Of a stretch of 64,000 nt of DNA, positions 1-64,000 are shown in pieces. Source of the stretch: Octopus sinensis (lineage: Eukaryota); contig NC_043010.1 of NCBI RefSeq assembly GCF_006345805.1, positions 15,810,001 through 15,874,000 on the forward strand. Reading direction: 5' to 3'. Numbering within the stretch: the stretch's first letter is position 1; every line of letters begins with the position of its first letter. Below the pieces are notes generated by a model. The model searched no databases, was not told where the DNA came from, and saw only the letters and a program-made list of their open reading frames with translations. Made by a program: the position numbers and the translations under genes.

Positions 1-97
1 GTAGAAATTGCCTCGTTTCCAGCTCTACTACAATGTCCAGCAAACTGGACTCTCCTACCTTTCACATATGCATGCCCACGTGTGCACACACACACAC

Positions 98-135
<38 letters not shown>

Positions 136-525
136 ACACACACACACACACACACACGCATATACATTCATGAGTAACCAGCAGAAGCTTTTTTTAGTTT
201 CATGCATATGTACGTCTATGCCTATGCATACATACATGTCAAAAATAGAAATTCCTTAGATAAATCAGTCTTAATTATCTATCTGCAATGCAAAACAATT
301 TAGTAAATGCACACAACCTTTTATAGCCTACATAATAGTTTTAATAGAATAACAAAACTAATAGAATAGATTGCTTTGTAAAGATTAAAATTTAAGCTCC
401 GTGCAATAAGCCTTTGTAGAGGTCACAGTAACGCAGTCTGCCTTTCAATACTAAAATGTATCAACTCTTACATCAGAAAGTACCACAAACACATAAAAAA
501 AACACTTCTAAACAAAATATATTTC

Positions 526-905
526 ACTAGCAGTATTGCCCGGCGTTGCTCGGATTTGTAAGGGAAATAACTATATAAGCATTTTTAGAGAGTTATAGCA
601 AAAAAATGCATTAAAAATGGAAAAATAATGATGGTAAATTTTTTTTTAAATCGTTGACTCATCGTAGACATTTTTAGAGAGTTACTTCCCTTATATAATA
701 GCGAAAAAAATGCATTAAAATGATGGTAAATTTTTTTTTAAAACGTTGACTCATCGTAGACGCGCGCTAATACCCAGAAGGGCTCGATATGAATCACGAC
801 TATAAGATACCCGGTTTTGGTTAAACTGCACCGCAAAATGTGGGAGTAGTTAGGAATCTAAATCATAGGAGACAGACACACAACTTGACTGTTATATATA
901 AAGAT
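526..905 (+). mobile_element. Non-autonomous Helitron/HINE-like repeat (second copy 21268-21665)
   Basis: Two copies start actagcagtattgcccgg and end tatatataaagat; no TIR or TSD seen; class inferred from resemblance to Lep1/HINE termini. Confidence 0.5.
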
Positions 906-1412
906 ATATTAGATATATTAACATTGCTCTTTCAATATGAAAAAGAAAAAAAACAACTCTGGTCATTAGTATAAAAATTGGCACAAACTAATCAATTTAC
1001 AAACACATGGAAAATTCATTAAAGAAATTCTAATATTGTTCTGTTGCTAACAACCCACATTTTCACAAGTTTATTCTGAGCATGTACACCGTTATTTCTA
1101 TGGCTGGTTACGATAAAGCCATATAACAGGATCTTCAAACTGAAGTTGTATACGAACTTCAATTCACAAATAAACAAATCCATAAAATCCTATAAGAAAT
1201 AAAAATAAACTTATCACTATAGAAAGATATCTGAAAAAGAACTTATCAAAATTATTCCCCACTATATATGTTACATGCATGCACAACCAGCTGCACATAC
1301 ATGCACTGAATCCCAGATTGATAAGTTGCTCTTGAATTACACTGTTAATGTGTGTGTGTGCGTGCAAGTATATGTGTGTAAGTTTGTGTGAATATGTATG
1401 TATGTCTGTATG

Positions 1413-1460
<48 letters not shown>

Positions 1461-1463
<3 letters not shown>

Positions 1464-1766
1464 CACCGTGACCGACCAGGCTATCAGGTGTTGCTACACA
1501 TCGCTGGTCACAATGCGCTTCGCATTGTTTTAGCCTTCAAATGACGCCACCCCGCTGGCTAAGCGAGCAGGCCAACAGAAGAAAGAGTGAGAGAAAGTTG
1601 TGGCGAAAGAGTACAGCAGGGATCGCCACAATCCCCTGCCGGAGCCTCATGGAGCTTTAGGGGTTTTCGCTCAATAAACACTCACAACACTTGGTCTGGG
1701 AATTGAAAGCACAATCCTACGACCGAGAGTTTGCTGCTCTAGCCACTGGGCCATTGTGCCTCCACA
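1461..1766 (-). mobile_element. tRNA-derived SINE, sister of family D with a different 3' tail
   Basis: Pol III A/B-box-like head; shares the central block ctctttcgccacaactttctctcactctttc. Confidence 0.75.
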
Positions 1767-1790
1767 TATATGTATGTATATGCACGTATA

Positions 1791-2098
1791 CGAGGTGGGG
1801 TGCCCAACAGAATGTTGCAATATTATTTTATTCACTTAGTTTTACATGTTTATACTTCTATCACCTTCAAAGTCTCCTCCATTTGAAGCAGTGCTGGAAT
1901 CCTTGAGAAATGATACCTTTTAATGCCTCATTATTTTTTCTTCACCTCTTCCACATCTGCAAATTCCATAGCACCAGCTTTCATCACCATTGATGGACCT
2001 TTGAAAATAGATATGAATCAACTTCCAACTGTTCTTTCAGTTCATGACATGCATTTAGTCATGATTGCTTTTGATCTTCTGTGAGCAAGCAAGGCAAT
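1791..2098 (-). mobile_element. Decayed mariner 3' fragment
   Basis: Minus strand FADVEEVKKK and a remnant of ASNGEYFEGD; TA-cgagg end. Confidence 0.5.
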
Positions 2099-2405
2099 GT
2101 AGAGGCACATGGCCTTGTGGTTAGAGCAGCGGACTCGCGGTCGAGGGATCACGGGTTCGAATCTCAGACCGGACGATGTGTGTGTTTATGAGTGAAACAC
2201 CTAAGCTCCACGCAGCTCCGGCAGAAGGTAATGGTGAAACTTCTGCTGACTCTTTCGCCACAACTTTCTCTCACTCTTTCCTCCTGCATCTTGCAGCCCA
2301 CCTGCGACAGACTGGCGTCCCGTCCAGGTGGGGAACCTATATGCCAAGAAACCGGGAAACCAGCCCTTATGAGCCAGGCATGGCTCGAGAAGGAACAACC
2401 AAAAA
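2099..2405 (+). mobile_element. tRNA-derived SINE family D (possibly octopus OR-type)
   Basis: Head tggccttgtggttagagc...gggttcgaatctc; copies at 17913-18166 and 30041-30347. Confidence 0.85.
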
Positions 2406-2414
2406 ATCCAAAAA

Positions 2415-3290
2415 AACCCCAGTTTCACTCTCTTTACTCTGCCCAACTTTCATGTTGAAGTCTCCCATAATGATTTTAATATCATGTGATTTGCACTGCC
2501 TCATCCAATTGGTCATAAAAATCATCTATCTCTTCGATATTACTGTCAGACATGGGAGCATAGCACTGAATCACTACTGTGTCAAACAGTTTACCTCAAA
2601 GTTATACCAACATCACTCTATTGGAAATACACCAGAATCCAGCCAACCTTTTAGCTTCATGCTCATGAGTGTTGCCTGTTTCGCCTGAATACAGAAATGT
2701 GACACCATCTAAGACAACTTTCCCTGCAACAGGCCATCTCGCTTCACAAGATGTTGATGCTCAACCGTCTCATCTCCTTCAAAATGTTATCCATTTTTCC
2801 ACTCTGATATTTTGTCCTTACATTCCATGTCCAAAACTGATGTTGTTGTTGCTGCAGTAGCATGAAAACGATCGGGTATCTCCCACTGTGAATGATAGTC
2901 CCTACTGGACGAGACCCCGTTTCTGGTGTCCTTCATGTTGTTATTCCTTTTCTTGTTAGCAGCCATTCTATGATCTATATACAAGGCAGAATACAAGGGG
3001 TGGGTTGCCATTACCTTCCCCTGTGCAATGGCACTTAACCTAGTATGCTCCTGAGGTTGGCCAAGTATGGATCATCTGCATAGCTGCAATGGTCTTCAAA
3101 CTGTTGGTCTGCATGAGACTCTTCTGCCTTGTTGGCCATCCAATGCCCTGCTGCCGACATCTTTGCCATAACCCTGACCCAGGAGGCTAGCAGGTACTAT
3201 ACCTTGCCCAAGGGTGATCTGCAGGCCATCGGAAGGAAGGAGCGCTTTACACCTCCTTTTGCCAATCATTAATTGACACCGACACCTGAT
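2415..3290 (-). mobile_element. Decayed 5' part of an RTE LINE (5'UTR plus AP endonuclease)
   Basis: Minus strand GKMDNILKEMRRLSINIL...VIQCYAPMSDSNIEEIDDFYDQLDE...KIIMGDFN with frameshifts. Confidence 0.75.
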
Positions 3291-3419
3291 ATATACACAT
3301 ATAAGTATATATAAAAAGAACTCACGAGCAGTCAATGACCATCCAACAAATTTGTGTAAATATCCAGGGGTTGGACAAAATAATGGAAGCCCCTAAAAAT
3401 TTCAAACAAATTTATTTTC

Positions 3420-3770
3420 GGGTGCTGGTTATGTGCCACCGGCACCTGCCCCGACTGGTGGCACGTAAAAAGTACCATCCGATCGTGGCTGTTGCCAGCC
3501 TTGTCTGGCCCCTGTGCCGGTGGCATGTAAAAAGCACCATCCGATCGTGGCCGTTTGCCAGCCTCGTCTGGCACCTGTGCAGGCGGCACGTAAAAAGCAC
3601 CCACTACACTCACAGAGTGGTTGGCGTTAGGAAGGGCATCCAGCCGTAGAAACATTGCCAGATCAGACTGGGCCTGGTGCAGCCTTCTGGCTTCCCAGAC
3701 CTCAGCTGAACCGTCCAATCCTTGCTAGCATGGAAAGCGGATGCTAAACGATGATAATGATGATGATGAT
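3420..3770 (+). mobile_element. Family C RTE 3'UTR remnant (others 6559-6729, 8195-8364, 9713-9990-, 18340-18920, 35530-35730, 35760-36158, 42121-42428-, 45600-45920, 62598-62928)
   Basis: gtggttggcgttaggaagggcatccag...catgctagcatggaaagcggacgttaaacgatgatgatg. Confidence 0.85.
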
Positions 3771-4118
3771 TACATCATTTGAAAGAAACCGTTCTTGTCA
3801 GATGACCACATAGACTTCAAACATAAAGGATACAATCATTTTCCTAACATGTTCACATCACTAATGGAACTCCAAATATTTACCTTGTTTCTGTTGTCAT
3901 ATCTCTTGTAGAATGAGTTTAGAAAGTAAAGTAATGCATACCTTGTCAAGTCTACTATAATTTAGAGAGTAGCAGAGGAAATAGTAAGGGGGTCAGGATA
4001 AAAGGAGTGGTGACCTAGTTACTTACACTTAAGAGGTAGTATGTAGAATGTAGTCTTCAACCATTTAGAATCAAATCTATTGGGTGTTGTCAACTGTATT
4101 CTAGTTAATGGTAATAAA

Positions 4119-4349
4119 GGCGGCAAGCTGGCAGAAACGTTAGCACACCCGGGTGAGATGCTTTGCGGTATTTCGTCTGTGGCTACGTTCTGAGTTCAAA
4201 TTCCACTGAGGTCGACTTTGCCTTTTATCCTTTTGGTGTCGATAAATTAAGTACCAGTTACGCACTGGGGTCGATATAATTGACTTAATACCTATGTCTG
4301 TCCTTGTTTGTACCTCTGTGTTTAGCCCCTTGTGGGTATTAAAGAAATA
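4119..4349 (+). mobile_element. tRNA-derived SINE family A (copies 5163-5318-, 5450-5681+, 7093-7323+, 12458-12687-, 20279-20682- double, 28049-28281+, 48378-48594-, 58853-59104+, 61536-61686-)
   Basis: Head ggcgagctggcagaa...gagttcaaattcc, tail ccccttgtgggtaataaagaaatag; TSD GGTAATAAA at this copy. Confidence 0.88.
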
Positions 4350-4410
4350 GGTAATAAATCAATTAATGTGAGACAATTTACTAGACTTTCAATGTACTGG
4401 GACCATATAT

Positions 4411-4622
4411 TACTCTTTTACTCTTTTACTTGTTTCAGTCATTTGACTGTGGCCATGCTGGAGCACTGCCTTTAATCGAGTAACTTGACCCCAGGACTTA
4501 TTCTTTTGTAAGCCCAGTACTTATTCTATCGGTCTCTTTTGCCGAACCGCTAAGTAACGGGGACGTAAACACACCAGCATCGGTTGTCAAGCAATGCTAG
4601 GGGGACAAACACAGACACACAA

Positions 4623-4677
<55 letters not shown>

Positions 4678-4841
4678 TATATACGACGGGCTTCTTTCAG
4701 TTTCCGTCTACCAAATCCACTCACAAGGCTTTAGTCGGCCCGAGGCTATAGTAGAAGACACTTGCCCAAGGTGCCACGCAGTGGGACTGAACCCGGAACC
4801 ATGTGGTTAGTAAACAAGCTACTTACCACACAGCCACTCCT
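4411..4841 (-). mobile_element. tRNA-derived SINE family B with internal (TA)/(TG) tract (copies 8651-9047-, 11167-11562-, 50633-51032+, 54556-54964+, 61977-62352+)
   Basis: Head ggagtggctgtgtggtaag...gggttcagtccc, CORE-like ccttgggcaagtgtctt, tail gaaacaagtaaaagagtaaaagag. Confidence 0.88.
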
Positions 4842-5367
4842 GACACAAAAGAGTAGGGTGTAGGGGTAGTAGACTAGGTAAGTGCAGTAATGGATTACTA
4901 GGGCTCCAAGATTATAGCCGAAATGGCTGTAAATATTAATTCTTTAATTTATTTTTAAACTGTAACCTAATAAATCCCCTAATATTTAATTCTAATCCCT
5001 ACTCCTAAATAATTTAACATTCAACTAATCTCTCCATTCACACTCTACCTACAAGCCCATAACCCCATTGCTAAAAATAACTTTACAGCCACTGACCTTA
5101 GCCAGAATCTACACAAGCATTTACTACTAGATTTCCTCCCCAACCCCTACAGACTAGAAGAATACCTATTTCTTTATTACCCACAAGGGGCTAAACATAG
5201 AGGGGACAAACAAGGACAGACATAGGTATTAATTCGATTACATCGACCCCAGTGCGTAACTGGTACTTATTTAATCGACCCCAAAAGGATGAAAGGCAAA
5301 GTCAACCTCGGCGGAATTGGCACCTACTATTCTCTTTAAATTTCTTTCATTTTGCTCTACTTTGTTT

Positions 5368-6187
5368 ATTTTTTACATTATCTTCCTCTACCCCCTCCTT
5401 TCTCTTATCTTCTTGGCTCTCTTTGTACACTATATTCTTAAAGACTATTAGGCGGCGAGCTGGCAGAAACGTTAGCACGCCGGGCGAAATGCGTTGCCGT
5501 ATTTCGTCTGCCGTTACGTTCCGAGTTCAAATTCCGCCGAGGTCGACTTTGCCTTTCATCCTTCCGGGGTCGATAAATTAAGTACCAGTTACGCACTGGG
5601 GTCGATGTAATCGACTTAATCCGTTTGCCTGTCCTTGTTTGTCTCCTCTGTGTTTAGCCCCTTGTGGGTAGTAAAGAAATATATATTCTTAAAGACTATG
5701 TTTTTATATACCTTTCTTTATCCTTAACGCCAATCCTTAACTTCCTCCCTTACTCTATCAACCTCTCTTTCTATTTATGTACTTTTCTATCTTTTTACCA
5801 CATAATAGCCACCTCTGTTACCATTCTTTTATTGAATGTTGATATTTACACTATCAGGACTTTGATCTACATGGATTTACACAGGATTACTCCGAAGGAC
5901 TTATGGACTTACTTCTACATGATCGGAAAGTTAAACTGTGAACTTTTATGCTCCTTTTTCTTCTCTTTCTTCATTTCTTAATTCTTTTACTCCTATCCTC
6001 TATATCGTCATTTCATTAATCTGTATCCTTCTCATTTTCCCTGTTTGTCTCTGATGATGCAATATCCCATACTCTGGGATATCCTTGAAACAGCTGTAAG
6101 ACTTTGAATCTTTTTTCCAATAATAATGATGTATATGACTTGAGATGTTTGCCTTGCCTTAACATTTGTTGTCCTCTTCAACAATTT

Positions 6188-6225
<38 letters not shown>

Positions 6226-6726
6226 TACACACACACACACATACCCACACACACACATACATGTTACCTCCCCTGACCACTGTCCGAAGTCAGGACGCCA
6301 TGATAGCCCGTTAGCTCCTACACACATTTTTTTCTCTCCTTGTTTCTCTCCTTTTTTTTTTCTGTGTATCTTTCTGTCAAAGAGCGTAGGCTCGAAACGT
6401 AAAAGACTTGTTCTATTTCTATTCCTGAGCGCCATGCTAATACATTTGTTTGTTTGTACTCCACCTGCCTTCGTCTTTTGTTTATTTTCGTAAACCTTCC
6501 TGTTATATATATATACACACACACATATACATGTACATATATATATATATAGCGATTTAGTTTACTACATTCTTGGAGTGGTTGGCATTAGGAAGGGCAT
6601 CCAGCTGTAGAAACTCTGCCAGATCAAGATTGGAGCCTGGTGCAGCCATCTGGCTCGCCAGCCCTCAGACAAAATTGTCCAACCTATGCTAGCATGGAAA
6701 GCGGACGTTAAACGATGATGATGATG

Positions 6727-6778
<52 letters not shown>

Positions 6779-7821
6779 CACACAATAACACATGTGTATG
6801 ATGAGCTTCTTTTTTTCTTCCCATCACCCAAATTCACTCACACACACCTTGGTCTATAGTAGAAGACAACTGCCTACAGTGCTGTGCAGTGAGAGTGAAC
6901 CCAAGACCACATGGTGAGAAAGTAAGTTCTTAACCACACAGCCATGCTTGCTCAGAATAACAGAAACCAATTTAATTTGTGTTAGTGTTTCGTTATATCT
7001 CTCTTTTTTTTTTTTTTACATTATCTTCCTCTACCCCCTCCTTTCTCTTATCTTCTTGGCTCTCTTTGTACACTATATTCTTAAAGACTATTAAGCGGTG
7101 AGCTGGCAGAAACGTTAGCACACCAGGCGAAATGCGTTGCCGTATTTCGTCTGCCGTTACGTTCCGAGTTCAAATTCCGGCGAGGTCGACTTAGCCTTTC
7201 ATCCTTCCGGGGTCGATAAATTAAGTACCAGTTACGCACTGGGGTCGATGTAATCGACTTAATCCGTTTGTCTGTCCTTGTTTGTCTCCTCTGTGTTTAG
7301 ACCCTTGTGGGTAGTAAAGAAATATATATTCTTAAAGACTATGTTTTTATATACCTTTCTTTATCCCTAATGCCAATCCATAACTTCCTCCCTTACTCTA
7401 TCTACCTCTCTTTCTATTTATTTACTTTTCTTTCTTTTTACCACTTAATAGCCACCTCTGTTACCATTCTGTTATTGAATGTTGATATTTACACTATCAG
7501 GACTTTAATCTACATGGATTTACACAGGATTACTCCTAAGGACTTACTTCTACACGATGGGAAAGTTAAACTATGAACTTTTATGCTCCTTTTTCTTCTC
7601 TTTCTTCATTTCTTAATTCTTTTACTCCTATCCTCTATGTCATCATTTCATTAATCTGTACCCTTCTCATTTTCCCTGTTTGTCTCCGATGACGGAATAT
7701 CCCATACTCTGGGATATCCTTGAAACAGCTGTAAGACTTTGAATCTTTTTTCCAATAATAATGATGTATATGACTTGAGATGTTTGCCTTGCCTTAACAT
7801 TTGTTGTCCTCTTCAACAATT

Positions 7822-7880
<59 letters not shown>

Positions 7881-8364
7881 CCACACACACACATACATGT
7901 TACCTCCCCTGACCACTGTCCGAAGTCAGGACGCCATGATAGCCCGTTAGCTCCTACACACATTTTTTTCTCTCCTTGTTTCTCTCCTTTTTTTTTTCTG
8001 TGTATCTTTCTGTCAAAGAGCGTAGGCTCGAAACGTAAAAGACTTGTTCTATTTCTATTCCTGAGCGCCATGCTAATACATTTGTTTGTTTGTACTCCAC
8101 CTGCCTTCGTCTTTTGTTTATTTTCGTAAACCTTCCTGTTATATATATATACACACACACATATACATGTACATATATATATATATAGCGATTTAGTTTA
8201 CTACATTCTTGGAGTGGTTGGCATTAGGAAGGGCATCCAGCTGTAGAAACTCTGCCAGATCAAGATTGGAGCCTGGTGCAGCCATCTGGCTCGCCAGCCC
8301 TCAGACAAAATTGTCCAACCTATGCTAGCATGGAAAGCGGACGTTAAACGATGATGATGATGAT

Positions 8365-8400
<36 letters not shown>

Positions 8401-8651
8401 ATATGTACACACACACACAATAACACATGTGTATGATGAGCTTCTTTTTTTCTTCCCATCACCCAAATTCACTCACACACACCTTGGTCTATAGTAGAAG
8501 ACAACTGCCTACAGTGCTGTGCAGTGAGAGTGAACCCAAGACCACATGGTGAGAAAGTAAGTTCTTAACCACACAGCCATGCTTGCTCAGAATAACAGAA
8601 ACCAATTTAATTTGTGTTAGTGTTTCGTTATATCTCTCTTTTTTTTTTTTT
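5368..8651. repeat. ~1.64 kb tandem duplication
   Basis: acattatcttcctctacccc at 5375 and 7018; collinear to gttatatctctcttttt. Confidence 0.95.
6030..6510 (+). mobile_element. Penelope-like remnant with hammerhead-like motif (duplicated at 7670-8150; related copy ~63150-63310)
   Basis: gagcgtaggctcgaaacgt motif and shared downstream ttcctgagcg.ca..ctaataca. Confidence 0.5.
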
Positions 8652-10199
8652 ACTCTCTTTTACTTGTTTCAGTCATTTGACTGCGGCCATGCTGGAGCAC
8701 CGCCTTTAGTCGAGCCAATCGACCCCAAGACTTATTCTTTGGAAGCCTAGTACTTAGTCTATCGGGCTCTCTTGCCGCTAAGTTACGGGAACGTAAACAC
8801 ACCACCATTGGTTGTCAAGCGATGTTGGGGGCGGGGGGGGGGGGGGTCAAACAAAGACATAAAAACATACACACACACACACACACAGAGCCTTCTTTCA
8901 GTTTCTGTCTACCAAATCCACTCACAAGGCTTTGGTCTGCCCGGGGCTGTAGTAGAAGACACTTGCCCAAGGTGCCACACAGTGGGAATGAACCCAGAAT
9001 CATGTGGTTGGTAAGCAAGCTACTTACCACACAGCCACTCCTGCGCCTATTATTCTGATAAATTTAAATAAACAGTTGTTCCAATGGTTCTATGTCTGAT
9101 GCATCGTAGCTATAATTACAGCAAGCTAGGCTGAGAGAAGTGTTTGTCATGGTCGGAGTGCAACACCACTGGCAGAAAACAAGCTGCTGCTCTTCAAGTA
9201 GCCGTGCGGTACCCTATCAGAATTAACCGTTTATAACTCTACACTTCCATTAGTGAAATTAATGTAATTATGTCAGTATGGTTGCAGGTGTGTAATTACA
9301 TTGGTATCTTTAGCCTTTAGTAAAAACCCGACAAAATAATGACAGCTATAAATAAGAAGGGAAAAAAATATAAAAAACAATATCAGTGCTATATAATTGC
9401 TACTCTCTAGTTTGACTACTTCCTCTCTGTTAAACCTTGTCACAAACTAGTGATAGAGTCAAAGCATAGTCAAGTTTATAGGGCACCAGATTGCTTCTTG
9501 AGTGTATTTTCCCCAGGAGATAGTGAAGTTGGCAAATTCATTAGGAACTCGTCATAATGCTGGCACTTTCAATGGTGTATCTAATGAGTCATTAACATAT
9601 AAACACTGATGAATCTATCTTTGAGTGTATCTAGGATAAGTCATCATGGGCAGAGCCCATCTCACAAGAATATACTTACAAAAAATACTTAACAATTTTG
9701 CATCACAGAAACATCATCATCGTTTAACGTCCGTTTTCCATGCTAGCACGGGTTGGACGGTTTTGACTCAGCGCTGGCAAACCAGATGGCTGCACCAGGA
9801 TCCAGTCTTGATCTGGCAGAGTTTCTACAGCTGGATGCCCTTCCTAACGCCAACCACTCCGAGAGCGTAGTGGCTGCTTTTTACGTGCCACCTGCACCAG
9901 GGCCAGTCAGCCGGTACTGGCAATGACCTCGCTCGAATCTTTTTACACGTGCCACTGGCACAGGTGCCAGTGAAGCGACGTTGGTAACAATAACCTAAAA
10001 GTAATTCAGTTTTAGGGCTTTATCTCCATAAAAATGTAATATAATCACTACATAAGCACTTCTTATAAGTTAAATAGTTGAATTTTAATAAGACATTTTC
10101 CCAATATATTGATATCCATACAAGTTCTTGCATATATTATTGTGTGTGTATGCACGCGCACACGTGTGTATGTGTGTGTGAGAGAAAGAGAGAGAGAAA

Positions 10200-10609
10200 G
10201 GATCTTTTCTGTTTGAATGGCAGTTTTTCTAGCGGTGTCATGAAATTGTCACCCATAATTATGACCCTAGTATCGATCTATTGCATTTCAATCTGTTTTA
10301 GGGTTAGGGGTGGGGGGGAGGGTATCTTTTTTTCTTCACAAATGTAAATAAACCCAATCTGTTTCTTAAACGAGGGACATATTCATACGGCACAGAATGT
10401 TTTTTTTTACCTCAATGGACGTCATTGATTGGTTGAAATTGCAGAAATTGAAGAAAAAAAAAACAACAAATATCTTACAAACTATAGAATTTTCTCAATA
10501 AATCCAAGAGAAAAATATGTTTTATAAACACATTCTACCAGTATACGAAGTTTAAAATTCTTTAGTTACCTAGAAATTATGTTAAAAACTGCCGTTCAAA
10601 CCGAAAAGA
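10200..10609 (+). mobile_element. Family E MITE with clipped right TIR
   Basis: Same internal sequence; right end stops at ccgaaaaga. Confidence 0.88.
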
Positions 10610-11670
10610 ACAGATATCCATACAAGTTCTTGCATATATTATTATTATTATTGTGTGTGTGTGTGTGTATGCTCGTGCATACGTGTGTATGTGTGTGTGA
10701 GAGAGAGAAAGAGAGAGAGAGAGATAGTTTGTTAGTTTGTGAAATTTTCAGCTTCAGTAAAATTCAGTATTTTGCAGTCATGTGCTTGTGTGTGTGTGTG
10801 TGTGTGTATATAATGCAGAAAAGAAGTGGGTATATAAACGTGACATGTTATACACAATGTAATCTACACATAAGAGAATCACAGGCAGACTAACAGAGAA
10901 CTATAGAATCTTCATATGTGATAGATGCTTCTCTATACTCACCCTGAAGAAGGGAAACCTTCTGGACTTTGAAATACTTGATGGCTAGCATCACACATTT
11001 TTTTTCATTTTTTATGTGTGTGTCTATTTTCTATTTCTGCTCTGCTCAACCTTTTCAAGTACTCGCCATGTTGGAACTTCTCTTCCTGTCACATTATCAC
11101 ACTATTCCATTGTTAATTTAGATTTTAACCTGTTCGCAGTTTCTCTTGTTGTTTACCATTTTTCTTTACTCTTCTTTTACTTGTTTCAGTCATTTGACTG
11201 CGGCCATGCTGGAGCACCGCCTTTAATCGAGCAACTCGACCCTGGGACTTATTGTTTTGTAAGCCCAGTACTTATTCTATCGGTCTCTTTTGCTGAACTG
11301 CTAAGTAACGGGGACATAAACACACCAGCATTGGTTGTCAAGCAATGCTAGGGGCATAAACACAGACACACACACAAACACACACACATATATACATATA
11401 TACGACGGGCTTCTTTCAGTTTCCGTCTACCAAATCCACTCACAAGGCATTGGTCGGCCTGGGGCTATAGCAGAAGACACTTGCCCAAGATGCCACGCAG
11501 AGGGATTGAACCCGGAACCATGTGGTTGGTTAGCAAGCTACTTACCACACAGCCACGCCTACGCCTTTAAAACTATTTTTTAACTATTTCTCATTAAATT
11601 TATACTTTTTATTTACGGAGATGTACTTGCATAGCGAATGACTTGATCTGAGATCGTGTGCTGGAACGAA

Positions 11671-11914
11671 AACAATTGCAGCGTGGAAGGTGTTTATAAG
11701 CCATTTAAGAAACACACAAAACCGTTAGATTCACTTCAACATTTAAATTTAATTTGTCAAAATATTTTCGTCGCTTTGACACCGGTCAGTGAACAGGTTC
11801 TGGTCTCAAAGCACCGAAAATATTTTGACAAATTAAATTTAAATGTTGAAGTGAATCTAACGGTTTTGTGTGTTTCTTAAATGGCTTATAAACACCTTCC
11901 ACGCTGCAATTGTT
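11671..11914. repeat. Perfect 100-bp inverted repeat with 44-nt spacer
   Basis: 11671-11770 is the exact reverse complement of 11815-11914. Confidence 0.95.
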
Positions 11915-11939
11915 ATATTTTTTAGCTTCCTTGAAAACA

Positions 11940-12330
11940 GAAAATAGTTTTTTGTTTTGTTCTTTTTTATAACTATTGTATTAGTTTTCTGTTATTTTTT
12001 TCCAAGATATTTTCAGATACTTATACAAAAGCTAAGACTTGCTAATTTAGTTTACCTGAGGTTTGGTGAAAAGTTTTCTCAAACCTCAAGAATCATTCTT
12101 AGAATTCCAGTAGAATACAGAATGGCTTTCTGCAGGTCAACAATACGTGCCTCAGTTCTAATATCCTGCAGCCTCTTAAATAGCAGTTTGGGTGTTGTGC
12201 CAGATGCACAAATTATCACCTTTGTGCCCCACAATCTCTTCATCACTTTGGCTAAGTCCTGGTATTTCCCAGTTTTCTCAGTTTCTTTGGTATCAAATCT
12301 ACTATCAGATATAGGATTACAAGGATCTTA
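11940..12330 (-). mobile_element. R4/Dong-like non-LTR 3' fragment (restriction-like endonuclease end)
   Basis: Minus strand DSRFDTKETEKTGKYQDLAK..KRLW..K...GTTPKLL...DLQKAILYSTGILRMILEV. Confidence 0.7.
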
Positions 12331-12939
12331 AATTTTTTTTTTTTCCTGGTCTCTCTGAAAATATCTGACCTACTTCAATATTATGATCAGTCTCAATGAG
12401 GAAACCCCATAAAATACTGCTGTGCTTTGGGTTTTTACTTTCATTGTATGAATATTTATTTCTTTATTACCCACAAGGGGCTAAACAGAGGGGACAAACA
12501 AAGACAGACATAGGTATTAAGTCGATTACATCGACCCCAGTGCGTAACTGGTACTTAATTTATCGACCCCGAAAGGTTGAAAGGCAAAGTCGACCTCGGC
12601 GGAATTTAAACTCAGAACATAACGGCAGACGAAATACGGCTATGTATTTCGCCCGGCCTGCTAATGTTTCTGCCAGCTCGCCGCCTTTATTGTATGAATA
12701 CTGTTGTATAGCTGGTGGGGGTGTTTGCCTCCCCTTTGCAAATATAAGGACACAGCAAATGTGCCAAAGCCGACAGGAAGCGTCGATGCTTCCTAGGGCT
12801 ATATAGCGGTGGTGTAATTCCCTCTATGGGACTGTCACGTTATGTTGACTTTATACAACCACTCTATCGCTCCACCACCGCTCATGTCTCATTGAGACAT
12901 TTAGAAATTCAATATTTCTAATATTCATCATCATTATTA

Positions 12940-13700
12940 TTGATAAACTGGCAGAATTATAAGAGCATTGACCAAAATGTTTTGCTGTATATGTTTCCAG
13001 CTCTTTATGTTCAAACTCCACTGAGGTCAACTTTCCCTTTCATCCTTTTCAGGCTCAATAAAATAATGTTGAGCACTGGAGTCTATGTAATCAGCTAACT
13101 CCTTCCCTACTAAAATTGTTGGCCTTGTGCCAAAATTAGAAAGAATTAATTATTTTGGTCGATTGACAGATTCATTAATGAAACAAAATGCTTAGTGGCA
13201 TGTCTTTTTGGTTCGTTCAACTTTGCTTTTCATCCTTTCAGGGTCAGTAAAATGAAATACCAGTCAAGTACTGGGGTCAATGTAATCAACTTTCCTTTCC
13301 CCTCAAAATTACTGGCCTTGTGCCAAAATTTGGAACCATAAGCATGCCGGGCAAAATGCTTAGTGGCATTTCATCCATCTTTACTTTCTGAGTTCAAATT
13401 CCACCGAGGTTGACTTTGCCATCCATCATTTTGGGAGTCGATAAATTAAATACCAGTGAAAGAGTGGGGGTAATGTAATCAGCTGGTCCTCTTCCCCAGT
13501 AGAAAGGATTATTATTTGTAAAGGTAGTGAACTGGCAGGATTGTTGGCATGACGGACAAAATGCTTAGTGATATTTCCTCTTACTTTACCATCTGAGTTC
13601 AAATTCTGCTGGGGACAGCTTTGACTCTTACCCTTCCAAGGTTGATAAAATAAGTACCCATTGAGCCCTGGGGTTGAATGTAATCAACTGGTCCCCTACT
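12940..13700 (+). mobile_element. Cluster of about five degenerate family A-related SINE fragments
   Basis: Repeated aaaatgcttag...gagttcaaattc...ctttgcc.ttcatcc...aagtacc.gt units. Confidence 0.7.
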
Positions 13701-13754
13701 CCACCCCACTCATCTCCCAAAAACTTCAAGTTTGTGCTTATAGTTAGTTCTCTC

Positions 13755-14000
13755 TGTGCCACGAGGCACATAAGGCCTCAACATCATCTCACCGACCAGG
13801 TCTGTTTTCTGTTACTGTTTTGGTCTCGTTCCAGCTTCTCCACCCTTCTCGTCTCCTTTCCTTGTCTGTGGTCCTTTACCATGTGCTTTTAGGGTGCCCT
13901 GCTTCTCTTTTTCCCTGAGGGTTTCACTTTAGTGCTGCCATACAATCTCTTTCCCCGATCTTGTCTGAGGCCATGTCCCCATCCAGCCACACAGCCTCTC
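13755..14000 (-). mobile_element. Decayed RTE 3' fragment
   Basis: Minus strand NPQGKREAGHPKSTW...GWRSWNE...VEALCASW. Confidence 0.7.
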
Positions 14001-14339
14001 TGTCTTATTTCATTATTTCATTGCTGTTGTTGTTGTTGTTGCCCCTTTGTTCTCTCTCGATTGTGTCATTTCAGACCCTTTGCAGCCACTTGATGTCGAG
14101 TGCTTTATAGCAGAAACAATTATTATGATTATTATTTGTAAAACAATAAAGAACAAACGAATCCTTCACACCGTCCATTTTTGTTGTATGATATTTTTCT
14201 CTCTTCTTTCAGACAATCCAAGAGAAATATTGATGAGGTACAACTAACTGGAAAGTTCCATTGGAAAGCTCCAGTTGGAATTCTTTGTTTGTTTGTGGGT
14301 GTTTGTGTTTTGTCTGTGATATTTTAAATTTCCTCCTTT

Positions 14340-14805
14340 ACACATATATATGTATGTGTATGTATATATGTGTGTGTATGTACATATATGTGTGTATGTA
14401 TATGTGTGTATGTATATATGTATATGTATGTATGTATATATGTATATGTATATATGTATATATGTATATGTATATATACATGTATATATATATATGTGTA
14501 TATATATACATATACATACATACATACATACGTATACGTATATATATATGTGTATATATATGTATGTATATATATATACATACACATACATACATACATT
14601 ATATGTATGTATATATATATATGTATATGTATGTATATATATGTATATGTATGTATATGTATGTATATATATGTATATATATGTATATATGTATATGTAT
14701 GTATATATATGTATATATGTATATGTATGCATATATATATGTATGTATATGTATGCATATATATATGTGTATATATATATGTTTATGTATGTATGTATGT
14801 ATATA
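14340..14805. repeat. Compound (TATG/TA/CA) microsatellite
   Basis: Direct inspection. Confidence 0.97.
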
Positions 14806-15630
14806 TTCTTTTTCTTTTGGTCTTGTCTCAATCTCTGGACTGCTGCCATGCTTTCTCTCTCTCTCACATACATGCACTTGTATGTGTATATTCGTATATT
14901 CACACATAATTGTAATGTGTGTGTGTGTGTATGTATATTCATATATATTTTTGTGTGCACCGGGCCTTTAGGTTCTTAATATTGGTGATTTTTATCAGTC
15001 CTTTTATTTATTTCAATCCACTGATTTCCCTTTTTTTTTTTTTACGATATTTTTTGTTTTTCATCTTTGATGTTTGTCTGTAATTTCCATGGTTTGTTTA
15101 AGTTGGTTTTTCTTTTCAATAATTTTTGTCTAGTCATGTATGGTCAATTATTATTATTATTATTATTATTATTTTTAGTTTGCTTGCCTCTTATTTGAAT
15201 AAGGAAGGTCTTTTGATTAAGTGTGGTCAAGTGGATTCAGCTTTTTCTCTTTGTATATATGTGTGTGTCATCTTTCCTACACCTCATCCCATTTTTTTGT
15301 ATTTTATCTTTGTTTTTTTTTTCCAGGAAAGAAATGGCTTTTATAAAAATTTCCATCTCAATTATTGTTGTTTTAGCATGTTTTGTTGTTGTGGTGGTTG
15401 TTATTAATGATTTTTTGCTGTATGTTTTTTTATATAATTTACAATGATTCTTTGTTTTTCCTCGCATCATCAGTTTTAATGTCCATTGTTAAGCAGTGAT
15501 GCTGTTCGTTTTCAAAAAGGGAATATTATTGTAATATGGAGAACCAAGTGTGATTCACATACCTCTTTAGTTTTGACTGTCCTACTTGGTTAAATCCAAG
15601 ATGTGCCCTACCCATCTAACATCTCACTAG

Positions 15631-15820
15631 GCTGATCTGGAACCCAACCTAGGCCCCCATGTCTACGGCGTTCGCCGCTGGAATAAGGAGTGGTTGGAGA
15701 TCACGCGGTCGTTAGCCTCAAATCGCCAGGCCTGGTCGGCGTTTGTGAGAGACGCAGCATTGAGGATGAACGAAGCCAGCTCAACCCACCCCGGGTGAAT
15801 GCTGTAAGAAGAAGAAGAAG
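15631..15820 (+). mobile_element. 5'-truncated RTE with (AAG)n tail
   Basis: Perfect 13-bp TSD AACATCTCACTAG. Confidence 0.9.
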
Positions 15821-16156
15821 AACATCTCACTAGAACCTAGCAAATTCCCTTTCTAGCTCACACGTCTACATGCGTCCCTCTGCTCCCACTGCCTGAGGCC
15901 AAAGAGGCCCATGCCGTTCCTACTTCCACCCATTTGACCTCAATCACTCTTCTTCTTTTGGTAAGGCCCCTCAGCCATTAATATCACTGGTCCTTTCCTC
16001 CCGGTTCCCTTTATCTCCACAATTATAAAGTGGTTGATAACAGTTCACTGTGCAATGAAGTAGCCTCCTTGAAGACAAGTTACATCATACTATGGTAGAT
16101 TTCTCTTCTTTATTATGGCATAAGACTTATTCCACTCTTCATTACTTATATTGACT

Positions 16157-16602
16157 AGAATCCTTCAATCACCTCTGTCTACGCAGCATCCTTTGTGTCC
16201 GATGGCCTCACTTTGTTTCCAACAATTTGGTGCAACACCAGTGCAGAGTCACCTCCCTCCGACAAGTCATCCTAACGAGACATCTGCGTTGGCTGGGTCA
16301 TGCCCTCTGTCGTCAACCAGGAGAATTCATCTACGAAGCAATTGCCCCAGCTCCCCTTCAGGGTTGGCGAAAGCGATGTGGTGGATAATGAAAAACCTGG
16401 CCGATGACAGTCAAGGCTGATCTGGAACCCAACCTAGGACCCCATATCTACGGCGTTTGCCGCTGGAATAAGGAATGGTTGGAGATCACGCGGTCGTTAG
16501 CCTCAAATCGCCAGGCCTGGTTGGCGTTTGTGAGAGATGCAGCATTGAGGATGAATGAAGCCAGCTCAACCCACCCTGGGTGAATGCTATAAGAAGAAGA
16601 AG
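16157..16602 (+). mobile_element. Longer copy of the same (AAG)n-tailed RTE family
   Basis: HLRWLGHALCR...KTW...RWNKEWLEIT; TSD ATATTGACT. Confidence 0.9.
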
Positions 16603-16913
16603 ATATTGACTTTTGCCAACACAAAAATCACAAGTTTACTTACATTCATCAGAGTTACTAAGATTACAGGTGTTCCAAGTGACCATCACTACATTAATAT
16701 ATTATCAATTAATCTTTGGCTTGTTGAGATTATTAAATATCTTAAGAATCTAATGAACAAATACAAACCTTATGTGAAATATATATTGCTGCTGCTGCTG
16801 AGGGTGGTAGATTGACAAAATCACTAAAGTATCAGGTAGAAAAATCCCTGAAGTATCAGACAAAATGCTTTGTGGCATCAAGTTAATGGCTATTTATGTT
16901 CTGAGTTACAAAA

Positions 16914-17124
16914 CCCTTTCGTTACAAAACCGGCTCTGGCTCTGAGTACAAATGTCTTGTTTCCATAAGTTCTGAATTAAAATTTTCCACCAAACCTTAG
17001 TCACAATTTGTGTTCCTAACACTCACTGAATGATAACCAAGTTATTTTACTAAATTCTTTGTTATATTTAAAATTAATTGAAAGAAACACAGAGCATCTC
17101 AACAGAAATACAGTAATGAAAGGG
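16914..17124. mobile_element. piggyBac-type MITE family F (other copies 31998-32217, 32249-32469, 48929-49148 inverted)
   Basis: ~220 bp; TIR ccctttcgttac...gtaacgaaaggg; TTAA at most ends; four similar copies. Confidence 0.85.
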
Positions 17125-17912
17125 TTAAACATATGTATTTGTGCCACACCACAATCCTGTGGAAATGAACTCAGTTTCATTAACAAGGGTTAAGTACAGT
17201 CAAAGTAAACTTTGCTTTTCATACATCCAGGGTCAGTAAAGTAAAGTACTACTCAAGTACCAGAGTCAACATTATTGACTTACCCATCACCCAAATTTCT
17301 GGTTTTGTACCTATGCTAGAAAGAATTATTATTATCATTGCTTCTAAAGTATTTGCTTCGCTACAGAAGGCATGAGAAATGCCTCAAAAGCCACAACAAT
17401 AACCACTGTGACTACCACTAGTAATGTTACCTCATCATCACTGCAACTATTCTCATTGTAGCATTTATCTTCTTGTTCTTAATGTGATTTAGTAGTTCAG
17501 TTTTAGAACCAGCACTATAGCCCTTGGTTTTCTGGTAAGAAAATCATTTGCTTTTGATTCTTTTACTGTTGACTCTTAACTCTTGCTTTGAGCTCCCGAT
17601 CACAAGATTGAAGGCCCTTAGTTTTATTTCAACAGAATCATTGATCTATTGCTATGGGCACTTGAACTTAGCATTATAGAACTTGAGCCTGTCCAACTAG
17701 GAGTACAATTAAATTGTGCAAACTAGTACATATTTCTGTCAAAATGAAGGCATTCTTTCTATTACCCTGAGCTTCAGGATTCAATTAGTATGTGTTTTTC
17801 CTTAAAACTTGTGTGCTACATTAGAATTTCAAAAATGAAAGACAAACATATCACTGAAACTTTATAGATCACCATTTTAAATCGGCCATTTAACCCTCTC
17901 CTTACCATATTT

Positions 17913-18166
17913 GTGGAGGCCTAGTGGTTAGAGCAGTGGACTCATGGTCAAGGGATCGCGGGTTTGAATCTCAGACCGGACGATGTGTGTGTTTATGAGC
18001 AAAACACCTAAGCTCCATGCAGCTCCGGCAGAAGGTAATGGCGAAACTTCTGCTGACTCTTTCGCCACAACTTTCTCTCACCTCTTTCCTCATGCATCTT
18101 GCAGCTCACCTGCAACGGACTGGCGTCCCGTCCAAGTGGGGAACCTATAGCCAAGAAACCGGGAAG
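17913..18166 (+). mobile_element. SINE family D
   Basis: 11-bp TSD TTACCATATTT. Confidence 0.9.
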
Positions 18167-18454
18167 TTACCATATTTCTGTTGAAATACAATGCTTTCGT
18201 TTGAATTAATTTTGAAGGTAATTTTTGTTACTAAGTCAGTGCTTGGAACATAAATGAACATAGGATTCTATGTAGAAAGCATTGGTGATGGTTCCATGTA
18301 AAATCTGTTGGTTCTATGTAGAAAGCATTGGTGATGGTTCCATGTAAAGTGCACTGGTGAGGTGATGATACCACGTAAAAGGCATCCAGCACACTCTGTG
18401 AAATGGTTGGTGTTAGGAAGGGCATCTAGCTGTAGAAATTATGCCAGAACAATG

Positions 18455-18856
18455 GGATCTTTTCGGTTTGAACGGCAGTTTTTTCTAGCGGTGTCATATG
18501 AAATTGTCACCTATAATCATCACCCTAGTAGCGATCTATTGCATTTCAATCTATTTTAGGATTAGGGGTGAAGGGAAGGGTATCTTTTTTTCTTCACAAA
18601 TGTAAATAAACCCAATCTGTTTCTTAAACGAGGGACATATTCATACGGCACAGAATGTTTTCACCTCAATGGACGTCACTGATTGGTTGAAATTGCATAA
18701 AAAAAAACAACAAATATCTTCCAAACCATAGAATTTTCTCAATAAAGCCAAGAGAAAAAGATGTTTTATAAACACATTCTACCAGTATACGAAGTTTAAA
18801 ATTTTTTAGTTACCTAGAAATTATGTTAAAAACTGCTGTTCAAACCGAAAAGATCC
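18455..18856 (+). mobile_element. hAT-type MITE family E (~410 bp), nested in an RTE 3'UTR remnant
   Basis: TIR ggatcttttcggtttgaacggcagttttt; perfect 8-bp TSD GAACAATG. Confidence 0.92.
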
Positions 18857-19311
18857 GAACAATGTTCCTGTCAAATTGTCTAACCCATACCAGCATGGGA
18901 AACAGATGTTAAATGATGATGTCTTAATCATTGGAAAACTTGAAAAGTGTTGATAGTCAAGAATGTTAATGAGCTTTAAAATGGGTTACAACTGGAGATC
19001 AAAACTGGATTTTTGCATAATTGCTCCTATACAATTTGATCTCTTTTATCTAGATACAATTATTATTTTTTTTACAGATTGGGAGAGGAGTGGTATTGTC
19101 GAATTACTGTAGTATGATACTGGTATTGGATTTTTCTTTATGGCAGTTTATATATTGTTACAGGACGGTGACCATAAATCTTAACTTGCAAAAGTTCAGT
19201 CTACTCAACTGTAAATGGATATCAAATACTAAGCTCAGATAATTCCATTTATGTAGAATGGGCTGGATGATCTCTGCCAGGCTGCCACGCCTTAAATGAA
19301 GTCCTCAGTGG

Positions 19312-19632
19312 TACACTTGTTGGTTGGGACCCCCTTCGGTCATGACTGACCGTGGGTTTGCACCTAGAAAGTTACCCTCCCAGGCACAAGTCCGGGCAAG
19401 GTTGTTTATGGGAGACCAGCAGTTGCCCATTCATACCGGCCTCCCCTCTCCACCCACCCACTGTTATCCAAGGGAAAGGCTAAGGGGCCGATAAAGTTTG
19501 GCACCTGTGACGTCGCAACGTGAAATAAAGTGTCTTGCTCAAGAACACAACACGCAGCCCGGTCCGGGATTCGAGCTCACAACCTCACGATCCTAAGCTC
19601 GACACTCTAACCACTGAGCCATGCGCCTTCAC
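19312..19632 (-). mobile_element. tRNA-derived SINE (single copy of another family)
   Basis: Minus strand ggctcagtggttagagtg...gagctcgaatcccgg then gtgttcttgagcaagacacttta. Confidence 0.75.
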
Positions 19633-21013
19633 TAGTGGTACACTATAATCCATTGATTTATGGATCTCAACACATTCATTAACAGTAAATATTTTATTGA
19701 AGTATGAGTTTGACAGGAATTTGAATGTAGAACTGTACGGTACGGATTTTATAATATGTTCACCACCAATGAAACAACAATAAAATAGCTGCTACCCAGT
19801 CATTCAACTTGCTAAACAAAACAGCCAAATATCACTTAAAATGCACCTACTTTCATTAAAAAGAATGAAAACATTGGAGAGTATAGTTTTTAGATGTACA
19901 ACAGCAAAAGAAAGTAGAAAAAAAACGATTGATGGAGACTGAATTGTCTTTCATCATAAATCTGCTTCATCAGATTGATCTGATTGAAACAACATCAGCA
20001 ACTGGAAATACTTCAGAATACATTTTCCTTTCTTTACTTTTCTAAGATTGCTATCTTCAGTGAAGCTATGGCTCTTCCCAACCCAGAGTATCATCACACC
20101 ATCTCAACTCGAAATAGGAATTTTCATTTCCATGTATTGTGAAATTACTCTTGGGTGTGGTTTTCTGCACAAGTTTGTATGTATTACCATTGTCATTGTG
20201 TTCATTTTAACATCCACTTTTCCGTGCTTGTATGGGTTAGGTAGAATTTATTGAGGCAGATTTCTGATGGCCAGATAACTATTTCTTTATTGCCCACAAG
20301 GGGCTAAACATAGAGAGGACAAATGGATTAAGTCAATCATATTGACCCCAGTATGTAACTGGTACTTAATTTAATCGACCCCGAAAGGATGAAAGGCAAA
20401 GTCAACCTCGGCGGAATTTGAACCCAGAACGTAGAAGCAGACGAAATACCTATTTCTTCATTACCCACAAGGGGCTAAACACAGAGGGGACAAACAAGGA
20501 CAGACATAGGTATTAAGTCGATTACATCGACCCCAGTGCGTAACTGGTACTTAATTTAATCGACCCCGAAAGGATGAAAGGCAAAGTCGATCTTGGCGGA
20601 ATTTGAACCCAGAACATAGCGGCAGACGAAATACCAATAAGCATTTCGCCCGGCGTGCTAACATTTCTGCCAGCTCGCCGCCTGATGGCCAGATACCCCC
20701 TTCCTGTTGCCAACTTTATCCTGTTTTAAGTAAGGTAATATTCTCCCACAGCCGGACATATTTTCAGTGAAGACTGGAAATGGGGAACTCTACTTGTTTA
20801 TAACTGTCCTGTGGTGTCAAGACAAAGTGGTGCACGTCCACACACACACTGGGCTTCTTTCAGTTTCCATCTCCCAAATCCTCTCACAAGACTTTGGTCA
20901 GCCTGAAGCCATACTAGAAGACACCTGTTCAAGGTTCCACATAGCCATGCCTGTGCCTTTGAGTGATTGTTACTATAATTTGGAATTGGTACTCTTTTGG
21001 GATTTTAATTTTA

Positions 21014-21049
<36 letters not shown>

Positions 21050-21267
21050 GTTCCTGATTAAAGTGCTGGGCCAACGGTTTTAAGCAGAAGGGATTAGTTG
21101 ATGCCATCTGTCACAGTTCTTCTTCTGTTACTTAACCTTATCAACCTTGAAAGGAAAGTTGACCCTGGCAAGATTTGAACTCAGAATGCAAAGAGCCAGA
21201 AGAAATACTGCAAGGTAATTCTTCCAACACTTTAATGATTCTGCCAGCTGTCTACATTTATATTAAT

Positions 21268-21665
21268 ACTAGCAGTATTGCCCGGCATTGCTCGGGTTTG
21301 TAAGGGAAATAACTATATAAGCATTTTTAGAGATGTAAAGTATAATAGCCATCTCAATATGGCTAACCACAAAGGGGGGGGTGTTATTGTAGCTTTTTAC
21401 GTTCTGAGATTTAATAATAAATTTTTAGAGAGTTACTTCCCTTATATATGCCAAAAATGCATTCAAAATGGGAAAAATTGATGGTAAATTTTTTTTTAAA
21501 TCGTAGACTCATCGTAGACGCGCGCTAATACCCAGAAGGGCTCGATATGAATCACGACTATAAGATACCCGGTTTTGGTTAAACTGCACCGCAAAATGTG
21601 GGAGTAGTTAGGAATCTAAATCGTAGGAGACAGACAGCACTCAACCTCTCTTTTATATATAAAGA
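21268..21665 (+). mobile_element. Helitron/HINE-like repeat, second copy
   Basis: High identity to 526-905. Confidence 0.5.
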
Positions 21666-21847
21666 TTAACGGTGGCACTTATTCTATTTATTCAGCAGTA
21701 CTGAGAGGCATTTTGCTCAACGGTAAATACAGAGTATTGAACCCATGGACAGAAACAATATAAGACAATGGGCTTTAAAACTTTTTGATGCTTTTAATCC
21801 TTTTGCATTTATCAATTCATTGTCACTTGTCATTTGTTGCTTATTAA

Positions 21848-22482
21848 ACCTTTAGTATTCAGATTATTCTGTCAAATGTAAAGCTTATGTAATCAAATTG
21901 TTTGAATTAATCATGCAAAGACGTAGTATTGAAATTTTGAGGATGTGATTGCTTATTCTTAGAATGACATTGTAGGATAAGTGTGCAAAGCCGGATCCTG
22001 CCAGTTTGAATATAGAACAAGTAGAATATTTGGGCCGGATATGGCCGGTTTAAATGCTAAAGGGTTAAACCTTTACTGACAATTATTATTAATTTATTGC
22101 TACACCAATTTTACTTTACTAACATTTTGATAATAATAAAATAAAATCTTAAATTGTTCACTTGTCTCAATCTTCTTCATTTGGGTTTGACTAATTTCAC
22201 AACGAATAACTATATTTAAAAATCTATTTATCTATTCAACTACATCTGCAAATAAACTTAACCCTTTCATGTTCAGATTACTCTGTTAATTGTGATGCTT
22301 TTTCACTCAAATTGTTTTGAATTAATCATGCATTATCTCATAGCTTTGAGGTTTCAATGATGTGAATATTTATTTTTAGAATGTCAATGTAGGTTAGGTG
22401 TGAGAGGCTAGATGTGGCTAGTTCGAATATAAAACATGTAGAATATTTTGGGCCGGATGTGGCCGGATTAAACACTAAAGGG
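21848..22482. mobile_element. Two piggyBac-type MITEs of family G (21848-22064, 22262-22482)
   Basis: Ends resemble ccctttagcatt...aatgctaaaggg+TTAA; a further copy starts at 44677 and is split by a hAT MITE. Confidence 0.75.
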
Positions 22483-22531
22483 TTAAGATTAACAATTGCC
22501 TGTATTAAATTGTGTATCTGTTTTCTTGCAG

Positions 22532-22619
22532 ATAAAAGGGACAGTTCTCAGCTCAATACTTCTGCTACTACTCAGTCGAAAGTGCCCCTGGCAAGACCCA
22601 TTCCACCAATTCCCACCAA
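22532..22619 (+). CDS. Exon (KRDSSQLNTSATTQSKVPLARPIPPIPT)
   Basis: Acceptor ttttcttgcag, donor GTGAGT; phase 2 end joins 25018 in frame. Confidence 0.8.
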
Positions 22620-25600
22620 GTGAGTAATTTTGTGATATCATTGCTGTTATTATCCAAGAGTCAAGCTATTGTAATACCATTGTACCCTATTGTTGTTGGC
22701 ATCCTTTTTGTCTCGGGAGACAATGGAGTTGCGTATAAAATAGTCTAGTCTGGCTTTTACATTTCATGTCCTAACACATTTCCTGCTGTGGCTGTGTAGC
22801 ATTGTACACTATATGTTGACAATAAATTCATTCAAATTATTCCCAGTCTATTTGTTGTCTTTAGGGACATCAGCTTCATGAGCAAACTGGAGAACCTATA
22901 CTTCCGGAATTTTTTAAGGAATGTAACAGATTTTATTCAAATGAATTACAAATTATGGCACTGTCTACTTCAAATTATATTCTACAGGCCAACAGCATCA
23001 CCATCATTATCGATATTATTGTTTTATATTTTTCAGACTATTAACCTCATATTTCCAAAGTTTACATTTTACCAGCGTCATCCTTATTATCAATTTAACA
23101 TTACTAAACTGTTTATCTGTTGGAATATCTTGTTTATTTAAACTGTAGTAATATTACTAGTTAGTTACATTCAGTCATTTGATAGGCTTTCATTTGGGTG
23201 TGTCTCAAGATGTACTCTGTCAAATAGCTTCCAACCCCAATTAGCTAAACTATTTAAAAAAAAAAAATGCATTTCCTAAATACATTGAATAAGAAATATT
23301 TGTGTCTTTAAAACGATGAACTTCCTGACTGGAAATGAGGAATTCTCTTGTTTTAGGCTCCTGAGGACTTTGGTAATTGTGGCTCTCAGCTCATCCTTTG
23401 TGTTGCAGCTTGATTTGTTGGTCTCTCATTCCATTATACCCTACGCAAAGAAGTCAAAGGGTTTGCAGTCAGGCAAGTTGGGAGTCCAAATGTCAAGTGC
23501 TGCATGATCAAAGAAATTCTCCGACAACCAGGCCCGAGTCTTCCAGCTGGTGTGGCAGGGTGCAGAGTCCTGCTGCCACATGTATGGCCTTCTTGCAGCT
23601 TCCCAGTTGATCCAGACTTCACCACCTGGTTCAGAACATAGATGTAGCTGTCGGTGTTCAGTCTGAGGCTCTCAGGAAGAGGTGGGGTGGCATTCACTGC
23701 TGACGACACCAAAGATCATGATTGTCACTGGAAATTTCTTCTGCATGACTCTGGGCATGTCTTTGGGTGAGACAGCAAGCCACCTGTGGTGCTGGGGGTT
23801 GATCTGGTCTTGGCAAAAATTCTTGTTGAAGAAGAACCACAGCATAGCAGGCCCCAGCAGGTGCTTCAACTTGATGATTAGCTTCTTGGTGTGTTTGAGT
23901 CAATTTTACTGCATCACCTTGAACAGAAATGAATATACTTCAAATCCATTAACGAGGATTGACCAGAAGGTAAGTCTGGTGCCAGCAGCCACGGTAATTC
24001 CAGCTCCGGTAGCGTATATTAAAATTGTTGCGTTTGAAAAGCTTGTAGTCAGAATTCGGGTCTCGAAAACGTGCCACAGCATGTTCGGGGTGACGGCGCC
24101 GTCGCGGGCGTGCTTCTCGCGCGTCCACTTTGGTCGTCCGTTTACACTCCCGGCCCTATTCGCTGGTGCGTGCACGGTTGGGCCACGGAGCTCTGCGCAC
24201 ATCGCCGCCGCATCAGCTGTCCTGCCCTGTCTTCGCCTGCGCGTGTCGTCCGGTTTCACGCCTGCACGTCATCACTTCGGTCAGTGCTTTCCTCATCTTG
24301 TATGAATAGTAGCAACATCAGCCTGATGATCTTTTTATCCACACCTTTATCCTGTGCAATGGCATGCATTGACTCGCTGGCATAATTGTTGATGATCTGG
24401 ATCTCATCAATGAATTCCAGCATTCTGATGCTGTCAGATCATTGATCATAACTTTTCCTAGCTGCTTTTGCCTTGTACTTGAACCCTGAATCTTCCAGCT
24501 CCTTTGTCACCTTTTCCACCATCCTTCTGACGTTGAGCTAGTCTGAAATTTCTTTGTTTGTCCTTCTGGTACAGATTCCAAGGAGGAGTCCATGCCTCTT
24601 TCACAAATTGCGGGTTCAAAGTTTTCCACAATCAATTATTCTGACAATAAATAAAGCAAAAATGGTTATTGATTTTAAAAGGAAATTGACCAACGACAAA
24701 AGTAAAGAAAATATGCATAAATTTAGGAGTTCAGTATTGCAAATGAATACCATCCACACTCTGTAGTTATGCCTTGAAGATAAGGGTTCCACCAAAATGA
24801 TTTACTTTTCTCATACACTGTAATAAGGAAGTCTTCAGTAGCTGTATCTCTACAACCTGTTTGCAAATGGAACTCACTACCACTGAATACATTGAGCTTA
24901 GAATAGATCAAGGGTTCATATAACTTGCTCCTCAAACATTTGGGACCAGCCTCATTATACAAAAACTGGTTTTACTTAGGTTATTCTTACTTTACTTTTC
25001 TATTTTTCTTTTTGCAGGAAACCTGGGAAACCTCCTGTACCTGTATGTCCTCCACGCCCAAAAGTTGATGGTGAGACCTCCACTAATCATAGAAGTGTTG
25101 TTGGCCCCGATTCAAGCTTTGATTCTGTTCATTCCACTCATTTACCACCAGATCGCCCTACACCAGTTACTCGCAAGCTTTCCAAACATGGCGCACCCCC
25201 ACAACGCCCAAATGTCCCACCGATAGTGAAAATTTCTTCGACTTTCTTGTCCTCCTCTTCATCATTACCCTCTTCTTCTACTTCCAAAACACCACTTTCA
25301 AGACCGCAGTCAGTAGTGCCAACTGTCAGCAGTCATGAGAACCCTTTACAGTCCAGTGCATCCGTGGATCACTGTACTAAATCACATTGCCCACCACCCA
25401 GGCCCCAGCCTCGTACTTCAATAAGTCACAGTTCCAGTTCCTCTTCAGAGAAACTCACATGTGTTACCCCTCCGAAACCCCAGCCTCGGAAGAGAGTACC
25501 TTCTGCTGCAGTAAATACTCCCCTACCACGTAACAGCTCTAATAATCTGAATGATAATAATAATAATACCAACATTAATAACAATAATAATCTGAATGAT

Positions 25601-28600
25601 GTTAATAACAATGTAAATAGTAATGCTGAGGAACTTTCTGCTGCCTCGACACTACTAACAACAACTTCTGTTGATGCACCTAACACAACTGATGAACTCA
25701 TAAAAGATAAATCACCTCCTAACTCTTTATCTCTTGCCATACACAAAGCTTCAAAAAACGAAACTAGCTGTAATTCTGAACATCAGGCCCCTTCTACTGT
25801 TTCACTTGAAAATTCTGTTAGTAATTTGACTGCTGATTCCCACAAAGCCTTATCTTCAACCCCTGATCCCCAGTTTATTTCACCTCCAAAATGTGCCACC
25901 GAAACTGCTTCTAGTGACCCTGTAGACTTAAATCAAATTGCAACTACAGATTCATTTCCACATTCCCAGCAAAATTCTGATTTTCCAGGTAATGATAGCA
26001 GTGCTTTTTTCTGTTTATATTTGTAAATCTCAATCTATCGTATTTATAATTTAGGATCTTTTCGGTTTGAACGGCAGTTTTTAACATAATTTCTAGGAAA
26101 TTAAAAAATTTTAAACTTCGTATACTGGTAGAATGTGTTTATAAAACATCTTTTTCTCTTGGCTTTATTGAGAAAATTCTATAGTTTGTAAGATATTTGT
26201 TGTTTTTTTCTTCAATTTCTGCAATTTGAACCAATCACTGACGTCCATTGAGGTAAACAACATTCTGTGTCGTATGAATATGTCCCTCGTTTAAAAAACA
26301 GATTGGGTTTATTTACATTTGTGAAGAAAAAAGATACCCCCCCTAACCCTAATCCTAACTCTAAAATAGATAGAAATGCAATAGATTGAATCTAGGGTCA
26401 TAATTATGGGTGACAATTTGATATGACACCGCTAGAAAAAACTGCCGTTCAAACCGAAAAGATCCATAATTTATATTATGTGTGTAACACCAAATGTATC
26501 TCTTTTTTTTCAGTGTAGATCTTAATGTCTCTACCAGTTTAGGTTACTGTTTGTACTATAACATCTCTATTTTTTAAAAAATTTTGCTGCAAGCTATGTA
26601 CTTCATCACAAGTTTACCATTATTACACATGCAAGCTATGCTAACAATTTAAAGAACATTTTGCAATGTTAGTGTGCATGTACGGCAGATTGTGAGCATC
26701 TTGAGAGAAAAGTCAGGCATAAGAGGCATCAGATGTGGTGTGCAAGAGAGACGACTGCACTGGTATGATCATGTGATGCGTATGGACGAGGACAGCTGTG
26801 TAAAGACATGCCAATCAGCCCTTCTTTACACAGCTGTGGAGGGAACCTGTGGAAGAGGTAAGCCCAGGAAAATATGAGATGAGGTGGTGAAGCTTGATCT
26901 TTGGACGTTGAGCCTCATGGAAGCAATAACTAGTGACCGAGACCTTTAGCATCATGCTGTGCTTGTGAAGACTTGTCAAGCCAAGTGAAATCACAGTTGT
27001 GGCCGGTGCCAGTGGCACATAAAAGACACCCATTCCAGTGACATGTTAAAAGCATCCATTATGCTCTTGGAGTGATTGGCATTAGGTAGGGCATCTAGCC
27101 ATAGACACCATGCCAAATGAGACTGGAACTAGGTGCAGCTTTCTGGTTTGCCTGTTCCAGTCAAACTGTCCAACCCATGCCAGCATGGAAGCAGACACTA
27201 AATGACGATGATGATATATAATATATAATATGCAAGGTGATATCAAAAAGTTTCTGAACTAGTTATGTAGCGCGCCAATAGATGGCAGCACATAGTTGCG
27301 TGTGCAGTGAGAGCTAGCAGTGACCTTCATGAGGCAGTGTGCCAAGTGAAATCGCTGTGTTTACTTCACAAGTTGTGAATTTTGTGTTTTTGTGGCCATG
27401 TGTATGCTGTAGTCTGTGATCTTGTCATGGACAGGAAATTGGAACAAAGTACCAACATGAAATTTTGCATTAAACTAAGAAAATTTGCTACAGAGACTTT
27501 GAACGTGCTTTGGCAAGCTTACAGCAATGAGCCAATGGGCCGTAATTTAATTTAATTTAATTTAATTTAATTTTTAATTTAATTTTTTGGGCTCAAAAAG
27601 CAAAAGCAAGGCCATGTAGGGGGACATGGAGTTATGTACAGGGAGGGTGTTCATACAAAGAGTTCAGGCCATTTCTGGTCAAGAGAGACTTTGAACTGAG
27701 CAGTCGTTGGCATCTTCACTATCTCGTCCGGCAGCTTATTCCACGGATCCGCAACCCGGATGGAGAAAGCCCCTCTGCAATGTTCTGAGTGGCACAGGGG
27801 CTTAAAAAGCAGAAGAACATCCCTGGAAGATGGTGAGCAATTTGGAAGACCTGCCATGAGCGTCACTCCTAGAAATGTGGATAAAATTCATCAGCTTTGT
27901 GCATGAGGATCGTCAGGGGACAATCAACAACGTTTTGAAACATTTGAGGGAGGACCTTCAACAAAAGTGACCGGATCTATGGAGTGAAAATTCTTTTCCA
28001 TAAATCGCTATATACTCTGAAGCCACAAAAGCGGTATTTGTAGAAAGGGCAGCGAGCTGCCAGAATCGTTAGCATGCCGGGCGAAATGCCTAGCAGTGTT
28101 TCGCCTGCCGCTACGTTCTGAGTTCAAATTCCGCCGAGGTTGACTTTGCCTTTCATCCTTTCGGGGTCGATAAATTAAGTACCAGTTACGCACTGGAGTC
28201 GATGTAATCGACTTAATACCTATGTCTGTCCTTGTTTGTCCCCTCTATGTTTAGCCCCTTGTGGGTAATAAAGAAATAAGTATTTGTAGAAAGTTTTGTT
28301 AAAAAGTATCCATTTTTCGAGGACATATACATCTGTAGTAATGCCCTTTTATTTATATGATTTTTCCATTTCATGTTTATTTCATTCATTGTTTGCAATG
28401 TTCTCCCCTTCTCTCTCATATACACTGCAAAGCTTACAGATGGGCTGCTGAATTGAAATCTCTGTGTTGTTTTTAGGGGAAGGTAAAACTTGACAAACTG
28501 CTTCTCCCTCTGTTGTTGGACTACCGTGATGTTTGTTTAAAAAAGAGAGATTATGACTGTAACAAAAATAATGAAAGCAATATTTACTAAGCAAGTGAGC

Positions 28601-31600
28601 ACAATTATACAAAGAGATAATTAGACGTAAAATATCATTAAAATTATTAGAATTGAGAAGCAAATGGGAAAATATTATCAAGGGGCTAGCAGAAAACCAC
28701 CCGGAGGGCAGTTTTTCTGCTAGTATATGTATGTATATATATATATATAAATGATAGATTTTTTTCAGTTTCCAATTGCCAAATGTACTCAGCATGCTTT
28801 GGTCAGCCTGGGGCTTCTAGTTGAAGACACTAGCCGAAGGTGTTGTGCTGTGGGTTTGAACCTGAAACCTCTTTGATTATTTACCTTCTTTTATTTGAAA
28901 AAGGGGTTTACCTTGAAATATTATTGAGATTATCAAACAACCAATGTAAGCTAATACAATATCTTTGTTTTCATTCACTGGTATTACTGTACTTGTTTTG
29001 ATTAACTCCTCACTAGCTCAAAGGTTTTACATACTTTTATCTCATTTTTACAAAATAAAGCAATACTTCAAGCAAATTTCAATACTCTTTTATATATTAA
29101 TGTATTTTGAAAAAATTTGTCATTTCAGTGCCAACACCAAGACTAAAACAGCAGTTGGACACAAAACCAGAGAACAACAATGACAATTTCCGGACGTCGC
29201 CAAGTGAAGAATTATGTGATTTTCAATTGCCATCATTAGAAGATCCAGTTTCAAGCAAATCCTGTGGGAAACGTCCAACAATTATTAGACCTGTTGAAAA
29301 GTCAGATCCAGTATGTTCTAGTGAAGAACCAATTGGATTGTCTTCTGGTAAACGAGAAAGTTTACCTAGACCTTCACGTCCTCCTCTTCCTGCAAACAGA
29401 AATACTCTGAAGAATTCTTCTTTAAGGAGACCTTTACCCAGACCACCACCACCTATACCAAAGGCAGAACCTGTTTCTACAAATGAATCCAGTTTTCCAG
29501 CACCTTTGCATGGCAGTAGTGATCTCTCGGCCAAACCACAGCCAGGGATGAAGAAACCTTCAAAGTCTTCTGAATCTGCAAAATCTCCAGGTACAAAGGG
29601 AAATGAGGGCTCTACAAAAGAGCCAGAGACAAAAGTAGATAGTGCAAGTCGTTTAAAAAACTTCTTTTCCAGAAAAGGCTCAACACCCTCACCTCCGGCA
29701 AGTGATAAAAAGCCTGTAGCTGCGAAGAATCGAAAAGCTGCTGAGATGCTCCAAACAACCAAAGATTACACTAAACGCATCTCTGAGACTTTGGGATTAA
29801 CAGGTAGAGCTAAGCCTATCACATTGTGTTTTGTACTCTATAATGTATCATATATACCATGTCATACTGATTTGTTCCATGTCATACTGATTTGTTCCAT
29901 GTCATACTGATTTGTTCCATGTCATACTTTGTCACAGCACAGCTAGGATCAATTCAGCAAGGGACACTTAGCAAGATGAACATTAGGTTTGCTCAACTGG
30001 CTAAGAAATAGCTGTCAAAATATCCTTCAAAATTCACCTTTTGTTTGTTCCTTCTCGAGCCATGCTTGGCTCATAAGAGCCGGTTTCCCGGTTTCTTGGC
30101 ATATAGGCTCCCCACCTGGAACGGGACGCCAGTCCGTTGCAGGTGAGCTGCAAGATGCAGGAGGAAAGAGTGAGAGAAAGTTGTGGTGAAAGAGTCAGCA
30201 GAAGTTCGCCATTACCTTCTGCTGGAGCCGCGTGGAGCTTAGGTGTTTTCGCTCATAAATATACACATCGCCCGGTCTGAGATTCGAACCCGCGATCCCT
30301 CGACCACGTGTCCGCTGCTCTAACCACTAGGCCATGTTCCTCCACATAAAATTCACCTTACCACCATATAAGTCTACTCAATCAGGGTCATCTGCAGACA
30401 ACATCATCATATCAGTACACCACAATATATCACATCATACTACATTCAATTAACATGCCGTGCTGCATTATTACACTTTAGAGTACATTAATCATCATCA
30501 TTTAAATATCCATTTTTCCATGCCTGTCATGGGTTGGACTAGTTTTCTCTAGCACAGTATCTCCACAGTTGTAGCATCCTTTCATTATATCCTTTGTGAT
30601 ACTTAGCCTCTTTTTCCACAAGTTCCTCCTATTTGCATTACTTGGCACTTCTTTCCCCAACTGTTATCCTCCACGCAGTGAAGTAACACAGCTTTTGGCT
30701 GCCCATTTTCTTAACCCATTCGTTACTATATTTCTGACCAAAATACACCCCTTATGTGTTTCAATTAATTTCTAACGTAATCATAAATTTAGTCTGGTTT
30801 CATTAAACAACTATAACTTTTTTATTTATCAATATATTAATCTGATTTTTGGAAGATAATTTAATGAAATATTCTCAACCAATTCTATACTATAATTTTT
30901 GTCACAAAGTGACTCTAATTGCAGGTAGATACAGGTAAATTCAACAAAATATAAAATTAAAATTTTGTTCAAACATCGCTATAGAAAATGGGTTATTAGC
31001 TAATATTCAATTGGGTATACAACAAAATTTTACGATAGAATTTGTTATTCTGGGTAACTTTCTGATATCCATAATAATATTTACGGCAAAATAGTCTTAA
31101 TTTCATTTAAGGTTATGGGAAACCACAAATGGGCTCATTCGAAAAGTAAAAAGAAATAGTCTAAGGCTTTACTCCTCTGGGAAAGTTTGTGGCTTGGTCC
31201 AGTTTCTTCAGAAAAATCACCGAAAGAAACAGTTTTTAAATTTTCACTCCATTCAGGTGCTAATTCGTTTTCTTTATCGCTGTCGGAGCTCTCGAATTCA
31301 CTGTTTTCACTTGCGGAAAATGAAACATCAGATTCATTATCAAATACCATGTGCTTTTTTTTTTTCAGTCATAGAGTTAGATTTATGAAGGTCTTCAGTA
31401 GAAAATCCTTCGAATTCTGACTTGCTGCTTGATATAATGAAATTCGTATCCATTTTTTGTCAGAATTACAAATTTTGAAAACACAATAGGAACAAATTTC
31501 GGAAAAAAATCTCTCAAAATTCACGGAATTAAAATTACACTTCGATTATTGTATAAAACTGTAGTTGAACTGTTTACGAAGTATAATACGTGTTTTCACG

Positions 31601-34600
31601 AATGTACTAAAGAGATTTGCTCTGATATTCTCATTTAAATATGAATAGGTAAATTCGGGCGGCTTTGGGCGGTTTGGTCACATTAACCAAAATTTTTTTC
31701 GGGCGGCTTTGGGCGGCTTTGGTAACGAAAGGGTTAAATGTGACATACCTACAATTACAGGTAACACATAAAGTAACTGCTCCATGCTGAGCAACAACCA
31801 CGCCCATTTCACTACATGTGCGCAATCTATCCATACCAATGGACTCTCCTCTTTTGCACACTTCACCCGATTCCTCCTATATCGGGTTTAACTTCCAGTT
31901 TATTTGTGATCCGTCTTTCATATGATCTAACATTACACAGCTGTTAGAACATGTTCACCTCATTTCTTTCCAGTGTTTGAACATCCTCCACATTTAGCCC
32001 TTTCGTTACCAACTTGGCTGAAACCGGCTCTGGCTCTGAGTACAAATGTCTTGTTTCCATAAGTTTTGAATTAAAATCTTCCACCAAATCTTAGTCACAA
32101 TTTATGTTCCTAACACTAGCTGAAAGATAACTAAGTTATTTTACTGAATTCTTTGTTATATTTAAAGTAATTGAAAGAAACACAGAGCATCTCAAAATAA
32201 ATACAGTAACAAAAGGGTTAAAATATATAATAGAGAAACAATTCTTAACTCTTTTGTTACCAACCTGGCTAAAACCAGCTCTGACTCTGTAGTACAAATG
32301 TCTTGTTTTCATAAGTTCTGAATTAAAATCTTCCACCAAATCTTAGTCACAATTTATGTTCCTAACACTAGCTGAATGATAACTAAGTTATTTTACTAAA
32401 TTCTTTGTTATATTTAAAGTAATTGAAAGAAACACAGAGCATCTCAAAATAAATACAGTAACAAAAGGGTTAATGCCCATGTTTTCACACCTTGCAAAAT
32501 CGTGCTTCATACATAAGCCCCTTACAATCCTTCCTTCTAATTACAATTTACTCCTCACTCACTCAGAGATAGATTCCCTTTGCTCCTTAGTAGAGTTAAT
32601 GGTTTCCTAAACTTTTTCCACCTTGTTTTTATTTGGTGTACTATGCTTTTGGAGTATCTACCTGCACTGTTAATTACCAATTTCACACCCCAGTCCCTCC
32701 TAAAACACTTTCCCTCAAACGTTTTGTATATTCGGAATCTACATGATATAACACATATTCGTAGAAAATTACATTAAAATATATTCATAATTTCTGAAAG
32801 TTATGATCATCCAAAGTTGGGTGGGGGCAGGAATCTGTAGTTATGCCCTATTTTGTACTCTTTCTTTTTTTTTTTTTAGCTGAGAAACCTTCAGCAGTCT
32901 GGTACACTGAACAACCGCCTGAATCAGAACAGCAAGTCAAACCACCCCAGAAGCCGCCCCATAAGCACCCCCAGAAGCCACCACCTAAGCCCCCCCATAA
33001 ATCTCAGTTAGGGCCAACAACTTGGTATGTGGATCCAGAAGAATCAACAAGATCTCAAAAGAAAAAGAAAGTTCCTGGAAGACCACCATGCAGTCCATTA
33101 GAAATGACAAAGGCAGATGACCAACAGCCATTACAGACAACTGATGAGATAGATGACAGCCCCCAACAGAAATCAGATAGAGACTCTTCAGGAAACAAAA
33201 ACAGTAGTAATGCCTTTGAAAAATATCACAACTCTTTTAAGACATCAATTGAAAACCTTTCTAAATCCTATGAAGGTTCTCAGACATCTCTCTTAGATCT
33301 TGACGATAAAGTTTACGTAGATGATAAGAAAATATTGCATCCAAAGTCAGATATTCAGAAGAGGCGTCCACCTGAGCCACCAAGACCAAAATCACTACCA
33401 AATTCAGATTTATCTAAACAACCTTTGCAAAAACATACCTGCCCAGCAGTGGCACCTCCTCCAAAACCCAAAGTTCCTCCTCAGAAACAAGAAATAATAC
33501 TAGACACACCACCATCACCCGTTCCAAAAACGTCAGAAATAGACTCCAAGAACACAAATGTAGCGTTAAAAGAAACTGGAGATTTGGAAGACACAAATGT
33601 TAAAAGTGAATCTTCTGGGGTACTTGATTCGATCAACCAATTTGAACATGCTCCAAATTCATTGATATCTCCTCCAAAATCACCTAAACCTGTGGACGAC
33701 ACGTCCAATATTTGTGATAATATAAAAACGACAGAAATGCAACCAAATCAAAGTGAAACTGCAGATGTTATAAACACGTCTCAGGAAAATCTTGTTTGTT
33801 CTGATGAGAATGAAAACTTAACAAACGTTATTCAAAACGAGACTTTTAATGAAATGGCTAACAACAATTTCTCTTCTTCAAAATCTAATTTGACGCAGGA
33901 AACAATTGAGTTGGTTGATGAAAATGCTAATGAAAATGCGGCTGACTCTACGACCTCAGGTGACTTAACTGAAGCAGAACTCAAAATTGAAAATTCCATT
34001 ACTAAACAATCTTTGCCTTACAACAAAATGTCCAATAGCCTTAATACTCGCAGTGTGAATCTGATAAAGGACTTAAAGAGTAGTTTTGAGAAATCTTCAT
34101 TGGAAGGTTCTACTGAAGACATAGAGGAAAGCTCAGTGACAGCAACAGCAGATGATTCAACTCGAGAAGGGGAGAGCTCAGTACAAGAAATGCTTGACCA
34201 TACAGATAATGTTGTGCAGAACTCGCTTGAGGTTGAGGATAGCTCTTCAGTTATTGCAGAGGGTTTGCATGAAAGAGCTGTGGAGAGTTTGTTTGATGTA
34301 AAACCAAATCAAGCAGTGGAAAGTTCCTCTGAAGTGGTTCAAGATACAAATAAAATGAATTCAGGGAAAGGTAAGAAAGAATATTGTGAGAATTTCTGTT
34401 AATTCTGAAGGCTTTGTTTGATATTGTTTGCAATGATTTATCTAAGAGTTTTGGTATATCCAGTTAGGTAAGTGTATACGTGAATATGTGTATGAAAATG
34501 GATAGATATTATAAATCCATTGAATTAACATTTAATATAATAAGTACTAGCATTAATTATTTTTATATTATCTGAGCAGTGAAGCACTAAACTCTAGATA

Positions 34601-37600
34601 GTATAAAGCTACCTGCCCAACTGTGCTTTCTTTAACATATGATGATTTTGAGAAGTCGTTCTCTCCCTCGATAGATCCAGAAATTAAGATCAAATTGAAA
34701 CCCAAACCACAGAGGCCACCTTCTTTACCTTCATCACTCTGCTGCACATCAGTAAAAGCCAGGTAAGAAAGCTGTCAACAGGTTGTTTGGTAAGTTAAGA
34801 AAACTAGAATGGATTGTATTATTATTAAGAGCGTTTTGCTTTTGTCTAAAATACATGAAAAGTATATTCTGTTGTGTCTGGGGAGAGTCATTCTCTTTTA
34901 GTGCTTTATTATTTAAAACACTCACTGGTAAAATTTCCACTTATTTCTTATTTTTATTTCCTAAAATTTTTGTTGCATCTTGCAACCTTTTCAATAGTTT
35001 TGACTCTCTAGAGAGTCAAAACTATTGAAAAGGTTGCAAGACGCAACAAAAATTTTAGGAAATTTTACCGGTGAGTGTGTTAAATAAAAACGCACTAAAA
35101 GAGAATGACTCTCCCCAGGCACAACAGAATATGCTTCAACACACGAACTCATATAAAGAATCTTGCAAACCAAATCCAAAAACGAAACATGAAAAGTAGT
35201 TGCTGCTACTACCGAATTCTAGTTAATATTATCTTGACTATTATGGTGATGAAATTTGTACAAGCAAGATCCTTGTAAATAGTCTACTTTCTGGGGTTTT
35301 TTTTCTCTCAGTTTCACTTCATTTGCATCACTAATGACACTCAAAGAGGCATAAATGTCATCTAATGAAGTTTTATCCATTTATTTTTCTCCTACTAGAT
35401 GTGAGTAGCCATAAGCATCCCTCTACAGGAACCTACTCTGTCCTATCCACCCCTTATAGTAATTCCTTGGTCCCTTAGCATGAAACTGACCCCCCTCCAC
35501 CTCCCCCAGGATTGGTAGTCTTGCAAACTGCATTGCAATCTCAATAGTGCAGGTGGCACAAACAAAGCACTCAATCCACATTGTAAAGTGGTTGGTGTTA
35601 AGAAGGGCATCCAACCATAAAAAAGAAAACCATGCCAAAGTAAACATTGGAGTTTGATGCAATCCTTGGATAATATCAGATCCTGTCAAATCGTCCAACC
35701 CATGCCTGCATGGAATATAGATGTTAGATAAGGATAAGGAGAAATATTGTTTCGACCCTGTGCTTGAGGAGATCTATTGAGTCAAGTACACCAACATCAA
35801 AAATCGATGGAAACTGTAGTTGTGATCCCTGGGCCGGTGGCATGTAAAAAGCCCCATCCAAACGTGACTGATGCCAGTACCGCCTTGACTGGCTTCCGTG
35901 CTGGTGGCACATAAAAAGCACCAATCTGATCGTGGCCATTGCCAGCCTCGCCTGGCACCTGTGCCGGTGGTACGTAAAAAGCACCCACTACACTCACGGA
36001 GTGGTTGGCATTAGGAAGGGCATCCAGCTTGTAGAAACACTGCGAGATCAGACTGGAGCCTGGTGCAGCCTTCTGGCTTCCCAGAACCCCGGTCGAACTG
36101 TCCAACCCATGCTAGCATGGAGAACGGACGTTAAACGATGATGATGATGATGATGATCAGTGAATCTGAAATATTGTGCTTGCTTATGTTGCCTGTAGTT
36201 ATAATACATAGAAACATGACCGAATAGTAAGGTTTGTACAAGCAACATTCGTGATGTTTAAGGCTCATCAATAGCAATGTGGTCAGGAGACAATCTACAC
36301 TGTTGAAGTAATGAAAGTTTGTATAGCTTATCATCATTATTTCAAATGACACTAAAGGTTTTAATTGGCTTTTCAGTCAGTAGTCACAATCAAATAAATA
36401 CCTATGACATACTGTGCAAATACTGGTTACATCATGTTCATTTAGTTGTCACTCTTGTCTTTGATAACCAGCTCTACTAATTAACAAAATAACCTATTTC
36501 TTGTAGCATTCCTTTCTTTTGAATGAAATGCTATGAGGAGATGTAGTGTTACATTTTGAGTAGTATTGATACAATATAACAAATCTTTTTTGCTTGTGGT
36601 ACAGGACTTAAATTCTATTTTGGATAAAATTTACATGGTAAGTAAGTACTATGGTATTTTATTGTCGATAAACATATGCCATAGTCTACACGCAAAGCTG
36701 TTGCTGTTGGCATTATCATTTCACCTGTCAATAAATCATCTTCTTGTTGAATATCTACCTTTGAGGACACATGAAGTGATTCCTTACTTGGAAACAAGCG
36801 AGGGTTAGCAGCAAGAAAGGCATCTAGCCATAAAATAAGGTCTCAATAAATATCTAACCCATGCTAGCATGGGAAAAACAGACAGACAAAGGCTTTCACT
36901 GATGTCTTACTCTCTATTTTATCTTTCACTATTAACATGTTTAGTGTCACATGTTTGTGTTCTGCTGCACCATAGCAAAATCAGATTATAATGGTACAGG
37001 GTTTGATATCTTTACTTTCATGCAACCACATCAATAATCAATGAACTTTGTTTTATTTTTGTTTGTTTATTCGTTGTTAACTTTCATTCCAGTTTGAAGC
37101 AAGACACTCAACTTCCAAATGTTGCCACAGGAGAAGTTTCTGCACAGACAGATAAAATGTCAGTTGTAGGTGCGTTAGCCATTTCAACTTTTACCTTCTT
37201 TGTATCATAATTAATGTACACCCTAAGTTCATCAGGAGTCACTGCCAATATGTTTGACTGGTACTTACTTTATCAATCCTTAAAGGATGAAAGGCAAAGT
37301 CAACCTCGGCAGAATTTGAACTCAGAACGTAACGAGATTATAGGTTATTAAAATAAAGAAGTAATGTATTAAATAGACTTGGAAGCATGATATTAAGATA
37401 TGCAAGCAACACTTTACCTGTTGTATGCAAGGCACCAATTTAATGTTTTCAGTAAGACTCATTTGTTCTTTATCTACAGGTAACATTTTAGTTGTTTCAG
37501 AAAGTGTCTAATACAGTGGTTCCCAAACTATGAGTTGCGACCCATCTGTGGGTCGCGAACGGAATCTTAGTGGGTCGCAAAAAGTTATAAAATTACACAT

Positions 37601-40600
37601 TAGCTTCGATTAACTGCTGTCTATCTATTAACAACCGAAATTATGACTGTTTTGAAACATTTGAAACTTTTATAATGGAGAATAAAGCAAAAGTTGATGA
37701 TGGTATAATCATTGAGATATCTGAACACTTGAATAAGTTAAATGAAAGTTTTGAAGTTTATTTTCGTAAAGAGATGAATACTATGCAACCGAAAAGATGG
37801 ATTATGAACCCCTTTCAGCCTGACTTTGACGACTGGAATATCAACAAAAGCTGATGAGAAACTTATCGATTTATCTGAAGACTCTTCTTTGAAAATGACT
37901 TTTAACACCCAAAAATTGGTACAGTTCTGGGCGTCCCTTCAAACCTTGTACCCAATCATTTCCACCGAAGCATTAAAAGTACTTCTCCCTTTCACATCAT
38001 CTTATATTTGTGAAGCTGGATTTTCAGCAAGGGTTGGGATTAATGACATGCATAAGATCTGGTCATCAAATCTAAGTAGAGACTTCAACCTTGAAATATT
38101 CAAAGCCACAGTCGAACCAATTCTACTATATGGCTCAGAAACCTGGACGTTATCAAAGAAGCTTGAGAGGCGGTTGGATGGAACCTACACTCGCCTCCTT
38201 ATGAGAACTCAAAATCTCTCGTGGAAGCGCCATCCAACCAAAATGCAAATATATGGGAAACTACCACCTGTGTCATCTCTTGTGAATGGTAGGAGAGTCC
38301 AGTTTGCTGGTCATTGTCGTAGAGCTGAAAAAGAAGTAATTTCTACTCTTCTCCTCTGGAAGCCATCTACTCGCAATACCAGAGGGCGCACACTCTCCTA
38401 CCCTGATGTAATCTCCAGGGATACAGGCATCCAGCAACAGGACCTCCGTAATGCTATGATGGACCATGAAGTCTGGCGTAACATAGTAAATTCCATTGTC
38501 TCGACCACGGTCGAACAATGATGATGATGATGGGATTAAAAGCAAATATCGAAATAAACTGCAGCTCTCAAATTCTTTACGCCTGAAACTATCACGCATT
38601 GAACCCGATGTTAATTCTATTATTGAGCGTAGCAAGAAACAGGCTCATCCTTCTTACAGGCCTCACTGAAGTTGTAATCTGAAATAAATTTGTTAATTTC
38701 ATTAATGTTTTTACTCAGTAGAGTTAAGTGGATCGTCATAAACTGGTGTGATAAATAGTGGGTCACTCAGTAGAGTTAAGTGGGTCGTCATAAACTGGTG
38801 TGATAAATAGTGGGTCACTCAGTAGAGTTAAGTGGGTCGTCATAAACTGGTGTGATAAATAGTGGGTCGCGACTCTAAAAAGTTTGGGAACCACTGGTCT
38901 AATAGCTAAAGGAAGCCTATTACAACTTTGTGTTTTGACATCAACTGCTTAGAGACGATGTTTTACCAGATAAGTGTATCAGTAGCAAAAGGTTTGTTGG
39001 GTTGCAGCATAGTGTTATTGTTAAGTTGGTTTAAAGGGGTTAGGAATATGACATTAGCTCAGTTATAAACAATCTTTGTTAGGACATTTGGATCTTTTCG
39101 GTTTGAACAGCAGTTTTTAACATAATTTCTAGGTAACTAAAAAATTTTAAACTTCGTATACTGGTAGAATGTGTTTATAAAACATCTTTTTCTCTTGGCT
39201 TTATTGAGAAAATTCTATAGTTGTAAGATATTTGTTGTTTTTTTCTTCTTCTTCAATTTCTGCAATTTCAACCAATCAATGACGTCAATTGAGGTAAAAA
39301 AAACATTCTGTGCTGTATGAATATGTTTAAGAAACAGATTGGGTTTATTTACATTTTTGAAGAAAAAAAGATACCCTTCCCCCCACCCCTAAAACAGATT
39401 GAAATGCAATAGATCGATTCTAGGTTCATAATTATGAGTGACAATTTCATATGACACCGCTAGAAAAAACCTGCCATTCAAACCGAAAAGATCCGGACAT
39501 TTCTGTCAATTCACTTTGAAAGAGAACTTAAGGTTAACTAGTTAAGAAAAGTAGTGTGATAATCATATTAATGACATCTGCTAAAATCCTATAGGTAAAC
39601 AGAAATCTAGCATTGCTGACACTGCTAGGATGAAGGTAACAGAACCTTGTGCAGTTGCAGAATTTAATTTTGAAGCTCAAGAACCGGATGAATTATCTCT
39701 AAAGGTAAGTATGTCTTTATTTGTAATAATGATTTCTCGTATTTCTCATTAGACATAAATAATGATGATGATTTTTCATTCTAATTTATTTTAAACTTTT
39801 ATGAAACACAAGTTTTTAAGAATTATAAGGAGAAAAATTGAAACATTTGTCATTCATGCCTTTCTCAGGAAATAAGTAAAACCAACTTATATTGAAATCA
39901 TACTGTAGATGCAGTTTGATAAGTACTTACTATATTTATGATGAGGAGAGATAAAAATGTCCTTTTAATTTTTGACAACTAGGGTAACATACATTTTTAA
40001 ATTAGGGTACAGTAGTAGACAAAATACACAAAACACCAACATAAATAACAAACTTCATAATAATATATAATTTTGAAAATGATTATACAAAAATTATATT
40101 TGTAATAATAAAAATATACTGATAAAAGAATTTGGACAAACAGTCGTACAAAATGGCCAAAGAAGGAAAATAATACTTGGTGACCCTGACAGTGCAGGTG
40201 CCACTTAAAAGCACCCAGTTCACACTGTAAAGTGGTTGGCATTTGGAAGGGCATCAAGCTGTAAAAATCATGTCAAAACTGACCTCGCCTGTGCTAGTGC
40301 CATGTAAAATACACTAAGTCTACTCTGCTAAGTGGCTGGCTTAAAATCAGAGACAGAAATGATTTATCATTGCAGCCCAGGATCAATACCTACCTACAAA
40401 AAGCTACCAGGCCAACATCTTAAAGAACGACAGTAACCCAACATGTCGCACATGTAAACAACAAGCAGAAAGCATTGATCTTATTGTCTCCATGTACAGC
40501 CTTCTTGCACCCACAGAGTATCTCAACAGGCGTGATAGAGAAGTTCAGTATATTCACTGGGTAATCTGTAAGGGCCTGGACCTGCCACATGATAAAAACA

Positions 40601-43600
40601 GGTGGCAATACAAACCACCCTCAATGCTTGAAAATATGATTGCATCCCACTCCTTTGGAACTTTACTGTTCAAACTGACAGAAAGATTGATGCAAATAGG
40701 CCAGACATTATACTGAAGCTTTCAGACAAATACCATGCCTCCTCAGCGCTATGACTGTCCCAATTGACATAAATGTATATGTCAAGACCTACCAAAAACT
40801 GAGCAAGTATAAAGATCTTGAAATAGAAATTGACAAGATGTGAAACCTGAAGGCTAGAACCATACCTGTTGTCATAGGCACCCTTGGGATGATCACAGAT
40901 TGGGATGAATCTTCCCTATCTCAGATACCAGGAAATCCAAAATGGAAGAAATTCAAAAAATAGTGCTCGAGGGAACTGCTCATATCCTAAGAAAAATATT
41001 GTCTATGTAATTCCAAAAATATTTTAATCTGAGAACATTATTGAAAGTACCTTTTACTCTCATCTTAAGATCACACTATCATCTTATCAAATTACTTTTA
41101 AAACAAACTTGACAGACTCTCTCTAGAACAATATTCTGTACAAAACCAAAACTATGGTACCTTAGTCATAATACTGCCTTGAATTTCAAACTTATCTCTT
41201 TAAGTTTCTGGGTGAGACTTGGAGTCAACTTGTACAAATACAAAGCAAAAGTCAAACATATAATAATAATGATGATGATGACGACGACATCCTGATGCAG
41301 TACTTATTTACCCTGATACAGTACCTTTGCTCTGATGCAGTACCAGGCAGTGGCTCTCATGGCTTCTGATCTTAACTGATTGGAAGTGTTATCATGTACA
41401 TTGTTTTGTCTTGGTATAAAAGATGGGCTACAGCAAATATTCTGCTCAATACCACAGATTTGCTTGTCAGTTGTTTGACCATAACCAGTTGAGCATGTCC
41501 TTTAGTGGCTGACGATATGTGCATCTCTGATCACGAGCAGAAGTAGTGGGGGAGCATCATAGTCGTGTGTCGAGGGGGATTCTTTGGGGTTTGAATAATT
41601 CACCTCTGGAAACATGGGTTGTTCTTTCAACATCCTTAAACAACCCTTATTCAGGGACCTTTTGAGCGGGATGGGTTACTCGACCAGAAGAAAATTCTAA
41701 CTGGGCCCCACCTGCAAGGTCATGCGCAGTTTATCTTGATATGAGATCACCATGTCATGCATATATGGTTGTGATGCATGTGCCTGGTGTACCCTTCTCA
41801 GATGGGTAGTCATGATGGGTATACTGGGCTTCATATATTTTACCCCAGTGTCACTTTGATGGCATGCACTGCTCTCTCACTTAATAATGATAATAATAAT
41901 AATAATAATGATCCTTTCTACTATAAGCACAAATCCAGAAATTATAGGGGAGCAGACTAGTTGATTACACCAACCCATGTTTGACTGGTACTTTATCGAT
42001 TCTGAAAGGATGAAAGGCAAAGTTGACCTTTGCAGAAATTGAACTCAGAATATAAAGATGGATGAAAATATGCCAAGCATGTTCTCTGGTTTGCATTTTC
42101 TGCCAGCTTGCCACCTTCATAATCATCATCGTTTAACGTCCGTTCTCCATGCTAGGATGGGTTGGACGGTTCAACCAGGGATCTGGGAAGCCAGAAGGCT
42201 GCACCAAGCTCCAGTCTGATCTGCCAGAGTTTCTACAGCTGGATGCCCTTCCTAATGCCTACCACTCCATGAGTGTAGTGGGTGCTTTTTACATGCCAGG
42301 CGAGGCTGGCAACGGCCACGATCAGATTGGTGCTATTTATGTGCCACGGGCACAGAAGCCAGTCAAGGCCGTGCTGGCATCGGCCACATTCGGATGGTGC
42401 TTTTTACATGCCACCGGCACGGCACCTTAATAGTAATAAGATTTTTAGGATAAAGGTAATGGGAATTTGGTTAATGAATTAGCTGATTGATTAGAGTGTT
42501 AACCCTTCCACCACTATGTGCTCTGCCTAAATCCTAAACGCTTAAACTCCATGTGATCAAGTTTACATTGTTCAATGTGGTGTAATTCATCACAAGAACA
42601 AGGATGTGTCATTAGTTTGCAGTAAATAAGTTCAAATCCTGTTGGCTTGAAGAAGGTAATGGGACGCTACTCAAGCGAACGGCTACAACTGGATGACTGA
42701 ATCTTCTGAAGTACTTAAAAGACCATGAGAATCATTGGACTGTAACTACTAGTTACCTAATATAACAAACTAGAAATTGTTGGATATAATATGCAATATT
42801 GTTGTGTAAATTGTAATATACAGATATGGAATTTTATATTGGCATGTACTATAAAGTATATAAAACTTGAAAAATTTATTTTTAATTTGAAACCTTAAAA
42901 ATTTTCTTTTTAATTTCTGTCTTTAAGATTCTTTAAGTTTTAGCATTTGGTATGCTTCTGTTTCAAACCCTTGCTCATTATCTGATTGCTGCAAAATTCT
43001 TGCATATCAGCAGTGATCATTTCCTGCCAAATTTCTTCTCTTCCTTCATGCTAATTCTTTTACCCCCCCATTTCCAAACTTTGCTTTCTTTTCTATTACT
43101 GAATATACAGAAAGGTGATCGTGTGAGATTACTTACCTGGGTAGATAGCAGTTGGTTATATGGTACCTGTAATGGCTTCAGTGGAATCTTCCCAAAAGGC
43201 TTTGTAAAAATTATTCAGCCACTGTCCAACGTAAGTTATGCATAATAGCTTTGACAAATAAGTTTATTGAGATAAGTGACTGCATTTTAAATGTGACAGA
43301 GTACATTTAACTCACACAAACACTCTCACTCACTCGCTCGCTCACTCACACAAACACACATGCACACACACACAAACATTCACTCACTCTCACATACACA
43401 CACACTCTCTCACATACACACACTCTCACTCACACACACACACACACAAACACTCATTCACTCTCACATACACACACTCACTCACTCACTCTCACTCACT
43501 CACACACACACACACGAACACTCACTCTCACATACACACACTCTCACACTCACTCACTCACTCACACACACTCTCACATACATACACACACACACTCTCA

Positions 43601-46600
43601 CTCACTCACACACACACACACACACACATGCGCGCGCACACACACACACAGCATATGACCATCTAGTTATTGATATTTATGTTGTGGAGTCCTTCTGTTA
43701 TTTGTAACGTTCATAAGAGCACATAGGTTGAATCACACTTATCCGGCAAGCCTGGGACTAGACAGGTGTTGGAGCAGCAGATTTGCTGAACCAGCAAAGC
43801 TTAAGGTTAAACAATGGCAAAATAATACAAACATTGTACTGTATTACTCAAACCAGTCACAATGTTACAATAGTATAACTTGGTTTCAAGCTTACTGATC
43901 TGCTTTATAGCATGACTTTACTGCATACTGAAGCAGATGAACAAAAGCTGTTGGCTTACCAAGACTTAAAAACTATGCAAAAATTAAGAAAAGCAGAAAC
44001 CATTCATTTAACTTAACTTTTACTGTGAATTTACTTTCAAAATGTATTTGTTTTTACTTAGAATCTAAATAAAAGTCAAGTAGTATCTAGTTGATGTGAA
44101 TCTGGGTTATCTTTTGAGGTCTCCCGGACATCATCTGTGATGTCTGAAACTAACAGTGTTCTTGAAATATTTTAAGTTATTCATTCAAAGACTGTTTGTA
44201 CAGAAATGATCCGACCATCATCACAAAACTATTGGGTTGGCAAGAAAGTACTTTCGGTTTTTTAGTGTGAAGTACTAGTCATTTGTTTTTCATACAAAGA
44301 ATGAACTTTAACCAATGATATTTTCCATTTTGTTCAGTGACTTTTTGCCGTCTTTCTGGCAACTTCATGATTCCATACTCATAGAACTTCTAATCCTTAT
44401 CAGCCAAAAAACAGAAGCAAGAGCAATTTCAGGTCAACATTATTATTGAAAGTTTTACCATTCAAAGAATTTTTTGCAAACTTCAAAATAAATGGAATCT
44501 GATGGTGCAAGGCCAGGGCTTTACAGTGGATATGACATTACTTGCCAACCAAGCTCCAATAATTTTTCACTAGTCAGCAAAGTCATGTGTGGTCTAGCGT
44601 TGTCATGTTGGAATATGATTCCTCTACGATTTGCCAATTCTGGCTGTAATATTTATAGCAGCACCAACCACCTTAACCCTTCAGCATTTAAACTGGCCAT
44701 ATCTCGCCCAAATATTCTACCCATTTTGTGTTGGGATTGGCCGTATTCAGCCTCTCATACCTATCCTGTAATGTCATTTCTAAAAATAAACAATCACATC
44801 ATTGAAATCTAAACAAAAAGAGGATCTTTTCGGTTTGAACGGCAGTTTTTTCTAGCGGTGTCATATGAAATTGTCACCCATAATTATGACCCTAGTATCG
44901 ATCTATTGCATTTCAATCTATTTTAGGATTAGGGGTGGGGGAAGGGTATCTTTTTTTCTTCACAAATGTAAATAAACCCAATCTGTTTCTTAAACAAGGG
45001 ACATATTCATACGGCATAGAATGTTTTTTTTACCTCAATAGATGTCATTGATTGGTTGAAATTGCAGAAATGGAAGAAAAAAAAACAACAAATATCTTAC
45101 AAACTCTAGAATTTTCTCAATAAAGCCAAGAGAAAAAGATGTTTTATAAACACATTCTACCAGTATACGATGTTTCAAATTTTTTAGTTACCTAGAAATT
45201 ATGTTAAAAACTGCCGTTCAAACCGAAAAGATCCCAAAAAGGTAATGCATGTGTAATTCAAAGAAATGCAAATAAATAAGCATTACAATGGGCAGAATAA
45301 TCCGAATGGTAAAGTCAAGGGTGGTGAACATAAATAATATGGGGTACCACAACTAGTCAAATAACCATCACATAAAACTATTGACCGTCAGATTCAAATC
45401 GCCATCTCAAGCCATTGTGAGGTTCAACCTGTTTGCGTCTTTAGGTGTGCATTTGTTTTGTTGAACTGATTTAGTGTCGCATGTATGTGTGTGTGTATAT
45501 ATATGTATGTACATGTGTGTATATGTATCTGTAACTTGGCAGAAAGGAAAAATTCAGGCATATAATATTTCTTTGGGAAATAGATAATTATATAAACACA
45601 TTATAGTGTATGTTTGTATATATGCATAGACGTAGAGGAGTTAGGAAGGGCATCCTAACAAAATGGCCAAAGAAGGAAAATAATACTTGGTGACCCTGAC
45701 AGTGCAGGTGCCACTTAAAAGCACCCAGTTCACACTGTAAAGTGGTTGGCATTTGGAAGGGCATCCAGCTGTAAAAGTCTGTCAAAACTGACCTCGCCTG
45801 TACTAGTGCTATGTAAAATACACTAAGTCCACTCTGCTAAGTGGCTGGTGTTAGGAAGGGCATCCAGCTGTAAAAACCTTGTCAAAACAGTTACAGAAGT
45901 CTGGTGCAAGCTTCTGCTTGGGCAGGTTTGAATCAGCAATGAAAAAAACCACTGACCATGTTTGAACTAGTGTAATCTGTGTAATCTGTAGGGTGTGTTA
46001 GCAGGTTTTAACTTAATTTACATTGCCAGATTTACTTCATCTACACCCATAGTCTTTCGGATCACTACTGTATTGCTCACACTTTTGCGTGCTACATTTT
46101 AGCTTCATGCTGATACTCTATATAGTATTTCTAACTTCAGTGTGATACCCAACATATAGATTTCTTTTGAAAGAGATTTATAGCCACTAAGTAGATTGGA
46201 TCTTTTCGGTTTGAATGGCAGTTTTTTCTAGCGGTGTCATATGAAATTGTCGCCCATAATTATGACCCTAGAATCAATCTATTGCATTTCAATCTGTTTT
46301 AGGGTTAGGGTTAGTTAGGGTTGGTTAGGTTAAGGGGAAGGGTATCTTTTTTTCTTCACAAATGTAAATAAACCCAATCTGTTTCTTAAACGAGGGACAT
46401 ATTCATACGGCACAGAATGTTTTTTTTTTTACCTCAATGGACATCATTGATTGGTTGAAATTGCAGAAATTGAAGAAGAAAAAAACAACAAATATCTTAC
46501 AAACTCTAGAATTTTCTCAATAAAGCCAAGAGAAAAAGATGTTTTATAAACACATTCTACCAGTATACGAAGTTTAAAATTTTTTAGTTACCTAGAAATT

Positions 46601-49600
46601 ATGTTAAAAACTGCCGTTCAAACCGAAAAGATCCTGTAGATCTGTAAGCACAATTTTAGTTCTTGATGGCTCTGCTGCTGCTGCTGATTGACTACTATTG
46701 CAAACAGATGTTCAGTGTCCAATTTGTAACCTGCTGATAATACATACAATACTCATCAGGTTTGAGTCATAAGGTTGAATGTTAGAAAACCAAATATGAA
46801 AAGGCTAAAATGACTGAAAATTCCGAATACTAAAAACCTGAAAGATTGTAAAATCAGATTATTGAATGGCATGATGTTGAAAAATTCAAACTCTGAATTT
46901 TGAAATTCTTTATTGCAAAATAATAAGGAAAATGAATCTTAAAAGACATTTATTGACAGTTTTAAAAGAGTGCTATTTGAGTAATATATAGCGTAGTTAC
47001 ATTTTTTTATTACATTATGTTGATAGCAAAGGGCCTCTCTCTCAGAGTGGAAGGCAAATTGTATGATGCCTGTGAGAGAACAGCTATGCTACACGATTGT
47101 GAAACATGGACTGTGACCACTAAGGACATGTGAAGGCTTGAAAGAAACGAAGCTAGTATGCTTTGCTGGATGTGCAATGTCAGTGTGCATGCCCAACATT
47201 GTATAAGCGTCTTGAGAGAAAAGTTGGGTATAAGAGGCATCAGATGTGATGTGCAAGAGAGACGACTGCGCTGGTATGGCCATGTGATGCATATGGACAA
47301 GGACAGCTGTGTAAAGAAGTGCTAAGCTCTAACTGTGAAGGGAACGTGTGGTAGTGATAGACCCAGGAGGACATGGGACAAGGTGGTGAAACATGATCTT
47401 TGAAGCAAGAGCAATTTCAGGTCAACATTATTATTGAAAGTTTTACCATTCAAAGAATTTTTTGCAAACTTCAAAATAAATGGAATCTAATGGTGCAGGG
47501 CCAGGGCTTTACAGTGGATATGACATTACTTGCCAACCAAGCTTCAATAATTTTTCAGTAGTCAGCAAAGACATGTGTGGTCTAGCGTTGTCGTGTTGGA
47601 ATATGATTCCTCTATGATTTGCCAATTCTGGCTGTGATATTTATAGCAGCACCAACCACCTTAACCCTTTAGCATTTAAACCGGGCATATCTCACCCAAA
47701 TATTCTACCCATTTTGTGTTGGGATTGGCCGTATTCAGCCTCTCATACCTATTCTGTAATGTCATTTCTAAAAATAAACAATCACATCATTGAAATCTAA
47801 ACAAAAAGAGGATCTTTTCGGTTTGAACAGAGGCAACAACTAGTGACTGAGATCTTTAGCGATGTGCTGTGCTTGAGAAGACCCGGCAAGCCAAATGAAA
47901 TCATAGTCATGGCACCCATACCAGTTGCATGTAAAAAGCACCTTTTGAACATTCGGCAATATGTTGTGCTTGAGAAGACCCATCAAACCAAGTGAAATTG
48001 AAGTTGTGGCTGATGCCAGTGTCGCATAAGTGGCACCCATGCCGGTGGCATGTAAAAAACACCCTTTGAACTTTGGGCTTCACGAAGGCAGTGACAAGGG
48101 ACCGAGACCTTTGGCAATATACCATGCTTGAGAAGACCTGTCAAGCCGAGTGAGATTGTAGTCATGGCTGGTGCCGGTGTTTGGTAACTGGCACCCACTA
48201 CACTCTTGGAGTGATTGGTATTAAGAAAGACATCCAGGTGTAGAAACCATGCCAGATCAGACTGGAACCTGGTGCAACTCCCCGACTTACCAGTTTTCAG
48301 TAAAGCTATTCCACCCATGTTACCATGGAAAAATAGACATTGGATGAGGATGAGGAGTGTGTCAGGATAACAAATACATATTTCTTTATTACCCACAAGG
48401 GGCTAAACATAGAGGGGACAGACATAGGTATTAAGTCGATTACATTGAGCCCAGTGTGTAACTGGTACTTAATTTATCGACCCCGAAAGGATGAAAGGTA
48501 AAGTAGACCTCGGTGGAATTTGAAATCACAACATAACAACAGACGAAATACGGCTACGCATTTTGCCCAGCGTGCTAACGTTTCTGCCAGCTCGATATGT
48601 GAGTGAGTATAGTTTCTTGCAAATGTGTTAGTGTTAGATCTTTCCTAGATAAACACAGTTTTAAAACCATCAATAAGTGTCTTTTAAGACCATTTTCTAT
48701 ATCATTTTTCCCTAAAATACTTCAGAATTTGGTATTTTTGATTTTTCAGTATTACGGTGTTTGCTTTTCTTAATTTCCCATCTTTCAAGATTTCTGTATT
48801 CTGATTTTTTTTTTGGGGTCATTTGAAAGTCAACCTTCTCACATATGGACTTATGATTGGCTCTCACATTTATCACGAAATTTCTTCCAAGTGTTGGAAA
48901 AGTTATTTCAGATCTAACAATTCCTTAACCCTTTCGTTACTGTATTTATTTTGAGATGTTCTGTGTTTCTTTCAATTACTTTAAATATAACAAAGAATTT
49001 AGTAAAATAACTTAGTTACCATTCAGCTAGTATTAGGAACATAAATTGTGACTAAGGTTTAGTGGAAGATTTTAATTCAGAACTTATGAAAACAAAGCAT
49101 TTGTACTCAGAGCCAGAGCCGGTTTCAGCCAGGTTGGTAACGAAAGGATTAAGTATTGTAGTCTGCAAGCTTCAAACTTATTTTTAACTCAAGGACATTA
49201 AGGAGCAGGTAGGGGAGAGAAAAAGATAGGATATTATTGAAATGAGCTTTGCATTTTTTTTTTCTATGTTTCTGCTAATTTTATTGGATTTTGTGTCTAC
49301 AAATATTGGGCGATGGAAGTATTGGGTTGGTAGCTTTGTTCCACTGCATTGCATGCAAGAACTGTTTCTAACATTCCCACATGTCATTGTTCTTTTGTGC
49401 ATGTCAAGCTTCACAATATCTGTTTATTTATATATATATAATCTGCTTTGCTATTTCTCTTCTTGTATATTTCTAGTTGTCTATCTCTATTTTTTTCTTT
49501 TTGCATATTACCTGTCTTATTACCTTTTTGCATATTACCTGTCTATGTCACCTATTCTGACTATCTATCCACCTGGTGGTCTATTTTTCTTTCTTCGTTC

Positions 49601-52600
49601 TTCTCTTCCCTTCTTTCTATGTATGTCTATCTCTCTCTACGTCTACTCGTATCCAGCTGCCTGTTTTATTCTATCATTTGAACCTGGATATTTATTTCCT
49701 TCGTTTTGCTATTAAAGCCTCCAACTCCAGTTAATGCTAACAACAATTCATGTGGAACTGATCCCGATTCAGTGCCAGCCAAAGAAAACTCCAACGATGC
49801 TACCGCTTCTGATGCTACTGAAGTCATGGCCTTCGATAACACCCTCTATGCAAGCCTGTCAGAAGTTACCACTGGCACTATTGCTCCAACTAAACTGGAT
49901 TCTCCTGCTCTGAAGGATCAAGAACAAATTAACTGTGACTTTTTAAGTCCAACTCAGTCACAAATAAATTTCGATGCTCACTCTCAAAACGATGCTTCAA
50001 ACAGCCTTGACGATGAGACAACAGATTCTGAGGTGATCAGCAAAGTTGACTTCCCTGTCGGGGGAGAGGAGACCATAGCCATCACACTGTATGACTTTGA
50101 AGGAGAAGAAGGAGAGCTAAGCTTCAAGGTGAGTAGATGCTGTCATTGGACAGGTACTGCATTTTCAAGGTATGAAGAAAATAAAGTGAAGTGAGAGGCA
50201 ATTCAGAGTAGGTAACAGGTGAGGGCATAAGTAAAAGAACAGGACATTATTGCACAGAAAAGAATGTTATGTAATGACTATCATCGAGTGAGGCTTAATA
50301 GAGAGAATTAGTTGTCAGATGGGAAGAAGGTAGAACAGTTATTACAGGCAATAAAAATCCAAGGTGTTTGCAAATTGGGAGTTTGTGATCTTTTTTTGTT
50401 TTGCTTTGTTTTCTGAAGATATTTCTTGATAAATTAGCTAAGACTGTAGTTGTTATTAATGTAGAATTTTGAGTAAGAGTTCACAGTACATAATGAGCAG
50501 CTTTGCACAATAAGGAAGAAATAAGAGAATGTGTTCAACATTTTGGACAATGATGGAAGGTAAAAAAGAGGATATTATCAGACAAAGTGTGGAACATGAA
50601 AGACTAGTGAGATGTTGGTGGACAGAAATAAAAGGCTGTGTGGTAGGTATCTTGTTTACCAACCACATGGTTCCGGGTTCAGTCCCACTGCGTGGCATCT
50701 TGGGCAAGTGTCTTCTACTATAGCCCCGGGTTGACCAAAGCCTTGTGAGTGGATTTGGTAGACAGAAACTGAAAGAAGCATGTCGTGTATATATTTATAT
50801 ATATATGTGTGTGTGCGTGTATGTTTGTGTGTCTGTGTTTGTCCCCCTAGCATTGCTTGACAACCGATGCTGGTGTGTTTATGTCCCCGTCACTTAGCGG
50901 TTCAGCAAAAGGGACCGATAGAATAAGTACTAGGCTTACAAAGAATAAGTCCCGGGGTCAAGTTGCTCGATTAAAGGCGGTGCTCCAGCATGGTCGCAGT
51001 CAAATGACTGAAACAAGTAAAAGAGAAAAGAAAAGGGAGTGAGCATAGTGTATTGTTGTGTGTTTGTGTTAAAGACAAGAGGAATTGTGGTGTATGGATG
51101 TTAATACTTTGTGTGTGTGTGGATGGTGTATAATTTGTTTGGTGAGAGTATGGTTGTGTGGTTAAGAAGTTCACTTCCAAACCACATGGTTTTGAGTTCA
51201 GTCCTACTGTATGGCACCTTGAGTAAGTGTGTTCTACTCTAACCCCAGCCAACCCAAGCTTTGTGAATGGATTTGGTAGAGAGAAACTGAAAGAAGCCCA
51301 TTATTTGTGGGTGCCTTTGTCTTGACATTTTGCAATAATTGTAATAAGCATCACCATCATATATGTAGTGCTTCTTTGAAAACATAGCCAGGCATAGGGA
51401 AATATTGGCTTCCTTAGATGAGGGTTGGCAACAGGGAAAAGCATCCCTCGATAGAAAAATCTGTTGCAATAAATTCCATCTGACCCGTGCAAGCTTGGAA
51501 ATGTGGATTGGTTATTGATTGGTTGAAATTGGTCAAGATAGTGATAGCTAAAAGCAGAAGGTTTTACAAATATATATATATATATATATATAATAATAAA
51601 TATTAGGGAATAAATCCAAATTTACAGGGAAAAAAAATCAGATTTAGGATTAAATCCAATTTTATAGTAAAATATTATAAAATATTATTAGAGACAAACC
51701 CACTATTTTGCAAAACAAACAAAGGAAAGACTTAATCAATACATAAAATTTTAATAAATAGTCAAAAAAAAAACCGCCACTACAATCGTTTCTTGTCTTG
51801 ATCGACAATCTTCAGGTGGACTTCAATCTAAAAATCAAAATTTTAAAATATAAAAATAATAATTTTAAATAATTAAAGTATAAATGAAAAAATATAAGTA
51901 TATAATCCATATATAACCTATATATAATCCATATCGAAAATATAGACAAATTACCACGAATTCCCTAAAAAAAACCATGATAAAACAAATCTCTTAAAAA
52001 CATATAACGATAAAATCTCCCTTTGCTAAACTCTAAAACAAACCTATATAGTAATCCCCCTAACCTAAACATTCACACACAAATACACACACGTAAACCA
52101 CAGACCCACGACTTATACACATACCTATACTAACTTATAAACCTCAATATACACCAAAACCCACTCCCTCCCCACACAGACAATTAACACATACATCCCA
52201 AAACCTAAATAACAACCCATATACACATTCACACACAAACACACACACACACGCAAAACACGCACACACAACAGATACATATACTCCCTCACATATACGC
52301 ATATACATACTCACTAAACTCGACATATACAACAACTTACACACCCACAAAAATCATTAAATACATTTATGAGCTTAACTCACCTTAGCAGCTCTAACAA
52401 ACAACTTGCAGTAACCCAATCCCATTCTCTATGCCTACCTCACTACTACACACTATTCCATTCACAATTCCAAGCAACGCTAGTCCACCACCCGGTTATT
52501 CACGTGGCAAAACGAACACCACTCAAAAATTATGAATGAAACAATGTAAAAAAATAACCAACATCGAAAATAGACAATTACCACGAATTACCTAAAAAAA

Positions 52601-55600
52601 AAAAACCATGATAAACAAAACTCATAAAAGCATATAACGATAAAATCTCCCTTTGCTAAACCCTATAACAAACTTATATAGCAATCCCCCTAACCTAAAC
52701 ATTCACACACAAATACACACACGTAAACCACAGACCCAAGACTTATACACAAACCTATACTAACTTATAAACCTCAAAATACACCAAAACCCACTCCCTC
52801 CCCACACAGACAAATTAACACATACATCCCAAAACCTAAATAACAAACCCAAATACACATTCACACACAAACACACACACACCACACGCAAAACACACAC
52901 CACAACAGATACATATACTCCCTCACATATACGCATATACATACTCACTAAACTCGATATATACAACAATATTTACACACCCACACTCATACAGATAAAT
53001 AAATTAATTATAAAACTAAAAACTCACAACCATCTCATATACATAAACACTCCTATGAAAACAACATTAAATACATCGTAATTAACCAGAATATCAAAAA
53101 TAACATATGACATAAGGATAAATCAAATACATACTTACAATTCAGTTACAAATTATGAAGTGAAATTAAATTCTTAGCCGTTAAAAAAACCAAACAAAAA
53201 TTACGTTACCATAGAAATAACTTATGTAAAAAAAGAATACGCGCCATAGAAAGTAAACGTCATTCAAAATATGAATGGAGAAATATAATAAATGGAACTA
53301 AAAACTATATCCACGTAGCAAACCAACGCTACTTAAAAAAATTTATTATGAATGGATTCTTTAAAAACTACCATGAAATCATTATATACATTTATGAGCT
53401 TTAGCTCACCCTAGCAGCTCTAACAAACAACTTACAGTAACCCATAACTATTCTCGATGCATACCTCACTACCACACTAATCCATTCACAATTCCAAGCA
53501 ACGCTAGTCCACCACCCGGTTACAATTCCCAACTCCACCCATTCATTCACAATTTAAACGACGTTCCCTTCCACAATGCTACATATAAGCCTCAACATAT
53601 ACACCGGAGATACACTTACACATCCGTGCGGATGGGTGAGAGTATACATTAAGTGTAGTGATGGGGCTCCCATTTCTAAACAATTAGTACCTGTGTGGTA
53701 GTCTCCATGTGTATATTCACGCACGGGTATAAATGCAGGGGGTACACGCTCACTTCATTTGCGTGTACCCCTCACATGTACATATGCATACTATTTTGGC
53801 TCGATATATGCAACAATGTAATCGCGCCCGTGTGTGTGGCATCACTGGTTGTGCAATTCACCCATCTGGGTGTGAGTGGGTGTAAACGTATCGCTGTGGA
53901 GGTCGAGCTTGATACGTATATATTAGTGTGTATTAGGGGTTGTACGTACTAATTATGTGCATGTGCTTCACGCACTTGCGTCCATGTATGGATGAATATA
54001 TTGGGATTACTATGTGGGTGTAAATAGGGTATGGGGGGGAGTTTTGTCATTGTATGGGTGTGGGTTTCATTTGTGATGGTGGTTAGTTGGTGATTATTAG
54101 TATGTTCTGTATATTTGGGTTAGTTATGTATTATTCTAGTGTGTATAATTGTATACATATAATTGGTGTGAATGGGATTACTCCCATTTTTGGGGATGTA
54201 TGTGTTTATTTATCCATGTGGGGCGGGAGTGGCCGTTAGGTGCATATGCTGAGGCTCGTGGTAATTTGTCTATATTTTCGATATGGATTATATATAGGTT
54301 ATATATGGATTATATACTTATATTTTTTCATTTATACTTTAATTATTTAAATTATTATTTTATATTTTAAAATTTTGATTTTTTAGATTGGAAGTCCACC
54401 TGAAGATTGTCGATCAGACAAGAAACGATTGTAGTGGCGGTTTTTTTGACTATTTATTAAAATTTTATGTATTGATTAAGTCTTTCCTTGTTTGTTTTGC
54501 AAAATAGTGGTTTTGTCTCTAATAATATTTTATATATATATATATATATATATACAGGAGTGGCTGTGAGGTAAGTAGCTTGTTTACCAACCACATGGTT
54601 CCGGGTTCAGTCCCACTGCGTGGCACCTTGGGCAAGTGTCTTCTACTATAGCCTCGGGCCGACCAAAGCCTTGTGAGTGAATTTGGTAGACGGAAACTGA
54701 AAGAAGCCTGTCGTATATATGTATATATATATGTGTGCATGTATGTTTGTGTGTCTGTGTTTGTCCCCCCCCCCCCCCAACATCACTTGACAACTGATGC
54801 TGGTGTGTTTACATCCCCATAACTTAGCGGTTCGGCAAAAAAGAGACCGATAAAATAAGTACTGGGCTTACAAAGAATAAGTCCCGTGGTCAAGTTGCTC
54901 GACTAAAAGACGGTGCTCCAGCATGGCCACAGTCAAATGACTGAAACAAGTAAAAGAGTAAGAGTATATAGTGAGTGGTAGGTAGAGGAGGAGTACAGTG
55001 GGAGCAGGTGACAGCCAAGAAGGTTTGAGGAGGAGGAGGAGGAGGTGAAATCGAGATGTTGTTGTAGCGTATTTATTGTTCCTTTACTTTTAGGCTCAGC
55101 AAGAAGTGACAGTTCTAAAGTGGGTCAACAACGATTGGCTTTGGGGAAGGATAGGTGACAAAACCGGAAATCTGCCAGCTAATTTCGTGGACTTTGTTGC
55201 AGACAACAGTTTTGAGGAAAACCTAGAACCCATTGATAACCTAGAACCCATTGAGCCCTTAATGAATCCACCAGCCCCTTCAACTGATACGGTTAGTATA
55301 TTATCTCAGTTTTAATCCTTATTTCTGTATAACTGTGTGTACATGTCAGAACAGCTGCTAAATAAATCATCAGATATAGAATACAGAATTACTCATCAAT
55401 TTGATTAGTTTTAATCCACCACCAAGTCATTTTCTCTCTCTCTCTCTCCCTCTCTCTCTCTCTCTATCTATCTATCTCTCTCCCTCTCTCTATCTCTCTC
55501 TAATTTGTTTTCTGCTTAACTGTGTCACTTTTGGCGTTGTTTGTGTCCAGATGGCCAGGCAAGAATCCATTTCATCTCATTCTTCAGATAAAACATTTAA

Positions 55601-55613
55601 TTCAACTTTGAGG
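22532..55613 (+). CDS. Multi-exon gene (11 supported exons, ~1430 aa, partial): proline-rich region plus two SH3 domains, SH3D19/Eve-1-like adaptor
   Basis: All exon boundaries are AG/GT and splice phases chain without a stop (1-2-1-1-1-2-1-0-0-0-0-0). Two SH3 domains are assembled across introns. The motif KRPTIIRP recalls KPTVIRIP of human SH3D19 (from memory). Orthology not tested. Confidence 0.85.
23280..24765 (-). mobile_element. Decayed Tc1/mariner maT (DD37D-like) transposon, interrupted by the 18S fragment
   Basis: Minus-strand peptides YSYKMRK, NKNFCQDQINPQHHRWLAVSPKDMPRVMQKKFPVTIMIFGVVSSE, YMWQQDSAPCHTS and WTPNLPDCKPFD, with frameshifts; ends approximate. Confidence 0.75.
23925..24277 (+). 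pseudogene. 18S rRNA gene fragment (conserved GTGCCAGCAGCCGCGGTAA region into GC-rich V4)
   Basis: aagtctggtgccagcagccacggtaattccagctcc (23972-24007) then gcgtatattaaa.ttgttgcg match the universal 18S block with substitutions; only ~350 bp; right end approximate. Confidence 0.85.
25018..25988 (+). CDS. Exon, Pro/Ser/Asn-rich (KPGKPPVPVCPPRPK...DFP)
   Basis: Acceptor tttttctttttgcag; open frame continuous with ORF 25226..26026; donor GTAATG, phase 1. Confidence 0.9.
26054..26465 (-). mobile_element. Family E MITE
   Basis: TIRs; perfect TSD ATAATTTA. Confidence 0.92.
26650..27213 (+). mobile_element. RTE LINE 3' end: RT C-terminus plus 3'UTR and (GAT)n tail (family C)
   Basis: GVQERRLHWYDHVMRMDEDSCVK...GTCGRGKPRK followed by the family C UTR. 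Confidence 0.85.
27231..27960 (+). mobile_element. Mariner 5' fragment (HTH start), split by a LINE insertion
   Basis: MDRKLEQSTNMKFCIKLRKFATETLNVLWQAYSNEPMGR ... SLEDGEQFGRP...NVDKIHQL. Confidence 0.8.
27544..27818 (-). mobile_element. CR1/L2-like LINE 3' end with (TAAAT)n tail
   Basis: AFSIRVADPWNKLPDEIVKMPTTAQFKVSLDQKW (ORF 27651..27866). Confidence 0.8.
29129..29803 (+). CDS. Exon, Pro-rich (VPTPRLK...KRPTIIRP...RPLPRPPPPIPK...LGLT)
   Basis: Acceptor catttcag inside ORF 29107..29910; donor GTAGAG, phase 1. Confidence 0.9.
29857..29928. repeat. ~3.5 x 20-bp tandem repeat (ccatgtcatactgatttgtt)
   Basis: Direct inspection. Confidence 0.9.
30041..30347 (-). mobile_element. SINE family D
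   Basis: 12-bp TSD AAAATTCACCTT. Confidence 0.9.
30715..31733 (-). mobile_element. piggyBac deletion derivative retaining the acidic transposase N-terminus
   Basis: TTAA on both sides; TIRs cccattcgttac / gtaacgaaaggg; ORF 31135..31350 ends ...ETGPSHKLSQRSKALDYFFLLFE, typical of piggyBac N-termini. Confidence 0.8.
31998..32469. mobile_element. Two adjacent family F MITEs
   Basis: Near-identical 220-bp units each ending aaagggTTAA. Confidence 0.85.
32880..34370 (+). CDS. Large exon (1491 nt), Pro-rich then acidic/low complexity
   Basis: Poly-T acceptor; ORF 32843..34402; donor GTAAGA, phase 1. Confidence 0.92.
34675..34762 (+). CDS. Exon (PEIKIKLKPKPQRPPSLPSSLCCTSVKA)
   Basis: Acceptor ctctccctcgatag, donor GTAAGA; phases fit both neighbours. 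Confidence 0.8.
34860..35136. repeat. Loopless palindrome, ~130-bp arms, centre 35009/35010
   Basis: ...ttttgactctct|agagagtcaaaa...; arms pair out to tatattctgttgtg / cacaacagaatat with one ~20-nt bulge. Confidence 0.93.
37093..37169 (+). CDS. Exon (LKQDTQLPNVATGEVSAQTDKMSVV)
   Basis: Acceptor ctttcattccag, donor GTGCGT; phase 2 in, phase 1 out. Confidence 0.75.
38044..38530 (+). mobile_element. 5'-truncated RTE-clade LINE inserted in the hAT element
   Basis: PILLYGSETWTL...RRVQFAGHCRR...GRTLSYPD...WR; (TGA)n tail; 9-bp TSD TGGGATTAA. Confidence 0.9.
38713..38868. repeat. 3 x 52-bp tandem repeat in the hAT subterminal region
   Basis: actcagtagagttaagtgggtcgtcataaactggtgtgataaatagtgggtc at 38713, 38765, 38817. 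Confidence 0.95.
39090..39494 (-). mobile_element. Family E MITE
   Basis: TIRs; perfect TSD GGACATTT. Confidence 0.92.
39595..39704 (+). CDS. Exon ending in N-half of SH3 #1 (PCAVAEFNFEAQEPDELSLK)
   Basis: Acceptor cctatag, donor GTAAGT; resembles the SH3 ALYDY...ELSF pattern. Confidence 0.9.
40337..41910 (+). mobile_element. R4/Dong-like non-LTR 3' part: Zn finger plus RLE remnant, then probable long 3'UTR ending (AAT)n
   Basis: AAQDQYLPT...CRTC...YIHWVIC...ANRPDIIL...LSKYKDLEIEI...IPVVIGTLGM; link to the 41330-41910 tail is inferred. Confidence 0.7.
43111..43230 (+). CDS. Exon, C-half of SH3 #1 (KGDRVRLLTWVDSSWLYGTCNGFSGIFPKGFVKII)
   Basis: SH3 Trp and G-x-F-P motifs; acceptor atacag, donor GTAAGT, phase 0. 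Confidence 0.92.
43310..43650. repeat. Compound (CA/CT) microsatellite
   Basis: Direct inspection. Confidence 0.95.
44231..44643 (-). mobile_element. Mariner 3' fragment with TIR
   Basis: Minus strand PELANRRGIIFQHDNARPH...ELGWQVMSYPLYSPGLAPSD; end TAttgggttggcaa. Confidence 0.85.
44822..45234 (+). mobile_element. Family E MITE inserted in a family G MITE
   Basis: TIRs; TSD CAAAAAGA/CAAAAAGG. Confidence 0.9.
46198..46634 (+). mobile_element. Family E MITE
   Basis: TIRs; degenerate TSD AGTAGATT/TGTAGATC. Confidence 0.9.
47010..48355 (+). mobile_element. RTE LINE 3' end (family C) interrupted by a 430-bp templated insert
   Basis: MLHDCETWTV...RRLRWYGHVMHMDKDSCVKKC; UTR resumes at ~47829. 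Confidence 0.85.
49718..50128 (+). CDS. Exon: acidic linker plus N-half of SH3 #2 (AITLYDFEGEEGELSFK)
   Basis: Within ORF 49706..50194; acceptor attaaag, donor GTGAGT, phase 0. Confidence 0.9.
51777..51819 (-). ncRNA. Minimal type I hammerhead ribozyme (second copy)
   Basis: Reverse complement reads CCAC-CTGAAGA-TTGTC(GATCAA)GACAA-GAAAC(GATT)GT-A-GTGG. Confidence 0.85.
54396..54437 (+). ncRNA. Minimal type I hammerhead ribozyme
   Basis: CCAC-CTGAAGA-TTGTC(GATCA)GACAA-GAAAC(GATT)GT-A-GTGG: all core nucleotides present, stems I/II/III pair, predicted GUA cleavage after 54433. Confidence 0.85.
55094..55291 (+). CDS. Exon, C-half of SH3 #2 (AQQEVTVLKWVNNDWLWGRIGDKTGNLPANFVDFV) plus NLEPI duplicated motif
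   Basis: Acceptor cctttacttttag, donor GTTAGT; SH3 Trp and P-x-N-F-V motifs. Confidence 0.92.
55551..55613 (+). CDS. Probable exon (MARQESISSHSSDKTFNSTLR)
   Basis: Acceptor ttgtgtccag, donor GTTCGT, phase 0/0; no domain support. Confidence 0.55.
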
Positions 55614-56126
55614 GTTCGTTCCTCAAAGACAGTGCTATCATGGTTTGGGCCAGGATAGCTAAAACTAACTAAAACATTAAATATATGTCACTTTCTCAAA
55701 AGTATTAATCTGATGTCAAACAAATTATTGCTACTTTAATTTTAATTAGTATTTTTATATCAAAATGTTACATATCTATCTATCTATATATTATAAATTA
55801 AATTAGAGATAAAACCACTATTAGGCAACTCAAACAGTGATAGACATAAATCAAAACATAAAAAACAAAAAATAAATATAATTAATATATGTAATATATA
55901 TATATAAAATTTTAAATTTAAATTATTTAAATTTTAAATTTTTAAATTAAAAAAAAATTTTTTTTAACTAACCAAAAAGTATAAAAAAGTTATAGAAAAA
56001 TATAAAAGATAATTTTTCAAGCAGATTATTTCTCTAAAGTAGCTATTTAGGATTTAAAATAACTGTTAAATTGGATCAAATAAGGCAACTCCTTTTCTAA
56101 AATCAATATTGGCTGAGAGAGAGAGA

Positions 56127-56165
<39 letters not shown>

Positions 56166-56649
56166 TAACCCAAACAATGTAAACAGTAAAAAGCAATTTT
56201 TTATTTTGCAATGCCCCTTTTTAAACCACAACTGAGAAACAGAAACCATCCCTAAACTAAAAAAACACAGCAAAACAAATCTCTAGAACAGCGTAATCCA
56301 AGGTAAGGATATTTATCATCTTCAAGCTTGTCTATGAAATATTTTGGCTCCCTAGTATGGTGAAAAACAAGCTGTAGAAGTTGCTTAATGTAGAGGAGCA
56401 ACACTTAGAAGCTTTATTCAAATCTACCCATATTCAATGCTTCAAAGCTTCTGAATACACCCTTCTCTCCTTAAATCAACACTTAACAAAAATTTACAAA
56501 AATTTTGGTAGGCTATATTTATTGTATCTGCTCAAATATATTTCTTCTGGATATGACATTGAACTGCCTCCAGTAGCGAGGCTCCAGTTCAGGAGTTGTG
56601 GGGAGCATGGAGTCACCTCTTAATTACCGTTATTCCCAAGTTCATTCCG

Positions 56650-56965
56650 TCATGTTATGGTCCCATTTATGGGTTAAATATGTTTCCTTATTAGCCACAC
56701 AGGGCTGCACACAGACGGGACAGATTACAAAGTAGAGCTTTTCTTTTTTGGGGGAAGGAAAAAAAAAGGTGGAGGTAGGTATTCGATCAAAAGGGATTGT
56801 AAAAGGGAAAGAAGAAGAAAAGAAAAAAAGGAAAAGAAACAAAAGAAAAAAATGATCAATAGGGATCGTGTATCACAGTGTCATGATGTAAGGTGTAAAG
56901 GGGGAAGCAGATAAGGTTTATCTGTGGAAGAAAAGCCTACGGAAAAGACCACGGTAACCTCAGTC
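56650..56965 (-). mobile_element. LINE-like 3'UTR fragment
   Basis: Pyrimidine-rich UTR ending ctgtcccgtctgtgtgcagccctgtgtggctaataaggaaac; clade not determined. Confidence 0.5.
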
Positions 56966-57849
56966 AATATTGTTACATGTTACCATATTTGTTTGCAAGT
57001 AGGTGGTAACCCTCTGTTTTAAATTTCTGGGTTCATAGGATTATGCTCAAGGTGGCTTCATCATTCATACGTGCCATCCTTGCTACATTCACCCATCTTT
57101 TTTTGAAACAATCGCTGGGTTAAATAGATAGTTGTAAGAGTAGATTAAGGCCCTTAACTGTTATGAAAGCAATCAATCTACAAGTAAAAACTCCAAAATG
57201 AATAGCCTCTTTCAACATGCCCGAAGCTAGCCTGGATGAATATGGCTGATGAAATTAACATGAAATATGTCCAGTAACAGATTCATAGTATGGAGATAAC
57301 CATCTCCTGTTGGTGCACATTCTGCTTCCAGTTAGAGATAGAGGGAAGTGAGGATTTAAATATAAGACAAGGTTGTTTATTTTGATCTTTTTATTTTAAA
57401 TTGTACCATGGCGGTCCCCCAGCATGGCCACAGCTCGTGAGCTGAAACTAGATAAAATAAAATAAATAAAATAAAATATATGAGAAAGACATTCACTTTA
57501 TAATCACTTAAAATTTCTGGTAAAATTTGTGAATCTGAAAAAATTATATATAAGGTTCTTAGTTTTCTAAGTAGGAATGATTTAAAAAATGAAAAAAGGT
57601 TTAGCCTTATACTTTACATATAATAATAAGATCTAAGTGGGTCTCGGCGAATAGGTACTTATGCACATTGTTTGCCTTTCAGACATTCTGTGTAGAATAG
57701 ATTGTGGGTTATCTTGCCTTTTATACTATTAAACATCTTAGATGTTGCCCATGGAAGGAATTTGGTGAATTTGAATTTAATGTTGCATTGGTTCAAATCT
57801 ATTGAAGGCATGTTGTGTGTTTATGGATAGGGTTGCTGTTTATTTTGTG

Positions 57850-58277
57850 GGATCTTTTTGGTTTGGACGGCAGCTTTTTCTAGCGTTGTCATATGAAATG
57901 TCACCCATAATTATGACCCTAGTATCGATCTATTGCATTTCAATCTGTTTTAGGGTTAGATTTAGTTAGGGTTAGGAGTGGGGGGAAGGGTATCTTTTTT
58001 TCTTCACAAATGTAAATAAACCCAATCTGTTTCTTAAATGAGGAACATATTCATACGGCACATAATGTTATTTACCTCAGTAGATGTCATTGATTGGTTG
58101 AAATTGCAGAAATTGAAGAAAAAAAAACAACAAATATTTTACAAACTCTAGAATTTCCTCAATAAAGCCAAGAGAAAAAGATGTTTTATAAACACATTCC
58201 ACCAGTATACGAAGTTTAAAATTTTTTTAGTTACCTAGAAATTATGTTAAAAACTGCCGTTCAAACCGAAAAGATCC
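57850..58277 (+). mobile_element. Family E MITE
   Basis: TIRs and internal sequence match; no clean TSD. Confidence 0.88.
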
Positions 58278-59563
58278 GTTTGTCTGTTATACCATGTTTT
58301 ACAACCACATCTTAACAGTGGTCACTGTATTTCTTTGCCTTACAATTTTGTTAACTGAGGGATTGAAAGTTAAGGAGTTTTATTAATTATTGCAGTACTT
58401 ATGGCAAAATATCTAACAACAGTAACCCAGGCTGAGACCATACTGCCCCATTTTTGACCCATCAGAATCAGTCTCTTCACTTTTCTTTATAAATTCTATG
58501 CTAAATTATTAGTTACGGTAAACTCCCAGCTTCAAAATCTGATGCTAGAAAAGTATAAAGAAATTGCACCATTGCGAAGGGATGGCACGATATGTTTGGA
58601 AAAGAGAAATAAATTAATCATTTTGCAAACAATACGAGCTCCGATATAAACTTAGAGATACTCAGCCTCACTAGTAACAGTGATGATGCACAAAGCCTCC
58701 ACTACTAAACAGGGATTTAAACAGCTACCTGCTTCAGAACTAATTCATGCTTTTTATCATTCAGTACTTACCATTATGTACTATAGTAATTTTTGTATTT
58801 TACAGACAAGAAAGTAAAATTTGAATACAGTGTGAAAATAGTAAAATGATTGGGTGGCGAGCTGGCTAAGGCGGTGAGCTGGCAGAAACGTTAGCACGCC
58901 TGGCGAAATGCGTAGCCGTATTTCGTCTGTCGCTACGTTGTGAGTTCAAATTCCGCCGAGGTCGACTTTGCCTTTCATCCTTTCAGGGTCGATAAATTAA
59001 GTACCAGTTATGCACTGGAGTCTATGTAATCGACTTAATACCTATGTCTGTCCTTGTTTGTCCCCTCTATGTTTAGCCCCTTGTGGGTAATATAGAAATA
59101 GGTATTTACCGTTATAAGTTGCCAGCAGACGGGCAACTTTTTTCCGTCTTATAAGGGTAAATACCCAATCTTATTGCTGTTTTCGCAGTTATACTGCATT
59201 TGAAATTTACTTTCTTCTCTGTAAAATACCAAACATATTTGACGCTTCCAAAATTTGTTGGTAATTTTTTGTATTTTATCAGCAGGAAGTGAATAACTAT
59301 GTACCCTTGTACTGAGGAAGGAGCATAGTCTAACATCTTCGTAATGTTAATTAGTGACATGATTTGACTTTCTCCTTTAAATTTTATTTTATACATTGTT
59401 TTATATAATTAGAAATATTAGTAATATAAAAATTGATGATTGAAGTACCTTGTCTGTTTGGTTCTTCACTGAAACAATTTTCATTTCCTGCAGTTAAAAT
59501 ATCTAATTGCTTGTTTGCATTAACCGTTTGTTATTTTTCATTATCATGATGATTTCAATGCCT

Positions 59564-59982
59564 GGATCTTTTCGGTTTGAACGACAGTTTTTTCTAGCGG
59601 TGTCATATGAAATTGTCACCCATATTATGACCCTAGAATCGATCTATTGCATTTCAATCTGTTTTTGGGTTAGGGTTAGGGGTGGGGGAAAGAGTATCAT
59701 ATTTTTCTTCAGAAATGTAAATAAACCCAATCTGTTTCTTAAATGAGGGACATATTCATACGGTACAGAACGTTTTTTACCTCAATGGACGTCATTGATT
59801 GGTTGAAATTGCAAAAATTGAAGAAAAAAACCCAACAAATATCTTACAAACTCTAGAATTTTCTCAATAAAGCCAAGAGAAAAAGATGTTTTATAAACAC
59901 ATTCTACCAGTATACGAAGTTCAAAAGTGTTTAGTTACGTGGAAAATATTTTTAAAAACTGCCATTCAAACCGAAAAGATCC
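59564..59982 (+). mobile_element. Family E MITE
   Basis: TIRs; degenerate TSD CAATGCCT/CAATGTTT. Confidence 0.88.
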
Positions 59983-60566
59983 CAATGTTTTCCTTTTTTT
60001 AATGAAATATTTTTTCATCTTTTTATTTTAACATTTTTTGTTTTCTTTTATTTCTTACTTTTTGTCTTTTTTTGGTGAGAGAGGGTTTTCTGTTTTTGTT
60101 AGCTTGCTTCATTGCTTGTTAATCACACACACATCTGTTTGCTTTGCCATGTTATATTTTGTCTTCTTCCTCTGTTTTTAATTACCCTTAGTGGTAATTA
60201 AAAAAAATTGGGTTTTTTTTGTATTCTTTTCCTATTTTGATGTGTTATTGTCTTGCTTCCTTTACATGCCATTGTTATGTTATATGCTGTTTACAATGTG
60301 ATAGTATGTCTTTTATCGAATTATTGTCCATTATTGAATCTGTTACTGTATGCCATTATCTCCTGTGTCACTGGTTGTGTTATAACATGCCAATGTTTAT
60401 GGAAGATGTCGTTGGCAGACACAGCTTTCTGCTTTCTAATATGTTACAGCATGCTATCTTTTACATTGTGATTTTAACTGCTATGTCAGCTTATGTGTTA
60501 TCGCTTCCTGTAAACATTTCACATTGTTATAGCTTTTTAACACTTTATGTTAACTGACTGTGGAAT

Positions 60567-60780
60567 GAGTATTTGAGGAATGGCAACAGAGGAGGAATCT
60601 CAGTGTTGTAATTGTGATACAGCATGGATTTTTGGTTGAGTATTTGAGGAATGGCAACAGAGGTGGAATATCAATGTTGTAATTGTGATACAGCATGGAT
60701 TTTTGGTTGAGTGTTTGAGGAATGGCAACAGAGGAGGAATGGCAATGTTGTAATTGTGATACAGCATGGATTTTTGGTTG
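60567..60780. repeat. 3 x 71-bp minisatellite
   Basis: Units start at 60567, 60638, 60709. Confidence 0.95.
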
Positions 60781-62556
60781 TCTTTGATATTGCTTTTATA
60801 TTATTCCTTTGTTGGCAATGTATCTGGATAGACTGAGGTGACTCAAGTTCAAACCGAGTTTGGTCATTTTATTGCATATTTGGCAAGATAATTCTACACC
60901 GTTTATTTCACCCATCATCCATTGATAGAGAATAAGTTCTGGGGCTTCTGACAATGTTATCTTTGATAGTCTGGCATCCTATATGGAGGAAAAAAAATTC
61001 TCATCTCAAGGAACAACATATTAGTTTACAAAAGACTTGTACAGCTGTGGAGAAATTCAGCTTCGTTAAGCAACCCATGAGTTTTTCCTTTACACTCATA
61101 GCATGCATTTCATTATTTCATTCTACCTGGTTGGAAAAAGGAACAGAATGGGGACACATTCTCGGGCAATATTGCCTATTATGCTCACACTGTCATCTCA
61201 TCGAAGTGTAACATTGTGCTTCACAGTCAATAAACCTGTTGGGTTAATTAAACATCATCTAATCTATTTGGCAAATGAACTTTCTTTTCTCATTATTTAA
61301 TAACTAATCTGTGTCCCTATACAAGTGTGTGGATCTATCTACACATATGTTTCTCTCTTTCTCTTCTTGCTCTCTTTCTCTGTTGGTGGCCTTCTGTCTG
61401 TCTGTCTCTCTTTCTCCACACACACACACACACACACACACATCTTGTTTTAATCATTGGACTACAACCATGCTAGGACATGGCCTTGATGACTGTTTAA
61501 TCAAATGAATGAGCCCCCTTCCCAATTTGATCGACCCCAGTATGCAACTGGTACTTAATTTATGGACCCCGAAAGGATGAAAGGCAAAGTCGACCTCGTT
61601 GGAATTTGAACTCAGAACGTAGCGGCAGAGGAAATGCCGATAAGCATTTCGCCCGGCGTGCTGGCGTTTCTGTCAGCTCGCCGCCTTGCTGATAAGTCTT
61701 TATTACTGACCAATGACATTTCAACCACACCACTGAGTGGTCATTTGTTAGAAAAAGCTACCCTAAAGTGGTTCAAGTTTTTTCGATTAAGCTATTTTCT
61801 TGTAGAGCTCAAACCGGGTTTGTATATTGCTCAAACCGGGTTTGTAAGTTCTGTCTACAAATTGACTTCCTTGTCAATATATGTAAAATTCTTTGTCTGT
61901 CTGTCTGCTCCCTCTGCATTTTCAAATGGCTTGGCCAAATCAAATCAAATTTTACAAGGTAGTAGTATCAGACATAGAAGTGGCTGTGTTGGTAAGTAGC
62001 TTGCTTACCAACCACATGGTTCTGGGTTCAGTCCCACTGCGTGGCACCTTGGGCAAGTGTCTTCTACTGTAGCCTCGGGCCAACCAAAGCCTTGTGAGTG
62101 GATTTGGTAGATGGAAACTGAAAGAAGCCCATCATATATATACATATATGTTTGTGTGTCTGTGTTTGTCCCCCCTAACATCGTTTGACAACCGATGTTG
62201 GTGTGTTTACGTCCCTGTAACTTAGCAGTTCGGCAAAAGAGACCAATAGAATAAGTACTAGGCTTACAAACAATAAGTCCTGGTGTCGATTTGCTCGACT
62301 AAAGGCGGTGCTCCAGCATGGCCACAGTCAAATGACTGAAACAAGTAAAAAAGTGGTTGTGTGTATTTTTTATCTTTTTTCTTTTTCTACCTATTAGAGT
62401 AACTTACCTTTGACTAAAACCGTTGACTAAAAGTCAACGGTTTTTCATAGCATTTGTTGCCATTAATAACCGACGAGAATATATCGTAGCTCTTCGCTCC
62501 GAATTTGTAACTCCGAATACTATAATGACAACTTTTTACTGTTTGTTCTAAATTAT

Positions 62557-62587
<31 letters not shown>

Positions 62588-63313
62588 GACAATTGTTACC
62601 AACGTCGATTCACTGGCACCTATGCCGTTGGCATGTGTAAAAAACATTCGAGCGAGGTCGTCGCCAGTACCGCCTGACTGGCCCATGTGTAAAAAGATTC
62701 AAGCGAGGTCATTGCCAGTACCGCCTGACTGGCCCTCGTGCCGGTGGCACGTAAAAAGCACCCACTACACTCTCGGAGCAGTTGGCGTTAGAAAGGGCAT
62801 CCAGCTGTAGAAACTCTGCCAGATCAAGACTGGAGCCTGGTGCAGCCATCTGGTTTGCCAGCCCTCAGTCAAAATCGTCCAACCCATGCTAGCATGGAAA
62901 GCAGACGTTAAACGATGATGATGATGATATATTTAAAATAGGATAAAATCTTCATAAGAATTTATCAAGTAGTTAGCGTGAAAAACCTCATAACAGAAAA
63001 ATCCATTAATTTTTCTCTTAAATATATTTATTTATATTATATTGAGGGCATTACTATACATAAATGCTACATACTAGGAGGGACTCTTAAAGTCAAAACT
63101 ACAAAAATATATAATGGTCTAATATATATATATAAGACCACTGAAATATACAAGCTTTTTTCACTCTTTCTCTGTGTTTAATTTCTCTTATTCCTTTCTG
63201 TTGAAGAGCATAGGCTCGAAACATAAAAAACTTTTTCATTTTTCCTGAGCGTCAAACTAATACACTTGCTTGTTGTTCATACACCTGTCTTTATTATTTC
63301 TATAAATTTCAAC

Positions 63314-63345
<32 letters not shown>

Positions 63346-63829
63346 AGATATATTTGACTGACAGCTTATCTGTCTCGCAAACTATAGTCTGCTGCATTTC
63401 ATTAGTTAAAAGAATTTTACCAAAAATCCCAAAAGGTTTCCTAATTCAATTATCCAGGATTCTCTCTGCTCTTCTTTGCTCATATTTTCATAGTACTTGC
63501 ATGCATTGCATTCCTATAGCAACACACACATATTAGTGTTGATGTGTGTATATTTCTACACTGCTGGGACATTGAATGTATACCTATATCAAATCATGAT
63601 ATGGTTATATACATACCTTGCATGAACATATAGTTTCACTATACACATATTTTGCATAATTTCATCATATGAATGTACAAATCTTTTGCATGAAACTATA
63701 GAATGAAAATCCACGTGATAACTCATCCCAAAAAGCAACTGATTTTATGTTTACATAGATCAAGATTTCCAAATAAAATTACATGAAACATTCTATTTGC
63801 TATATCTTTAAATTTGTATGTCACATAAC

Positions 63830-64000
63830 TGCCTCTGTATATATATACATATATATATATATATACATATATATATACATATATATATATACATATATTA
63901 TATATACATATATTATATATATATATATTATATATATATATTATATATATATACATATATATACATACGCACACACATATATATATATGCATATATATAC
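63830..64000. repeat. (TA)n/(TACA) microsatellite
   Basis: Direct inspection. Confidence 0.95.

What the first reader, a model, noticed from the sequence alone, without database searches (positions are those of the whole stretch)
54396..54437. Sense-strand intronic hammerhead between the two exons of SH3 #2, with a built-in antisense lock
Seen: the + copy is in the host pre-mRNA orientation, ~660 nt upstream of the 55094 acceptor, in the intron that splits SH3 #2. The left arm is transcribed first and is its near-perfect complement. Inference: the nascent RNA can either self-cleave after 54433 or fold into a ~280-bp duplex that blocks the ribozyme. Cleavage could be harmless co-transcriptional intron cutting or could yield transcripts lacking an intact SH3 #2. 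The duplex would also be an ADAR substrate, and A-to-I editing is extensive in coleoids. This would be a TE-derived cleavage/editing switch on an adaptor gene.
Basis: inference. Interest (0 to 1): 0.75.

Follow-up and report, generated by a model that had tools for sequence, protein, structure and literature searches.

The report
Retrotransposon hammerhead motif in an intron
The hammerhead-ribozyme motif and its 280-bp inverted partner are real, but they look like the ordinary footprint of a young, non-coding Penelope-type retrotransposon insertion in an intron of an SH3D19-like gene, and nothing shows a cleavage/editing switch serving the gene.

Summary
Observation confirmed. 54396-54437 (+) carries every conserved hammerhead core base, flanked by helix I (4 bp), helix II (5 bp) and a 2-bp helix III. 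Cleavage is predicted after A54433. A second copy lies on the minus strand at 51777-51819. A structural descriptor finds only these two hits in the window and none in 200 shuffles or 40 Mb of random sequence. No Rfam hammerhead model matches.

The motifs sit in inverted arms, 51672-51959 and 54256-54539. The arms differ by one substitution and seven short indels, and could form a 276-bp RNA duplex (-388 kcal/mol). The plus-strand copy is sense to an SH3D19-like gene, in intron 50129-55093, 657 nt before the 55094 acceptor.

Interpretation only partly supported. The head-to-head copies, 3'-proximal hammerhead, partial tandem, absence of ORFs and (TA)n at both ends match published Penelope-like element (PLE) insertion architecture. 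Helix III is self-complementary on the sense strand only, so two copies are predicted to form a double hammerhead. The monomer fold is disfavoured (P about 1e-5 within the arm), and the transcript carries a single sense copy. The near-identical arms indicate a recent insertion. Pairing of the arms and ADAR editing are plausible but generic. No host function is shown.

The parts
54396..54437 (+). Type-I hammerhead motif, sense to the host gene. Helix I is 54396-54399 with 54434-54437. The core CUGAAGA is 54400-54406. Helix II is 54407-54411 with 54417-54421, with loop GAUCA. GAAA is 54422-54425. Helix III is the pairs A54425-U54432 and C54426-G54431, with loop GAUU. Cleavage is predicted after A54433.
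51777..51819 (-). Second copy of the hammerhead motif, on the opposite strand and therefore antisense in the host pre-mRNA. It is identical except for one extra A in loop 2 (GAUCAA).
54256..54539 (+). Right arm: the 284-bp 3'-terminal unit ('H') of the element, 22% G+C. The hammerhead occupies unit positions 141-182.
51672..51959 (-). Left arm: the same unit in inverted orientation. It differs from the right arm by 1 substitution (opposite 54511) and 7 short indels, 6 of them in single-base runs and 1 in loop 2 of the ribozyme.
51960..53522 (-). Non-coding body of the left copy, with a partial tandem of about 635 bp. 51924-52349 matches 52554-52985 at 92%, and 52351-52498 matches 53376-53522 at 90.6%. 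The upstream unit keeps only the first 36 nt of H and has no hammerhead. The body is TG-rich, and its X units (51960-52349, 52591-52985) have only 3.3% C on the element's sense strand.
53640..54255 (+). Non-coding body of the right copy. It is GT-rich and only 60-67% similar to the left body, with a sharp change to near-identity at 54256.
51570..51603 (.). (AT)n microsatellite on the left side of the composite. About 70 nt (51604-51671) lie between it and the left arm and are found on this side only; I read them as a possible one-sided 'tail'.
54531..54554 (.). (TA)12 microsatellite directly abutting the outer end of the right arm. A SINE copy starts at 54555.
49718..50128 (+). Host exon ending with the first half of SH3 #2 (...IAITLYDFEGEEGELSFK). 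The donor GT is at 50129. The exon start is inferred from an AG acceptor and is approximate.
55094..55291 (+). Host exon carrying the second half of SH3 #2 (AQQEVTVLKWVNNDWLWGRIGDKTGNLPANFVDF...). The acceptor AG is at 55092-55093 and the donor GT at 55292.

Best explanation
This is a young, non-coding composite insertion of a Penelope-like-element (PLE) type retroelement. It is either a non-autonomous relative or a remnant of one. It landed in a (TA)n microsatellite inside the 4,965-nt intron that splits SH3 #2 of an SH3D19-like gene.

Two 5'-truncated copies lie head to head with their 3' ends pointing outward. Each ends in the same 284-bp unit, which carries a type-I hammerhead with a minimal helix III. 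The ribozyme belongs to the element's own biology. Its helix III strand, ACGAUUGU, is self-complementary only at the RNA level and only on the sense strand. Two motifs in the same orientation, as in tandem element transcripts, can therefore form a double hammerhead and cut.

In the host pre-mRNA only one sense motif is present, and its perfect antisense partner is made about 2.3 kb earlier. The most likely fate is that the arms pair into a 276-bp AU-rich duplex, which ADAR then edits like any other intronic inverted repeat. The intron is spliced out, with little or no ribozyme cleavage and no designed effect on the gene.

Shown here: the motif, the repeats, their orientation, the absence of ORFs, the flanking microsatellites, the exon context and the predicted energetics. 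Inferred: the PLE mobilisation mechanism, the need for a dimer, duplex formation and editing in vivo, and the neutrality of the insertion.
For: Motif and chance level. Inverted arms with 1 substitution. No ORF longer than 85 aa in 51500-54700 and nothing protein-like. Partial tandem in the left copy. (TA)n at both ends. A third, older copy at 55792-55863 (-) keeps only the 3'-terminal ~70 nt and also ends on a TA-rich microsatellite, as expected for 5'-truncating reverse transcription. Energetics: the monomer hammerhead fold is -5.1 kcal/mol against an MFE of -6.5. The two-copy cofold gives a double hammerhead with an 8-bp intermolecular helix III at -20.8. The antisense strand cannot form that helix (+0.3). 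The hammerhead fold has P about 1e-5 within the arm, and the arm-arm duplex is -388 kcal/mol with 276 bp. Literature: PLEs carry minimal hammerheads in their terminal repeats. These seem to act as dimers and cleave poorly in vitro (PMC4209133). PLE insertions form partial tandems, often have an inverted 5'-truncated copy and a one-sided tail, and favour (TA)n; non-autonomous derivatives share the 3' ends of autonomous families (PMC8557442). Animal retrozymes are related to PLE terminal repeats and are frequently intronic.
Against: No reverse transcriptase or GIY-YIG gene is present here or was linked to this unit, so the PLE assignment rests on architecture alone. No other genomic copies could be retrieved, so family size, consensus and covariation are unknown. 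The bodies of the two copies are only 60-67% alike while the terminal units are nearly identical, and a single simple insertion event does not explain that. Rfam hammerhead models do not match. Invertebrate hammerheads with a 2-bp helix III can cleave as monomers: mussel about 0.1/min and coral about 0.8/min (PMC7229834). Some cleavage of the pre-mRNA therefore cannot be excluded.
Confidence: 0.72

Rival explanations
1. The sense hammerhead and the antisense arm form a regulatory device for the host gene: the nascent RNA either self-cleaves after 54433 or is locked in a duplex, with ADAR editing tuning the balance and the output of transcripts with an intact SH3 #2.
For: The geometry is right: a sense motif, with its antisense partner upstream in the same intron. 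Conserved intronic hammerheads exist in amniote genes (PMC6155905). Octopus has very high hyper-editing of inverted repeats. Mollusc retrozyme hammerheads can cleave as monomers at about 0.1/min.
Against: The arms differ by one substitution, so the insertion is recent and shows no conservation. The arrangement is explained by the insertion mechanism. The monomer fold is disfavoured and the transcript has a single sense copy. The duplex is about 380 kcal/mol more stable than the ribozyme fold, and 140 nt of the right arm are already transcribed before the motif. Editing would destroy core adenosines. From general knowledge rather than anything tested here: cleavage inside an intron by slow hammerheads is tolerated, because the exons stay tethered to RNA polymerase II.
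Confidence: 0.05
2. A non-autonomous DNA transposon with long (about 284-bp) terminal inverted repeats, inserted at TA. The hammerhead-like sequence would be incidental to the repeat.
For: Near-perfect inverted termini flank a non-coding body, and both flanks are TA-rich. A TA target-site duplication cannot be excluded within (TA)n.
Against: The body is not a deletion derivative of anything with a transposase. The left copy has a head-to-tail partial tandem. A solo copy of only the outer ~70 nt exists at 55792-55863 without a matching second terminus, which fits 5' truncation and not cut-and-paste. A complete hammerhead with a strand-specific self-complementary helix III is unlikely to be incidental.
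Confidence: 0.1
3. The motif is a hammerhead look-alike with no catalytic activity in any context, sitting in an AT-rich repeat of unknown type.
For: No Rfam hammerhead model matches, even at E<=10 on 96 nt. The 10.1-11.1 pair is U-A and helix I has only 4 bp. The predicted fold is not the minimum-energy one, and the z-score against shuffles is about 0. With only two near-identical copies there is no covariation evidence.
Against: The descriptor expectation is below 0.005 per window (0 hits in 40 Mb). All core bases are intact in both copies, and the only difference between them falls in loop 2. The strand-specific G-U-dependent self-complementarity of helix III is a hallmark of dimer-type hammerheads (PMC4209133).
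Confidence: 0.1

Closest known systems
Minimal or atypical type-I hammerheads in the pseudo-LTRs of Penelope-like elements (Cervera & de la Pena 2014, PMC4209133; Craig et al. 2021, PMC8557442)
   Same: A hammerhead lies near the 3' end of a terminal repeat. Helix III is very short, and its extended form is self-complementary, so two copies can make one active dimer. The insertion architecture also matches: head-to-head inverted 5'-truncated copies, a partial tandem, extra sequence at one end only, and a (TA)n target.
   Different: No RT/GIY-YIG open reading frame is present and the body is TG-rich low-complexity DNA. This is at best a non-autonomous relative. The link to an autonomous PLE was not shown.
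Metazoan non-LTR retrozymes (Cervera & de la Pena 2020, PMC7229834; Li et al. 2026 preprint 10.64898/2026.07.22.740005)
   Same: An AT-rich, non-coding unit of about 284 bp carries a type-I hammerhead with a 2-bp helix III capped by a tetraloop, in a mollusc-type genome.
   Different: Retrozymes are head-to-tail arrays with a hammerhead in every unit, so that a monomer can be excised and circularised. Here there is only one hammerhead per orientation, and the upstream tandem unit lacks it.
Conserved intronic hammerheads of amniotes (HH9/HH10 in RECK, CTCL and DTNB; reviewed in PMC6155905)
   Same: A sense-strand type-I hammerhead of retroelement origin inside an intron of a protein-coding gene.
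   Different: Those are conserved across birds and mammals, match Rfam models and are stable as monomers. This one is a recent insertion with no evidence of conservation, and no Rfam model matches.
Intronic inverted-repeat dsRNAs edited by ADAR (inverted Alu pairs; octopus hyper-edited repeats, PMC5625713)
   Same: Two nearly identical inverted repeat copies lie about 2.3 kb apart in one pre-mRNA and are predicted to form a long, near-perfect duplex.
   Different: Nothing differs in kind. The only special point is that the edited region would include a ribozyme core.

Membership tests
Hammerhead ribozyme (type I) | Conserved core: C3 U4 G5 A6 N7 G8 A9, G12 A13 A14, the A15.1-U16.1 pair, and H17 at the cleavage site | tested here: met
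   All are present in both copies; H17 = A54433.
Hammerhead ribozyme (type I) | Three helices around the core, with helix I open | tested here: met
   Helix I has 4 bp, helix II 5 bp and helix III 2 bp with a GAUU loop. The fold is marginal: -5.1 kcal/mol against an MFE of -6.5, and 10.1-11.1 is U-A rather than G-C.
Hammerhead ribozyme (type I) | Match to a curated covariance model (Rfam Hammerhead_1, Hammerhead_3, Hammerhead_II, HH9, HH10) | tested here: not met
   No hammerhead hit at gathering score, at E<=10 on 8 kb or at E<=10 on 96 nt.
Hammerhead ribozyme (type I) | Covariation or conservation of the helices across family members | tested here: inconclusive
   Only two near-identical copies are available, and their sole difference in the motif is 1 nt in loop 2. 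Scans of metagenome and viral collections returned one chance match in a phage contig.
Hammerhead ribozyme (type I) | Site-specific self-cleavage | not testable with these tools
   This needs in vitro transcription of monomer and tandem-dimer constructs.
Penelope-like element (PLE) | An ORF with a PLE-type reverse transcriptase and a GIY-YIG endonuclease | tested here: not met
   The longest ORF in 51500-54700 is 85 aa and of low complexity. Autonomous membership is therefore excluded; only non-autonomous or remnant status is possible.
Penelope-like element (PLE) | Pseudo-LTR or partial-tandem organisation with an adjacent inverted 5'-truncated copy | tested here: met
   Head-to-head copies with 284-bp inverted outer units and a partial tandem of about 635 bp in the left copy. 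This matches the description in PMC8557442.
Penelope-like element (PLE) | A hammerhead motif within the terminal repeat | tested here: met
   The motif lies at unit positions 141-182 of 284 in both arms.
Penelope-like element (PLE) | Insertion bias for (TA)n microsatellites | tested here: met
   (AT)n at 51570-51603 and (TA)12 at 54531-54554 bracket the composite. The third partial copy also ends on a TA/TAGA run. This is suggestive only, because the genome is rich in such repeats.
Metazoan non-LTR retrozyme | Head-to-tail repeats of 170-400 bp, each with a type-I hammerhead | tested here: not met
   There is only one hammerhead per orientation, and the upstream tandem unit keeps only 36 nt of the hammerhead-bearing unit.
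Metazoan non-LTR retrozyme | Expression as a small circular RNA | not testable with these tools
   No transcriptome data are available here.
Domesticated intronic hammerhead (HH9/HH10 type) | Conservation at the orthologous intron across species | not testable with these tools
   No cephalopod genomic orthologue could be fetched; the protein search gave 6 hits and none with the intron. The single substitution between the arms argues for a recent insertion.

The most novel reading that the evidence does not exclude
A recently inserted retroelement hammerhead is already acting on its host gene. The sense motif would cut SH3D19-like pre-mRNA co-transcriptionally, either as a slow monomer or as a trans dimer with other family transcripts. 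The upstream antisense arm and ADAR editing of the duplex would set how often this happens. That would be a natural ribozyme/dsRNA/editing switch caught at birth.
Probability: 0.04. Interest if true: 0.7.

Novelty: new member of a known kind. Interest (0 to 1): 0.2.

Why it matters
It matters little for host biology as it stands. It is one more intronic copy of a hammerhead-bearing retroelement, in a genome already known to be full of inverted repeats and ADAR substrates. It has modest value for annotation. It shows that cephalopod-type genomes hold PLE-style hammerheads that all Rfam models miss, so a structural descriptor is needed to mask or catalogue them. The near-identity of the arms suggests a family that was active recently. 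If such a copy cleaved host pre-mRNA, it would be a tractable natural case of a ribozyme competing with a long-range duplex, but nothing here points that way.

Tried and rejected
- **Rfam.** I searched at three stringencies and found no hammerhead hit. The only gathering-level hit in the window is an unrelated 18S fragment.
- **External copies.** I scanned JGI metagenome contigs and IMG/VR for the pattern CTGAAGATTGTC-N4-8-GACAAGAAAC. Both returned the same GC-rich phage contig, which lacks helices I and III, so I rejected it as a chance match.
- **Orthologous intron.** I tried to reach it through protein homologues. This gave only 6 hits. The closest is a 239-aa Logan fragment on 2.3-2.5-kb contigs that cover the large exon only, so an empty-site test was not possible.
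- **Published sequences.** I looked for mollusc or octopus hammerhead sequences in supplements and none were held.
- **Editing or hypermutation signature.** I tested whether the strongly skewed composition of the element body reflects this. Substitutions between the tandem units and between the arms show no A/G or C/T bias, so I rejected the idea.
- **Palindrome check.** I tested whether the interior is a true palindrome, which could indicate an assembly artefact or a hairpin. It is not: outside the 284-bp arms the two halves are only 60-67% alike.
- **Coding capacity.** I looked for ORFs in the element and found nothing protein-like.
- **Single-strand folding.** Folding the motif alone gave z-scores near 0 and a non-hammerhead minimum-energy structure. 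This is why I then examined the dimer.
Full report
**1. The observation**

The plus strand at 54396-54437 reads CCAC-CUGAAGA-UUGUC-GAUCA-GACAA-GAAA-C-GAUU-G-UA-GUGG. This places every conserved hammerhead core base correctly: C3 U4 G5 A6 N7 G8 A9, G12 A13 A14, the A15.1-U16.1 pair, and H17 = A54433. Around the core are:
- an open helix I of 4 bp (CCAC/GUGG);
- a helix II of 5 bp closed by GAUCA;
- a helix III of only 2 bp (A-U, C-G) closed by GAUU.

A second copy lies on the minus strand at 51777-51819 and differs only by one extra A in loop 2.

I wrote a structural descriptor requiring CUGANGA, a helix II of at least 4 bp, GAAA, at most 12 nt, UH, and a helix I of at least 4 bp.
- It finds exactly these two sites in the window.
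- It finds none in 200 dinucleotide-preserving shuffles.
- It finds none in 40 Mb of first-order Markov sequence with the window's composition, both strands.

The expectation is therefore below about 0.005 per window, and the motif is not a chance feature of this window.

No Rfam hammerhead model matches. This holds at gathering score on the whole window, at E<=10 on 8 kb and at E<=10 on 96 nt. The motif is a variant outside the curated models.

**2. The repeat and the gene**

The two motifs sit in inverted arms, 51672-51959 and 54256-54539. A global alignment shows 280 matches, one substitution (opposite 54511) and seven short indels. Six indels are in single-base runs and one is in loop 2.

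On the plus strand the window encodes an SH3D19-like protein. Its best named relatives are annotated SH3 domain-containing protein 19. SH3 #1 is split between about 39.7 kb and 43.1 kb. SH3 #2 is split at the same codon position:
- The first half ends at 50128, with GT at 50129.
- The second half starts at 55094, after the AG at 55092-55093.
- The joined halves hit Pfam SH3_1 above its cut-off.

The hammerhead is therefore sense, inside the 4,965-nt intron, and ends 657 nt before the acceptor. The antisense arm is transcribed first. All factual parts of the finding are confirmed.

**3. What the thing is**

The 2.9 kb between the two flanking microsatellites has no protein-like ORF.

The left copy is read on the minus strand. 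It is a partial head-to-tail tandem of about 635 bp that ends in the full 284-bp hammerhead unit.
- 51924-52349 matches 52554-52985 at 92%.
- 52351-52498 matches 53376-53522 at 90.6%.
- The upstream tandem unit keeps only the first 36 nt of the hammerhead unit.

The right copy is read on the plus strand. It has a GT-rich body only 60-67% similar to the left body, followed by the same 284-bp unit. The two copies thus lie head to head with their 3' ends outward.

(AT)n at 51570-51603 and (TA)12 at 54531-54554 bracket the composite. About 70 extra bases separate the left arm from its microsatellite; the right arm has none.

A third, older copy at 55792-55863 (-) retains only the 3'-terminal ~70 nt of the unit. 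It has no hammerhead core and also ends on a TA/TAGA run. This is the pattern expected from 5'-truncating reverse transcription.

These features match the published description of Penelope-like element (PLE) insertions: partial tandems that form pseudo-LTRs, an inverted 5'-truncated copy adjacent to the 5' end, a one-sided tail, a (TA)n target preference, hammerheads in the terminal repeats, and non-autonomous derivatives that share 3' ends with autonomous families (PMC8557442; PMC4209133).

Because there is no RT/GIY-YIG gene here, the element can only be a non-autonomous relative or a remnant. It is not a retrozyme in the strict sense either, since there is no tandem pair of hammerheads in one orientation.

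**4. How the ribozyme probably works**

The helix III strand ACGAUUGU pairs with a second copy of itself through six Watson-Crick and two G-U pairs (-5.8 kcal/mol). The complementary strand cannot do this (+0.3). This asymmetry points to function at the RNA level on the sense strand.

| Fold | Energy or probability |
|---|---|
| Monomer hammerhead fold | -5.1 kcal/mol |
| Alternative monomer fold (minimum energy) | -6.5 kcal/mol |
| Two-copy cofold (double hammerhead, 8-bp intermolecular helix III) | -20.8 kcal/mol |
| Hammerhead fold within the 284-nt arm | ensemble probability about 1e-5 |

This is the dimer-type behaviour described for newt, viroid and PLE hammerheads (PMC4209133; PMC6155905). 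PLE minimal hammerheads showed no detectable cleavage as single motifs and low activity as dimers in vitro.

There is a caveat. Invertebrate retrozyme hammerheads with a 2-bp helix III and a tetraloop do cleave as monomers, at about 0.8/min in coral and about 0.1/min in mussel (PMC7229834). Slow monomer cleavage therefore cannot be excluded. Here helix I has only 4 bp and the 10.1-11.1 pair is U-A rather than the usual G-C. From general knowledge of the A9/G10.1 metal site, that should weaken activity.

**5. Fate in the host transcript (inference)**

The pre-mRNA contains one sense motif. Its complement emerges about 2.3 kb earlier, and 140 nt of the right arm are transcribed before the motif itself. 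The arm-arm duplex is predicted at -388 kcal/mol with 276 pairs and only small bulges.

Such long, near-perfect intronic inverted repeats are the main ADAR substrates in animals. Octopus is exceptional both for hyper-editing and for the density of such structures (PMC5625713). Pairing and editing are therefore likely, but they are generic. Editing would convert the essential core adenosines, which are all paired to U in the duplex, and would inactivate the ribozyme rather than tune it.

Intronic copies of hammerhead-bearing repeats are common: about 43% of copies in Xenopus, although depleted relative to intergenic DNA. With one substitution between the arms, the insertion is recent and there is no evolutionary signal of a host role.

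**6. Verdict**

The interpretation as a cleavage/editing switch on the adaptor gene is not supported. The 'built-in antisense lock' is a by-product of how this kind of retroelement inserts.

The most likely reading (about 0.7) is a young, non-coding PLE-type composite insertion whose hammerhead serves, or once served, the element's own transcripts. The rivals and their rough probabilities are:
- a long-TIR DNA transposon, about 0.1;
- an inactive look-alike, about 0.1;

**7. What remains unexplained**

- The terminal units are nearly identical while the bodies of the two copies are only 60-67% alike.
- The left body is very poor in C (3.3% in its X units) on the element's sense strand.
- It is unknown whether an autonomous partner exists in this genome.

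Noticed in passing
window 23872-24020 (+): An Rfam SSU_rRNA_eukarya hit (62.6 bits, E 2.6e-14) covers model positions 21-605 with a large internal gap. It is an 18S-derived fragment inside the gene region, possibly part of a repeat or a pseudogene.
   Followed up: no
window 55792-55863 (-), weakly to 56005: A third, diverged copy of the last ~70 nt of the hammerhead-bearing unit, without the ribozyme core, ends on a TA/TAGA run. It is inverted relative to the right arm. Exon 55094-55291 is therefore flanked by an imperfect 78-93-nt inverted repeat (77-81% match), an arrangement that can favour exon circularisation.
   Followed up: partly
window 51960-52349 and 52591-52985 (-): The repeated 'X' units of the element body are only 3.3% C (45-47% T, 32-33% G) on the element's sense strand. 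The substitutions between the copies show no editing-like bias. The cause of the skew is unexplained.
   Followed up: partly
window 54555-54700+, 4697-4842, 8898-9043, 11416-11560, 50634-50772, 61976-62121: There are at least six copies (92-97% alike) of a tRNA-like SINE, in both orientations, two of them in the same intron as the hammerhead element. They add further inverted-repeat dsRNA potential to this pre-mRNA.
   Followed up: no
window 39594-39705 / 43111-43229 and 49718-50128 / 55094-55291 (+); first two coordinates approximate: Both SH3 domains of the SH3D19-like gene are interrupted by a phase-0 intron at the same position, after ...ELS(L/F)K. This is consistent with duplication of a split SH3 unit.
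   Followed up: partly
window 54438-54447 (+) and 51767-51776 (-): A run of 7 T (right arm) or 10 T (left arm) follows the hammerhead immediately on the element's sense strand. The difference in length is the largest indel between the arms. The run could be a Pol III-type stop or simply a slippage-prone tract.
   Followed up: no
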